DNA from: Ramazzottius varieornatus
Lineage: Eukaryota > Animalia > Tardigrada
Length of the DNA stretch: 64,000 bases
Direction of reading: 5' to 3'
Assembly: GCA_001949185.1 (NCBI GenBank)
Contig: BDGG01000004.1
Coordinates: 645,620 to 709,619 of the forward strand
Within the stretch, counting starts at the first letter, position 1. Each line of letters begins with the position of its first letter. Both the position numbers and the translations under genes were made by a program. Under the pieces are notes generated by a model. It made no database searches. It had not been told where the DNA came from and saw nothing but the letters and a program-made list of their open reading frames with translations. Of this stretch, positions 1-64,000 are shown one piece after another.

Positions 1-1533
1 ATATCCAGTTCGAAACCTTCCTGAAATACCCCTTGTACATCCGGAAGCAAAGAACGTCCAGTGACTGAATCTGGCCCGTGACTTTAGGTGGTATAGTGAT
101 CATTTCGTATTCCAATTCCTCCGGTTTGACCTCATCCACGGCTTCTTGGTCAGCAAACGTCGGCCAAGAATCAGCAAGGAATATACAGTGATGATTCATC
201 TGCGGGAAGAAAACCTTCTCGCACCATTCGATGTATAGCTGCTTGGTCATCTTGCCAGACGTGGAAGCAGCGACATAAAGTTTACCAGCTTTGAACATGG
301 ACTTTTTTACAAGCGGTCCGAAGATTCCTTTGGTTCTTGCGGCGTGATGAAGAGAACGGGCAGAAACTTGCGAACACCTGGGGAGACGCACATCATCACC
401 GTGTAGCTGTGAGTCATCGAGTTCTAAGACTGTGTAAGTGCCAGAACGTGCTTTGCACCGACGAAATCCAGAGTTCGACCTGGCCTCATTTCGTACTCAA
501 ACCCACTTTGGTCAGCATTCCACAGACAGTCTTCCCCGTACGCCAGGATTCTTTCTCTGACCATAGCAACGCACTCTTCGGCGCGCTTCTTCCTATCCGG
601 CTCTTCCTTGAGATACTTTTCGATAACGAACTTTGTAATCTTCCTGTCACAAATGTTGTAGTACCTATAAACGAGCGACAAGGTTAGGAACGACGAACAC
701 CTGAATTGGTCTGTAAATGGTCAAGGTCTTACATGAATCTTACTTTTTGAACTTTCCGACCCAATGGGGAGAACCTGTGAAACCGGAAAGACAAATCTTA
801 CGGTTCGCTGTAACTGCCCATTGCTGGATATCCAAATCCTTCACTACATTAGGCTTTTGCTTAGCCATGAAAAACTTCTCTCCTGTTTCCAGTCGTATCG
901 CCTTCAGCTTATCGATCCGCGAGCCTCCTTCTTCAACGTGACGTCCCCATTCTCTCAGCTGGCCTGTACTGGTGACTTTTCTGAACAGCTTCTGCACACT
1001 GGAAAGGCTACGACGTTACTTGGAAGAGACATTAATCCAGTAAGCGACAGCACGTTTCTTGTAGGCTAAATCAGCTGCCTAGGTTAATGTCACTTTGTGA
1101 TTCGGGATTCGGGGTACAAAAAGCTCATGAGAAGATGGTTCTGTTCCACCTGAAGCAGGTTCGGTAAGGCGATCATTCGGAATGGATTCGAAGTCTGCTT
1201 CGCTATGTCCATGGAGTAGGTTGGTTTCAGCCATTGACTTTTCCAGCTCATCGAACGTTAGCACGCCAACGGGTAGCTCGTACGCGAGATCTTCTTCGAT
1301 GGCCGATATCGGACTTCCCGCTAGGTCGATCTGGACGTCTAAGAAATCTGGAAGCTCAAGGTCAAGCCTGAGACATGCTTATAAATTGCGATGTAAGGGT
1401 GAAAGTTTACCTTACCCTTGATGATTGTCTTTAACATCCTGTCAAATTCGCTCGGCGAGTCGCTAAGTTGGAAATGTTGCTCGTAGTCCGACTGCAGTAG
1501 TTTCAAGATGTTGAGGGGATTAACTGAATCCAT
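1..1533 (-). mobile_element. Degenerate pogo/Tigger-like (Tc1/mariner superfamily) DDE transposase remnant, running off the left edge
   Basis: Fragmented minus-strand ORFs: CLWNADQSGFEY (pogo-type first Asp motif, NxDETG-like) at 424-681 and CENP-B-like HTH (DIQQWA...FTGSPHWVGKFKK) at 740-997; several frameshifts/stops. Confidence 0.75.
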
Positions 1534-2631
1534 GGGGCTATCAGAAGGAGAAGAAGAGAAGAAAGAAATTCTTAAAACAGAAGTGATGAGGTTGCATACT
1601 AAAGCACGATGTAGCTCTGTCAATCAGTAACGAATCAACAACGTGGGAATCAAACCGCTTGATTGACTAAATATGTACCGCCCAGATTTTGACGTCACTT
1701 CCGGTTCCTGTATAGGCTTCCAGAATTTCATTCGGCAGTCTACGCCAGTTTCAGATGATGGAGCAGACTCTTCTCTACCATTCTGTTATACCAGAATATT
1801 TCGGGAAGGCGGAGGACAGGCATAATCCCCTCGTGAACATTGCGAGCATGTACCGTATCAGTGGGAGCGATCGAAGGATCTGATTCGAGCTCTCTTACGT
1901 TACCCCACACAGGCATCAGGCGTGCTGATACGTCTCATTTTTCAAGAGCAGTCAAAAACTAAGCCAGAAAAGTCCGCCTACACCGTACAGGCTGAAGCAC
2001 ATGACGATATTCGCGATAGCCCATAGGTGGGAGCCCCACTGATGATGGGCGTTGCTTTTTACATCACATTACATTTTCCATTACAGTTACAGTTTGACAC
2101 GACATTACCACCGGGAAGTTGTAATGTGAATGTAAAATTTAATTACAACTGTTACACGCCAAAAATCCGCGGCACTGACTATTACGCCGCTCGAAATCTG
2201 AAATCCGGCCGACTTACGTGGAAACATTCCAGAAACTTCGTCACTATGGTCACTTTGTAAGTCTGTGTTATTTTGCACCCCGTGATTTTATCTATTTCTG
2301 GAAGATGATTACTGAATATTTTATATTTATATATGTTATGGAAACGCATGCGTAGCTCGTTTGTCGTCTTCGTTGCTCCATACCACTTTTATATATTGCA
2401 GACTACTCGGTTTGTAAAATGTAAACTGGTGTTAATTGTAATTACACTTTTAACTTACAATTACATCATTTTATATGACAATTTACATTACACGGACCAT
2501 TTGCGTGCAATGCTCATCATTAAGCCACACAGACAGCAGGGCACAGCAAGGGCACAGCAACCTGTTACACCAGCGCTCAACTACCAGTGGCTTGTGGCCT
2601 ACTCAGCAAGACCGATGGTCAACTATTGGTT

Positions 2632-2800
2632 CAGTGTACGCAAAAACTAACCGTCGATAATGGGCGTGACAATTAAACTGAAGCTTCGTTATGCGGCGAC
2701 CAATACCAACGTTACTCTGGTCTACACGCAAATTTCATTGGCCACTATAATTTGGCTCCATCCAACTCCCTTTTTCGACGGTTAATTTTTGCGTACACCG
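2632..2800. mobile_element. Tc1-like MITE (CAGTG termini), family copy 1
   Basis: Ends CAGTGTACGCAAAAACTAACCGTCG / CGACGGTTAATTTTTGCGTACACCG followed by TA; same family at 38228-38392, partial copies at ~23935-24015 and ~27665-27703. Confidence 0.65.
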
Positions 2801-3347
2801 TATTTAACCTAGTAACGGTAGCAAGACCATGGCCATGGTCTACCTGCGTACCCAGTTTGTTGTACTACTGCTCATGGCAAGCCGTTTGATGCTCGGCACC
2901 GTGACAAAGCGTCTCCGACCTAGAGGGTGCTGCCGCACCCGCGTCCCAATCATTTTCGGCCGTTGCATAGTCCTGACCGCCGCATGAGATCTGCCTCTGA
3001 GGAGGTCTCGGACTTCTCCAGTCAAACCGAAAAGTTTCTCCAGAACTGATCGCATACTCCGTACAAATGATAACTGTCGATAGTGGAAGACAGCGGAGCT
3101 AGACGTGCAGAGGTTGAAGAGATGAGTAGATGATCAAAAAGACCTGGGGCCATTGTTGTCGCACATACGAATGCGTCGCATCGGTCACTGAACCTGTATT
3201 GCCTAAAATCATCGAGATACATCAGTCGTAATTTGGAGAGAGACTTTGTTTGTCAACTGTTTTTAACATTCGAACCGTACTGACCGCCTGCTCTGGCTCT
3301 CTCGGATAGTTGTGTTCATATCTGGGAAGAAAACGTGGTATTGTTCG

Positions 3348-4499
3348 ATGAAACTCATGCCACAATTCGCTCGTCTAAATATTATCATTTTGCTTGTATT
3401 GATGACGATTCTGGTTGTCTACAAAGCTTCGAGATATACGATTGGTGATGAGGAGCCTTTTTATTCAGCCAGGACCGGCAAATTTTCAGCATACGACCAG
3501 GAGTGCAGCAAATTCAACGGCAGTGTTGATAATCCATTCTTCCTGAACTACACTAGTGTCTTACGAGACGTTGCTTATTATTCAACCTCATTGGATAGCA
3601 TTAAACGAGGAACATACCACTTCGCAGTCAACAGTCAGCCAAAGGCCTATCTCGCACGCCGAGCGATTCGGAAGACCTGGAAGAAGGTTCTCGTAGCGTG
3701 TACGGAGAATGGAGAAGCAAGCTGTTCCGGTTCGCTACGTTTTTACATTGGCCAAACGTCCAACGAAGGAACAGCACTGCGACTGAAGAAAGAAATGCAG
3801 AAGTACGACGACATAGTTCTCCTGCAGTTCTGCGATAAATACGAGAACTTGGCCCTGAAAACTTTCCATATTATGAACTATGTTAGTCAACAGATCGAGC
3901 ATCCGTCCAACGAAAGCGCACCAAAGTTCGTAGTCAAGATCGACGACGATGTCCTGCCTGATTTGTCAGCCTTTTTCACCTGTTTTCCGACCTTACAAAA
4001 TGCATCCTTTGGGATTTACGGGTGGGTAACGTTGGGCAGCGCGAGTGTGAGAAAATGGGATAAGTATCGAATTTCTCGCAAGAGGTGGAACCACACGTTG
4101 TTTCCTGCCTTTGCGCACGGGCCGGCATACGCTGCTCAAGTCGGCACACTACCGGTACTGCTGGGGGAAGCGAGAAGAACGGCGGTTCTTAACTTAGAGG
4201 ACGTCTGGTTCACCGGAATCGTGGCGGAGAAGGCCGGTGTGAAACGAATGCGAATCAACAGGTTTTTGAATGTCGGAGAGAGTTTCTTGCAGGTGAAGAC
4301 GGCAGCAAATAGCTCTTTACGTGCTGGATTCTTTCATCACAGTTTTTCATCAAGGATGCTTTTAGTTTTATGGCAAAACATGCGGAATTGCTCTATGTGT
4401 ATTCAAAACTGTGACTTATTTCGTGAACCAGCCATCCAATATTCGCAATCTCATCCTTTGTCCAAATATCTAAAACCGAAGCAAGCACCGCATGAGTGA
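3348..4499 (+). CDS. Beta-1,3-galactosyltransferase-like protein (GT31), intronless type II membrane protein
   Basis: N-terminal TM (IIILLVLMTILVVY), RRAIRKTW, DKYENLALKT, FVVKIDDDV (DxD), FPAFAHGPAY, LEDVWFTG motifs typical of GT31. First ATG at 3348. Confidence 0.9.
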   Translation: MKLMPQFARLNIIILLVLMTILVVYKASRYTIGDEEPFYSARTGKFSAYDQECSKFNGSVDNPFFLNYTSVLRDVAYYSTSLDSIKRGTYHFAVNSQPKAYLARRAIRKTWKKVLVACTENGEASCSGSLRFYIGQTSNEGTALRLKKEMQKYDDIVLLQFCDKYENLALKTFHIMNYVSQQIEHPSNESAPKFVVKIDDDVLPDLSAFFTCFPTLQNASFGIYGWVTLGSASVRKWDKYRISRKRWNHTLFPAFAHGPAYAAQVGTLPVLLGEARRTAVLNLEDVWFTGIVAEKAGVKRMRINRFLNVGESFLQVKTAANSSLRAGFFHHSFSSRMLLVLWQNMRNCSMCIQNCDLFREPAIQYSQSHPLSKYLKPKQAPHE

Positions 4500-5259
4500 T
4501 ATCGGTGTGATAGCAGCGGCATTTTTCTCTAGTCTTGTACAGTTGCACACCATACCGTAAATTAGGCTGAAGAATACAGCATTGTAATCGTGCGACCTTT
4601 GATTTAGATGTCTGTTGTACAACGTGAACACGAAGTAAAGACTTGGGAAGCATACGCTGTCCGATGAACCAATTATCTTACCATGAAGAAACAGATCCAT
4701 GTAGAACAAGTTATAGAGTGAGCACATTTGAACAACTGAGTTTCTAGTCAGCAAACCCATGGTGGTGCGGGTTACTCAAGCACCAAGTCTTGATCAAATT
4801 TAACTGTTGCACCCGGTGACACCGGAGCCGCTTACTGTTTGCTGTCATATCCTCGGAGCTCAAGGCAGAGTCAAACTTGACACCTCTCCCGAAAATTTTC
4901 GGACCTTATGGTATTTACGAATTTCAGAAACCGGCAGCGTTGCCCTATACCGTCATCGACGTGTAAGTTGCTGTGTAGCCCTTACTTAAGCGGTGCATTT
5001 TCAGTATATTAATGAACCTAACGTGATAAGCAGAAATAAAGGTATAGTATTATTTGGGCAGTTTGGGATCGTCTGAACGCATCGATGGGTGTCGTCGATG
5101 CAACAAGAGGTGGCTCACAGTCTGTGTGTGAGACCGAGGCGGAAGTGACGGCTTGGCGCATCAGCCTTCCACCTGTTCTTCTGAGCTGCAACGGTCCCGT
5201 TAGCGGGCTCAGAGACCCCAAACAGAAATAGATCACCCAATACTGTGATACGCGTAAAG

Positions 5260-6660
5260 ACCCATGGTGTGTTTCTTGTTTCGAATGTAGCCGTTGTAGC
5301 AGCTGCTCTTCCAGCGACCGGCTTGCTGTATCTCTTCGGGTCCACGACCTTGATTGGAGGCTTCTGTGGCCGCGCCAATGCGGAAATAGTGCGTCGAGTA
5401 GCGGTCGAGATGGGCAACTCCATGGAGGAGATTCTGAGACTTGAGATGTGAAACGAAAATTCTTCTGGACAAGGGGAGTTGTCGTGGAGAACGAAGAAAG
5501 CTTCATTGTGTGTGACCGGCAGGGGGCGCAGCTCCAGATAAGGTTGAGCTGCATCCACAGGACAGACTGATCGTCCGGTGGCGGGTAACTTCATGGAGCT
5601 TCCTGCTTTGTGCTGATCGGTCTTCGACGATCGAAGGCGGAGCTTGACAGAGTCGTGCGCGATTACGACATCTCTGTGTTGTAAGGTGTGTGTGTGGCGT
5701 TCCTTCCCGTCGTGGTGATCTCGCTGGCTCGTAAGAAACCGGCGTAAGCCATCATACAGGCAGACCAGAAGAGGTCCTTTCCGGGCGGAGATAGGGTAGG
5801 GAAGGGGGGTTCTTGATCTTGCGATGGATGTGACGGAGGATGGGAAGCGTGATGGGAAGCGTGATGGGAAGCCTTCTATCGTTTGGTGGTGGATGAAGGC
5901 TCTTGAAGCCGAGAAGTGACCGCTGGATCGCGGTATGCTTCAGGAGGCTCGGATGTCCTTCTTCGACGATATAGTTATCTATTCCACTCAGGTAAACCTT
6001 CGCTGTGGAGAACGAAAGAAGTTCAGCATGTAGGTAGCCGAGGTATTGTAGAAGGACGTCTGGTGTGAAGCGGAGGCCGTTCAGCGCATGACTTTGACAG
6101 AAGAGTATATACTGCCGAACACCGGTGCTATAGGTATTCCTCGTGCTCCCACTGATATGATGATGGAGGAGGTCATCAACCTCACGCCGGTACTTCATGG
6201 GTACAAGCGGTCGTAGGTCTCCTACAGTTCGGCCAGGATATTTGGAAGAGGAACTGGTTCGATTTCGGCATCGGGAACCAGCTGACGGAGCTGTTCTGAA
6301 AGCGGGATAAAGAATCAGCAATACGGAGCTGTTCTGAAAGCGGGATAAAGAATCAGCAATACTGTTGTCGACACCGCTGATGTTCTTGAGCGTGAAGGTG
6401 AAATTGTTTTCTGCAGCGATGGTAGACATGCGGCGCATCAGGTCGAACACAGCGCTGTTACTAGACCCGAGGTTCTCCCATGCCTAAACCGCGCCAAGGT
6501 TATCACAATGGAAGATAAGCCGTTTAAGTCGGAACCACTTCCCCCAAACAAGTAATGCCAGTAAGATACCATCTCCAAGTACTGTAATTTATGTACGGCG
6601 TTTTCTGAAGCACCCAGTCAGGCCATTTAGACTGGAGCCACTGGACACGAAAGAAAGTTC
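5260..6660 (-). mobile_element. Degenerate DIRS/Ngaro-type tyrosine-recombinase retrotransposon fragment (RNase H + YR)
   Basis: RNase H: FHCDNLGAV and ISGVDNSIADSLSR. YR: STRNTYSTG, LRSSKTDQ, CPVDA, HYFRIGAAT, IQQAGRWKSSCYNGYIR. Frameshifts and small tandem duplications (37 bp at ~6288-6362; GATGGGAAGCGT repeats). No RT seen. Confidence 0.85.
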
Positions 6661-7479
6661 GCGCGATGCAAAGAGCGAAACTAAAAGTTATTCCTCGGGA
6701 ACATCTTCTCGAGAGGACTTTCAGAGATAGAACATGTAGTTCATACAGCCATGTTATACGGGAAAGCCCACAGCCGGACATGGCGAATAGTCAGGACAGA
6801 AATGCCATTAAGGGAACCTACGAGGAAGAACACTGTACATAAGGGCGGAAGCCCGTATGTATTGACCAGCCTACGCCATGTCCGCCCATGAGCTTGAACG
6901 TGAGGAAAGGCTTATCGACTACCACATTAACAATTATTGTCATCAACAATAATTTCCATTTTGGTAGGTGATGTCACGCTGGGATTGATCTTGCAAAAGC
7001 TGTTCACCAGAAAGAACGAAAATCTCGTGAAATTTTCGCAAACGTTCGAGGTATACACTGTACATGCGTTTTGTTTGTTTTGAGTAGCGCACTGATTCGT
7101 ACCCACAGCGTCATACTGTATTCCCCCGAAATCTTCGCGAACCCCGTTACTCGTGGCGTCACCTACAGGACGTACGTCGTCCATACATACGTGCCAATCG
7201 CCCGTACGTCATGTACCTTTCGTAGAGGGCGTCATGAGTATCAGGCTTCGCGGAGATATCGGGGGCATACAGTGGCACTATTAATGAGGGATCGTTCATA
7301 CATGTCACATGTCACTCGCCGATCAGGCTAGCTGATTTCGCATCATAACTGAGAACCTCAGCTCTCTACAAAGTATCGGGAAGAAAGGCAAATGATCACT
7401 TTCTGGAGCTAGAGAAAACCCGGAAGGTGCGTCGTCCACCGTAGATTCAGTGTTATAGCTTGTGTAGCGTTACACAAGA

Positions 7480-10000
7480 CAACCCAAAAACTGCTCGGTT
7501 ATTCGAGAGACTCTAGATTTCACGTTTGGAAAGCCCAAAGTGAATTTCTGAATCTCGTACCAGTGAGGAATGGCCAAACTCGTGCTCGAAGTATTTTCGT
7601 AGTTCCTAACGAACGCTGTTACATACACTACACCACGATGCGCATAAATTAAACATGACGAACATATTTTTCCCCGAAAAGTTCGCCTTTCCCTGGTAGC
7701 AGCCCGTATGAGGTTCAAAGCTTTATCTTACACCTTTCACACGTAAAACCTAGAGTTTTCATAAATAACCGACCGGTTTGTTGGATGGTCTTGTGTACTG
7801 CGATGCTGGCCATAACTCTGGTTCTACGGTGGACGGAGCGCCTTGGAGATTTTCTCTAGCTCCAGGAAGTGGTTCTTTGCCTTTTCTTCCCGATACTTCT
7901 CAGAGAGCCAAGAGTCTTAGCTATCACAAAAAAGCATTGGTATCGTGGTCGACGAGTGGCATGGCCTGAATGATCCCTCGTCAAAGAAGACCGCTTAATT
8001 ACTACCGATAACTCAATGTTTTACTAGGATCACTCGGATGCGTATGACTGCAAGTACATTATAATGGAATACTGCAATGGTGGAGATTACAATCGCTATC
8101 TGAGCGGTGAGATTTATAGCGAAAGTTTTCTCTGCAGGTCGGTTTCGATTGACCATGCTGAACTTTAGAGCTGGTGTTTACACCGGCTTTGTTGTACAGA
8201 AGTAATGACAGTTCCAGAAAAAGCTATACGACACTTTTTCCAACAACTGGGCAACTGTTTGCAAGTACTTCACTCCGAGGGGATTTATCATAGAGATTTA
8301 ATGCCCGCAAACATATTCCTTCATAGTCTTGCTGTACAATCTATGATAACACGTGATACAGATTACCGGGATACTGTGCTCAAATTAGGGGATTTCGGTT
8401 TCTCTAAAGAACTCATAACAGGACACTGGTCCATCACAATGCGCGGCACTTTAACATTTTTGGCTCCCGAAGTACTTGATAACAAGAAGATATGGGACGC
8501 ATCAACCAAGCCATACGGTAATGCTGACTTGTGGAGTACAGTAATGCTTGGGGCTTGTTCTCTTTGCAAGCCTGTGTGGAAAGAAAGAAACTAACGAGAT
8601 GGTTCCTTCAGAAGATTTCACTACCGGGATCTTTGGAAGCGAGCAGATGCAGCTTTTGCACAACATGCATGCTCAAATAGAACAACGAGCCGCTTCTTTG
8701 TCACCCAACACAGGCTCAGAGGACCTGAGGAACTTTCTGCGTGGTCTGCTACAGCGAGATTTTACAAAACGCATGACGTTTCCTGCCTTTCGAGCTCATC
8801 AGTTTTTGACCTCCACCGTTCCCGATTTTGGCAAAGAACCGGACCAGTTACCGAGCGGTCAAGGTAAAACTGGCAGTCTACCCAGAAGAAACACCGGTAA
8901 ATATTATAGCTTGGCGAACTTTACATTCTTATCACAGTCTGTCCCAGCAAAGTTGTCGGTGTTTTCGAAATAGTGTTATCTCTTTCGGACCTCTGAACCC
9001 AACTTCCTACTTACTTTGAAACGATGTGGCATTCAATTTTAACCTTTAGAAACTCCGTTGACTGCGCCAAAACCTCGCGCAGCGACTTTCAGGTCGGAGG
9101 TACAAAGTAACACTTGGCGAAATCACTGGTCTGACCCGTTCTCAGCACCTACCCCGCATACAGGATGATCCCTGTAAGTTAGGCGGATTTTTAGTTGAAT
9201 AAAAAATCAGCAATGTTTTTACTTCATCGAAAATTCGTTCCCAGATACGCCTATCAAAACCGTTCTATGAAAAATCGTGTCGTGCTCCTGAAGGAGCACG
9301 GCGCTGAAAACCTGAACTAAGTGGAAATCAAGGAGTCTTCATGAAACCAACATTTTTATTCTAAAATCTTCCGCCTAAAATGTTTCGTGAAATTAATCTA
9401 AAAATGTTCCGCCCGCGAGCAAACCAGCCGGAAGTGCTCTGTGAAGAGTTCCAACGTAAGACCTCTCAAATTTTGGGAATTGGACGACGAGGTCAGAAGA
9501 TATGGTGAAAAGAGCAAAGACCACGGGGTGGCCATGACCAATGACAGCAACTGTACGTTGCTTTTGTTGCCACAGAAAATTCTGGAAACCCTGATGAGCA
9601 AAAGATCCCCGCACGGGCACTGTCTAAGTATCGGCATTCGTACTATGATTACCAGACCGTCGTCCGAATTTACAGTGGTGCAAGAAAGAACGAGTCGAAA
9701 ATTCCGGATAGATGGGATGCATTTGGTCACACGGAAACTTACAAAGTGAGACAGGCTTTTCGTCAGTGGGTAAAGGTTTTCCACGGAACCATTCTTTGCG
9801 AGGGAGCTGGTGAGTGGACGAAAGAAAACTCAAAGGAACCACGTGAAGCCTTCCTCGAACCATTTCAACGATACCTGGCCCACCTGTGCAAATACGACAT
9901 GGTGGACAAAGAACATATGGCCAAAGCTCTGCTTGAACAGCATGACCTTAGCCAGTCAGAGAAGGACAATATCCTCGGCACAATTACCAACTACACTTAG
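7480..10000 (+). pseudogene. ULK/Atg1-like Ser/Thr kinase, probably pseudogenised, with unassigned C-terminal region
   Basis: Exon ~8029-8107 YIIMEYCNGGDYNRYL; exon from ~8200 IRHFFQQL...YHRDLMPANIFL...LKLGDFGFSK...GTLTFLAPEV. Frameshift near 8545 (ADLWST to LGLVLF), HRDLK Lys replaced by Met, degenerate N-lobe, another frame switch near 9747. 5' boundary approximate. Confidence 0.7.
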
Positions 10001-10213
10001 CTCTCAGTTTCCAACTGTGAATTTCCCGAGAGAGATTCGAGTGCTGCATGTCAGGTTTTTACGAACATGCTTTCAAAATCAAATTTGAACGTGACAACAA
10101 TTATGCGGTATAATTAAAGTGGCTGTACGATTTCGTTGCAGTATAACCATGTCAATGTCATGGTGTTAACACTTGGCTTTTAGGTTTAATACTTCGAGCC
10201 GTTCGAGGTACAG

Positions 10214-12336
10214 CTACTCTTCGTCGTTATCCTCATCGTCTTGGTCATTCGTGATGGGTTCGTTGCCACTTGAACGAGGGCGTTTCATGCCATTTTGCTG
10301 CATTGCATGGGAACAGATATCTTCTATTTCTCCTGTAAAGTAAAATACAGTACGGCTTATTCGCAGGGTGTTCTTTACTGCAGCTTTCCGAGCTTTCCAG
10401 TATTCAATTCAGACGTTATGGACAAACAAGCCACTGTCGTGCTCGAAGTTTCAACGCGCACCCAACCACATGATTAGTGAATGATGCCCGCCGGGTGATA
10501 TTCGCTGCTGCACTGATAACACTCATAATAGCTGAGCTGACCGCACTGGGCAATGATGACTCATGACGTGGTTTAGTGCACGTTAAACTGGGACACTGCA
10601 ATAATTACCTTCATCCAACTTCAGACATTTGCCCCATTCACTCAACGTCAGCTTGTGATCGTTGTCCGTGTCGCAATCATCCAGAAAAGGCGCTATGCAG
10701 TGCTCCATGGGGATCAAAGGTGCTCGAATGGGCATCAGTTCTTTGCGGGAAACATGTCTAGAAGCGGAAATACCATATCACTGCACGCTGAACTGCGAGG
10801 AAGGCTAAGGTTCTGGCACCTGTCATTGGGACCTTTGTCAAGATCGCAGAATTTCCACAAGATAGGATGGGGCAGAGGTTGTCCCGGTTGGTACTTCTTT
10901 TCAGATCGCTTCTCGTACTTGCGATACTGAGCGGGAAGCTCATTGCGCTCGGCCAGCTCCTTCATGATCTGGAAGAGCCAGTCTCCCATACGGCGCGGAA
11001 AGTCGGCCATCTCGTCTTGCGTACACAAAGCGAGCTCTAGAACAGCAGTGCTTTTGCCAGCCAAGAACACGGTGACCGGCAATAGCATTGAGAGCTTCAT
11101 AGGCAGGGCAGCTCACCTCGGCATCCTCGAAGGTACTCCAGTTGCATATCCTTGTTCGTCGGGTCGGTACAGCCTAGGAGATCACGTTGACACAGGCAGC
11201 GTTGCTGGTACAGATGGCACTCGCTGTCGAACGTCTTATTCGTGCTCGAACAGACCTAAAGCATAATTATAGGAATATCGATATTCCCCTGTGTATTTTT
11301 CTTGGTGTATAAGCGATACTAGTCTTACTTTGATGGGTGAGTCGCTTGGACATTCCTTGATGCAGTTGCACACTGGTTGACCCGCATCATTCAAGCTGCA
11401 TTCTTGTCCTTCTTCACATGGATCATCGGCACAAGGATCTAAAAATACGAAGCAGCTTTTAGACGATACGGTACGCAGAATTTTTTCTAGCCTAGCGTCA
11501 GCTTGCGCTAGGATTTTTCATTTGAGGGTGTAAGAAATTGATACTTGTCTTGGTGTAGGCGGCAGCTGGATCGGTGGAGTCATCGACTTCATCTACTTGG
11601 TCTTCCTCGTCGGGCAGCAGGGGTATCTGCTCTTCTTTCAACTCGATCTCCCCCGTGAGAGGATTCTTCTTGGCTACCACGCGTTCTGCCAACTTTCGGT
11701 TATCCGAGGCAGTGTTGACGCCATTGATGGAAGTTTCGTCCGACTGGCCGGTGGATGGATGGGCCTTCGGTCTCTGTCAACGAACCATTATGTACACCAA
11801 TTAAGTGAGCTGGCAACATTCCCAACACATGGCGCATATTGCTTCCATAAGCAGTGCCAATTTACATGTGTCGAAAATTAAGCTTTCGGAGTATACAGCT
11901 GAGAAACGAGGCGTACGTATTTATATCCCCGCAACTATCATAACATTTAACGACGCAACGGATACGTCGGATGATTGAACGCGGACGCTCTACTTTTTCT
12001 CTGCCGGTAGCTTATTAGAGTATTACAAGGATTCCGCTGTAGGCAGTACTCCCACTATATCATCAGAGCGCTCATCAATCATTGTTTCAGCCATAACCAC
12101 TTAGAAGCCGGAACAAGAAACCTTTTCTCGCCGGAACGGCAGAGCCGAGCTGGATCTTCTCCGAGATTGTCGGTTCCTGTTTGCTAAGGCTGTACAGGAA
12201 AGGCTCAAACGGTGCATAACCAAGCAAATGAATTTCGAAGGTTTTCATTACAGGTAGTATGCAAACTCACCCTAGCAACCACCAGTGAGAGACAAAGGAG
12301 TGCGAGACATATCCAGCTCGTCACAAACCTCATCAT
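10214..12336 (-). CDS. SPARC: SPARC/osteonectin (multi-exon)
   Basis: Signal peptide MMRFVTSWICLALLCLSLVVA, acidic domain, Cys-rich follistatin-like exons, EC domain DFPRRMGDWLFQIMKEL...HPILWKFCDLD...MEHCIAPFLDDCDTDNDHKLTLSEWGKCL, last exon EIEDIC...DEDNDEE stop. Confidence 0.95.
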
Positions 12337-14053
12337 TCCTAAAACAAAGAGGTATAAGCAACAGCCAGGAGCAAGAGTCTTTACTTGGGGCTTCACTGCA
12401 ACTTCGATTGTGAGGGCTAGGATGCTAGTTGGGCTGCCAAAGGATTCTTCGGAAAATGGATACGCAAACGGTATGAAGCTCAAAAGATATACTTGTGTCT
12501 CCAGACGTTGCTTGAAGCTTGGTCAGAAGGGGCTTTCGTGAGGGTCACGTTTTCAAGCATTTGCTCACTCAAACCAAGTTACGCGGCTGTTCTATTCCTG
12601 ATTTGGCTTGCCGCCAAAAGTCAAGGCGGGCATGTGATAACAAAACCAGTTATGACAATTCTTGATTGACAAATACAAGGCTCAAACAAGCTAAATAGTT
12701 TAAACATGCATACAGTATTTGAGAAGAGTTATCCAGCCTTCGTCAATACTGGAGAAACTTTCGCTGCTGTATCAGCAGGGTAACCCCGCAGGAAATGGGG
12801 AGAGAATATGGGTTTTTTAGGAGTAAAACGTCTTCAGGAGCAACAAAACCGCATACGGTATGTGAGTAGGGCGTTATCCGTGGGGAAAAACGTACCTGCA
12901 GCTGGAGTTCAGTAGGCACGGTTGGATGCAGTGATGTTGGACTAATGAAAAAGGATAATTGTTCAAACTGGTGGGACGACTATTTAACTATGCTCATGAT
13001 AGACTGGTTTATGCTCGGCATAAGATGCTGTGCCACATGTATTTGCTGCTTTGTTTGCACTGTGAAGATATAGCGAGCAAGTTATGAAGTTGTACAGTGG
13101 GCGAGGATGCGGCACTGTACCAGTTGAGCAATCTTTCAGACGAACCTCTTGGGCTTCCCCTTTGCGCCACTGAACAAATACCAGATCACGAATGGCAACA
13201 TGTTACGGCTGGCTGAGTCTGCTCTACTTGTTGCACTCTTCCATGGACACTGTTGTTCATACCGCAGAGCTTAGAGACCGGCCAAAAACGATTTATCGCA
13301 GTGAAGCTACCAACACGTCAAAGTAGATCACCAGTAGCAGGCAGCAGTCAGTCTAATTTTAAACTCAAAGATAAACAAGCTTTCAGCATGACTTTTCCTA
13401 ACTGACCTCAGACCAACTGGTAATAGCTTTGTACTGTAGCGCATAGACAAGTGTGCATGCGCCGCACGGGCAGACGGCGTCCAATGCCCGGTGTTAGTGG
13501 CCCGGGGAAATGACGTCAACGTTACTGGTGCAGGAAAACTCGTACGTAAAAATCTTACCCGACTCAGAGTTGGGTATACTGTACGTAGGTAGGATTCCGA
13601 CTATCCCGCTACCCAAAAGTTGGCTGTGTACAAATCCTTAACAATTAAGGCACAATATCAGAAGTGGTGTCTGTTAGAAAAGGAACGGGTTGATAGCTTG
13701 AAGCCTCCGTCATGGGGCTCAGCGGGTCGATTCGCTACTGCAGTTGAATCTCACAAGATCTGATCGGTCCCAAATCTGCTGCAACCGGGTTCCGCCGATG
13801 CGAGGCAGTTTGTAGGTCCACTGCGCCGCAAAGGCTGAACCTGCGGCTCTTGATCGGTACACATAAGCCACTTTGAAGATTAATCCACAATCCGACGGTC
13901 AGATAATTACGAAGAGCTCAGTACATGTCCCGCACACAATTGTAGAATCCTTTTGAGGTACGTAGACAGCCTTGACATTGCTGGCAAATTGCATCTGTTC
14001 TCCTCAGATCTCGATCGAATGCATTTAGATGACATATAAATTTGCAGTGTGCC

Positions 14054-16187
14054 ATGAGGTTTCGTTTCGCGGTTGCGCTCTTGATCGTCATTTTTTCTTC
14101 TTACGAAAGTTTACATGATGTTGTCGATGCCGACATGCTCCTGGCCTCGAAGATCCTACGGGACCGTGTAACGGGGTCCAGACAGCAGAAAGCCTTCAAT
14201 AACCTGCTGGCCACCAGGAACTCGTTTCAGGATAAGTCTGATGGACCTCGCAGGAACCTTAGCTCCAGCCTTGGAAAGCCCGCAAATATAATTTATGTCG
14301 CTTACCAGCGGAACTATTACAACTACGACAAGTTCCCGCCATATCTGTCTGGTATCGTGTTTACTGGTGGCAGTTCGTTACTCGCATTGTCCATACATCA
14401 CATTCGGAATATTGTATCTTGCAGAGAATGTTGGTCTAAAAACAGCTAAATCAGCCGCGGAGAACCGCAAGAACTACCTGTCCGTTACTGGCTTTGGACC
14501 TGTACCTCGCCTAAAAGATGGCAACGCTACCCATCTCTACGACTACGAGACGGTGTCTTCCAATCGCATTGACGACAGGATACTTTATTCGGAACAGATG
14601 CCTCCTACCACGGTGCCACCCGTACTTCCTGTACCGGAGTTGACCACCAACAAGCCCAGTCCACCTTCTGGAACACCTACTATATCGCAAGGGAGCACCA
14701 GCACCGCTCACGCCTACACGCCAGCTTGTGCTCGAAGTCAGCTGCAGACAATCTGCTTGGACGATCCTTTCTACCCAACGTAATTGTATTCCCCCAAAAT
14801 GTTTTCTAGCTTTGGGTGTAACATCGATAATTTCATTCTTGAATCGCAACTGCACTAGTATGTTTCTTTTAGAGACCTGGTGAAAGAAGCTGTACTGCAA
14901 GAGTCCGAGCATTTCACCAAGCTCTACGCGGAGGTAGCCTTCCAAAGTGCCGACAACCTCTGCGATGGACTATCGAGGACCGACGAAGAGAAATACTGCA
15001 ACGTGTTTTCACAAATCCATCCGATTAGGTAACGTAACCGAATCAGCCATTTCCGTTTCCAAATCCCACTTGATGAACTTGAACTCAACTGTATACTGGC
15101 TTACCCTAACAGTGCGTCTAATTCCTGGACGGTCAACCATCTCAACGCACCGTTAAATCCGACAGTTGCCAGTGCTACCACCGTGGACAAGGGGTGGCAG
15201 TTACCACTTCCAGCGTCTGCCGCAGAAGACCTACGTATGCGAGCGGAAGCCAGTGGGAATCCGGCGGCTCTGCAGGACCCGGTTCTTAACAGCAAAGGCT
15301 ACGTCTGTCATTCAGTGATCCATTACGCCCGGATCATGAGAGCCAAGAACCACCGGGGACAGTGGCGGGTAATCGTAAACATTCCGGGTCACACGCAGAC
15401 ATCTCGGATAGAAGAATGCACGAAACCGTTAGAACGATGCCACTATATCTCCCCAAAGCTCAACAGCGCCTGCATCCAGAAGTCAGTAATCGGAAATTCT
15501 CGCCGATCAACGGCCTTGTTCGCTGATTGATTCATATTTTTTTGCAGGTGGAACTTCCAAAGGTTACTGGCATGGGATAAATACAATGGTTTCGAAATGG
15601 ACATATTCCGCTTACCTGTTGCTTGTTCCTGTTTCATCCGCCCAAAAACCGCTTCCCCACTACTTCAGTCTCAGAAGTTCCCAGCGGTGACCAATAATAT
15701 GGCACCACCTTTCGTACCACCCATGTCCATGTCTCCACCCAAGCCAATGCCTGTGCATGCACCGAGTAACCCGGTTTCGACGTCCATTAAAATTTCATCA
15801 GGCACCTCCAGCAACCGAAATTTTAACACACCGCCTGACGCTCCTCACAACATTCCGCAACAGGTCCAGCAGAAGATGCAGGCCCAACCTGCAAACAGCT
15901 GGAAGGAGGAAAGACCGAAGAACGTGCTGCTACAGCAGGGTTCTCCGTCGCTAAGCGAAACCGACCACTGGTTGGCCATGCAGTCTTCCTTACATCCCAA
16001 GCAACGAGGTTTGTCCGGACAGGGAAACGCTGGTCCGATTGATACCAACGCTGTTCAACTATATCATCAATATCTAGCAAACATGTACCCATATCAGCTG
16101 CAAAACAACCGTCAGAGTTTTCCATCAAACTTGCAAATGCACGACCGTAAGCGACATCAACGGGATCCATCCGGAAGATACGATTGA
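14054..16187 (+). CDS. NT1: Spaetzle-family cystine-knot ligand, most like Neurotrophin 1/Spz2 (multi-exon)
   Basis: Signal peptide MRFRFAVALLIVIFSS; prodomain CLDDPFYP; knot CHSVIHYARIMRAKNHRGQWRVIVNIPGHTQTSRIEEC...CHYI...CIQK / WNFQRLLAWDKYNGFEMDIFRLPVACSC; long Pro/Gln-rich tail after the knot as in Drosophila NT1. Confidence 0.88.
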
Positions 16188-17193
16188 CATGCACAATTAC
16201 GGTAGAAAAGCACTTCAGAGAAAACTGAAGCTCTGCAGCTTATTCTGTTCTGTTCTGTTGGCTATGCACTGCACAGGCGACCAATTTTACAAATGGGTCG
16301 AGTAGTAATCTTTGTCGAGATTTTCGTTGAACGCGCTGTACTCTTCATCCAGTTTGAGGTAGGCATGTTCGAGATGAGGGGGCAGAAGAGAGCCTAGTTG
16401 GGCGGTGATTTCAGCAAACAAAGGACGACTGGCGGGCTCTTTGGCCCAGCACTTCTGCATAATGCCATACTTAAAACATACTTTTCTATCGTCAGGGTCA
16501 GACTTAATGGAATATCAATAAAGTCTACGAAGCAAGATTATATGCTATACGCACACAGGGTTCGAGGCATGAGTTGGCTGTCCCAGCCTACCGTTGGATA
16601 ACAGGAAGTCACGGAGTTGCTCACAGGACAAAACCTTCGGCAGCTCATCTTCATACGGAAGACGTCCTAAGGTTAGAGTTTCCCATAAAGTGATGCCGAA
16701 ACACCACACGTCCGACTTGATACTGTAAGTGCCATGCCGCAGAATGGATTCCGGTGCTAACCATCGAAGCGGCAGTTCCACCTGGAAATGAATCGTTCCA
16801 ATGAACCATCTGGCAACGAGGTACTCATGAAATAACGACTGGGTGGCCGTATTCGGAGCATATGCAAACGTCTACATTGTCACTTTGCATTGCGTATTCC
16901 GTTTTTTTGCGGGTCATGCCAAAATCGGAAATCTTGACCGTCATTGCAGAGTCAAGGAGAATATTACGAGCAGCAAGGTCGCGATGGATCATATTACGCG
17001 AGAACACAAAATCCATGCCGCGACTTATCTGGAAATCGAAGTGAACAAGGTCGTCCGCGCTCGAAATGAATGGAGTCTGGTGACGAAACGTGGTCCATAA
17101 CAATGTACTGATTTTCTAGGTCATTAAGGCCTGTCGTTGGAACATCCTGAACCGGGAGTAAATCATAATTGCCCTTGGTCGTTGCCTACGCTG

Positions 17194-18016
17194 CTGTAGT
17201 AGTCTCATTCACAGCACTGTTACAATTCACAGCTACACGACCCCTGGTTTTTAACTGGTGGCTGCGCATCACGATGCCACGCCCATCTCCAAGGTGGTTC
17301 CTGTCCGGATCACAGCAATGATTTGATTGTCTTGATTGGCCAAATTGTCGTCAAAACCGGCAAAACGACTAGTTCCTAGGACCTACTCCGCTTTTTGAAT
17401 ATTAACAACTTAGGTCCTGGGAACCACTTTCAAATTTCAGGTTGTACACAAAATCCAGATTTACTTAACAAATGTACAGCATTCCTTGAAGTAAATCTAG
17501 AAATGCACGTTCAGGTTCGTTGCAAACCCGCACAACACTGGCGCAAAGGCATTCTAAGGTAACCGGACTCCAAGGATAAAGTGCACGTTCCCTGTTGGCC
17601 GGTAAAATCCTTATGACGATCATTTGTTCAGTATTGCAAAAATAAGTTCTTGTAGCGAGGTTCAGGGTTCGCATGAAGCAGCATGCTGGACCATTTGTGC
17701 CAGTATTGTGCGGGTTTGCAAGAAGGCTTGCCGTGCATTTGTTAAGTAAATCTGGATTTTGTGTACAACCTGAACTTTGAAAGTGGTTCCCAGGACCTAG
17801 GTTGTCAGTATTCAAAAAGCGGAGTAGGTCCTAGGAACTAGTCGTTTTGCCGGTTTTGACGACAATTTGGCCAATTAAGACACTCAACTAATTGCTGCGA
17901 TCCAGACAGGAACCACCTTGGAGATGGGCGTAGCATCGGGATGCGCAGCCACCAGTTAAAAATCGGAGGGCGAGTAGCTGTGAATTGTAAAAGTGCTGTG
18001 AATGAGACCACTACAG
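17194..18016. mobile_element. Foldback/MITE-like element with ~300 bp terminal inverted repeats and 3-bp TSD (CTG)
   Basis: 17194-~17480 is a near reverse complement of ~17735-18016 (similarity continues inward after an indel); CTG on both sides (17191-17193, 18017-18019); no transposase. Confidence 0.85.
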
Positions 18017-18186
18017 CTGCAGCTCCATGGTTCGTGGGATCGAGCCCGTTCAACCGAATATTTCAAAGGATTGCGAAGATACTTGTCCAGGGAACCTAAC
18101 GAGCAGTACTCCATAACGAGCATGGGGTCACCTACAGTACAAACCTTGGCGTAAAAAGGTCCGGCACATGGGGTGGCTACCAGATG

Positions 18187-19151
18187 ATTTGCTTTATTCA
18201 AACAAATAACGTTTTCTTCAAAAGAAGACCACAATAAAACAGGAGACTAAATCAAAATCAACAAGTTACGCGGACATGGTTCTTCCCTTCCTAAGCTTTA
18301 AAACGTCAAGTTTTTCTTCGAGTCCTTTAGTCTCCTTCGCAGTACCCATAACACAAAAAGCATTACCTCGCTGTATGCCAAGAGACAAGCGCTGTTTGAA
18401 ATAGTGAAGAGATCTAGTCTCAAAAGAAAACTCAACAAGCTTCTTCCCGATCGCGTTGATCAATTCCGTCGCTGCAGGTCCCCAAGATCCGAAGGGCTCG
18501 AATCGCAAAGGAACGAAGAGGTACTGTGAAGCGATGCCTTGGTATTTCTGGATCTTTCTCTCTTCCGCGTCCTCGGCGGCAGCTCTCACATTCTCGCTTG
18601 TCTTTCCAACGTAGGACTTCGCTAATGTATCTATCACAGTCACATCCCGAACTAATTCCTTCCCATTCTTCCAAGGTATCATGGTCTTTCCATCAGGTCT
18701 CAGTTCATCGTCCCGCGAAAGTCCTAGTGGTTCTAGAACCGCCGGAACTTGTGCTGAAACGAGGGCTCTTCGCACCGACTCGTTCAGACTAGCTTGCCTA
18801 CTGTGGCGTCCCGAGCTCCTTGGACAGCTCAGACCGTGGAGCCCATACTCGTCGACTACTTCTCCACAGCGGCACATGTGAGGCTGACATAGTCTCGATC
18901 CTAGCCACAGCCCAACGCTGATCCGCAGTGTGTTGTCGTCGAGGAGATTCCCAAGTGAGGAAGCCGGCAGAGCGTGCAGCCAGGTTCCGGAGATCTTTGT
19001 CGAAACAGCCATCAGTCTTGCCTTGCTTGTCATATTGCTCTGGTCCATCAGACTTCCGAATTCCTCCGTCACCATAGGAAGGTCCCAGGCACGCTGCTGT
19101 CGGCGAAGAGCGGCTACCAGAACATTGCGTGTCAAGCTACAACAGCTGGAT
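18187..19151 (-). mobile_element. 5'-truncated CRE-type non-LTR retrotransposon (Zn knuckle + restriction-like endonuclease)
   Basis: ORF 18266-19135: WLHALP, CRCG...HGLSC, RPDG, DVTV, AEERKIQKY, FVPL, IQRGNA. AATAAA near the 3' end; 6-bp direct repeat CAGATG at 18181-18186 and 19152-19157; lies inside RTK intron 18132-19197. Confidence 0.85.
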
Positions 19152-21137
19152 CAGATGTAATGTATGCATACGCGGAGAGAACAAGGTGTAAACTTACCCA
19201 CAAGGACTACACCGATAAAGTTAACAATGTTCGCGTGACGTCCGACTTTCATTAGCATCTCCATCTCCCGAACGATATTGTCCATGGCTTATTCTCTTAG
19301 TTCTCTTATCCTTTGCCAAAAGTTTCACAGCAACGAAGTGCTCATTAGCTAGCTTGCTCTGCGTGATAGGCCTAAACTTATGATTGGCAGGCTTCCAGTC
19401 CACCAAACGATCCTTCACTACAACTCCGAAATTCCTTTTTCCCAACACCTTATCTGGACCTGCAGAAGTACGATATTCTGTCGCAGAGTAACGCATTTTG
19501 TAAACACAGCCCTGATACTCAGTCACCTGCAAGGGGATTTACCAGACACAAGTTCTTGGGCGAAATTTCGTAGTGTGTTAAAGCCCAGGCAAAACGGAGA
19601 CGTATCTTCTTTTCCAGTGTGTTCTACAATCATTGTACCATATAATGTACCGAAACTGTAACAACCGAGCAGCCATAAAATGGTGTGTAGTAGGCAGAAC
19701 TACCTTTCGGCTTCGTCGTTTCCAAACCCAAGCGGTAATAAGGAAGCAAAGAATTAGCGCGATCCGGACGATTTCTCCTACTACGCCGTAGATTTCAGAC
19801 ATCGCCAGTGGACCGACAGTACTTGGTCGGTCTGTTGCAGCACAAGATATCTCCAACCATTCTTGATCTGTCGCGATCGGACCACAATCACAAGCCTCAG
19901 GAACTCGAGGATCAAGGCAGTTTCTGTACAAAGTGTAAGTATGCCGAACGGACTGGTTGTTAACTCCGCACTGGATGAGCTTTCGCGCTGACTCCAACGC
20001 AGCTGCTGGAGGTTGTATACCTGAAAACAGCGAAACTGTCGAAACTGGGCTGGGCATCCGGCTGTACATGTGTACGTAGCAGATTTACAACGATGGTTTC
20101 ACTGCAACCTGCAGATGGTCCGGATAACCTCGATCAGCAATGTAATGAGGTTGATGCTTCGAGGAAGAGCTACACACCTGATCGCTCGCCGTAGTCTCCA
20201 AGGAAAAAGACTGATTGGCCCTTACCATTCCAGTGTTTGCTAAAGGAACATTGACTAGTCCAACCTCTGCCCTCGAAGATGGTACCATCGCCGCGAATCA
20301 GGAAACTAAATACAGGATTAAAAATGAGGTTGCAGATTGAGATTGTATACGGAGGCTTGACAGTTAGTTAATCATGCCAATATCGGAAAAGTTTCTGGCC
20401 AGATCACCATAGATATGTAGGTACTGAATCGCGGCAACTTCCGCTTTGCACTCCTGGTACGTTAGGCAGTCAGCTCTTCCAGTCTCACTAAGGATAACGT
20501 GCGATATAGGAAGGTCCAAAGGGGTAAGGCGCTCCTTGGGGGCTAAAGCGTTCCAGCTTTCGCGCCCAGTTATGGGCGGACAGAGCATACTCATTCGGCC
20601 AACCAGTTGATCAACGAAAGTGAAGAAGACGTTGGCAGAAATCTCCTCTCGGTCTGTGACGCTCAACCCTGCTGTAGTTTCAGATAGCACTGGTATACTG
20701 TGATCGAATACAGGAAAACTTCGCACAATATATTGCACGTTTTCTTTGTGCTGCTGTAGTGCACTTCATCTTCTAACTGATTCGGACGACTAATTTACAG
20801 TAACTTAGCCGGTAGACTACGGGCTTGACCCATTGTGTGTTTTACTGGCTACAAGCCAATCACAAGTATTTGTAAGCCGGAAAGATTAGATTGCGTGTGC
20901 AGACAATTTGCGGTGAGTCCCATAGTTCTAGACTATCGTGTACAGATTGTCGAACACGTGCAAAAGATGAACTGTACAAATGAACGAGGTGATAATAACG
21001 CTGGAAGGTACTTTACTGACCGTGGTTTCATTGCCTTGGTTTGACGTCACATGCAGCACGTTACACGGTACGTACACCCGGATATGGTCACAAGCGGGTG
21101 AGATAATATTCTTCGTCTAGCTTCTGATTCAGTATGT

Positions 21138-21358
21138 GGGCTGCGGGCAAGGTTTCTTAGAAGTCTGGGGTCATAGCGGCACAGCTGATAAAACTTTCAG
21201 AAAGGCAAGGGAGGGTTTCGGGCTTTTTTTAAAGATTCTCGGCCTCCACATGGCAAGCCTCGGCCACTATCTTGAGCTACCCTGGCTTTTGTCTGAATTT
21301 CCTCAACTTTGCCTCAACGCCGTGACCCCAGACTTTTGAGGAACTTTGCCCAGAGCCC
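21138..21358. mobile_element. MITE with GGG...CCC termini and 4-bp TSD (Sola2-like), copy 1
   Basis: TIR GGGCTGCGGGCAAGGTTTCTTAGAAGTCTGGGGTCA vs TGACCCCAGACTTTTGAGGAACTTTGCCCAGAGCCC; ATGT on both flanks; homologous to 47175-47402. Confidence 0.75.
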
Positions 21359-22142
21359 ATGTACTGTACACTCATGAAAAGAAAGCTTGGGTTAAAAAAA
21401 AGGCGGAAAAGGGTATAGTTTCTAGTGATATCCTTGGATCTTTCGAGAAACGTTTGTGTGATTTTCGACGAGCTGTTAGGTAAAGGGCGTTTTCGAGGGA
21501 ACTTCCCGGATCTTGACATGATACTTGACATGATACAAGTCTCAAAAGAGAAGCAGTTTTGGTCTGTTTTCGAAATTTGTTGCCGACTTGATTTATTAAT
21601 TGCTGGTGGCATTGACGTCACTATAAAGAACAGGACCTAGATATCGAAGGTGCTTTGAAATAAGAGAATCGGACTTCTGGATGAGGAGCTACAACGATTT
21701 TAGCAGAAGAGGGGGTGACGAATAAATTTTCGAGCAACTGTATATTTCACTGCCAATGTTCTAAAACAGACTCAAAGAACCTGGATATACGCGGATGGTT
21801 GTGAACATATGCTGACTTCTGTAGTGGCGCTCCCATATTTGCTAGATGAGATCTGCATCGTACTGATTACTGTACGACTGTACCTCACAGCTTCACGAAA
21901 CTAAAAATGTGGAAAAGGGTGGAAACGGTCGGGTCTCAGCTATTTAAGTGTGATACCTCCAACAACTACGGACTAAGAACGCACTCTGAAGAGATGAAGC
22001 ATTTCACTAACTTTACAACGCCAATATGTACTAGATTTCAACAAGGAAGTCAACGGATGGTGAGTTTGGTCCAGCAAGTATTTTGTATCGAACTACAATT
22101 GACTAGTTGGGCTGTCAACATTGATTCTTTCACATCCTCCGC

Positions 22143-22657
22143 CTTACTTCTTCATCCACATGAGCACAGCCATGACGATGAACAGTCCCATCCCAGTCAT
22201 GCTCAAGTATCCGTAATACTCTGAAACGAAAACCACCGCGGTTACCATAGCCAGCACAATTGGAACGACAAGAATTACCCAGAGCGTCATACAGACGGTT
22301 TGTCAGGACTAGCATGTTGCAACTGGATGCCGGCGGCATGGTGGTAGCTGGGACCGAATGGATTGCCACCGAAGTAACCGCAGTGGTGGCACTAGTGGTA
22401 ATTACTACTTGCCAAACTCCCTGCTCCGCATTCCATTGGAAATGACCGACCACCGCGAACATTGGAAGGATTACCTTGCGGACCAAGTAGAACCAGCCAC
22501 CGCACAAGCACAGCGAGCCTGACAACAACACCCAGAAGATTTCATCTTGGAGCAAGCCGTACATGGTCACAATCCCACCAGCACAACAAACCAAAGCTAA
22601 CATAAACATGATGCAAGCGAGATACTGGCTACCAAAGGGTTGGACCACATCGAACAA
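22143..22657 (-). pseudogene. Remnant of an unknown multi-pass membrane protein, 5'-bounded by a TE
   Basis: Two hydrophobic helices, a Thr-rich linker, then in another frame MTLWVILVVPIVLAMVTAVVFVSEYYGYLSMTGMGLFIVMAVLMWMKK stop; no recognisable family. Confidence 0.35.
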
Positions 22658-22666
22658 GTAGTCGTA

Positions 22667-23927
22667 TCAGGTGCGGTAGTATGACTTGTTACTCCCCGAC
22701 AAAGATTTTCAAAAATATCTCCTGGCTTCGAACCTCGGAATTTTTGATCAGGTTATCCACTCATACTATCAAGGTACTTCAGTCATATTTTCGGCATCGT
22801 GTTCGTGCCTGTACTGCAAGAGAATAGGGGAAGAGAAACGATGAAGTCTCTGTAGCCATTTTTGTTAGCCTCTGCGGAAGAAATTGTTCTTTCTCGCTGG
22901 AGGTGCTGAAATTCTGCGACATGGTGATAATCCTTTGGTATCAGAACCCCTCTTCCTGGTGTACGAAGGTGAGTTTCCAGTTTCACCTCCTGCAGTTTTG
23001 CGGAAGCGTTTTGTTCAATGTACACTCTGGAGCTGACTTGCAACAGTAGTGCTTTGAGTTGACCGAATTTTTATCGTGCTTCTCCGTTCCAGAGAGGTTT
23101 AGTCTGCAGCTGTCGTTATGGCGGGCCGAAGGATTTTATAGCGGTCTAGACCGTAAGATAGCAATCAGTAGGTAACCATAATTTTCCTATGGTGCCGCCC
23201 ACGATTCGAAATTCCCTGCGGTAATTCAGCTCTTTCAGAACATTCCAATTTTTGCTTCAGAACGACCTACAGAGTCCAGTCTTTGTCACTAGTAACAATG
23301 CAATCTGAGGATCAGTTCGGTCTCACTCAGAAACGGGAGGTTACGGACAGGCAAAATTTGCGTTCATCGTACGGTGCGCGAAGTAAGCGGGGTATCAAAC
23401 TTCTTGAACTTTTCCCCTTCGGGCTATGTCAAAATGTCCAGTGAAGATTTTAGAAAGACACCTCAAACTCTCTTGAAGGTTTTGCAAGAGTTCGGGAAGG
23501 ATCTAAGTCGACATGCTCCCTCTGGACGTTGTTGTCCAACTTCAGTTGCGGACTTCTCAAGGGGTGATTTCCGACCTAGGAATCTCCAGAGCGGAGAAGA
23601 CGTACCCAACCTCTCCCGGTTCAACCGTTAGCTGCTTCATTACGAGAAACGAAGCATTTCTTAGCGCCTGCCTGGTGTACGCTGACGCCTTGAGAAAATT
23701 CAAATAGTTAAATCGCCTGAAATTTTAGTTATCCATGATTCTGACCAAACCATTCATGCCCTACCCCGAAGCAGGAAAACTTGGGTTATTAGAATGCCAA
23801 ACGATAGCTAGGAGTTGACAGAGTGACTGGAAAAAAGGCTCAGGACAAACGGACAAGGGGGAGTGTAACTATGAATTTTTGAAGTTGACGTGTTTCCAGG
23901 AGAAACAAGTCATACTTCCGCACCTGA
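22667..23927. mobile_element. Non-autonomous TIR element flanked by TA (Tc1/mariner-like), 1.26 kb
   Basis: TCAGGTGCGGTAGTATGACTTGTTACTCC at left vs GGAGAAACAAGTCATACTTCCGCACCTGA at right, TA on both sides; a third, solo terminus at 28159-28182. Confidence 0.75.
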
Positions 23928-24348
23928 TATTATGCTGCATGCGCAAATTTCATTGGCTTCACCCATCTGGTTCCATCCAACACCCATTTTTTACGGTTTA
24001 TTTTGTCGTAAACTGTAAGTCGGCGTTAACTTGTGGGTCCAAGAACATGGGTCTGTACGACATCAAACAACAATCGACAACGCTATTATATAAGCAAACG
24101 GGAAACAATGCGGTATCACTGAAACAGGTGTATCAAGAAGTAACAAAGTCAAAGCCACTAAGCAATTAAAACAAGAAAAAACGAGTCTGAGAAGACACCA
24201 CGCGTCGAATATGGGACAAAGACGATCGCAGTGTCACGCCCATCACACTGATCACAGAAGACATAACATTAGGACAATAACAAGTTAATAATGGAAAAAA
24301 TACGTCAGAACAACACTGCGCTCATCGATATGCCAGTGTGATCTTCCT

Positions 24349-26382
24349 TCACTTCTTCAAGATGGAAGTCAGGACCTTCTGCTCCTTATCCGCCAATTTA
24401 ATCGCCAAACCCTGAGCTAAGAACTGTTGCAAAGGCATGCTGGTATAGATTTCTTTCTGCTTGACAGGAGGTGTCTTCCGAGGTTTCGTCAAAGGTCTCG
24501 GGGCTTTCTTGACCACTGCCGGCTGTGGAGCCTTCAAGCTAGCAGCCAGTTCAGCTTCCATGGATTTCCGCATCTTGGTTTCCGCGTCAGTTCGAAGGCG
24601 ATTCCGGTTCATCTTGACCAGCTCACTCAGCGTCGGGTTCATGAAGGCTGGCATGCGAGCAATAGCTTGTGCGAGTTGCTCCTCGGTGTAGTCGCCACTG
24701 TCCAAAGCGCGGACGAGTGGAGTGTGGTGAAGAACTTCAGTGTCTTCCACGATGTTGAAGGGTTCAGCGAAGCGGACCTCGTGCTCGGCCGAATTTTTAC
24801 CGACGGAAATCTCGACTTTGGAGTTGCGTGGACACGTCAGGAAGATGAAGGGAAGCTGGAGGCGCTGGGTTTCATCGTACTCGAATTCAGCAATGATGGA
24901 CGCGATCGAATGAATCTTCCTAATTTGATCCTCCGACTTTCCCTGTTTGAAATAAAAAGAAAACTATGCAGTTCGACATATTCACAAAAACCCCAGCCGG
25001 AAGTGAGATTTGAAAGCTTGGCAAAGAAACTCGACAACGTCTTTTTCACAAGTGGCGCACGTTTCCGATGTTATTGGCAGGAAGCATGCGCCACTCAGAA
25101 GAACAATCTCTGGTTACCTTCAATGATTCAGCGCTCGGCTTTTCCACTGTTCGTTCCATATCGCGTTTCTTGTTTTCTTCAGCAAGATCCTTCAAGGCGA
25201 GGTACAGCAGTGAGGAGTGGAAGACGCGCTGTCGGAGTTGGCGGATGCATTTTCGTTTTCGTTGCTCGGCTTCTTCTCTCATCTCAACCGGAGCTATGGC
25301 TTCGGCCAGATTCCGTGGGTTACCACACCACGCAATATTGTTGCTGCCGTCCTTTCTGATCACCCCGATGGACATCAGCACATTCAGAGCATCATACACT
25401 CGACGACGAATGTTCTTCTTTTCTTTCAGTCTTTCAGTCTGAGAAGTCTGGGTTGACGTACCGCTGATGGCGAGCTCTTCCGCCACCACATTGTACGTCG
25501 TCACCTGCAAACATAAAATCTCCATGAATTTTCCGTATAAAATCAAACAAAAACGAAAATCTAAAAAATTCACAGGGCAAATTTCTACAGTATGCTCCTG
25601 TGATATCCAAAATGCTAACGATTTTTTCATGATTGATATGCACATGGTTTGCTATTTCTTGACCATTGTTTTGGGCAAATCAAGTTATTATTTCTCCCAC
25701 CTGTTTTTCCCTGACTTTGTCGGAGACTTTCGCAGCGAAGTATCGAAGGCCACTTTCTTCGCCGTTACACCGACGAGTCTTTGATTTTTCCGTGGTAGCT
25801 CCGCTGCTCTCACTCTTCACCACAACATCAAACTGATCAGTGTGTTCCAGCAGGCCTTGAATAGATGGAGCAGGGGCTAGAGTGGGCAGGTCAGATGACG
25901 CAGGTTTGGATCGCTTTGTCCCCTTGACCACCCATGACTCCCTCGGAGCTGAAGTTCTGCGCTTTTTGGCAGCTGCCCCTGGTTTTCGACTGACGTTAGC
26001 ATTGGACAGTTGCTTCAAGACGATTGGGGTTCGACCTTTGAGTAGCGCCGTCAGCGGGGGAGGATATGGCATCTTGAAGACACCTGTAGAACAATCTCCA
26101 GTTATTTCACTGACTGATGAACAGCAGCAGGGAATTTAGGCTTCATACTGGACTACATATCCTACCTGAACTGCCCAAATTACCGGAGGTCGCTGCTACT
26201 GACCCTTTGGGCATCAGGTACACGGTGGATGACTGTGTACCATTCTTCGCTGAAGCAACCACTGCTTGTCCAAGCCTGGACGATGTCGATGAGCACGGTT
26301 GCACCATCGACACCGTGTAGTTATCTGGCACTTTGATAATCTGAAACGGTAGTGAATCGAATGGCTGAGTTTCCTGAGACAT
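24349..26382 (-). CDS. DP-family transcription factor (E2F dimerisation partner), divergent, multi-exon
   Basis: GLRYFAAKVSDKVREKQ / VTTYNVVAEEL...KNIRRRVYDALNVLMSIGVIRKD (DEF box), coiled coil, LQLPFIFL...FNIVEDTEVL (marked box). GT-AG introns at ~26085-26166, ~25506-25700, ~24944-25118. Start uncertain. Confidence 0.9.
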
Positions 26383-28455
26383 TCTAAGTGGCGAAGAGCG
26401 CTCCGGGTTCACGAAATGTTATCTGGAAGGTAAGCTTGTGTCAGTCATATGAGACATCAAGCGAATCAACAATCAACGTATCCTCACCTGATGAATATAG
26501 CGGCCACAGCAAATGCCTTTTCAGCTTTGGTTACGAACCAAAAGCGCCGCACTATTGCTTGTAGCTTGAGCAGATATCTTGACAGTCTAAAAGAACAGAG
26601 ATATGACAACCTAGTAATCCACATAGCTGAGAAGATAATTGAATTTGGCGCTGACATGATCAAGTCGCCTCGACTCACCTATAGCTTCCGGTTAAAGTTG
26701 GATAGCCTCAGCGTCGATCGGTCCTGTTGGGTCCTCAGCTTGTCGCAGCGGAGAAGCAGACCTGGCTGGAACAAGGGCGAGAAGTTGGAGAATAACCGAA
26801 TGATGTGGGCGAAGTCCGCGAAGAAGAACGCAAAATGACGCCACTCTTTTAGAAGACAAAAGACTCGGCTTCATCTTCAGAGCGCAGTTTGGCGTGAACC
26901 CTTGCCCAGCGAAACACTCAAGTGAAGATTGCACACCACGACAAGCCATATCGGTGTCTGTGAAGATCTTTGCGGGTCGGCGAGCACAACTGCCGTGAAA
27001 TGGAGGACGAACGACTCGGTCCGAAGCCGGGATGTGCTTCCCCCGCTTGATGGCACCATTTCCGGCCCCTAGGGATTCAAATTTCAGACTTTTGGAGTCA
27101 ATGTCTTCCAGTCGGTCCAGATATTTCGGTCCGGCCCGACTGTTTTCCCTTTTCAACGAGAAGTTTTCGTTTTTATAGACGCGGATTCTCCTCTTTGTCT
27201 CGAACTGCTCGTCTAAAGTCTGTATCACGATCTTCCTCTTCCTCTCTTACATGAACAACGGCCTGTTACTCTAGATATTTTTGTTCGCAAGAACTCACTG
27301 GGAGAAGGATGAAGACCAACGCATACATCGATGTTTTCATGGTGGACGAGACCGGCCGTAATCCCGATGGACCGGTTGCCTTAACTCGTCCATCGGCTTC
27401 TGAGATTGAGAACACTTCAATCGGAACGGACATCAAGGTCTCGATTCTAGTCGGAGCACGTTCCTCGAGATTGACACTAGGCAAGAAAGTCGCCAGAGAC
27501 TGGAAGAAGAAGATCCATGGCGCACTGTTGAAACTCTTCACCATCTTGACGGTGGCGGTGTCGGTGGTGCATCTGGTTGGCATCTTCATGATTGATGCCA
27601 GCTGCAACGCGGCATATCAATATAATTCTCATTGGCCGAGTCGTAAATAATCTCCAGCTGCAGTATTACGCCCATTTTTAACGGTTAATGTTGTCGTACA
27701 CTGTAGTTGTGGAAATTGATGCAAGATTTCGGATGGACGAGACGGGAACCGGTGTGGAAAGGTTGTCAAAGCGGACACGTTAGCTAGCTTCGATCATTCC
27801 GGGAACCTCGCTTTTTTTGACGTGAGGTTGTAGAGCAAAATTCGGGCTATCTGGTAGAACTATATGACGAGCTCCACAAGAAATAACTAGATGATAGTAT
27901 GTTAGGGAAGATTTGGCACTTAGGGACGCATGCATTATCCCTTGAGTTTAACGCGAATTTTATGCTATTGCTTCCTAAGTTCATGGACATGCCACGTGAC
28001 GTCATCTGGCACCCAGTAAGTCCCTGGCGGGGTTGTCAAGATACCGATATTGATATCATATTTATAGCATACCTTCGGAGTACGCAGGGCGGACCATGAA
28101 TGTACAGGGCTTCCCATACTTTGATCGTCTCGGGGTTTCCGGATCAAGACAAGACTTGTCAGGTGCGGAAGTATGACTTGTCCCTTTTCGAGGGAGCACA
28201 TACGAAATTTTTTTCGCAAGTTGAATTTTTGCCTTTTCACTCCCAGTACATATCATGGGTTGTCCACCAGGATGTGTCTTGTTTCTGGAGCAAGAACTAG
28301 TCCGTATGTTCCCCGTGGAAAGAGAGAAGATGGGTTTATGGTCAAAGGGGGAATGTTTTTTCGCCGTTTCTCCGATTTTTTTCTTCGGCTGCTGGCTCAA
28401 CCGGCTTTGACGGAAATCTTACCATTCGATAGGTCTGAGTTAGTGATGTTCTAAT

Positions 28456-30385
28456 AGGGGTCTTCAGTTTTGCTTGCAGAACTGTGTTGATTTCGTTGAT
28501 GTGGAAAACAACTTTCCGACTTTCGCTAATGGGAAAAGCAGCCCTCGAGCTGCTTTTCTTGCAAGTGAAATCCGTTAATCTCTTGCACGCCCGCCTCGAA
28601 ATTTCGATTTCTATTTGTATTTACCAATCGTTCCCTGCTTTTCTGCTTGAGCTTTTCCCCAACCGCGCAACTATGGAGTGTAGATGCCTGGCGAGGAAGA
28701 GCATTTGGTTCAGTGGATCGAAGGTCCCACCAACTATCTACTGTACAAGGATACAACTCGAAAATGACCAGAGAGAAAAAGACCGAGAAGAAAAAAAAGA
28801 AGTACGCGATTATGAATTGAAGAAACTAGAACTACAACTCGAACTAGCCAAGAAACGTTTCACTGAACAAAACGTCGAGCTGGCTTTCTGATATTCAAGA
28901 CTCTTTCTTTGATGGTCTCTCAGAAGTCTTTTCCGTCCACAACTGCAGCATCGTGGCTTATTTCTGGTATTCCCGATTCTCGATATTTTGTCCAGTTGTC
29001 ATCAAAATAGCTGTCTTTGAGTAACATGTTGTGTAAAACAACACATGCTTGTGTCCACTCTACAGCTGCTCGATGGGTCTGCTTATCGTGGATCTTAATT
29101 CTTAATGACTGCAAAGACGGAAAACGTCCCTGCAAGATGCCATTGGTGTATTCGATCTTAATTCTTGTTGAAGAGTGGTAAAAGTTGAATCGCTCGTTGT
29201 TCGGTGACATGACTCCGGCGGCGGGCTTCTTGTAGGAAGCGATGATATGGGTTGTTGTAGTGTAGGCGCTGTCAGCGAGAAGATATTCGCCTGGTGAAAA
29301 CAGCTTGGAGACTTGTCTTGCCATCGAAGAATTACTGTCTACTCTCATATCATGGGCCGACCCACGAAATCCGATAAACATGTATCGCATTTTACGCTTG
29401 TCATCGCAAACCACCATCGCTGATATTCCGTATTGGGACTTGTGGCTCCAGTAATCGTCACCATGTTTGGTAGGCTTGTACTCTAACGAAACTAACGTGC
29501 GGTCCAACATTCCAACACAACCAGGAAATCCCGAATCCCGAAGAATTCGCGCCTAAGATATCACACTTTAATAAATTTGTGGTGCTGTGTCTAGCATACC
29601 GAAGAATTTCAAGAGCTGAGGTGGAAGTACCTTAATGGTAGTTCTTTATCCGGCCGGCTAACCACACTTCCTCCTACCGACAACAGAGCCTCGATACATC
29701 TAGTGGTACAAAGAAGGACAAAGCCTTCTGAAACCCCGAAAAATCTAGCAATCTTCCCTACGGAGGCTGAGCTCTCCGAACTCCCGAAACGATAGGCGCA
29801 AATCATAAGCTGTAGTCGTGGATCGGCTTGAGGTGTTTTGCCGTGAAGGTTAAAGGCCTTATGACCGACGATCTTGCTCAGGACCATCTCAAATGACTCG
29901 CGGGACATCCTGACATCCTCCTTGAACCGTCCATCATCCGGTGCCGGAAGCAAATACTCCACAAAGTGCTTACTCTTAGGCACTTCCGGTCGCTGAAGGT
30001 ATCGTGTAGCGGTGACGAGCTGAAGTAGCACGGCAGGAACATCCACTTCATCATCGTCGTCATGCTCGTCGAGGTCCAAATTCATCTTCAGTAGCTTCCG
30101 ACCAACCACCCATTCTTCCAGATCCTCAATGAAACGCTTTCTTTCGGAAGTGCCCGGCATAATGAGTTGCAGCGCAGTACAAAGTGAGAGGGAACAGTAA
30201 AAAAATGATAATCGGGTATTAAAAGCAAACTTTTCGCCAAATTTATTCAAGAACAGAAGGTCCGTAATTCGAAGTTTGCGAAAAGTTCGAACTTCCCCCG
30301 CTCACGCTTGATTCGTGTTGATCAAGCTAATCAAGTAAGACGTTTGCGGCTTCAACGAGTTTCGCAAGCAAGACTGAAGACCCCT
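28456..30385 (-). mobile_element. PIF/Harbinger DNA transposon with both TIRs and TSD, degenerate transposase
   Basis: TIR AGGGGTCTTCAGT(T/C)TTGCTTGC at both ends, AAT on both flanks. Transposase ~30160-28920 (FKEDVRMSRESF, FPGCVGMLD, GSAHD, YLLADSAY, IEYTNGILQGRF, ACVVLHN) with a probable intron and frameshift. Coiled-coil remnant of the second ORF on + at ~28750-28891. Confidence 0.92.
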
Positions 30386-32939
30386 AATATAGTAATATTC
30401 TACTAAAGTAGATGATAGTAGATGGTTTCAGCATCTGCTATATTCAGTAGTATATACTAAACGGATTTGAGCACCGGAACCTGATATTAATGTTTTAGTA
30501 GTTTGAAATTGAGGCCCCATATTTTATTGTTATCAACATATCAATCACCTGTATTAGGATATATATTAATGAGAGTAACGCTGCCATTGGTTCGAAAAAC
30601 CGGTTGATTTTCTGAATTTTGGCGCGTGTGCGCTAGTTGTGTGGTCTGCGACCACGCCTCGCAAAGTGTACATCATCCCAGCGATGCTCCTACACGCCTA
30701 CAGTACAAGGGAAAGGTTGTAAAGTTAGCCGTCTAAGTTCGCCTGTTCTCTACTACTCAATCCCAAACTTTTAAGGATAGATCAATAGATGAAATAATGA
30801 GCTATCGAATGTTATTAGGCACAGTCGACACGAGGAGTCAGAGAATCCAAGAGATCTGCAATTAAAACAACGTTGAAATCTCATGTTAAACAGCCAAGAC
30901 TGACAATCAAACAGTCAATCAAGCGATTTACAAACCCGGTACGGGGTTGTTATCAATAAGTTTACAACCTTTACCTCGTAGGGCTATCGTAGGTGCATAC
31001 GCTTACATCATGCACCTACATACGGTGTGGCACAGCAACCTGCCATGTCACAGAGTGCAGGTGCAGGATGCAAGATCTAGTACGGGCACTGGTAGTGCAG
31101 ACGACAATTTTCTCGTCTGTCCTTTTCCGTTATGTGAAAAGTACTATCAGCTTGTCAGCGTCAGGTCAAACATCATACTCTCTTCGGGCGAATATTTAGC
31201 AGAGTGTTTTGCTGATGAGGATGGTTATGAGACTGAATGCCACAATTTCAGGCCGAGCGAAGCGAGGACCTTTTAAGTCTGTCGAGATTTCAATGGACGA
31301 TCAGATTCTTCGAGCTTTTAGATATCGCAAACACAGTACTGAAAAAAGACACGCCACTTGATCGGGGCCATTAAAAACTTTACTGGGGAACCGTACTGTG
31401 TGTCACAAGTGAAAGTGCTCGCTCTACAATGGTTTGCCTCCTTTGCTCGGCCTTTCCAGTGGTCAGAACCACTAGCTAGTTTAATACCAAACCCACAGGA
31501 GTGCTACTGTAGTCATAGTTTATTACGTCAGGCGGAGGTTTTACTATAGCAATTCCAAATTAGTAAGACTTCGGCGGACGGCTGATATTTCTTTTTATTA
31601 TATTAGATATCATTATCCCATATTATAGTAAATCACTGACCAGAGTTAAGTCTTAATGACAGCAGTCAGATGGTATCGCATTGTCACTTCTCAGAATCTC
31701 CTGCGGAGTCCTGCAGAAAAAAGTAGGCTCAAACGGGTAGCTTGTGTTCATATATCATGATTGCCTTTGTACTCGGGCAATCAACAATCAAAGTATGATT
31801 GTTGATTGAGCCAGATGACATGGCACGGCCTTGACATGGCTGAGCCATGATGTATTGCATCAAGCTTTTGCTCGCGTTTCGTACTTTGAGGTTGCTTCTT
31901 GCTCGTGAAAACTACCACCTGAAAGGAAAGGCCGACGGAGTGCTGGGGAGGGTTATACTGGTCGAGGTCGGCAGCTGCCGTGTTGTACTCCATCGGAGCT
32001 TCATGCGGCAGCGAGATCGGTGCTGAGGAGCTATCCCCGATAAAGTATGGTGTTTGTCCTAGGCTCCTAGCTTTCTGCCTGTTGTTGTGAAGAGGTTAAA
32101 GTTGTTTGAAATAGAAACTGGAATCTGTCGGGGAAACAAATTTCCTTATGCTGATTTGGCTTTTTTGACTCGTTTTTCTAACCCACCTGATTTCCCTTCG
32201 AACTTTTTGGCTGTTTTTGCGGTCTTTGACCGTTTTTTATGGATCCTTCCTCATGCCTGTATCATGTCCATGTCTCGAATGTAAGATGTCCAGTCCTTGT
32301 AGCACAAGCGGCCAGTTTCCGCACGCGAACTAACGGTGTCGTGAAGACGTCAGAGCACACGAACAGCTCCTAATCTGCCGTTCAATCCGTGTTCGCTTTC
32401 CAATGAGGGTCAGCATTCACCAAGCAAAATCCAGAGTTTGAACTCGCGTCCAAGTTTCCACCCGGATAACTTTGGCGACCAGTGTTTGAAATGAAAACCT
32501 AATAGTGCTTTTAAAAAAGCACCCATTACCGCATGTTTTACAGATAGACACAGGTTTCTAAAAGGATGTGGGTGCTCGGAGAAATTGTTTTCCCAAATTT
32601 GGACGGTTTTTCCAGAAACCAGTTCTTCTTTTTCAGGAAGAAAGTACTATAGAGCACGGGAAAGCCACTGTCTAGCCGTGGCCTGTTCGTTGGTTAGCGA
32701 ACCGTTTCTCCACCGTATACGCATGGATCGAGTGTGCCGTCCAGGGACGGATTGAGGGGAAAAAATCGCGAGCGAGCCTCGCGAGGCTCGTAAGTTCAGA
32801 CAAAATGTATGGTGTTGATAATGGTACGTTACGCAAATAGACACCAGCTTTGTTCCGGCAAAACGTGGACCTTAGCCGCCGGAAGAAGACGCCGTAAGAG
32901 CGGTAAAGTGAATGAATGCTCTACGCTCCTGGCAAAAAC

Positions 32940-34295
32940 GTAAGTTGGACGGATTTTGGAGATTCGTATTGATACGTCAGCTCATTCGATAGAGCACGTC
33001 CTCATCTTCGATTTTTTTCTTCAACAAAACAACGATCGCTTGATTGTTGTGAGCTACGAAAACCCATCATTTCAAGGGTGAAAAGTGGGAACCTGTTAGA
33101 CTACTTGTATCTGACGGGCAAAACTACAAGGTTTCCCCATGTTATACGAAAGAAGTACTTTTGGACTGATTATTAGAAACAAACGGATGGCCCTTACACA
33201 CTGCCGGCGGAGAAACTAAAAATAATTCAGAAGATACGCGAAAACTCTTGCTCACCCCTTGAGTCGGCAGCAATATTGTAGCTCGCAAATCCAACCGTGT
33301 GCAGGAACTGGCAAGTGATATTTTTCCACTGTATCAAGAAGGTTTTTCGAAGAGAATAGAATCGGCGAAGCTACTCTAAAGCGTTTTGCACGCACACAAA
33401 CCAGCCCGAAATGCATTGCATGTTGGTTTCAGGAAAACTGTTTGATTTTCACCTATTTCACGTCTTCAGCGCTGTGCTCCTTCTGGACCACGACACCTCG
33501 ACAAAATTTTACACAATGCTTTCAATAGTTAGACGTATCTGGGAACGAATTGTCGAAGAAAAGAAAGCACTGCTCATTTTTTTAGGGTGCGACTATTGTC
33601 ACCGCCCAAACCGTCTAAAAGTCTATCGCGCGTCACCGCCTTTGGTTGTTATTAAGGGGAAGGCTCCGCACACCACCTTTCACCGCCATAGTCTCCTAAT
33701 ACCACCTTTCAATTCCAAATCGTCACTACCGCTTACTCCGTATACCACTTTCTAACTAAGGGCCACCGATGAAATATGACCGTGACTGTATTAGGAGACT
33801 ACAGTGGTGAGAGGTGGTGTGCGGAGACAATGGTGGTTTTCGGTGGTGTGCGGAGCACTTTTCTATTATTAATTTAATCGATTCGTAACCGCCTTCTTGA
33901 AAAATTCATACCCCCGTGAACGAGGAAGAAAGAGCTCTGATGGTCTTACTAACAGCAAAGCGACATGGTCATCACTGCAGACCATTCCGTACCAATACGC
34001 AACCGTCTTGGCAGCATGCCAAACCGGCCAATTCATGGCTGAAAAGGCTGATCTGGTGTTTCTCTGTTGCTACATTTTCCGTGTTCTTCCCCTTGTCTAA
34101 TTTCAAGAATGTTTACAAAAGGCGGTGACGATAGATTTAAGGCGGTGTGGAATTAATTAGTTTAATTTCGAAAAAGGCGCTATCATTAGCGTTTTAGGTG
34201 GTTCAAGGCGGTGTCAATAGCGATTAGGCGGTGACTATAGCCATTTCCTTTTTTTAGGCTCAAAATCCGTCCAACTTATAGGGATCACCCTGTAC
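32940..34295. repeat. Nested degenerate inverted-repeat elements (mariner-like end plus inner GGTGGTG/CACCGCC-rich MITE)
   Basis: TAAGTTGGACGGATTTTG (~32941) is inverted relative to ~34261-34278; CACCCTG-TA end at ~34287-34294; inner inverted arms ~33660-33705 vs ~33788-33860. Confidence 0.45.
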
Positions 34296-34565
34296 AGTGT
34301 TTCCTTCCGATTGTTTCCGTAAGTTATTTTTTAAGTTTGCCTGGTTTTCAATAACGATCCAGTTTAAATTTCTGAACGTTTTATGTCCTGACAACGTTTT
34401 GGCGCGCGCTGAATATGTTCGATGAGAAGCAACTCAAAACGCAGAATAACCCCAAGGGTTCGGATCAAAATTGAATTACTGTACGTACAGTATAACAACT
34501 TATGAAACAACCCCAGCAAAAAAAACCCAAAAAAACAATTGATACACTACTCTTGATTTGCCAAT

Positions 34566-34763
34566 CTAACAGTAAGCGGATCCTCTAAGTCGATCGTTAT
34601 CACACTGGCACGGGTTCCATCTCCAACATTCGCATCGACCCGACCTAAATCCCTGCTTTCGGCAACGAACTTCACATTGGTTCATCATACATGGACGTGG
34701 CGACGCGTGAACGATCCCAAACACCGCAGTCAACAACAAGGAAAGTATAATCCAATACTTCAT
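34566..34763 (-). CDS. CSab defensin-like antimicrobial peptide, 8 Cys
   Basis: MKYWIILSLLLTAVFGIVHA signal + SPRPCMMNQCEVRCRKQGFRSGRCECWRWNPCQCDNDRLRGSAYC; CxxxC, GxC and CxC motifs, cationic. Confidence 0.88.
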   Translation of the reverse strand: MKYWIILSLLLTAVFGIVHASPRPCMMNQCEVRCRKQGFRSGRCECWRWNPCQCDNDRLRGSAYC

Positions 34764-35443
34764 CTTCTTTTGATGATAGAACGAGAATTACCGCTTACAA
34801 CCACAACCCGGAAGTACAATAAGAAACGGAAGATATGGTATTAGTATCACAATGTTTAATTAGACTCTTTTAAGCCATTCATTCGTTCGTATTACGTTAA
34901 AATACAACTTAGTTGAAACTGCGGACGTTAATTTGAACAAAATACTGTGAATACTGTGAATGAGATTTTTGGTCTCGGCTTGTTCCTACGCAATCGACCA
35001 AGGTTGAATCACTTGCAGGGGTCATTTGTGGTCCGATAGGTTTACAGAACCTGTACAGCGGTCCAGGTTTTCTTCGAAGCCTGTGGGCAACTGGAGTCGA
35101 AGATGAAAATCTTGTGGGTGAATGTATGCCGCAATAACTTGGAAAAGCGACCAGGTTAGAATTTGTGAACCTAGTGAATCAGCGGGGAAACTAATCCTAG
35201 AGACGAGCCCGTGACAGATTTTCCCATGCCACGACCTTCTGCGAATATCTTACCTCAAGTAGCGTCCCGTAATCCATTGTGACTAGCCCCATGCGCTGAA
35301 CCCGATTCTGGTACAAGTGAGTCTGTTGAGAAAGGTTTGAGTTTGAAGAATTTCGCACTCCGCCATTGCTGACTGATCCAGCTTGTACTAACACAAGTAG
35401 GAACGTGAAGCCTTTGCCTTCACATAGAGACTTATATAGTAGT

Positions 35444-35522
35444 TGCAGGAGGGATTAGTTTACAACTCGAATGAGACTTTTACTGACAGTCTCATTCGAG
35501 TTGTAAACTAATCCCTCCTGCA
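35444..35522. repeat. Perfect 35-bp inverted repeat with 9-nt loop
   Basis: TGCAGGAGGGATTAGTTTACAACTCGAATGAGACT-tttactgac-AGTCTCATTCGAGTTGTAAACTAATCCCTCCTGCA, no mismatches. Confidence 0.95.
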
Positions 35523-36637
35523 CCCGGCGTACATGACCACCGTAATTTGAATCAGGTAAGACAAGAACCAGTACCACGTCGACACACTGGTGACGACATG
35601 GAAGAATGTCCCTATCGAGTCCACCACGTAAACATCACATTATAGCTGAAAAACACAGCTGCAGCTGCCGATCACCAGGGATATTCACGGGGAAAACGTC
35701 TGGTCCGCTAGTACCAGCAGCTCACACAGATTTTAATACCGAAGTCGACACCATTCCACTGGATAGTAACGGTCGATCTTAGTTGTTGCGAATGCCCTTG
35801 CGTTCGTTGGTCCCAGGGAAGAAAATTCCGCCAGTTCGCAACAGGCCAACGAAAGCCCGAGGTAACAGCGCGCACAAGCTTTCGCCTTGTCCAGCAGGCA
35901 AAGAACCGTACACACCTATTTTTGAAACGCAGAACCTCAACCACCAGCCACAGATAACCCTCTCGAATTTACTCAAAAATCTGGATCTTGTGAAGTCAGC
36001 TGGGTTCGATGGAACGAAGTCCAGAGCGTGATCGGCAACTCTCCCCTGTGGGCTAAAGCTGAACCTTTTCATAAGAGCTATTTACTTGGCTAAGTGCTTT
36101 TCCGGGATCGGATTTCAGCTGGTTCCTCGCTACACCGAAGTACCCTCGATAAGGGTATTCTACAACCGCGATATTGGAAGTAACTTTAAACAGCAGTTCC
36201 CAGTAAGCTACCCATAAGCTACCTAGCCGTAAGAACAGAAGACACTTGCTGAAGCGGCACTTGTCTATTGAACTCTTGGCTCAAGTTTCGGAACTCATCG
36301 TGCAATCAGTCAACCTGTGCTTTTTCACTCCGGTAGAGGAACGCAGAATAGGTTTTTTCCGCAGGTGTCCGTCCAGGTGTTTATTTACCTTACTAACATA
36401 GTGATTTTGTAAGATGCTGACGCCATTAATTTTTCCGCAAGTGTTCTTTCGAGATGGTTCAAGGTCAGCACCCATTGCAAGCAAAATACTCTTCGAAAAT
36501 CTCCAGAAAACAACCCCTTCGGTATAAAAGTCGGTGCACACCAGTCTGCGACTTACTTCAGTCTATCTCAAGGAAAATACCTCGTTGTGATAAGAACTTT
36601 GTTTTCAAATCGAGTTAAAAGGCTCGACGACAACACG

Positions 36638-36904
36638 ATGGCACAAAGGACCGGAACCTTCAGTAGAGCGCTGGTATTGGCGGCACTATTGTGCTTCGCG
36701 TTTATGCTGGTCAGCATCGCGCCGGCTAGTGGTAAGCTGTACTGAAATTTAACTTTCTAGTGTTTTCGAAGCCATGCATGCTCATCCCTCATTGCGGCTA
36801 TCTGTTCGTTAGGACAATACTACGGATATTATCCATATGCATACAGCTACTATTACCCCATGTCTTACGCTTACTACCCCTACGCATTCTACGGAAAACG
36901 ATAA
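36638..36904 (+). CDS. Small secreted Tyr-rich peptide precursor with C-terminal GKR amidation signal (2 exons: 36638-36731, 36813-36904)
   Basis: MAQRTGTFSRALVLAALLCFAFMLVSIAPASG-QYYGYYPYAYSYYYPMSYAYYPYAFY-GKR stop; 81-nt phase-1 GTAAG...TTAG intron right after the signal peptide; not in the ORF track. Confidence 0.88.
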
Positions 36905-37518
36905 AGCATGTTTGAGCGTTAACATGGTGCCGAGCGATCTTCGACTTGAGAGACTGCAGCGTCAGATAGTTCATTAATCTTGTCCGCCTTTTTAAATTTA
37001 CTCGCTTCTATTCTAAATTACCAAGATGATTAGAAAAATGTCTGCCGCCGTTTCTTTCCGAATTCTCTCTAATAAAACTTAGACTCCAGTTCATGCGACA
37101 AAACCGGTGGAAGAAGGCCGATGATGTAGCCAGACTGACGCGAACGGTCTCCAGGGTTCTATTCCTGCCACGTACACAGCATCTTGAATTTTCAGTAGTC
37201 CACAGCACCCCGAACAATCCTGAATGGCGAAATGCGCGCTCTTTGTATCCTGGCCATGTGTACTTCATCCAAATGTCTTGAAGTCGCTGGGGAGGTGAAA
37301 ATCTGCAGTAATCGAGCAAGCAAGGCGCATTCTAGCACGTCCAGTTCGCAGCCTCTCCAGTTCGGTCCCATCTTCCTTATCCACCCAGATTCACAAGACA
37401 GGTGCCCATATGGACTGTTCCTGAGACAGACAGAATTCCTTTATTACAACTGTATCGATTCACTTTGCCGTTCCCTGCGGCAAAGTGATTGCAGCCTAAA
37501 AAATCGGCCTATACTGTA

Positions 37519-38137
37519 CACGCGGCTGGAATAATTATTGGCCTGGACAAAATTCATGGCCGGACGGGCTGGCGGCAGTTCAACGCAGAGATGGTTATGT
37601 CATAGCAGAAACTAGCCTTGTGACGTCAGCAAGTAAAATTTCGCAGTGCAATATGCGGTGTACAGTCATTCCAGATTTCGTTCCTTATTTGGTACTTCTT
37701 TTTCCATCTTTTGAGCAAGGTTAGCCTGGAATATGCCGGAAAGTCTTAAGAGCAAGAGATAGCGAAGGTCTAGGGAGGATAGCCTGATAGTTGGTTTCAG
37801 TTGGTCCGTGCGGTCGCAGTTCAAGCCTTGATAAGGTGGTGGATTGCCTAAGTAAAGGCCTTCTCGGCGAGAGAAGTCAAGCGTGCACTTTGATGTACCA
37901 TCAGAGTTGCATTTGCCCAGCAAAATAACCAAGCATATAGAGGGGAATCAGATCTACGATGATTGAGAAGATCTCTGCAAAACGTTTGGTTGTTCCTGAC
38001 TTCGTGTAGGTAAAGCGGTAATGTGTGGTGAAAGCCAGTTCTGTTTCAGTCGCAAGTGAATACAGCTGGCGAGGCCGCTGGTTCGGAAATTAGTGGCCAG
38101 AAATTTTGTCCAGGCTAGTGATTAGGCCAGCCGCGTG
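37519..38137. mobile_element. TA-flanked MITE (~620 bp)
   Basis: CACGCGGCTGG...GCCTGGACAAAATT at left mirrored by AATTTTGTCCAGGC...CCAGCCGCGTG at right; TA on both sides. Confidence 0.75.
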
Positions 38138-38227
38138 TACCTAAGTTGCTAGTAAAAGTTATGGGCCAGGCTATTTCGCTACGGCGTTACGAAAGCACGT
38201 ACGCATACGACTGATTCATACTATATA

Positions 38228-38392
38228 CAGTGTACGACAAGATAAACCTTTGAAAATGGGTGTATGGAGCCAGATGGTTAAAGCCAATGAAATTTGTGCG
38301 TGCAGCAAAACCTAATTCTCATTGGCTGACTCGTAAGTAAGCTCAGCTGGAGTGTTACGCCCATTTTCAACCGTTTGTTTTGCCGTGCACTG
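38228..38392. mobile_element. Tc1-like MITE (CAGTG termini, TA TSD), family copy 2
   Basis: TA-CAGTGTACGACAAGATAAACC...AAAATGGG and CCCATTTT...GCCGTGCACTG-TA; similar to 2632-2800. Confidence 0.75.
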
Positions 38393-39192
38393 TAGTACCT
38401 ATGTAATACGCTTTTCGACACTTTTCTTCGGTTGAATTTCCAGCCGTCTTTCCCCCTGGCCCATAATTTCTACTGCTCGTATTGTTTTTCGTACGTTTAC
38501 CTGCAAAGTCGAGTGCCGGTTTGAAGATCGAGGAACCCAAAGGTTCCTTTTCGAGGAGCGCCATAGTCTGATGCCAAAGCTGAGCCACGGCGCCTTCACT
38601 TTTGACTTCTTCTTGGTCAACAGCGATGTGGATAGCTTCGGTCATGGCTTCGGGATCCATTCAGTTGTGCATCTTGTTGTGGCTCACGTGGCGAGTAATC
38701 GTTACTCCAGGAGACGGAATCAACAAATGATACAATTCAGCTTCAAAAGTTCAACGTTGACACAAGGAAGGGCATGCCACAACCAGCACTGGCAAGGCCG
38801 CGACGCCGACGGATCGAATGTCGAGACACCCACGCGGAAGACCCTGAACGTTAACAGTAGAACATTCCGAAACTGACGTACGGTATGAGTATGACCTCGC
38901 AAGGTAGCTAGCTAGTAGTTAACCAGGAGGACCAATCAGAGTAACAACGGAATTTTAATGTAGGAACTGATAGAGCGGATGAAAAACCGGCAAGAAATTA
39001 AAGTCGGACAAACGAAATGAAGGATGGTGGCATTTCGGGCTCCTGAAGAGTATTAAGTCGGAAAATGATTATACAGGTAAACGGTAAGTGCAATGATAAT
39101 CACTTGAAATCAGAAATCCTTCTGTACCGTGTGATCTCGACCGGTACCGTGCTTCTGATCTGGAGATTGTACTTGAATACGTACAAAACTCC

Positions 39193-39378
39193 TCAGCCAC
39201 CGCATCTGCATATCGGTGGGGAACTGCTGTCACATTTCCCGCCGCGATGGCCCTGCTTCCGACACTGAACATTGCAAGCGGAGAAGCTGTAGCACGGTCC
39301 ACCAGCCTGACGAGCGAAGATCGAGCCCATCCCAACCAGAAGTAGCACCATTACAAGAACTACCGTAGAAGATTTCAT
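39193..39378 (-). CDS. CSab defensin-like antimicrobial peptide, 6 Cys
   Basis: MKSSTVVLVMVLLLVGMGSIFA signal + RQAGGPCYSFSACNVQCRKQGHRGGKCDSSSPPICRCGG; C-x5-C-x3-C-x9-C-x7-C-x-C; shares CRKQG.R.G.C with the 34.6 kb peptide. Confidence 0.92.
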   Translation of the reverse strand: MKSSTVVLVMVLLLVGMGSIFARQAGGPCYSFSACNVQCRKQGHRGGKCDSSSPPICRCGG

Positions 39379-39845
39379 CTTGCCTTCCAACTGTTCCTCA
39401 ATTTTCCAGTTGAAACCAGTGTGAAAGAAAGAGGTACAAAGCCCACATAAAGCTCTGAAGTAAACGCGACGCACAACAGCGCTTCGTTCACTGCGTTTAT
39501 TTTTGTTTATTATTCTTTCTGGTCAGCGAAGGCGCTTGTTTCTTTTGATCGAACAAAGATTATTGTGACGGTTAGAAACGGCGTGTAAAGCGATCATATC
39601 TGAGTGAGCTAAACACTGCCGGAAAATGACCAGTTCAAAAACACGTCACTAGGCAAGACGAAGTCACACCAGTCAAACACGGACAGTTCAAACTATGAAT
39701 TAATAATTAAGAGGTAGATCAAAACCACGGGGAAAACTTCAACAACCACATGCAAAGTTCCAGATCAAACTTGAAAACGCAAAAAATACAGCAAGCTCAT
39801 TTCCCAAATGTTCAGTGACGCCGGGTACCGACGTCCATCCAATTC

Positions 39846-42800
39846 TCAATACTTGTATCTATACAAGAACCTGCAACAAAAAGCATAATTATGCATAAAT
39901 GGAACTCAGGCAAGCAAACCCGGCAAGATTTTTTTTTCAAGTGGCGCACCCAACCGTCCGACAACACTGGAAACGTGCGCCACTTTGGAAGACTTGAAAA
40001 GCTGTCCTTACCAAGTGGCCTACGCTTTCCGTGTTATTGCCTGACAGATGCGCCACTTGGGAAAACAGTCTTGTCGAGTTTGTTGAGCTTCCAACCAGCT
40101 TCAGAATAAGATTTTTGATGCGATACGTACACATTGTCAATGCGTTCCTTCGTCAGATACTCTCTGAGAATCAAACTATTGATTCGGTCGTGCAGTTCGT
40201 CGTCGAACACGTCCAGCTGCATCCTTCGGCCCAAATCCTTCTTCACCGCCTCGTTCAGGCTCGCGCCATCCATTTCCTTGTTCACCTTCATCACCCTAAC
40301 GATACTTGCATCGACGATCTGTCTGCGACCGCCGGCTTCCCACGAATGGTTTGCCGTGATCGCTACTACTTCCTCGATGTCATGTACCCATGTTGGAGGA
40401 ATCTGGATACGGCTTGAAGGTGGGATGAAGTGGGTGTTCAGCTGGATACCGACAGAATCGACAACGAGTATCTTGTGTTTGCCAAATGACAGGTCGTGAA
40501 GAGTGCTCTGAAGGATTCTGACGGGTATGGAGGTAATGACGTGTAGCTCATCTAACGTCCGGCGAGTGCGATCGTTGAAAAGGAGGAGAATGCAGGTCTG
40601 CGTCAGGGAGAGCTGTACAACGCATTCGGTATCGACATCGAAGCGTGCCGTGAGGGTTACGGATCCGAACTGAGGATGAAGGGCGACTTTGCGTCCTTTG
40701 TGTCTCAAGTTATAAAATCTGGAAAATGCAAGAAACAATGGAACTGAATGAAAAAAAGATTAAGAGATCAATAGAAACGTCGCCAGATCATCATCTCAAG
40801 TGGCGCACGCTGTCATTGACATCAGTTGAAATTTTCAGTCAACATCAATGACGGCGTGCGCCACTTGAGAGAACGATCTAGATGAATTTGTTCGCAGACG
40901 TCGTAGCTGTCGTCGTTACCTGGAATAATCTTCGAAGATAGGTGCGAGTTCGTATGGAAGATTCAGCGAGTACGAGTTTTGTAGGCTGATGGGCCATAAA
41001 CCACTCCTCAACATGAGAACAGAACAGTCAATCTCCGAACCGGTTTCGATCGAGTGAAAATGACTCGTCAGCTTCTTTGACGTCTCCACGTCGTCCACCA
41101 TGCGGACTAGTTCCAACAGAGTGTTTGCGCCTCCATAACACGCTGCAGATTTTCTGTTCTTCTCCATGCGTTTGTGGAGAATGTTGAAGGCGTCGAGATT
41201 CCGGTTGAAGGCGCGACCGGTGAGGAGGCGACGCGCTAGCAAACGTTTGCAGGCTGTCTCGAAAGACGCCCTGTCGGGGAGGAAGGAGAGTAGGTCGCCG
41301 ATACGGTTGATATCGGCAGGGTCGACAGGCTTGGTGGATCGAAGGAGCTGATCGTCGATGGAGTGAAGAAGGAGTTCTTGGATGTTGCATTGGTGGGACG
41401 CGACGGTCCGACCGATTGAGGCATGGACAAGAGCGTCGAATGCGGGGTCCTTGTCGAAGGAGAACTGTGCGAAGTTGTCGCAACGCTTCTTTAACTGCAA
41501 CAAATCCTAGAAAAAAGGACGGGAGTGGAATTTCACCCTGCCGAACATTTCAAACTCGTGCTGCGTTTACAGATGAACAACAGTAAATTTCCAGCAACAG
41601 GGTATGAATGTCCTTACAGTTACTAATGTCGTGGTCTCCAGCCCCATTTTTGAAGTGAATTCAGCGGAGAGCTCGACGGCGATCTGTTGGAAGAAAATCT
41701 GTCTTCCATCTGGTAGATGTTCCAGAAGAATGTACAGATTGGACAACTCTGAAACGAAGGAGATAGTTGGGTACATAGTTCAGGCATACAGTTCATCGAA
41801 GAGCAAAGCAAAGTTTTCCGGCAAGCACTGGACTACGATTAAGTCAATACGGACCGTCATGGCGATTTTCATTGATGAGTTGATGGACATGCCCGTTCTT
41901 GTCCAGCAAGTAAGTCAACGGCTTCTTGATAATCTCTTCCATGAGATACTCTCTATACCGGGTCACGACTTCCGGTTCGAAGACGCCCTGTATTCTTTCT
42001 ATTTCTTTGGTAAAGAGGCGGTCAGCTGCGACAGCGTAAGTCATCACGTTGGAGCTGGTGAAGATTTCTGCTGCTATTCCCTAAAATGAGAAAAGCGAAC
42101 ATTGACCAAAAATCCCCAATCGTCTCAAGAATGGAGATTCCTACCTGAATAAACGCATGGGAAGCTTCGAAGAAAGGTTTCTCGATAATATTCTCGTAGT
42201 AGGTCTTTCTGCCGTCAGCCAGTTCCACGAACATGTCGCAAAGACCTTTCAGCGTGGAGCGATCAAAGTATCCACCTTCGTCCATCTCGCGGTCCCGATA
42301 GATCCAAGAAGCGACCAGTGCTTTCAACTTGTCTCCATTAGGATCAAATCCGAAGAATAGATCATGGAACATTGTCAACGCCTGCTGACGACATGTTGGT
42401 ATCCTTTCTTGTGGAACGAAGACGCGGTCCTGCAAAACCGACTTCGGGAAACAACCGTAGAAAAATATCATGTAGCTCCGTTTCAGAACCTTAAATTCTT
42501 TCGAAGTTCAAAAACCAACCGGTCACGTGGTTTGATCTGTACAACGGCTACAGCATACATCACGGGGTTCGACCAAAGGTTTTGGTTTTCACTTACCACA
42601 TACATCAACCAGTCGCTGCACAAGTCCACACTTTTTCGAAAGTCCAGAAACGCCGTGGTTAATCTATGCAGGGATGTTTCGTCCAGTTTATCCAGGACAT
42701 TTTGCCGGATCTACAAAGCAATATGGCTATTGGTCATGTCCGAAAACAGTGCGTCGATCAGGTAAGAGGCGCACCAGTTCGAATTGCTTGTTGATAACAT

Positions 42801-43014
42801 CTTTGTATGTCGCGACGAGTTTCCATCCTCCTTTATGTATTGTCAGATAATAGCAACATGTGTACATCTCGTGGAAGGAACAGCCACTCCAGTCGGTGCT
42901 GAATATCTTGGTAAAGCGACTCCGTGCAAAGTCCAGCAATGGTGCCTCGTTGTACTCGCGCAGGATATCTCCCCATGGAAGGCACAGATCCTCCATCGCT
43001 CGCTCATTTTCCAT
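39846..43014 (-). CDS. Divergent cullin-3-like E3 scaffold (multi-exon)
   Basis: SFHEMYTCCYYLTIHKGG, DWLMYV/DRVFV, YYENIIEKPFFEAS, LLARRLL, MLRSGLWP, FYNLRHKGRKV, VDASIVRVMK (neddylation Lys), RINSLILREYL. A terminal micro-exon 39846-39870 spliced from 40131 gives a cullin-like end NVFLYRYKY stop. Confidence 0.9.
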
Positions 43015-44787
43015 ATCCAGCGGCTGCGATGCCTTGGCCTATAATACTGCAGAGATACGTGGTCTACGACTCCAAATGTCCGTGATGCATGTCGGAAGGA
43101 TTTCTTGAACGTAACTAAGCTCCTGATGAAATTGTCCTTCTGCAAATCGACGTGGATTGCAAAATTTTCTTGTTGTGACTTTTCGACTTAGCCGCTGTGA
43201 CGTCATGTGGTCGGGCTCGGTAAGTCATACCGGTGACGTCACAGGCAGGAAAGTTGCCCAGTTTCAAACTATAGTGTTGCGTTGACTGCTTTGTTGACGT
43301 GCACGATAGCTGAGCTTATCAATCAATCGAAGCGGTACGTTACAAGGTTCGAGCCCTGGATTACGCAGGGAAGAAATAAAAAGCCCGTTTGGGTTCTCCT
43401 GCGTGACTGGCATGACAATCAAGCCTCCTGCCAAACGCCAAATCCACTTCGGTCCAAGGGCCACTAAACGTCGAGCTTCAAGCACGCAACGCTGATTGTG
43501 TGCGGCGGTGCGCTCGAACAGAGGGGCAGATTGATGAACAAGGAAGTTGTCAGTGCGTGAGATCACTGGGATGAGTCAAGCTCGGGATCAAGCTGTGCGG
43601 GCGGTTGGCACTGATAGGAGGGAAGAGGAAGTGGGAGCGCCGCACAAGCCAGGGTTCTTGATAGAGCTATAATGAACGAGTTTACACATTGCACTTCATC
43701 TCACGCAACCAAAGACAGGGCAGAAGAATAGCGACCTCGAATCCCTGAAACATTGCATTGGGAGCTGTATACTGCCTCATACATGACAAATGCAGTCAGG
43801 CAGAAGTATGTACAAGAGGGAAGAAAACCAACGCCAAATCCTTCTTCCACAGAGACTTGCTACAGCTGCCCCAACGTCGATATAGCACTGTTGATCTGTT
43901 GAAGGATACCAGCAGGCCAACCTGAGTGATTTTTTTAACTGATCTGTGCGGCGCTGTAATTTGCTCTTGTTTGTAGACCCTGACCAAGTGCTGTTGGCGT
44001 TATCCACCCACTCTTTTCCCATTATCCAGATTTCCTTCCCGGCTTAATTCGGCAAATTATACTTTCAGCTCTTCTGATAACTATTGTTCGGCACTGGCAC
44101 GGGAAGTTCCAGAGACCAGCCTCCACCAGACCATCCCAGCAGAAACCCGAACAAACCGTCAAGATACAGGAAGGATCGTTCAGGTTTGTGCGCAATTTCG
44201 TTTCATCGATCTTATCCCCATGCTAATTTTCATCGAGATGGCTCATCGGATTTCTGCAACGGTTATTTTCTGGGTTACAGGAAAAAGTCGTCCCGATGCA
44301 CTGAAGATCGTCACTATCAGCGGTAAGTCGTACCGTACTGTATAGATGGTCTATGCAATGTGGAAATTTGGAGGGGAAATCGATCGACTGACTTTGTGTA
44401 ATGTCGAATATGGTTGCGGGTTATCGCTGATTCCGAAACAAGGAGCCCTCGTTTATGCGTGTGGATATTTTCCCATATTGTATTGCTCGTTGGAGCATAC
44501 AAAGCATACAACAGCTGTTTATTTTATTGTGTTTGCAGAGCGACATATGTTTGGAGCCGTCAAAGAAAGATCAGGAAGAGTTTAAGGAAGGCGATATGGA
44601 CGCAATATGCAGAGGAAGGTGATGAGCGAGGCATGTTGTCAAAAGTGGGAACTTCCGGTGGGTATTAGTCCAGCAGACTGACAACTTCGATCGCTTCCTC
44701 AGCCTAGCTTCCTCGCCTCCCTGTCAACTATCATCCGCCGGCCAGCATCAGATCCGGACAGAGTACAGCGCTCCAAATTACGCAAAC

Positions 44788-46716
44788 ATGATCGATCAAG
44801 TTTGGTCCTCCAGCGTGGCACGCTATATCGGCATCTTTGGCCTGTACATTGTCTACCTCCTCATCGGCTCCTCCATTTTCGACGCCATTGAAAACCCTTC
44901 CGTCCACAACCGCATCCAGCTGTGCGTAAATAGGAACCTCAGATATAACCACAGTGATCTCGCCTAGCCATAACTAGATTCTAATAGCTTTTTCGTTTTA
45001 GGCTGGAACAAGGGCGCAATCGATTTCTGCGGGAAAATCCTTGCCTTGACCGTACGTAATCGATGAGCGACACATGCAGACCGTTTAATTTCGTCACTGA
45101 GTCTTATTAACTGAAAACCTTTTGTAGTATCTTGTTTATTTACCAGATCTATTGTTCGACAAAATCGAAAATGAAAATAAATTTTAGAAAGATTTCGGCG
45201 CCGGTATCTTCGAAGTTCTTTTCGTCTGATCTATTAATTGGTCTTTGGTCACCGATTGAACACCATTGTGCTGAATTGGAGTGTATCTGGTTTCTTGACA
45301 TTCCTCTATAATATCATGTAGGCGATTCTGTGGATTCGTACGTGGATGAGGTCCTGGAAATTATGGGCCACAGCAACGTTACCCGTCCGTCCTATATTAC
45401 CTGGCTCTTCTTCGCTTCCACTCTGGTAACCACCATCGGTAAGGTAGTCGATTTCCCGCATGCTGACTTTTAACTTCCTGCGGGCGTTGCTACTTAGACA
45501 CGATCAACGTCAGTCATTCGATAGCTTGTCTGAACAGGATACGGGCAGGTACCACCCTTGTCCTATGGATCCAAGGCCTTCGCCATTTGGTACGCCCGTA
45601 CGACCCCATAGTTGAGCTAATCGTCTCATAAATGAACCGAATATATTTCTGTTCTTCAGCTTTTGTACTCTGGGCGTACCCTTCACATTGATTTTGCTGA
45701 AGACCATCACGGAAAAATTGATGGACATGACCAGCCAGTTTCTAGAGTATCTGAACCGGCGGCTGGGTGAGTCGTTTTTTGTATACTGTACCACTTCCGG
45801 GTCCGCTCAACATCGATCTAGCCACCACATTTTCTGTTGCAGGTCATCTATATCGACCAGTCCACATAAGGCTCCTCCACGCGGTACTAATTACGGTAAA
45901 TGGAGGTTTCAGAATTGGTCTTGGCGGTTTCACAGAATGAAACGCTGGAATGTCAGGGACCGTTCTCATTTTACAGACCACTTGTGTGTTACTGGTTTTC
46001 CTGTTGCCGGCAGCAGTTTTCTCGGCCGTCGAACCAGAGTGGACTTTTCTGGATTCGTTGTAAGTCATGCATACCCTTCCACTATTCGGGGTTCTTCTGA
46101 GCAGTTTTTTAACCGCATTGCAGATACTACAGCTACATGACGGTGACAACGATCGGTAAGTCATCATGGAGGAAGAAACAGCTTGTACGAAACCACGTAG
46201 AGAACTGGCCGGCTCCGTCATGCTCTTCATAGCTAAATAGTTTCTTTCCATTAGGCGTCGTTGATGTTCTACCCTCCTCCAGGATACAAAATGTTGAAGC
46301 GGAAGCGGTTTATAAGATTTTTGTGTTGCGTAAGTGTGTCCGTTGTTTCTAACCCTGTCCAAAACTTACAGTAATTTTGTTCTTTAGTCTACATATTTTT
46401 CGGGCTGTGCTTTACGGTGAGTAGATCTGTGTGTACATTGCTTGAATGCGGGTTCTCGAATTCATTGGTTGTTCAGTTGCTTTGTCTGGCCATCATCAAC
46501 GAGATCCCACAAATCAACTTCCTCCTTCGCTTCCTTCATCCAAGTCCCGACGGGTTCGTGCACAAGAAGATGACAAACGAGCCAACGGAGAACAGCAACT
46601 TGGTGACCACGAAGACCATCCACAAGCATCACTACATGGACCGGCACCGCGGCGATGGCGATTCAAACTTCAGCCGGCAGACCAGCATCAGCTTCAGTAG
46701 CGACAATGAAAACTAA
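44788..46716 (+). CDS. Two-pore-domain K+ channel, TWIK/KCNK1-like (multi-exon), atypical second filter
   Basis: M1 LYIVYLLIGSSIFDAIE; P1 WLFFASTLVTTIG/YGQVPPLSYGSKAF; M2 LGVPFTLILL; M3 LLPAAVFSAVEPEWTFLDSL; P2 YYSYMTVTTIG/VVDVLP; M4 YKIFVLLYIFFGLCFT. Splice phases around both pore loops are consistent. Start may extend upstream. Confidence 0.92.
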
Positions 46717-47174
46717 ACTCAAACTGCCTATGTGACTTTTTGTGACGTTCGTTGTGATATCTTTCCAAAGATCTCTGTCCAGTAAGTACCTGTTGCAGTT
46801 GTACCTGAAATGTTCAGACGAGAAATGTCATGATCAAACGCAACGTTGAAAGTGTAAGATGTAGTTGTTCGTTCTCGGCGCTTCTCCATATGCATTAAGG
46901 ACGCTCCCAAACATTATGGCGGAAAACCAAACAGAGGTTCAGTGGTTACGTGACGTAGGCTGTATGAGTTATGGTTTTTGGTAGAGTCAAAGTACGAATG
47001 ATCTACAAAAGTATCACGTCTATGAATGGTCAACGACACAGTACGGAACATATGGTACTTCACTTTCGCAGCTGTCCTAACGCCTTTACCATCAGTCTTG
47101 ACTGATGAGCTTGAACAAAGAGGTATCGCTACTTAAGTGAAAACGACTGCTTGATTCTGTTGCAACCAGCAATT

Positions 47175-47402
47175 GGGCTCTGGGCAGAGCTCCTCATAAG
47201 TCTGGGGTCACGGCGTAGAGTCATGATCGATGATTTGGACAAGGGTCAGGGTAGCTCAAGGGTAGGGGCCGGGACTTGCCATGTGGAGGCCAAGAAATTT
47301 CAAGAAAAACCTGAAACCCTCCCTTGCCCTTGTTAAATTTCATCAATCAGCTGTGCCTCTACGCCATGACCCCAGACTTCTAAGGAACCTTGCTCACAGG
47401 CC
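47175..47402. mobile_element. MITE with GGG terminus and 4-bp TSD (Sola2-like), copy 2
   Basis: Reverse-oriented homologue of 21138-21358; AATT on both flanks (47171-47174, 47403-47406). Confidence 0.75.
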
Positions 47403-47827
47403 AATTACTTACTGGTTATTCCTCAACATGCTCGACAAACAGTTGTTGTTACCCAGTATGAGGTACCAGCAACGTGCACCTCTTTCGAGTTGCAGTCGGC
47501 AGGTGGTGACAGTAGTTCCAGCCCCAGCTACTGCTTAAAGCAGCATGTGCAAATTTAGCACGATGCGCAAAAGATCGTCATGCACATCTTCTAATTCCCT
47601 GTTGCAGGTTGCATCCGATGTATTTCAATAGACACACTTTTGCATGAAGAGTAACTTTGCAAAGGCAGAAACTTAGTGGAAGGTTCTCTTACTCCACTTC
47701 GACCGATTTTAAACATTAGGTTATTAGGACCGAATACCTTCGCCATCTCGCTATAAATTCAATCGACGTGCAAGTGATGATCATTCTTTTCCTTTCGAGA
47801 ATTCATACGAAGTTATCAAAGAGTAAC

Positions 47828-48727
47828 ATGAAGCAGTTGTTGACAGTATTTTTCTCAACAATGCGCCTCCTGGTTTTACTCGTACATTTGGGAGGTGGTG
47901 CTGAAGGTCTTCGGCAAAAACGTCAAGTGCCATTCGGTGGTTTCCCTGGAAAAGATTCCTTCTTGTTTCAGCTTAACGACTTGACACCGGTCAGCGCTTC
48001 CCAGATTACCGCTGCTCGTTGTGAGGCTCTCGTTGGTCAGGAAGCTCCGACTGGGTGTACTTATCTACCTCTTCTGGTTGATGCTACCGGCGCTCCGTTA
48101 AGTTGTCGGCTGGAATGCGGAACATTGACAAGCGCTCCTTTCTTTCCTCCGCCTGGATTTGGACAGTTCGGGCCACAAATTATACCCGATTACTTGCTGA
48201 CCAATGATTTTACAATCACTGACTTTAGCAACCTCGAGAGCTCAAATGCTTTTATAGGTGACTCGTACTTCCTGATTACACCTGCTGCAACGGCCACGAC
48301 ACCACTACCTACCGCTGGATCTGCGTCGACTTCTGTCTCAACCACGCCCTTGAATCCCACCACGGTTGCTCCGACGACTCCATCTGACACAGTTGTTTCC
48401 ACGAGGGCCACGACGACAGCGGTGACAGCCGATCCAATAACGATTCTAGATGCAATGATTGAAGAATGTAACAACGCTGGTCTCACTCCTGGTAATGGAT
48501 GCAGTTTCACTGGTGTCGCTTCCAGAACACCTGCGCTGACATGCAAGGAAACGTGTGTTAGCAGTCCTGCCATAGAACCGCCGTGCGACCCAGCTGCTGG
48601 AAGCCATGCTGAGCAGTGCTTATGTTATCGAGGACCACCAGAACCGGGATGCTCGTACAAGTTTAGCGGAAATCCTTATCCATCCTTGACCTGCCCGCAA
48701 AGTTGTCCTACAAGTTTTTGGGGATGA
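47828..48727 (+). CDS. Secreted Thr/Pro-rich mucin-like protein with three 4-Cys modules, intronless
   Basis: Signal-like N-terminus, RQKR furin site followed by Q, Thr-rich spacer, repeats C..GCTY..LSCRLEC, C..GCSF..LTCKETC, C..GCSY..LTCPQSC. Confidence 0.8.
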   Translation: MKQLLTVFFSTMRLLVLLVHLGGGAEGLRQKRQVPFGGFPGKDSFLFQLNDLTPVSASQITAARCEALVGQEAPTGCTYLPLLVDATGAPLSCRLECGTLTSAPFFPPPGFGQFGPQIIPDYLLTNDFTITDFSNLESSNAFIGDSYFLITPAATATTPLPTAGSASTSVSTTPLNPTTVAPTTPSDTVVSTRATTTAVTADPITILDAMIEECNNAGLTPGNGCSFTGVASRTPALTCKETCVSSPAIEPPCDPAAGSHAEQCLCYRGPPEPGCSYKFSGNPYPSLTCPQSCPTSFWG

Positions 48728-49428
48728 CCGGTTGGCATTCGCTCCGTTCAACGAAAGATAACTTTGAAGACAGAACGAATTCCGAACTAAAAATGATCGC
48801 TCTGTATCAGATTAACCCCGTTAGGTCAGAAAGTAGTGTTCTATACTCGGCCGACAGATGAGCATCATGCAGCTTTAGTGGCAACTAAGAAAACTAAACA
48901 CAGACTGCTCCGTAGCTTCCGGTGACCTCTGTCTGGTAAATCACCTTTATAGTTTCTCGGAAGGTCACAGAAGGTCTTCGTCACTGTCCGTTAAGTTACC
49001 TTACGATCTCTTTCCTTCATAGATCTGTCAATAAGGCTCAGTAAAGTTAACCCTTGTACTTATAGACGTTAAGCAAGAAACCCTTAAAATCGTACAAGCA
49101 TGGTGTTCACTGTCGAATCGGACATTTTGTTTTGAACGTTTATTACGTACACGCTAATCGAACTGACTCAGAGTACCGCAGATTATGAGCATTGATGTGT
49201 GAACAAGGATGATTCACTGATCGTGAGGGCTATATTTAGGTATGATCACATCATAACCGCACCAGCTCGCTATCTTACACGGTAACCATCACTGTGAACC
49301 TCGAGCGTCAACAACAGCTGTCAGCAAAGTCGTATCTCTTCGGAAGTTTCCGGATCTTCAGCATCGTGGGATGATAAGCACTTGCAATATTCGGTCTACG
49401 TATCGGGATTGCTATCTTGACTAACAGG

Positions 49429-50786
49429 ATGGAGCCTTTGGATGGCCAAGAAGAAACCAAGGTATATGTTTCAAGCTTCCTCTACTTTGAGTAAGAAGAA
49501 GCTTTTACCAGGCACATGCACTATCCTCTAGGTACAGCCAGCACCGGAACATGATCCGTTCTTATACAACGAGGAACTGCGTCGATGCACCGCAACTTCA
49601 GATAATCCATTGAGATGGGAAGACCTACCTTATACTCTTGTCACCGATATCTTTGAGATACTAGGATTTCCCTACAGAGTAATCAAACGTCGGTAAGTGA
49701 AGCAACCAGTGGGGAACACGGTTCATGCGGTATTTACAGTAGCGGACTGCGTCTCTTGAACGGGGTGAAGCACTTTTGCCTGTGTAATGTCTCGTTTGTT
49801 TAGCGTCTGCTACTCGTGGAATGAGCTCCTTCAAGAAGCGCCACCGCTGCTCTTCGTTTACAAAATCCCATTGGTCAACCAAGACTTTCAGTACGCCAAG
49901 TTGTTCCACCCTCACGAAGAAGACTCGCCTTTCCGGTCCGTGGCCTTCGGAACCCGGCATCTGTACTTCAACTTTGCCCGCGACGACAAAACATTCAAAT
50001 TCGACCGTCGGATCTTCCAGAACTTCATTGACTTCGCCCACGATCAGCGTATTGGACATGTCATCGTCAAAAACCCGGAATGTCGCATCCGTCAAGTGAC
50101 CATACGAAAGGCGCGGTCCTTCGACCCGCAATACAAGACGGCCCTTCGTGCTCTGGGCTTCAACATTGTAGAGCGACCGGTGGTCTTCTCGCTGGTCGAC
50201 TGCGACGTGATGTTCTCGAGCTATAATAGCGGTGACATCATGAGGATAGCTGAAAGACACCATACGCTCTTCCAAGCACTTCCATGGCGGAGATCGCTGA
50301 TTGGGCGTTTACCGCGGCTGGATTTTGAGCGGGTTCTCAGCGACGACCCGAATGTTTTTCTTCGACCGTTTGAAGAAGCTAGAACGAAATTGATCTGGCC
50401 TTATCCTACTGAGCAGCTTTACTGGTTGCTCCACTGTCTGGAGAACCTGACGGATCAGATGACAGCTGAACTGTATCCGCATGTTGAAAGGTAGGACATC
50501 GCTACGATAATAAATGTTTCGTGCTTAAGACTTAGTATCATGTCTTCCGTTCAGGCTGCGAACGAGATTAACAACGTTCTTGGAAAGGGATGCTTTTGAC
50601 ATCAATCGGCACAACGATTTCCTGCAGTTCACCATCGTGGCAGCGTATCTTACACATAAGGATGATCCGGGTTTTCCACCCGCACCTCACAAGATCCCGA
50701 TTTGCCGGTCGCATCCGACAACCGTGATCTGCGAATGCTTGATGCGGACTACTGATTTGTACTCTCACATGCTCAACGTTATGTGA
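49429..50786 (+). CDS. F-box protein with unknown C-terminal domain (4 exons)
   Basis: Spliced F-box WEDLPYTLVTDIFEILGFPYRVIKR/RVCYSWNELL; in-phase GT-AG introns ~49462-49530, ~49693-49803, ~50491-50554; AATAAA-like signals after the stop. Confidence 0.8.
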
Positions 50787-51100
50787 AATAATTTCACACT
50801 AAAATTTAATTTATTTAAAAATCCGCTTGTTCTCATGATTCTATTTTGCTTTTGTTGCTGTTGTACCTTTCCAGCGGCCTCTACCCTCGATGAAATATGT
50901 TTCCGGGTGAAAAAAGAATTCACGGGTAGTGCTACATGACGGACGGATGTCGAAACCTAAGTTGTCGATGCGAATATAAAATCAATATCACCATTTACAA
51001 ACTGACCGGCCGCCAACTAAGTACCGAGCCGGTCACAGATCGCTGCGCCGCCAGCAGAACCGACGGGTTTGACTGTTGATCAGTCAAGTCATTGCTGCGA

Positions 51101-53846
51101 ATGTATGTTCGAAGTTCAAAAGTCAAAACCTTTATCCGCTTTCGCAAAATTGCAGAGCGCTTTGTCTCCGATTCTAAGATGAGTGAAATCTGCCGAACAT
51201 CTGGTTCTAGAATCCACGTCGGCCGGGACCTGCAATCCGCCCGGCTAGCGATGTCTGCTCCCCTCACACCTGACAAGCTTCCGCGAAAGAAATGCTGGCA
51301 CGAGTCGAAGCACCTCCGGAAGCGAGCTGCTTTCCTGCTGAGCGATGCCATGGACATAAGTGAATACTGCTTGATGCCAATGTCAACAGACCCAGCCGTG
51401 AGTTGAACTACAGTAGCTGATGAACCTCGCTGTAACTTCGAAATGAACCCTTTTCCAGTACGCGTATATCCTTTCGGCACGTTGCTGTTTGCGCTGGTCA
51501 GCCCGGTGTTTCGGGCGATGTTACACGGAGAGATGAAAGGGAAGAACTTTGTGCAAATTCTGGATGTTACGCCATCGGCTCTTCAGTGCATCAAAACGTA
51601 AGACCAACTGACTTTCATAAATATTTCCGCCTCGGTTTCGAACCGTCGATCACAGCATTCCACCTAAGCTCTGTTTCATCTACCGATGGGTGGTACTTTT
51701 AGCCTCCTGGCCAACCCATCCAACATTTTTATGGATTCTTTTCCGGCCATAGTTCTTAGTTCGCGAGGCGGGCAACTTGGCCGTTCCAGGAAGTTGAGAT
51801 CAGCTCTTGATCATCCCGCTACGGGGGAAGATCAGCTGATAGGATCTCTGATCCTTAGTATGTACGATCCTCTACTAGGGTTGTTAACGGATGGATCAGA
51901 CAGTTATCCGGATGGGATCAGATGCCGATCCGGATGGAGCCGGAAAGCAGTCGGATGGATAGAACTCCGATCCGAATCGGTTGCCGATGGATGAGTCTTC
52001 TATCCGGATGATCCGGATCTTGTCCGGATAAATACTCGAACCTTGGCTTAGAGACTTACAGATGACACAACGAATTATAGTTCGTAGGTTTTGACATGCT
52101 GTGTTGCCGGGAAGCATGGACGATACAATTTGATAATCCTCCGTCAACATAGTCTGTATATACTAGAAAATTAAATCCCAAGACCTTAAATGACAAGACA
52201 AAGATTGGATACACAAAACTACGCTCAAAAGACAAGCTTGTAGGGAGATTGCGAATTTCTGTCGGATTACCCGCTGGTCTATTGGACTGTTTGCTTGCGC
52301 GTTAGTGGTTTTGGTTCTATCCGGATAGAAAGCCGGATGAATGGATGAGAGCTCATCCGAATCCCATCCGGATGGATAGGATCTCTCTCCGGTTAACAGC
52401 TGGATGGATAGAATGCCTATCCAATCCAACTTCTATCCGGATCCATCCGATGTCGGAATGAATATCAACAACCCTACTCATCTACGTTATTATCTAGGTA
52501 CGCGTATTCGGATAGTGTCGATCTAGTAAATGTCGACAATGTGATGGATGTTTTGGCCGCCTCGAAGAAGTATCTGATTTCCAAACTGACGCGATATCGT
52601 TACACATTCATCCAAAGTCACATTACGCCAGGGAACGCGACCGTATTCTGGGGCAAGGTGAGGTGTATACGGTAAGAACGGATCTCCCCAGTAAACTTTC
52701 ACGATGACTGATACGGGATCTGAACAAACAAAACACACAAGGTCGTAATCCTGAGCGGCGCAACCTGCCAGCCAATTACGTTGAAAACGTGCGCCACTTG
52801 GGGAAACGATCTCGTCCGTTTTGTTTGCAGTTTGCACGGCTCCCATACATGTCAATTGGCTGGTCGCATCGCGCCCGATCCACCGCAAGATGGGGATGCT
52901 TTTTCTGGAAATGATAATTGTTGTAACAGGTGGAATACCCGACACCAAAACAGCGAGGACGCGTCTCTGGAGCCCAAAGCCAAGCGCCGCAAGAGTGACG
53001 AACTGTTCCGGCATACTCTTTTGCGCTGTTCACTCCAGAGCAGCTTGCTACTGGTCCTGTTCAGGTATTTTCTTTTGCATTGCATAAGCAAATTTCATAC
53101 CGCACAGGTTATTAAGTTTATCTTGCATGTTTTTTTTTGCGGTAGGATGGGCTGTTTTCGGAAGAGGGTCTCGGCGAACTATATCGTCACGCCTTCGGTG
53201 CCAAAGAACTGACCATCTTCAGTCTGACAGTAGAAAAGCAGCTTCGTCTTTCCATCTGGAAGTCAGGCTCAAAGTGTACAACTCCACCAACAACACGAAG
53301 TGGCACTTGGTTGATACGATTCAGATTGTCATATGGGCAGATGTGGCACCTCATGAAGCCGAAGTTCTTCGGGAGTATATTAAAGAGAACGCTCTGTTTT
53401 ACTTTAAACATTCGGTGGACGATTCGGCCACGGGGAAACTCCGTACGCTGGAGTATGATCGGAGCACTAAAAAAAGAGCTGCCCGACAAAAACTCCGGAT
53501 GTCGGCTGCCGAGATGTCGGACGACGGTGACAAGGCGGAGATTTTCTGGCCTACTTCCGGAATGGTCTACCTGAAGCTGCAGTGTGGACTCCCCGTTTTG
53601 ACACTCCTCCCGTGGAAGAATGTGGAGCTGGGCAGACAAGAACCTGAAAATGTCTTCGGCAAACCATGTTTGTTCGGACCAGTCGTCGGGAAAGCTGTGA
53701 AAGGACCAGCCCAGCATCTCAGTCAGGTGGGAACTTACACCTATGACGCTACCGGGGATTTCGAGCTAGAGGGGAAGAATCAACCGTGGACCGACAGCAA
53801 GGCACTCGCTTATGGCTTAACGTTTGAATGTGATCTGTCGGTGTAA
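51101..53846 (+). pseudogene. BTB(-BACK) CUL3-adaptor gene, BTBD1/2/3/6-like, frameshifted
   Basis: LLFALVSPVFRAMLHGEM...ILDVTPSAL / YAYSDSVDLVNVDNVMDVLAASKKYLI / FALFTPEQLATGPVQ. Apparent frameshifts near 51363, 53015 and ~53240; most of BACK missing. Confidence 0.75.
51876..52476. mobile_element. hAT-like non-autonomous element in a BTB-gene intron
   Basis: TAGGGTTGTT...AACAACCCTA termini and many subterminal ATCCGGAT palindromes; TSD not exact. Confidence 0.65.
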
Positions 53847-54033
53847 TCGTTTTCGCGACAGTCACAACATTCATATTACGCTGCTTTCCGGATCCATCCC
53901 GAATTTACATTTTTCTGATAAATGCCGAATCGCCAGACCCTGAGAAGGGTTCAAAATCATTAACACCGAGCATCTTGACGGCAGAACCACACAGAAGAAA
54001 AAGCTGGAGCTTGGAAGAGGGGTTTGTTTTCGC

Positions 54034-54610
54034 TTAGCGAGGCCATCTATCCGGTTTGCTAGGATCGTTATACTGAGGATACCGCTTCAACAACACGTTG
54101 GCTTGCCGAGCCGTCAACCTTTCGCTGCCGGGTATTAGCGTCCCCAACTTATTCTGCGCATCAAGCTTCGCTTCTTGCTCCTGCAAACGAACAGAAATAG
54201 GCTGGAAAACGGGACGAGGCAGAAAAGAGGAGAGTCAAAGGGTGAATAAGGAAGACATACCCGTGACCGTTCACTGCACATCTTAAACTGCAGAATTTCT
54301 TTGGCGCAGACAACTTGGTCAAACTCGTTTTTCTTGAAGCACTCGAACATCCCCGTCATCTCCTGAAGGCATTTCTCCGCTAGAAAACAAATGCACAATG
54401 TCACTTTTCCACTTGGGATCTAACACAAAATGATTTTCGTATAATTTTCGATGAAATAGCGCACTTACGAGCATCTTGGCCTGCCGCCGCCTTGTATGTT
54501 ACCTCATTCCTCAGCTTCAGCGGTAGAAGTTCCTTGAACCTTAGAGGAAAGATTTCAGTCGTAGGATTCAGGGGTTTCTTGTAAAAGAGGAGAGACGTTG
54601 TCTTAGGCAT
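54034..54610 (-). CDS. CHCHD1: CHCHD1 / mitochondrial ribosomal protein mS37 (3 exons)
   Basis: PLKLRNEV, twin Cx9C CLQEMTGMFECFKKNEFDQVVCAKEILQFKMC, C-terminal LTARQANVLLKRYPQ. Confidence 0.88.
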
Positions 54611-56899
54611 GGCGGCGTCGATCAGCTGTCCTTCATCCGAGCTGCATGCAATGAAGCTAGAAAATCGGACGAAATACCGAATACGCGCGCCCCTTCTTCC
54701 AGAAAGACGTTTTATTTACGTTCTCACGGTTCAACGTGATGTACTTGGCAAGTGCTACACAACTTTACTCCAAACAAGCAGAAGGCACATAAGGATGCTG
54801 GAAGACGAATAGACGATCTATCAAAACGGCAGAAAGAAGGGAATGAAGAAATATCTAGGAGTTCGGAACGAGTCAATCAAGTGAAATATAAAGTTATACC
54901 AGAGTGATACACGTGCCGAAGCTGTTTGCCATGCCAGGCTTTATAAGCATTGGATAGCATGGCACAATCACGCGGAGAGTTGGGTTTGGCATGCTATGGG
55001 GTTCTTTTACCAGTGGAGAACGCAGCAAGTTTGTTCTGGTTGGTGTTCAGCATTGCTCTTAGTGAACTGACGCAGCTTTGACTTTTCTTCCCACTCTGTC
55101 AAGCAACTTTCTGCCGGATCCGTTGTTCCGTTCAAATTTTAGATTTTTTGCTCAAAGGAAAAAACATGTGCGGCCACTGCAAGCCGGTAGAATAATTAAT
55201 ACAGTAGTAAAGTTAATTGAGTGTTACAAACTGTACTCGAATAACACTTGAGACCACGATCCTCCACACACTGTCTGATATGGCATACTTCCACCAAACC
55301 AATCAGACATCTATTCGGACAGGTTATAATTCCTAGCTTCTCCTAAACATAAACTTCTGGTTGGCACGAACCTGTTAAGGAGGTATTAACAGGGCTGTGC
55401 CGTATGACGCGATGTTCGCGCGTTTTCACGAACAACTTCTTCTTCCTGCGTGTCTGTTTGCGGAACCAACCTCGATCTTCTTCCCTTCCTGTCAGCTTAT
55501 GGTAAGACTGCTAACTGGATTTGTCGTGATTGCATACAGTAAGTACACCAGCTTTTTATTTGCAGGTTATCCTGAACGTCTTCGCTCTGGAAAAGTACAT
55601 CACCACCGTCTGCAGCTGCTGTCTGAAAGTCCATCACCGCGACTCGTCCCTGCCTTTTTCGTCTTCTTTCAATTCATCACAGATCTACAAGTGCCTTCGC
55701 AGTGACACAGGTGTGTAGCTGATACATTTTACATGTTCGTAGTACATGAACGTATACAGAAATCTTGTCATTTTCACATATGCAAGTGCTGTTACCCACC
55801 GATGCTGCGTACGACGTCACAAGTCACGTGTGCAACATCCGCGACTACAGCACGTGACCTAGACGTCCTGCGTGTGTCTGGGAACCATATGCAGGATATG
55901 CGCACTAGTGCATGCACATAGAGCTGCGCATGGGCGGAGCTTGACTTAGCAAGTATTTGCACATATTAGGCAACCAATCAGCACTGGTTACGCAAAAGTG
56001 GCGCGTTTTGAGGGACTTACGCAGCAGCAAGTGCGCCAACCATCCAGACGTTACTTGTAACAATTCATCGATATTACTTTCTTCTGTTTTCAGGCTACAC
56101 GATCCAGAAAACGCCATTTATTGCCGACATCGCTCTGAAACCAGAGTTTCTTCAAGATCGCCCCAATTTAATGCCTTTGTTTCTTTAAAGAATTTAAGAT
56201 TTAATTATTTCAAAAAATTTAATTGATATTTAATTCCAGTATCGAGCAGAAATTTTTCCAGATAGGGATGAGGGCAATGCGGTATTTTTCGAGACACCGC
56301 ATTGTAATCCAGAGTTAGTGCTATGGGCAGTTGCTGGACGTGACCTCAACTGAAGCATTAGTTAATTGTTCGTAACGTTACAATGCCTTAAAAAGATCGA
56401 AACTCAACCTCGTATCACCTCCATCCGTAAATAAAAACTCCCACGCCGCAAAATCTGAAAAGAATCTTTACTTCAGATGATCGAGGCTTATTTTAGGACT
56501 TGGCGCTTGCTGTATGTTGTTTACTTGCAGAAACGGAAATTACTTCGTTGTGGTGTTTTCTTTCTACTGGATGCGGAGTGGGATAAACATGAAGTCGCCA
56601 TGGAAAGAGAGTAGCGTCATTTTGAGGGCTCGGTACGTTATATATTATGGTACGTCAAGGTGCCGTGGGTTTGGCGGGATCATTGATCTGTGCGTTATTC
56701 GTTCAAGATTCATAGTGTGATTGCTAACGGCGTCAGGCATGATATTCCTAAACTCGGGACAACGAAGAACGGTGTGTACACGGTGAAACGCATCGAGAAT
56801 CCTTTCGATCCAAAAGACACGGAGTATGAACATCAGACCATCAGAAAGGGCGATTAGTTAGAAGAGGTTCGCCGAACAGAAAACGGAAGCAGCAATTGT

Positions 56900-58400
56900 T
56901 CTCTCTTCTGGGGAGGAGACTCAAGGGTGAAATCGTGTGCCGCTTATTTCCAAAGCTCCGAAGTTTTTTTCAGTTCTTGGTCAGGTGCTAGAGTGGTGGA
57001 TGTTCTTGCATCGACGCAAATGATGCTTGGGATGACGGTCGGTACCAGGGGAGTAGTTCTGACTTTCGGAATTAATAATGTGCTGACTGCTTTTAAGAAC
57101 GGAAGATTCCATGACCCTTCGGAGCGGTAAAGCGTTATCGCCGAACTTCTCGAGCTTTTCACCCTTTTCTTGGAGGCACCTGGTAGTAGATATTATGTAA
57201 TTTGTGACGGAAGTTGTCAAGATCAACAAGAACTACAGGATTAACGGAGCCCACGTCGAACCCCATGACCTTGAGTACATCAACAGTGTCATCGATATGT
57301 ACAACAGAAGGCTTCAGCGGTGTATGGAGTTGCACGAAGGCGATTACATCGGTCTGAAACATCCTGGGAACTTCAAACGAGATTGAATCTGTGACGTACG
57401 TAGTCGATGCTTTTTGCCGATACGGTTCTTCAGTAAACTCCAGTAATTTTCTAGGAAACAGTTGATCAACTTGTCTCACTCCTTCTTCGTATTTGGAGGC
57501 AGTAAAATCTACCACATGTGGGGTAGATTTTAGGCAGTAAATTGGAGGCAGTAAAATCTACCCCATCTTCTAAAGCACACGCGGAATAACCTGATTGTTG
57601 GCAAGCCACTGGGAAATCCGTTGAAGGTACACACTAATGTGGTTCAGGGCTTACTGTCATAAAGCCAGTTGTTCTTACAGTTTCTTGATTCTGAAACCCG
57701 AGAAGCGATGCAAGACCAGTATGGATTCCTCTATGCCTCGCCTCGGTTCTTCCTAAATGTAGTGGAGTAGAACGACGTCCAAAGAAGACATGGCCTGTCT
57801 CCAGCCCCAAAAACGAACCGGAATTGCCTCGAGTTCAACAACTTTGATAGCAGAATGTCCGAAGAGCTGGAGTGTGCTTGAGCGTATCGACTGCTGTCGC
57901 CATGTTTGTTCTGGAAAACTCCGATGTGTACGGAACTGCGAGAGGCGCAGCAGCACGCGCTTTCTGTCTATTCTTCAACAACTGGTTCGATCCTCAACAC
58001 TCCGTGTCCGTAGAGAATCATCACCAAAACCGTCGAGCAGTGACGCAGGTCAACGGACAGCTCAAGGTCCATTTCAAAATTTCACGCAGCTCTAAAGCAT
58101 GTAGAATAATCGTATGACTTGCAGAAGTTTCAGACTGAATACGACTTCTTCGAAGAATACGCCAATAAAATCTCCAAAGATCTGTCTTGCTGTCTTGCGT
58201 CTATCACCATCTAGGGGCTCCGTCCATCCAGAAACAGCTGAACCGTTTCACTTGTGCCGAATGTCGACCAGCGTACTTTTATACTCGGCAGGCGAATGGT
58301 AACATCTCCATCCCTGTCGACCTTCTTCGACCTTCCCGGATCACGTACCTTAAAGACAGTGGAAACCTGTTTTACGGTACCGAGGAGTTGTACTAGCATT
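56900..58400 (+). pseudogene. Degenerate SGNH/GDSL-esterase-like ORF remnant, probably TE-derived
   Basis: LFWGGDSRVK (block I), SWSGARVVDV (block II), VVLTFGINN (block III), then stops and frameshifts; downstream fragments unassignable. Confidence 0.45.
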
Positions 58401-59336
58401 TCATCAAACTGGAGTGTACATTTCGAAAGTAAGTCGACAAAAGTATTCAGCTCAAGAATCCGAGGAAAGAACCACTGAAGATTTTGGAGCTCCCAGCGTA
58501 CAATGTGGCCGAAGAAAAATCTTTTGCTTTTAAGCTTCTGTTGCGAGATACGAGATGTACTTGTAACGCGTATTTGTTTCTTCACGAACGCTTCAGATAG
58601 CTATATTCGCTTGCGTCTTCATTGCAAATTTCGTGCTCTGAAGAGGCAGCGCGTGGCAGAGCGTAAGTCCAAAGCTTTTGCCAGCAAGGCGAAAAATGTG
58701 CTTGCTCGAAAATCCAAAAGAGAAATCTGGAAAATCTCAGAAAGGTTGATGTTTGAATCGCCAAATTGCAAAGTTTACCATGAGCAAATAAAATCACTCA
58801 CATTGGTGAAGTCGAAACTCGAGTTATTTTATCTCATTATCACTTATCTACCTTGTTCTGTCTCCAATGTTGATCCGGTAATTTCAAGTAATAGATGGTG
58901 TAAGTCTAAAGTAAATGAAGTAATGTCTCACTAAGTAGACGTGTTCTGCCTTGTCGGTTCGATGGAGCTTCGCAATCCACCACTCACAGGTAAGTCACGC
59001 CCCGTGCACATAGCTGATCCGCCCTCGACTTGATGCATTTTCATGTTGGCCAATGAGGCGATTATCTCTATTTTTGAAATTTCTGTTTTTACCTCTGTTT
59101 GGGCGGACTTACATTATCCAATCCCAGTGGAGAAATCCTACGTCATCCAACTCTCCTCGTGATTTTCCATCAGTATTTTAGTACATTCTGCACGTGTATC
59201 ACGCTGGTTATACGGTAGGGTTGTGGTGGCTAAAATTTACAGCTGTTCAATCAAACTCAAACGTTCCGCAGTGATGTCAGATCTATGTCCAACAGATGGC
59301 ACCATATGAACTCGCGCGCGACGTCATCGCGGATGT

Positions 59337-62300
59337 TCACCGTTCGACAGATCTCCACTGCGGCCATTCTATAGCTGGCTGAGGTAAACGAGACAACGGC
59401 GAGGCACTCTGGGAACGTCGAATGCGTTCATCTGGCTTGCGTAACAAGGCACGTCGACGAGAAGCGGTGACGGGAGCATTCTGTAAAACAGAAAGAAGGC
59501 GAACGATCAAGAACCTTTAAAGTGGACACACGGATTCCGCGTAGAAAAAGAACCGAAGTGGAAAGTTTTTTCTCGTCTTACTCGAGTGGGAGAACGTCTC
59601 CTGGATGGGTGGCTAAACGACCGAGTGAGCGTCTGAAACAATCGTAATCAGTTTCTGTTGCACAAGTGGGAATGATCTCTGTCGGAATAGGCCGAAGTCC
59701 AACCGGAAGCGAATGTCGTACGGGAAAACTTACAGCTGACCGACGTCGGAAGCGTCCATTTCGTGCACTTCTTCTTGCAGTGTTCGCAGTCGCAACTGCT
59801 ACTGCATTTGCTACGATACTGGAATTGGCTGATCGGGAACGACGCATTCGTTGGCGGTTCATAGCGAGGAATATGGTGCAGTATAGTAAAGTGGCCAAAT
59901 AATTTACACGAATCTTCCGGAATACTACAAAGATGTCAAAAATACTTCCGCGTCTCCGTACGTCTTCATTAAACTTAGAGCTTTCCTGCAGCCTAAAGTA
60001 ATCGTTGTCAAGGCATAACTGCCATTTCAGAGATCCAGAACACGGAGAGTCTTCTGACGATTTTTAATGACTTTCCAAAATAATACTTAATCCTCTCTTC
60101 AGAAAAATCAACAGCATCCAAAAGAGGGAACGAGAAACAGCAATAAGCTGCAAAAAAGAAAGAATAGACCTTAATCAAACTCGAATAAGCAAAAGTGCTC
60201 TAGGAGAAAACTGATGATTCAGATCACTAGCAGGGGATATGTGCCTATGGGTCCAATCTGGAGGAATACCCAAAAAAGAAAGCATTCTCACGGATTATTT
60301 CTCACAACAGGAAGACTCTAAACCATTGAGCCATTGCCGCTACTCTTTGACAGCTTCATTGTGCTGGGTACGCCCACAGTGTAAGGCTTCCTCGTTGTGC
60401 TGGTTGAAGGAGTGACACCAGGTGGTGGCATGGAGCCATACGGTGGCGGTACAGGTCGTGTCATGGTAGCTGCCACGTAGTCAGGTGGCGCTCGTGGACG
60501 ATGTCGTGTGGTTGTCGTAAAGGACTCCACTTCTCGAGGTGGGATGTTGGAGATGACGGTGGGTGGTCGGGAGATCGTGGACACGGTGGACGAGCAGGAA
60601 GACGCAGAGAGGGAGGTGCAGCGGGAAGGAGGGGTACAGCCGCGAACTAGGGAAGGCGAAGACTGGACCGAGCTGGAGCAGCTGTTGGCTACACCGGAAT
60701 CTGTCATGGAGTGAGAAGACTCCGTGGACGCTACCGAACCTGAAAAATAGAAAACATGAGTACAGGAGGTAGCTAACAAGAAGATGAAGGCCCAAATTCC
60801 ACTTCGATCCACCATTTTTTCCTGTATAGGTTGGTTCAATTATCGGTTTTTTTCTACGCTAATTCGTAATGCTGAATTTCATTATTGATCAATACAGTAA
60901 TGGATGCTTCTACGTTAGTCCAGAATAGTACATACCTGATTGGGATTTTCGGATGGCGATGACGCTGGTACTTTCCGCTGACAAATCTACCGGTCTCGTG
61001 GCGTACGGTGGTCGAAGGAACCCGAAAGACCCGCTGTTCTCGCTTCCGTGGTTCGGATGGGCGATGGGAGCCGTACGGCGACCACCAGTATACGGTGGCT
61101 TTGGACTGACGGCGGAAGTCCGTGTCTGTTCTCGTCGAGTACGATTGGCATGGTTGGCGTTGTGACGCACCTTGGTCGAGTCAGACAGATCCAACAACCG
61201 ACGTACGGCTTGCGGAGATCGCTGACCAAACTTCGGACCGGCAAAACTGGTGGCCTGATCTGGTACCGAATGCTGACGTCGAATGGGGGCTGTTGAGGGC
61301 TCACAAGTCAGAGACATGGAGTGCAGCTTGTCTTCATCGTTCAAAACCTGAAGAAAATAAATAGACCAATATGAGTCTTGTTAATTACAAATTTGTTTCA
61401 GTGGATAGAACCGAGTAAACAGACTCGACAAAACTGTAATCCCAAGTGGCGCGCTTCTATAGTGTTATTGGGCGGAAGCGTGCGCCACCTGGGAGAACGT
61501 TGGCGAGACCGTTTTCCAAGTGGTGCACGCTTTCGGACAATCATACTGAAAAGTGCGCTATTTGGGAAAGCTGTCCTACCGATTTTATTTGCTGAACCAA
61601 ACGCGCGTCAGGGCCTGAAAATCTGACGGACCAGACTATGTGGCCAGGGGAGCCTGAAACAAATCTCATAGACCAGCTTAGGGGCCAAGACCAGGGGTCG
61701 CCCGGGCTGCACTCCCAGTATAAATTTGGACCCCTGTTAAATTGCCCCGAAATCTCGTGGACCGAGACTCCCTTTCACCATTGCGGGCCGGAAAATCTTA
61801 TGGACCGCGGGTCCACAAGGAGACTGGCTGACGCGCGCTTGTGCTGAACTTTCTAATATCGTCGGAATATTGATGTATTCAAATTAGTATTTTCCATTTC
61901 AGGAGCTGATTTTATAATATTTTTTGCTGGATTGCGTTGTTCACCTGGAAGTTGTTCCAATATTGTTTGACCTTGCGGACCATTTGGGCCTCTTCGTACA
62001 GCTTCTTGGCCGAAACGCTCATGATGGTGTTGGATTTCTTGCGGCTCGGGAGTGAGCGCGAGCCGTGACTCTTCCTTCCGGATGACATGACCGAACCGGA
62101 AAGCGACATCATGCCCGAAGCTCCATCGATTATCTCATGCAGGAAGTACGGCGAGCTGGTGTACTGCTTCAACAACCGGATCTCCTTGGAAATCATTCGC
62201 AGCTTCTCAAAGTTGATCAGGTCTCCGTCGTACGAGTCATTTCCCTCATGGAGAAAGGTCAGATCTTTCCTACAAAAAAATTTACAAAGGTGAGACAATC

Positions 62301-64000
62301 TTCCAAGATATTGTATATAAGATAAATATAAGATTAAATATAAGTATAAATATAAAATACAAGATGGGAAGCCGGCAAACAAAATGTACAAGATCGTCGT
62401 CTTGAGCGGCGCACGCTTTCTCTGAGCAGATAACAATGAGAACGTGCGCCAGTTGGGAAGCCAACGCTGCCGCGTAAGTTTGCCGTCCTCCCGAACAATT
62501 TTGAAATTTCGGCGGAGTAATTCTCCTGATTTGGCGATTCGATCTTTTACCTGACAACGGGGTAGAACGGGATGACCGGGGGTGTAGGTGCCCACTTCGC
62601 CAAGAGCTGCCTGTACTTGTTCATGTTCCTCGATGGATCCATCAACATACTCAGACTTTCGAAGATCTTCATGTACTTTCCGCCCACCCTATCCCACGTC
62701 TGCTTCAACCTCGCCACACAACCATGGTTCAAGCCGGACAGGATCGCGAAACACGAGTTGATATTCTTTGCTTCATGGAGATACCTAGACAGATCAACCC
62801 AGTTAGCATAACATGAAAATTAATGGAAGCTTGGTGAACAAACTGGAAAAGATTGTTTTTCCAAGTGGCGCACGTTTTTAGTGTTATTCGCGAAAAGCGT
62901 GCGCCACTTACAGAAACGATCTCGTTGAGTTGGTTCGCCGAGGTCCGAATGGGGTAAATTTAGTTTTGATGAATTCTTACTTTGCAATTTTGATGAAATG
63001 TTTGACGATCTTGACTCTCCTAACCAAGTTACTCTCCCCGCAGACTTCCGTGATGACCCAGAACATTTCTCGATTCACCACATTCTCAAACTTGTGTAGT
63101 GGGGAATCGGGGTTGTTATCAGGTCTCAGGCTAAAGAGTTCCTCAATGTAGTCGGTGGCGACGATCTGTTTGAAGATGGCGAAGTCTTGGAGGGTTAGCT
63201 GGGCGGCTAGTTCAACTGTGTTCAGTTGGAGGAGTGAGATCTGGGATTCCCGCCAGATGTCGGGTGCAATATCATCGGCTACGAGTGTTTCTTGCAGGCG
63301 GTTGTTCTTCAGGTAGTAACGACCGTTCAGAGGAATACTGTCAGCTAAGTTGGCGATCTCGTCGGGAAGACGGCGTTGCTTTATCACATTTTGTGCTTCC
63401 ACCGAAACCTAAAATGCCAAATCATGAGTAAGCGCAAAACTAAAAGCTTCAGTCGGTTTTTTATTGTGAAAAAGAATCGTGAAGGCAGCTTAATGTCGTA
63501 ATCTACGTCGTTTTGGTGGTTGATTCGGCAGAAGTAACATGATTGTAAATTTCGTCCCCATCTTTATGAAGTTTATTGCTTACTGGGCAGCCTATTCTTA
63601 GATTAACCGATCATTATAGACGAAATCGAGCTTGTTCGTATCTTACTTGGCATAAGCAGAAGTTATGGCTGGGTTCATGAATGCCGAACTCTGCCAGCGC
63701 CAGCATCACGACCTCCCGTGCCGTAGTTTCCTTGTGGACGAGGAGGTACTTGCAGGTCTGATCAGCGCCCTTGTACACTTTCAGGACGTGGTCAGGGTAT
63801 TGCGAGCGCCCAGTGTCCTGTTGAACAATGTTGTTACCACTCATGGGCTCTGGTAACAGGCATTCTTGCTTGAAGCCGGCTGTAAGGTCTGGGTTGCTGC
63901 GACTGTGCTGGAGAGGTCGAGGAACCGAAGCGGACGTGAAGACTGAGTTGCCTGTTGGATCCGTACAGATGGCAGCCAGAACTGGCATACCTTCTTCCAC
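59337..64000 (-). CDS. RAPGEF2: PDZ-GEF / RAPGEF2-6 orthologue, 3' part (RA + RasGEF domains + low-complexity tail); continues beyond the window
   Basis: HSRSNPDL, PDHVLKVYKGADQTCKYLLVHKETTAREVV (RA), IKQRRLPD...NGRYYLKNN, ELAAQLTLQDF, NREMFWV, LMDPSRNMNKYR, KDLTFLHEGNDS, LINFEKLRMISKEIR, KKLYEEAQMVRKVKQY. Last exons (59.3-60.3 kb) ambiguous. Confidence 0.93.
61609..61830. mobile_element. hAT-like MITE in a RAPGEF intron
   Basis: CAG...CTG termini flanked by ACGCGCGT / ACGCGCGC (7/8 match, 8-bp TSD); GGACC/GGTCC subterminal motifs. Confidence 0.55.

What the first reader, a model, noticed from the sequence alone, without database searches (positions are those of the whole stretch)
16287..20740. 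Peptidoglycan-recognition (PGRP) domain fused to a receptor tyrosine kinase
Seen: on one strand, in order, three PGRP-fold exons (RESWNA.., DIG/FLIRGDGTIFEGRGW, PPAAALESARKLIQCGV), then in the same ORF as the last PGRP exon a TM helix with a basic stop-transfer (KRRSRK), then a split PVR/VEGFR-like tyrosine kinase. Known: PGRP amidases need His/His/Cys Zn ligands; here the HHT and GHR motifs read SET and RNC, so it is a non-catalytic sensor type, and it keeps the GRGW Arg linked to DAP-type peptidoglycan binding. Insect membrane PGRPs (PGRP-LC) are type II and signal through IMD, not through a kinase. Inference: a type I bacterial-cell-wall-sensing RTK, an architecture I do not recognise from characterised animal receptors and conceptually like plant LysM receptor kinases. 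This copy carries several lesions, so an intact paralogue should be sought.
Basis: partly seen in the sequence, partly recalled or inferred. Interest (0 to 1): 0.9.

Follow-up and report, generated by a model that had tools for sequence, protein, structure and literature searches.

The report
Dead copy of tardigrade PGRP-kinase receptor
This stretch of a tardigrade genome is a transcribed but broken duplicate of a real gene that joins a bacterial cell-wall (peptidoglycan) recognition domain to a membrane anchor and a tyrosine kinase; no paper found here describes that design in an animal, and an intact copy lies on another contig.

Summary
On the minus strand, 20764-16287, three PGRP-homologous exons, a membrane helix with KRRSRK and a split tyrosine kinase lie in that order. 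RNA contigs from four studies splice the PGRP exons, the membrane exon and the first kinase exons into one message.

The window copy is a pseudogene:
- the intron-1 donor is lost, and the cryptic splice used instead stops the frame after about 64 codons;
- the frame breaks three times in the kinase;
- a LINE-like repeat captures splicing after exon 5;
- a foldback element sits in exon 6;
- no RNA covers the catalytic exons.

The genome is Ramazzottius varieornatus. An intact paralogue, RvY_06101 (613 aa), has Pfam Amidase_2 plus PK_Tyr. Homologues exist in Hypsibius exemplaris and Paramacrobiotus metropolitanus, and none was found outside tardigrades. The kinases form a tardigrade clade beside FGFRs, and some carry GH16 (GNBP-like) or MAM ectodomains instead.

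'Type I' is not shown, because most members lack a signal peptide. Peptidoglycan sensing is inferred, not tested. I found no paper on this architecture.

The scan had already flagged the intact paralogue on other DNA (note s1-794823).

The parts
20408..20764 (-). Exon 1 as transcribed. Start codon at 20594-20592. N-terminal third of the PGRP domain (RESWNA 20564-20547; SET where amidase PGRPs have HHT).
   Evidence: RNA contigs end at 20726-20764 and splice at 20408. PDB phmmer hits only PGRPs, 3e-5. The Met aligns with the start Met of RvY_06101.
20306..20407 (-). Intron 1 as now spliced (102 nt, cryptic donor). It swallows the old exon tail 20407-20371 (..SDIGM). The ancestral donor position 20370-20369 reads TA instead of GT.
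   Evidence: Joint 20408/20305 in all four runs. DNA comparison with the paralogue. Exon 1 leaves 1 base where exon 2 needs 2, so a stop follows two codons after the junction.
20176..20305 (-). Exon 2: middle of the PGRP domain (FLIRGDGTIFEGRGW 20304-20260).
   Evidence: PDB phmmer 3.5e-6, PGRPs only. 57% identical to RvY_06101 exon 2.
20019..20175 (-). Intron 2 (157 nt). Spliced out in one run only and retained in the contigs of the other three; retention gives a stop after GDYGERSGV.
   Evidence: table 5 and table 8.
19704..20018 (-). Exon 3: C-terminal third of PGRP (20012-19962; RNC where amidases have GHR), linker, membrane helix 19793-19722, basic stop-transfer KRRSRK 19721-19704.
19527..19623 (-). 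Exon 4: juxtamembrane segment, 70% identical to RvY_06101 exon 4.
   Evidence: Joints 19704/19623 and 19525/19457.
19198..19459 (-). Exon 5: kinase N-lobe. Glycine loop reads GKRNFG (19442-19425), VAVK at 19334-19323. A one-base frame break near 19296 leads to a stop at about 19224.
   Evidence: The RNA contigs carry the same letters as the genome, with no indels (table 4).
18182..19136 (-). Terminal exon seen in RNA: a cryptic acceptor at 19136 leads into a 5'-truncated LINE-like repeat (19113-18189, same strand), which lies in ancestral intron 5.
   Evidence: Joint 19198/19136 in all four runs. At least 40 genomic copies share the 3' end and differ at the 5' end. The contig continuation beyond 18182 maps beside another copy on C3, so that part is chimeric.
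16879..18131 (-). Remains of exon 6. The ancestral acceptor is intact at 18132/18131. The frame breaks after LRNP (about 18066). A foldback element lies at 18020-17190 (298-nt arms, 92% complementary). The frame breaks again near 17090. Then comes the catalytic part (HRDLAARN 16986-16963, DFG 16926-16918).
   Evidence: There is no RNA on the coding parts.
16555..16781 (-). Exon 7: kinase C-lobe (PLRWLAPE 16772-16749), 75% identical to RvY_06101, no stop.
   Evidence: Zero RNA depth.
16287..16469 (-). Exon 8: end of the kinase and the C-terminal tail with the stop codon (16289-16287), 80% identical to RvY_06101.
   Evidence: Zero RNA depth, also over the presumed 3' UTR 16100-16286.

Best explanation
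The window holds a transcribed pseudogene, a Ramazzottius-lineage duplicate of RvY_06101. RvY_06101 is the intact member of a eutardigrade receptor family built as N-terminal PGRP domain, linker, one membrane helix, and a tyrosine kinase with a kinase insert.

Shown:
- The domains are homologous to PGRP and to tyrosine kinases.
- They are co-transcribed in the window copy.
- They form one uninterrupted 613-codon, 8-exon reading frame in the paralogue.
- The same order recurs in three tardigrade genera.

Shown for the window copy: the lost intron-1 donor forces a cryptic splice that ends the frame after about 64 codons. There are also three frame breaks, a LINE-like repeat that captures splicing after exon 5, and a foldback insertion in exon 6. 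No RNA was seen on the catalytic exons, so this copy cannot make a receptor.

Inferred for the family:
- The PGRP domain cannot act as an amidase, because zinc ligands are missing. It keeps the R-G-W signature tied to DAP-type peptidoglycan.
- It faces outward. This rests on the positive-inside rule, on cysteines conserved at positions where human PGRPs also have cysteines (from memory, disulfide positions), and on one member with a signal peptide.
- Polymeric peptidoglycan would cluster receptors, the kinases would phosphorylate each other, and phosphotyrosine signalling (probably MAPK-type) would follow. This would happen in an animal that lacks Imd, Relish and Dif/Dorsal.
For: PGRP homology, exon by exon. 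RvY_06101 (P0161): Amidase_2 5.7e-9, 36.8 bits against a cut-off of 26, and PK_Tyr 9.1e-75.

One transcript: single contigs run 20726-20408|20305-19704|19623-19525 and 20306-19704|19623-19525|19457-19198|19136-18506, with GT..AG introns on the minus strand.

Paralogue: found. My exon model has no stops and all-GT-AG introns of 61-171 nt, and it equals the database protein RvY_06101 exon for exon.

Homologues: H. exemplaris P0021 and P0153; P. metropolitanus P0003 and P0163-P0166, with PF01510 plus PF07714.

Lesions.

Long purifying selection before decay: dN 0.11-0.44 with saturated dS, and 75-80% identity with no stops in exons 7-8.

Zinc ligands absent, EGRGW conserved.

Membrane-helix flanks: net +3 to +6 on the kinase side against -2 to 0 on the PGRP side.

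The same kinase clade also carries GH16 ectodomains.

Tardigrades lack the Imd/NF-kB components: PMC7056985.
Against: No binding or kinase assay exists, so peptidoglycan sensing is inference.

The window copy, RvY_06101 and the five Paramacrobiotus models begin at the PGRP domain without a signal peptide. Outward placement would therefore need signal-anchor insertion of a roughly 200-residue N-terminal domain, which is unusual.

Its transcription rests on the public gene model and on an earlier unchecked scan note.

The absence of RNA on the catalytic exons of the window copy could partly reflect the tool's filter for human-like contigs. However, the non-conserved 3' UTR is also empty.

RvY_06101 has Met where PGRPs have the Tyr of DIGY, and it has lost one cysteine of the central pair.
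Confidence: 0.8

Rival explanations
1. The window copy is still a working gene that makes a shortened product, for example a PGRP-only or PGRP-plus-anchor decoy that tunes signalling by RvY_06101.
For: It is transcribed in runs from five studies. Exons 2-5 keep long open frames and correct splice sites. Truncated decoy PGRPs are known in insects (general knowledge).
Against: The only observed exon 1-exon 2 junction shifts the frame and gives a stop two codons later. The unspliced form stops after ..DIGMIN. Intron 2 retention adds another stop. The result is a peptide of about 64-77 residues that lacks two thirds of the PGRP fold and the membrane helix.
Confidence: 0.06
2. The family is real, but the PGRP domain is not a bacterial sensor. 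It has been co-opted to bind an endogenous ligand, or it sits in the cytosol, so these are developmental or other receptors rather than immune ones.
For: There is no signal peptide in most members. The PGRP domains are divergent: the two H. exemplaris members fall below the Pfam threshold, and RvY_06101 has lost the DIGY Tyr and one cysteine. The nearest outside kinases are FGFRs, which are developmental receptors.
Against: EGRGW and the groove-lining core are conserved across genera. The cysteines at positions shared with human PGRPs are kept in nearly all members, which argues for an oxidising, extracellular setting. The same kinase clade independently carries GH16 beta-glucan-recognition-like ectodomains, one with a clear signal peptide. 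A cytosolic PGRP domain would place the kinase outside the cell.
Confidence: 0.2
3. Two neighbouring genes (a membrane PGRP and a separate kinase), or a chance PGRP resemblance, were read as one.
For: Pfam gave no Amidase_2 hit on the single window exons. No RNA was seen on the distal kinase exons.
Against: Spliced contigs join the PGRP exons to the kinase N-lobe exon. The order recurs at a second locus as one open frame and in about eight proteins of two other genera. The PDB searches return only PGRPs.
Confidence: 0.02

Closest known systems
Drosophila PGRP-LC / PGRP-LE (non-catalytic sensor PGRPs of the Imd pathway)
   Same: A PGRP domain without the amidase zinc ligands, membrane-tethered, keeping the Arg and Gly-Trp positions linked to DAP-type peptidoglycan (PMC8347126).
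   Different: PGRP-LC is type II, with the PGRP domain C-terminal, and it signals through a RHIM-like motif to Imd and Relish (general knowledge). Here the PGRP domain is N-terminal, the cytoplasmic part is a tyrosine kinase, and tardigrades lack Imd and Relish (PMC7056985).
FGFR and class III/V receptor tyrosine kinases (Kit, VEGFR/PVR)
   Same: Single-pass receptor, a tyrosine kinase with [11 protein letters not shown] and PxRWxAPE, and a kinase insert of about 55 residues. The best outside sequence matches are FGFRs at 38-41% identity. The best PDB matches are EGFR, VEGFR1, Kit and Met.
   Different: There are no Ig domains. The kinase falls in a separate tardigrade clade (support 100/98). 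Most members have no signal peptide.
Plant LysM receptor kinases (CERK1 with LYM1/LYM3) and bacterial PASTA kinases (PknB/PrkC)
   Same: The same logic: an extracellular cell-wall-glycan-binding domain wired directly to a cytoplasmic kinase (general knowledge).
   Different: The binding folds are unrelated (LysM and PASTA against the PGRP/Amidase_2 fold) and those kinases are Ser/Thr kinases. This is analogy only; Pfam finds no LysM or PASTA domain here.
RvY_06101 (R. varieornatus), OQV13513.1 (H. exemplaris), XP_055349571.1 and relatives (P. metropolitanus)
   Same: True family members with the same domain order. The window copy is closest to RvY_06101 in every exon, at 42-80% identity.
   Different: Those have open reading frames and the window copy does not. 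In the databases they are named only 'hypothetical', 'uncharacterized' or 'FGFR-like'.

Membership tests
PGRP domain (Pfam PF01510 Amidase_2, PGRP type) | Significant sequence match across the whole domain | tested here: met
   The three window exons hit only PGRPs in the PDB (3e-5, 3.5e-6, 0.024), on successive parts of the domain. The paralogue P0161 scores 36.8 bits against a cut-off of 26. Single window exons are below the Pfam threshold.
PGRP domain (Pfam PF01510 Amidase_2, PGRP type) | Zinc ligands His/His/Cys of the catalytic (amidase) subtype | tested here: not met
   The window reads SET and RNC; RvY_06101 reads SQT and GSY; the Paramacrobiotus and Hypsibius members lack the whole GHR..C segment. 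The domain is therefore of the recognition type, not an amidase.
PGRP domain (Pfam PF01510 Amidase_2, PGRP type) | Binds peptidoglycan | not testable with these tools
   A binding assay is needed. Only the R-G-W signature is seen (PMC8347126).
Receptor tyrosine kinase | Tyrosine-kinase catalytic domain with its signature motifs | tested here: met
   PK_Tyr_Ser-Thr at 1.6e-19 and 3e-15 on window exons and 9.1e-75 on P0161. [11 protein letters not shown] and PLRWLAPE are present. The window copy has GKRNFG in place of GKGNFG.
Receptor tyrosine kinase | One membrane helix between the ligand-binding and kinase parts, with the basic flank on the kinase side | tested here: met
   Window helix 19793-19722 followed by KRRSRK. 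Family flanks are net +3 to +6 on the C-terminal side.
Receptor tyrosine kinase | Cleavable N-terminal signal peptide (type I topology) | tested here: not met
   The window RNA starts near 20764 with no upstream exon. The N-termini of the window copy, RvY_06101 and the five Paramacrobiotus models are not hydrophobic. Of the two Hypsibius models, P0153 has a signal-like start and P0021 a non-hydrophobic extension.
Receptor tyrosine kinase | Intact reading frame in this window | tested here: not met
   Lost donor, three frame breaks and two mobile-element insertions.
FGFR / PVR-VEGFR subfamilies | Ig-like ectodomains, and a kinase that groups inside the subfamily | tested here: not met
   There are no Ig domains. 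The tardigrade kinases form their own clade apart from 12 FGFRs. The sampling had no VEGFR/PVR row, so placement relative to that group was not tested.
PGRP-LC-type Imd receptor | Type II orientation with a C-terminal PGRP domain and an Imd-recruiting cytoplasmic tail | tested here: not met
   The PGRP domain is N-terminal to the helix and the cytoplasmic part is a kinase. No Imd or Relish homologue has been reported in tardigrades (PMC7056985).
Unprocessed (duplicated) pseudogene | Keeps the intron-exon layout of a functional paralogue but carries disabling changes | tested here: met
   The exon layout matches RvY_06101. The disabling changes are as listed above. The RNA agrees with the genome at the exon 5 frame break and at the dead donor.

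The most novel reading that the evidence does not exclude
Eutardigrades, which lack Imd, Relish and Dif/Dorsal, have wired classical microbial-glycan recognition domains (PGRP, and GH16/GNBP-like) directly onto a lineage-specific receptor tyrosine kinase. These PGRP-RTKs and GH16-RTKs would then be the animals' primary sensors of bacteria and fungi, which would make them the first animal receptor kinases for peptidoglycan or beta-glucan. The window copy records birth-and-death turnover in that family.
Probability: 0.35. Interest if true: 0.85.

Novelty: new variant of a known kind. Interest (0 to 1): 0.6.

Why it matters
Animals are known to sense peptidoglycan through PGRPs that feed Imd/Toll, or through NOD proteins. 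Direct coupling of a cell-wall-binding domain to a kinase is known from plants (LysM kinases) and bacteria (PASTA kinases).

A PGRP-tyrosine-kinase receptor conserved in three tardigrade genera would be an animal version of that logic. It sits beside GH16-kinase receptors on the same kinase scaffold.

It offers a concrete, testable answer to how tardigrades detect bacteria without the Imd/NF-kB route (PMC7056985).

The window locus itself is the decayed duplicate. Its value is twofold. Its RNA gives direct proof that PGRP and kinase exons share one message. It also shows that the family turns over.

Tried and rejected
- Pfam on single window exons gave no Amidase_2 hit. Homology had to be shown with PDB phmmer and through the paralogue.
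- An Amidase_2 scan of the whole genome found only the two canonical PGRP genes (C14, C10). It missed both kinase-linked copies because their domains are divergent and split by introns.
- The representative-library search with kinase exon 6 was swamped by multi-kinase proteins. The useful rows were picked out by length and checked with Pfam.
- A search for long proteins with a PGRP N-terminus found no kinase fusion outside tardigrades, and neither did the ESM Atlas look-up. Both have limited reach, so absence elsewhere is not proven.
- The contig continuation beyond 18182 looked like a splice to a further exon. It maps next to another copy of the repeat on C3, so it is an assembly chimera and says nothing about the 3' end of this transcript.
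- Paper searches for PGRP with receptor tyrosine kinase, for the Pfam names, for RvY_06101 and for tardigrade terms gave nothing relevant. The supplements of PMC7056985 are not held.
- Structure prediction and fold search were not run. The PGRP domain is split over three exons, a joined model was not to be submitted, and a whole-protein model would be dominated by kinase matches.
All searches were exon by exon by reference, or used database proteins.
Full report
**What is in the window**

Six-frame reading of 16000-21500 shows all the elements on the minus strand:
- three open stretches with PGRP-like sequence: 20765-20367, 20367-20173 and 20084-19581;
- in the last of these, a hydrophobic helix followed by KRRSRK;
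- six stretches that together make a tyrosine kinase.

Pfam confirms the kinase exon by exon: PK_Tyr_Ser-Thr at 1.6e-19 for 17103-16825 and 3e-15 for 16781-16545. Pfam does not see Amidase_2 in the single PGRP exons.

phmmer against all PDB sequences returns only PGRPs for the first two pieces (best E 3e-5 and 3.5e-6) and PGRPs as the top five of six rows for the third (0.024). The three pieces match successive parts of the domain.

**One gene or two**

Public runs of the same organism hold about half of the stretch. I laid contigs from four runs of four studies on 16100-21900.

They show five joints with CT..AC ends on the plus strand, which are GT..AG introns of a minus-strand message. The contigs are therefore RNA-derived. 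The introns are:
- 20407-20306;
- 20175-20019 (spliced in one run only, retained in the others);
- 19703-19624;
- 19524-19458;
- 19197-19137.

Single contigs run from PGRP exon 1 through the membrane exon into exon 4. Others run from PGRP exon 2 through exon 5. Exon 5 carries the glycine loop and the VAVK lysine.

So the PGRP, membrane and kinase N-lobe exons are on one transcript. The 5' ends scatter between 20726 and 20764, with no joint to an upstream exon.

**The window copy is broken**

Translating each RNA-defined exon in phase and aligning it to the paralogue gives these lesions:

1. The ancestral intron-1 donor reads TA at 20370-20369. A cryptic donor at 20408 is used instead. It leaves one base where exon 2 needs two, so the message stops two codons into exon 2, after about 64 codons. 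The unspliced form stops after ..DIGMIN.
2. Intron 2 is mostly retained, and it contains a stop.
3. The glycine loop reads GKRNFG instead of GKGNFG.
4. Exon 5 has a one-base frame break near 19296. The RNA contigs carry the same letters as the genome.
5. After exon 5 the message splices at 19136 into a repeat (19113-18189). That repeat has at least 40 copies sharing one end and truncated at the other, the pattern of a LINE 3' fragment. The ancestral acceptor at 18132/18131 is intact but was not seen in use.
6. Exon 6 loses its frame after LRNP (about 18066). It then carries a foldback element with 298-nt arms (18020-17190) and loses its frame again near 17090.

No contig covers 16100-17263 in any of the four runs, and that includes the non-conserved 3' UTR. 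The tool warns that human-like contigs may be filtered out, so the empty catalytic exons alone would be weak evidence; the empty UTR strengthens it.

The contig sequence beyond 18182 maps beside another copy of the repeat on contig C3. It is therefore a chimera.

**The intact paralogue and the organism**

Searching the window's own assembly (55.8 Mb, 200 contigs) with the PGRP exons found one other locus, C2:7958275-7960703. All eight exon homologues lie there within 2.4 kb, in the same order.

An exon model with GT-AG introns of 61-171 nt gives 613 codons without a stop. The same 613-residue protein is in the public databases as 'hypothetical protein RvY_06101 [Ramazzottius varieornatus]', on a contig of the same length as C2. 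It matches my model exon for exon.

Pfam on it gives Amidase_2 at 5.7e-9 (above the curated cut-off, residues 31-151) and PK_Tyr at 9.1e-75 (residues 264-578). The membrane helix is at 203-225. All kinase motifs are intact.

The genome has four PGRP loci in all: two canonical ones and these two.

The window copy is closest to RvY_06101 in every exon, from 42% identity in the PGRP part to 75-80% in the C-lobe. Synonymous sites are saturated while dN is 0.11-0.44. The duplicate was therefore kept under constraint for a long time before it decayed.

**The family**

The representative search, cluster look-ups and homologue searches found these members:
- Hypsibius exemplaris: OQV13513.1 (603 aa) and a second protein of 664 aa.
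- Paramacrobiotus metropolitanus: four proteins of 553-611 aa, and one model of 1180 aa that is two such units in tandem.

The Paramacrobiotus proteins all carry PF01510 plus PF07714. The Hypsibius N-termini are below the Pfam threshold but align to the PGRP exons.

A search for long proteins with a similar PGRP N-terminus found kinase fusions in no other taxon. The Atlas showed none either. Both searches have limited reach.

In a kinase-domain tree (27 rows; three poorly aligned rows were left out), the tardigrade kinases form one clade with support 100/98, apart from 12 FGFRs. That clade also includes kinases with GH16, MAM or very short ectodomains.

**PGRP domain type**

In the family alignment the amidase zinc ligands are missing: the first-ligand site reads SET or SQT in the Ramazzottius copies, and the GHR..C segment is absent or changed in all members.

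EGRGW is conserved in almost all members. It contains the Arg equivalent to PGRP-LE Arg254 and the Gly-Trp pair linked to DAP-type binding. The cited paper itself notes exceptions to this rule (PMC8347126).

**Topology**

The helix flanks obey the positive-inside rule strongly, with the kinase on the inside.

However, the window copy, RvY_06101 and the five Paramacrobiotus models begin three to four residues before the first conserved PGRP cysteine, which is exactly where secreted PGRPs have their signal-peptide cleavage site. The window RNA shows no upstream exon. Of the two Hypsibius models, one has a signal-like N-terminus and the other a non-hydrophobic N-terminal extension.

The N-terminal cysteine and the cysteine in LIQC align to cysteines of human PGRPs. 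From my memory of PGRP structures, those cysteines form a disulfide. The central C..C pair is kept in most members. Together these favour an extracellular domain.

So 'type I' is not shown. A signal-anchor (type III) insertion, or missed 5' exons, remain open.

**Mechanism**

Shown: the architecture, co-transcription, conservation, and the absence of amidase ligands.

Inferred:
- an outward PGRP domain binds peptidoglycan;
- the polymeric ligand clusters receptors;
- the kinases trans-phosphorylate;
- phosphotyrosine signalling follows.

Tardigrades were reported to lack Imd, Relish, Dif/Dorsal and the intracellular Toll components, and to have PGRP homologues only in eutardigrades (PMC7056985). 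That paper does not mention a kinase fusion. I found no paper that does.

**Earlier scan note**

Note s1-794823 describes a PGRP-RTK on another piece of this genome, evidently RvY_06101, as transcribed and spliced as one message. I confirmed the gene model but could not lay reads on that locus.

**Verdict**

The architecture is real, conserved in eutardigrades and undescribed in the searchable literature. This locus is its transcribed pseudogene copy.

Noticed in passing
G000 C3:1118247-1120570(+), C3:1131109-1133615(-), C6:1796256-1798455(+), C11:1716948-1719283(+), perhaps C19:258182-261719(+); L011, L012: GH16 (GNBP/beta-glucan-recognition-like) exons lie 1-3 kb upstream of kinase exons of the same tardigrade clade, on the same strand. 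Two of these loci are colinear with P. metropolitanus P0266 (signal peptide, GH16, membrane helix, kinase) and have a membrane helix in between. A second pattern-recognition domain therefore appears to be wired to this kinase. PMC7056985 reported finding no GNBP1/3 homologues in its samples.
   Followed up: partly
P0085 (P. metropolitanus, 609 aa): A MAM domain, a membrane helix and a kinase of the same clade, which is a third ectodomain on the same scaffold.
   Followed up: no
P0003 / P0151 (P. metropolitanus, 1180 / 1189 aa): The RefSeq model contains two complete PGRP-helix-kinase units in tandem. It is either two neighbouring genes merged by the annotation or a real double receptor.
   Followed up: no
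window 19113-18189: A LINE-like 3' fragment with at least 40 genomic copies at 63-94% identity. Its 289-codon open frame (19135-18266) has no Pfam match. RNA depth over it is about 2.5 times that of the flanking exons, so several copies are transcribed.
   Followed up: partly
window 18236 and 18239: The RNA contigs read G where the genome has A: at 18236 in all four runs, at 18239 in three of four. Both places lie inside the repeat-derived part. This may be a strain difference, another copy of the repeat, or editing; it was not resolved (table 3).
   Followed up: no
window 18020-17190: A foldback element with 298-nt inverted arms (92% complementary) and a 235-nt centre, inserted in the kinase-insert region of exon 6. 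An inner 47-nt inverted pair lies at 17501-17547 / 17694-17740.
   Followed up: partly
L008:1275-1292 (RvY_06101 N-terminus): The protein starts MGSNCS, which fits the N-myristoylation pattern M-G-x-x-x-S with a cysteine nearby. The window copy and the homologues do not share it, so it is probably coincidence, but it bears on the open topology question.
   Followed up: no
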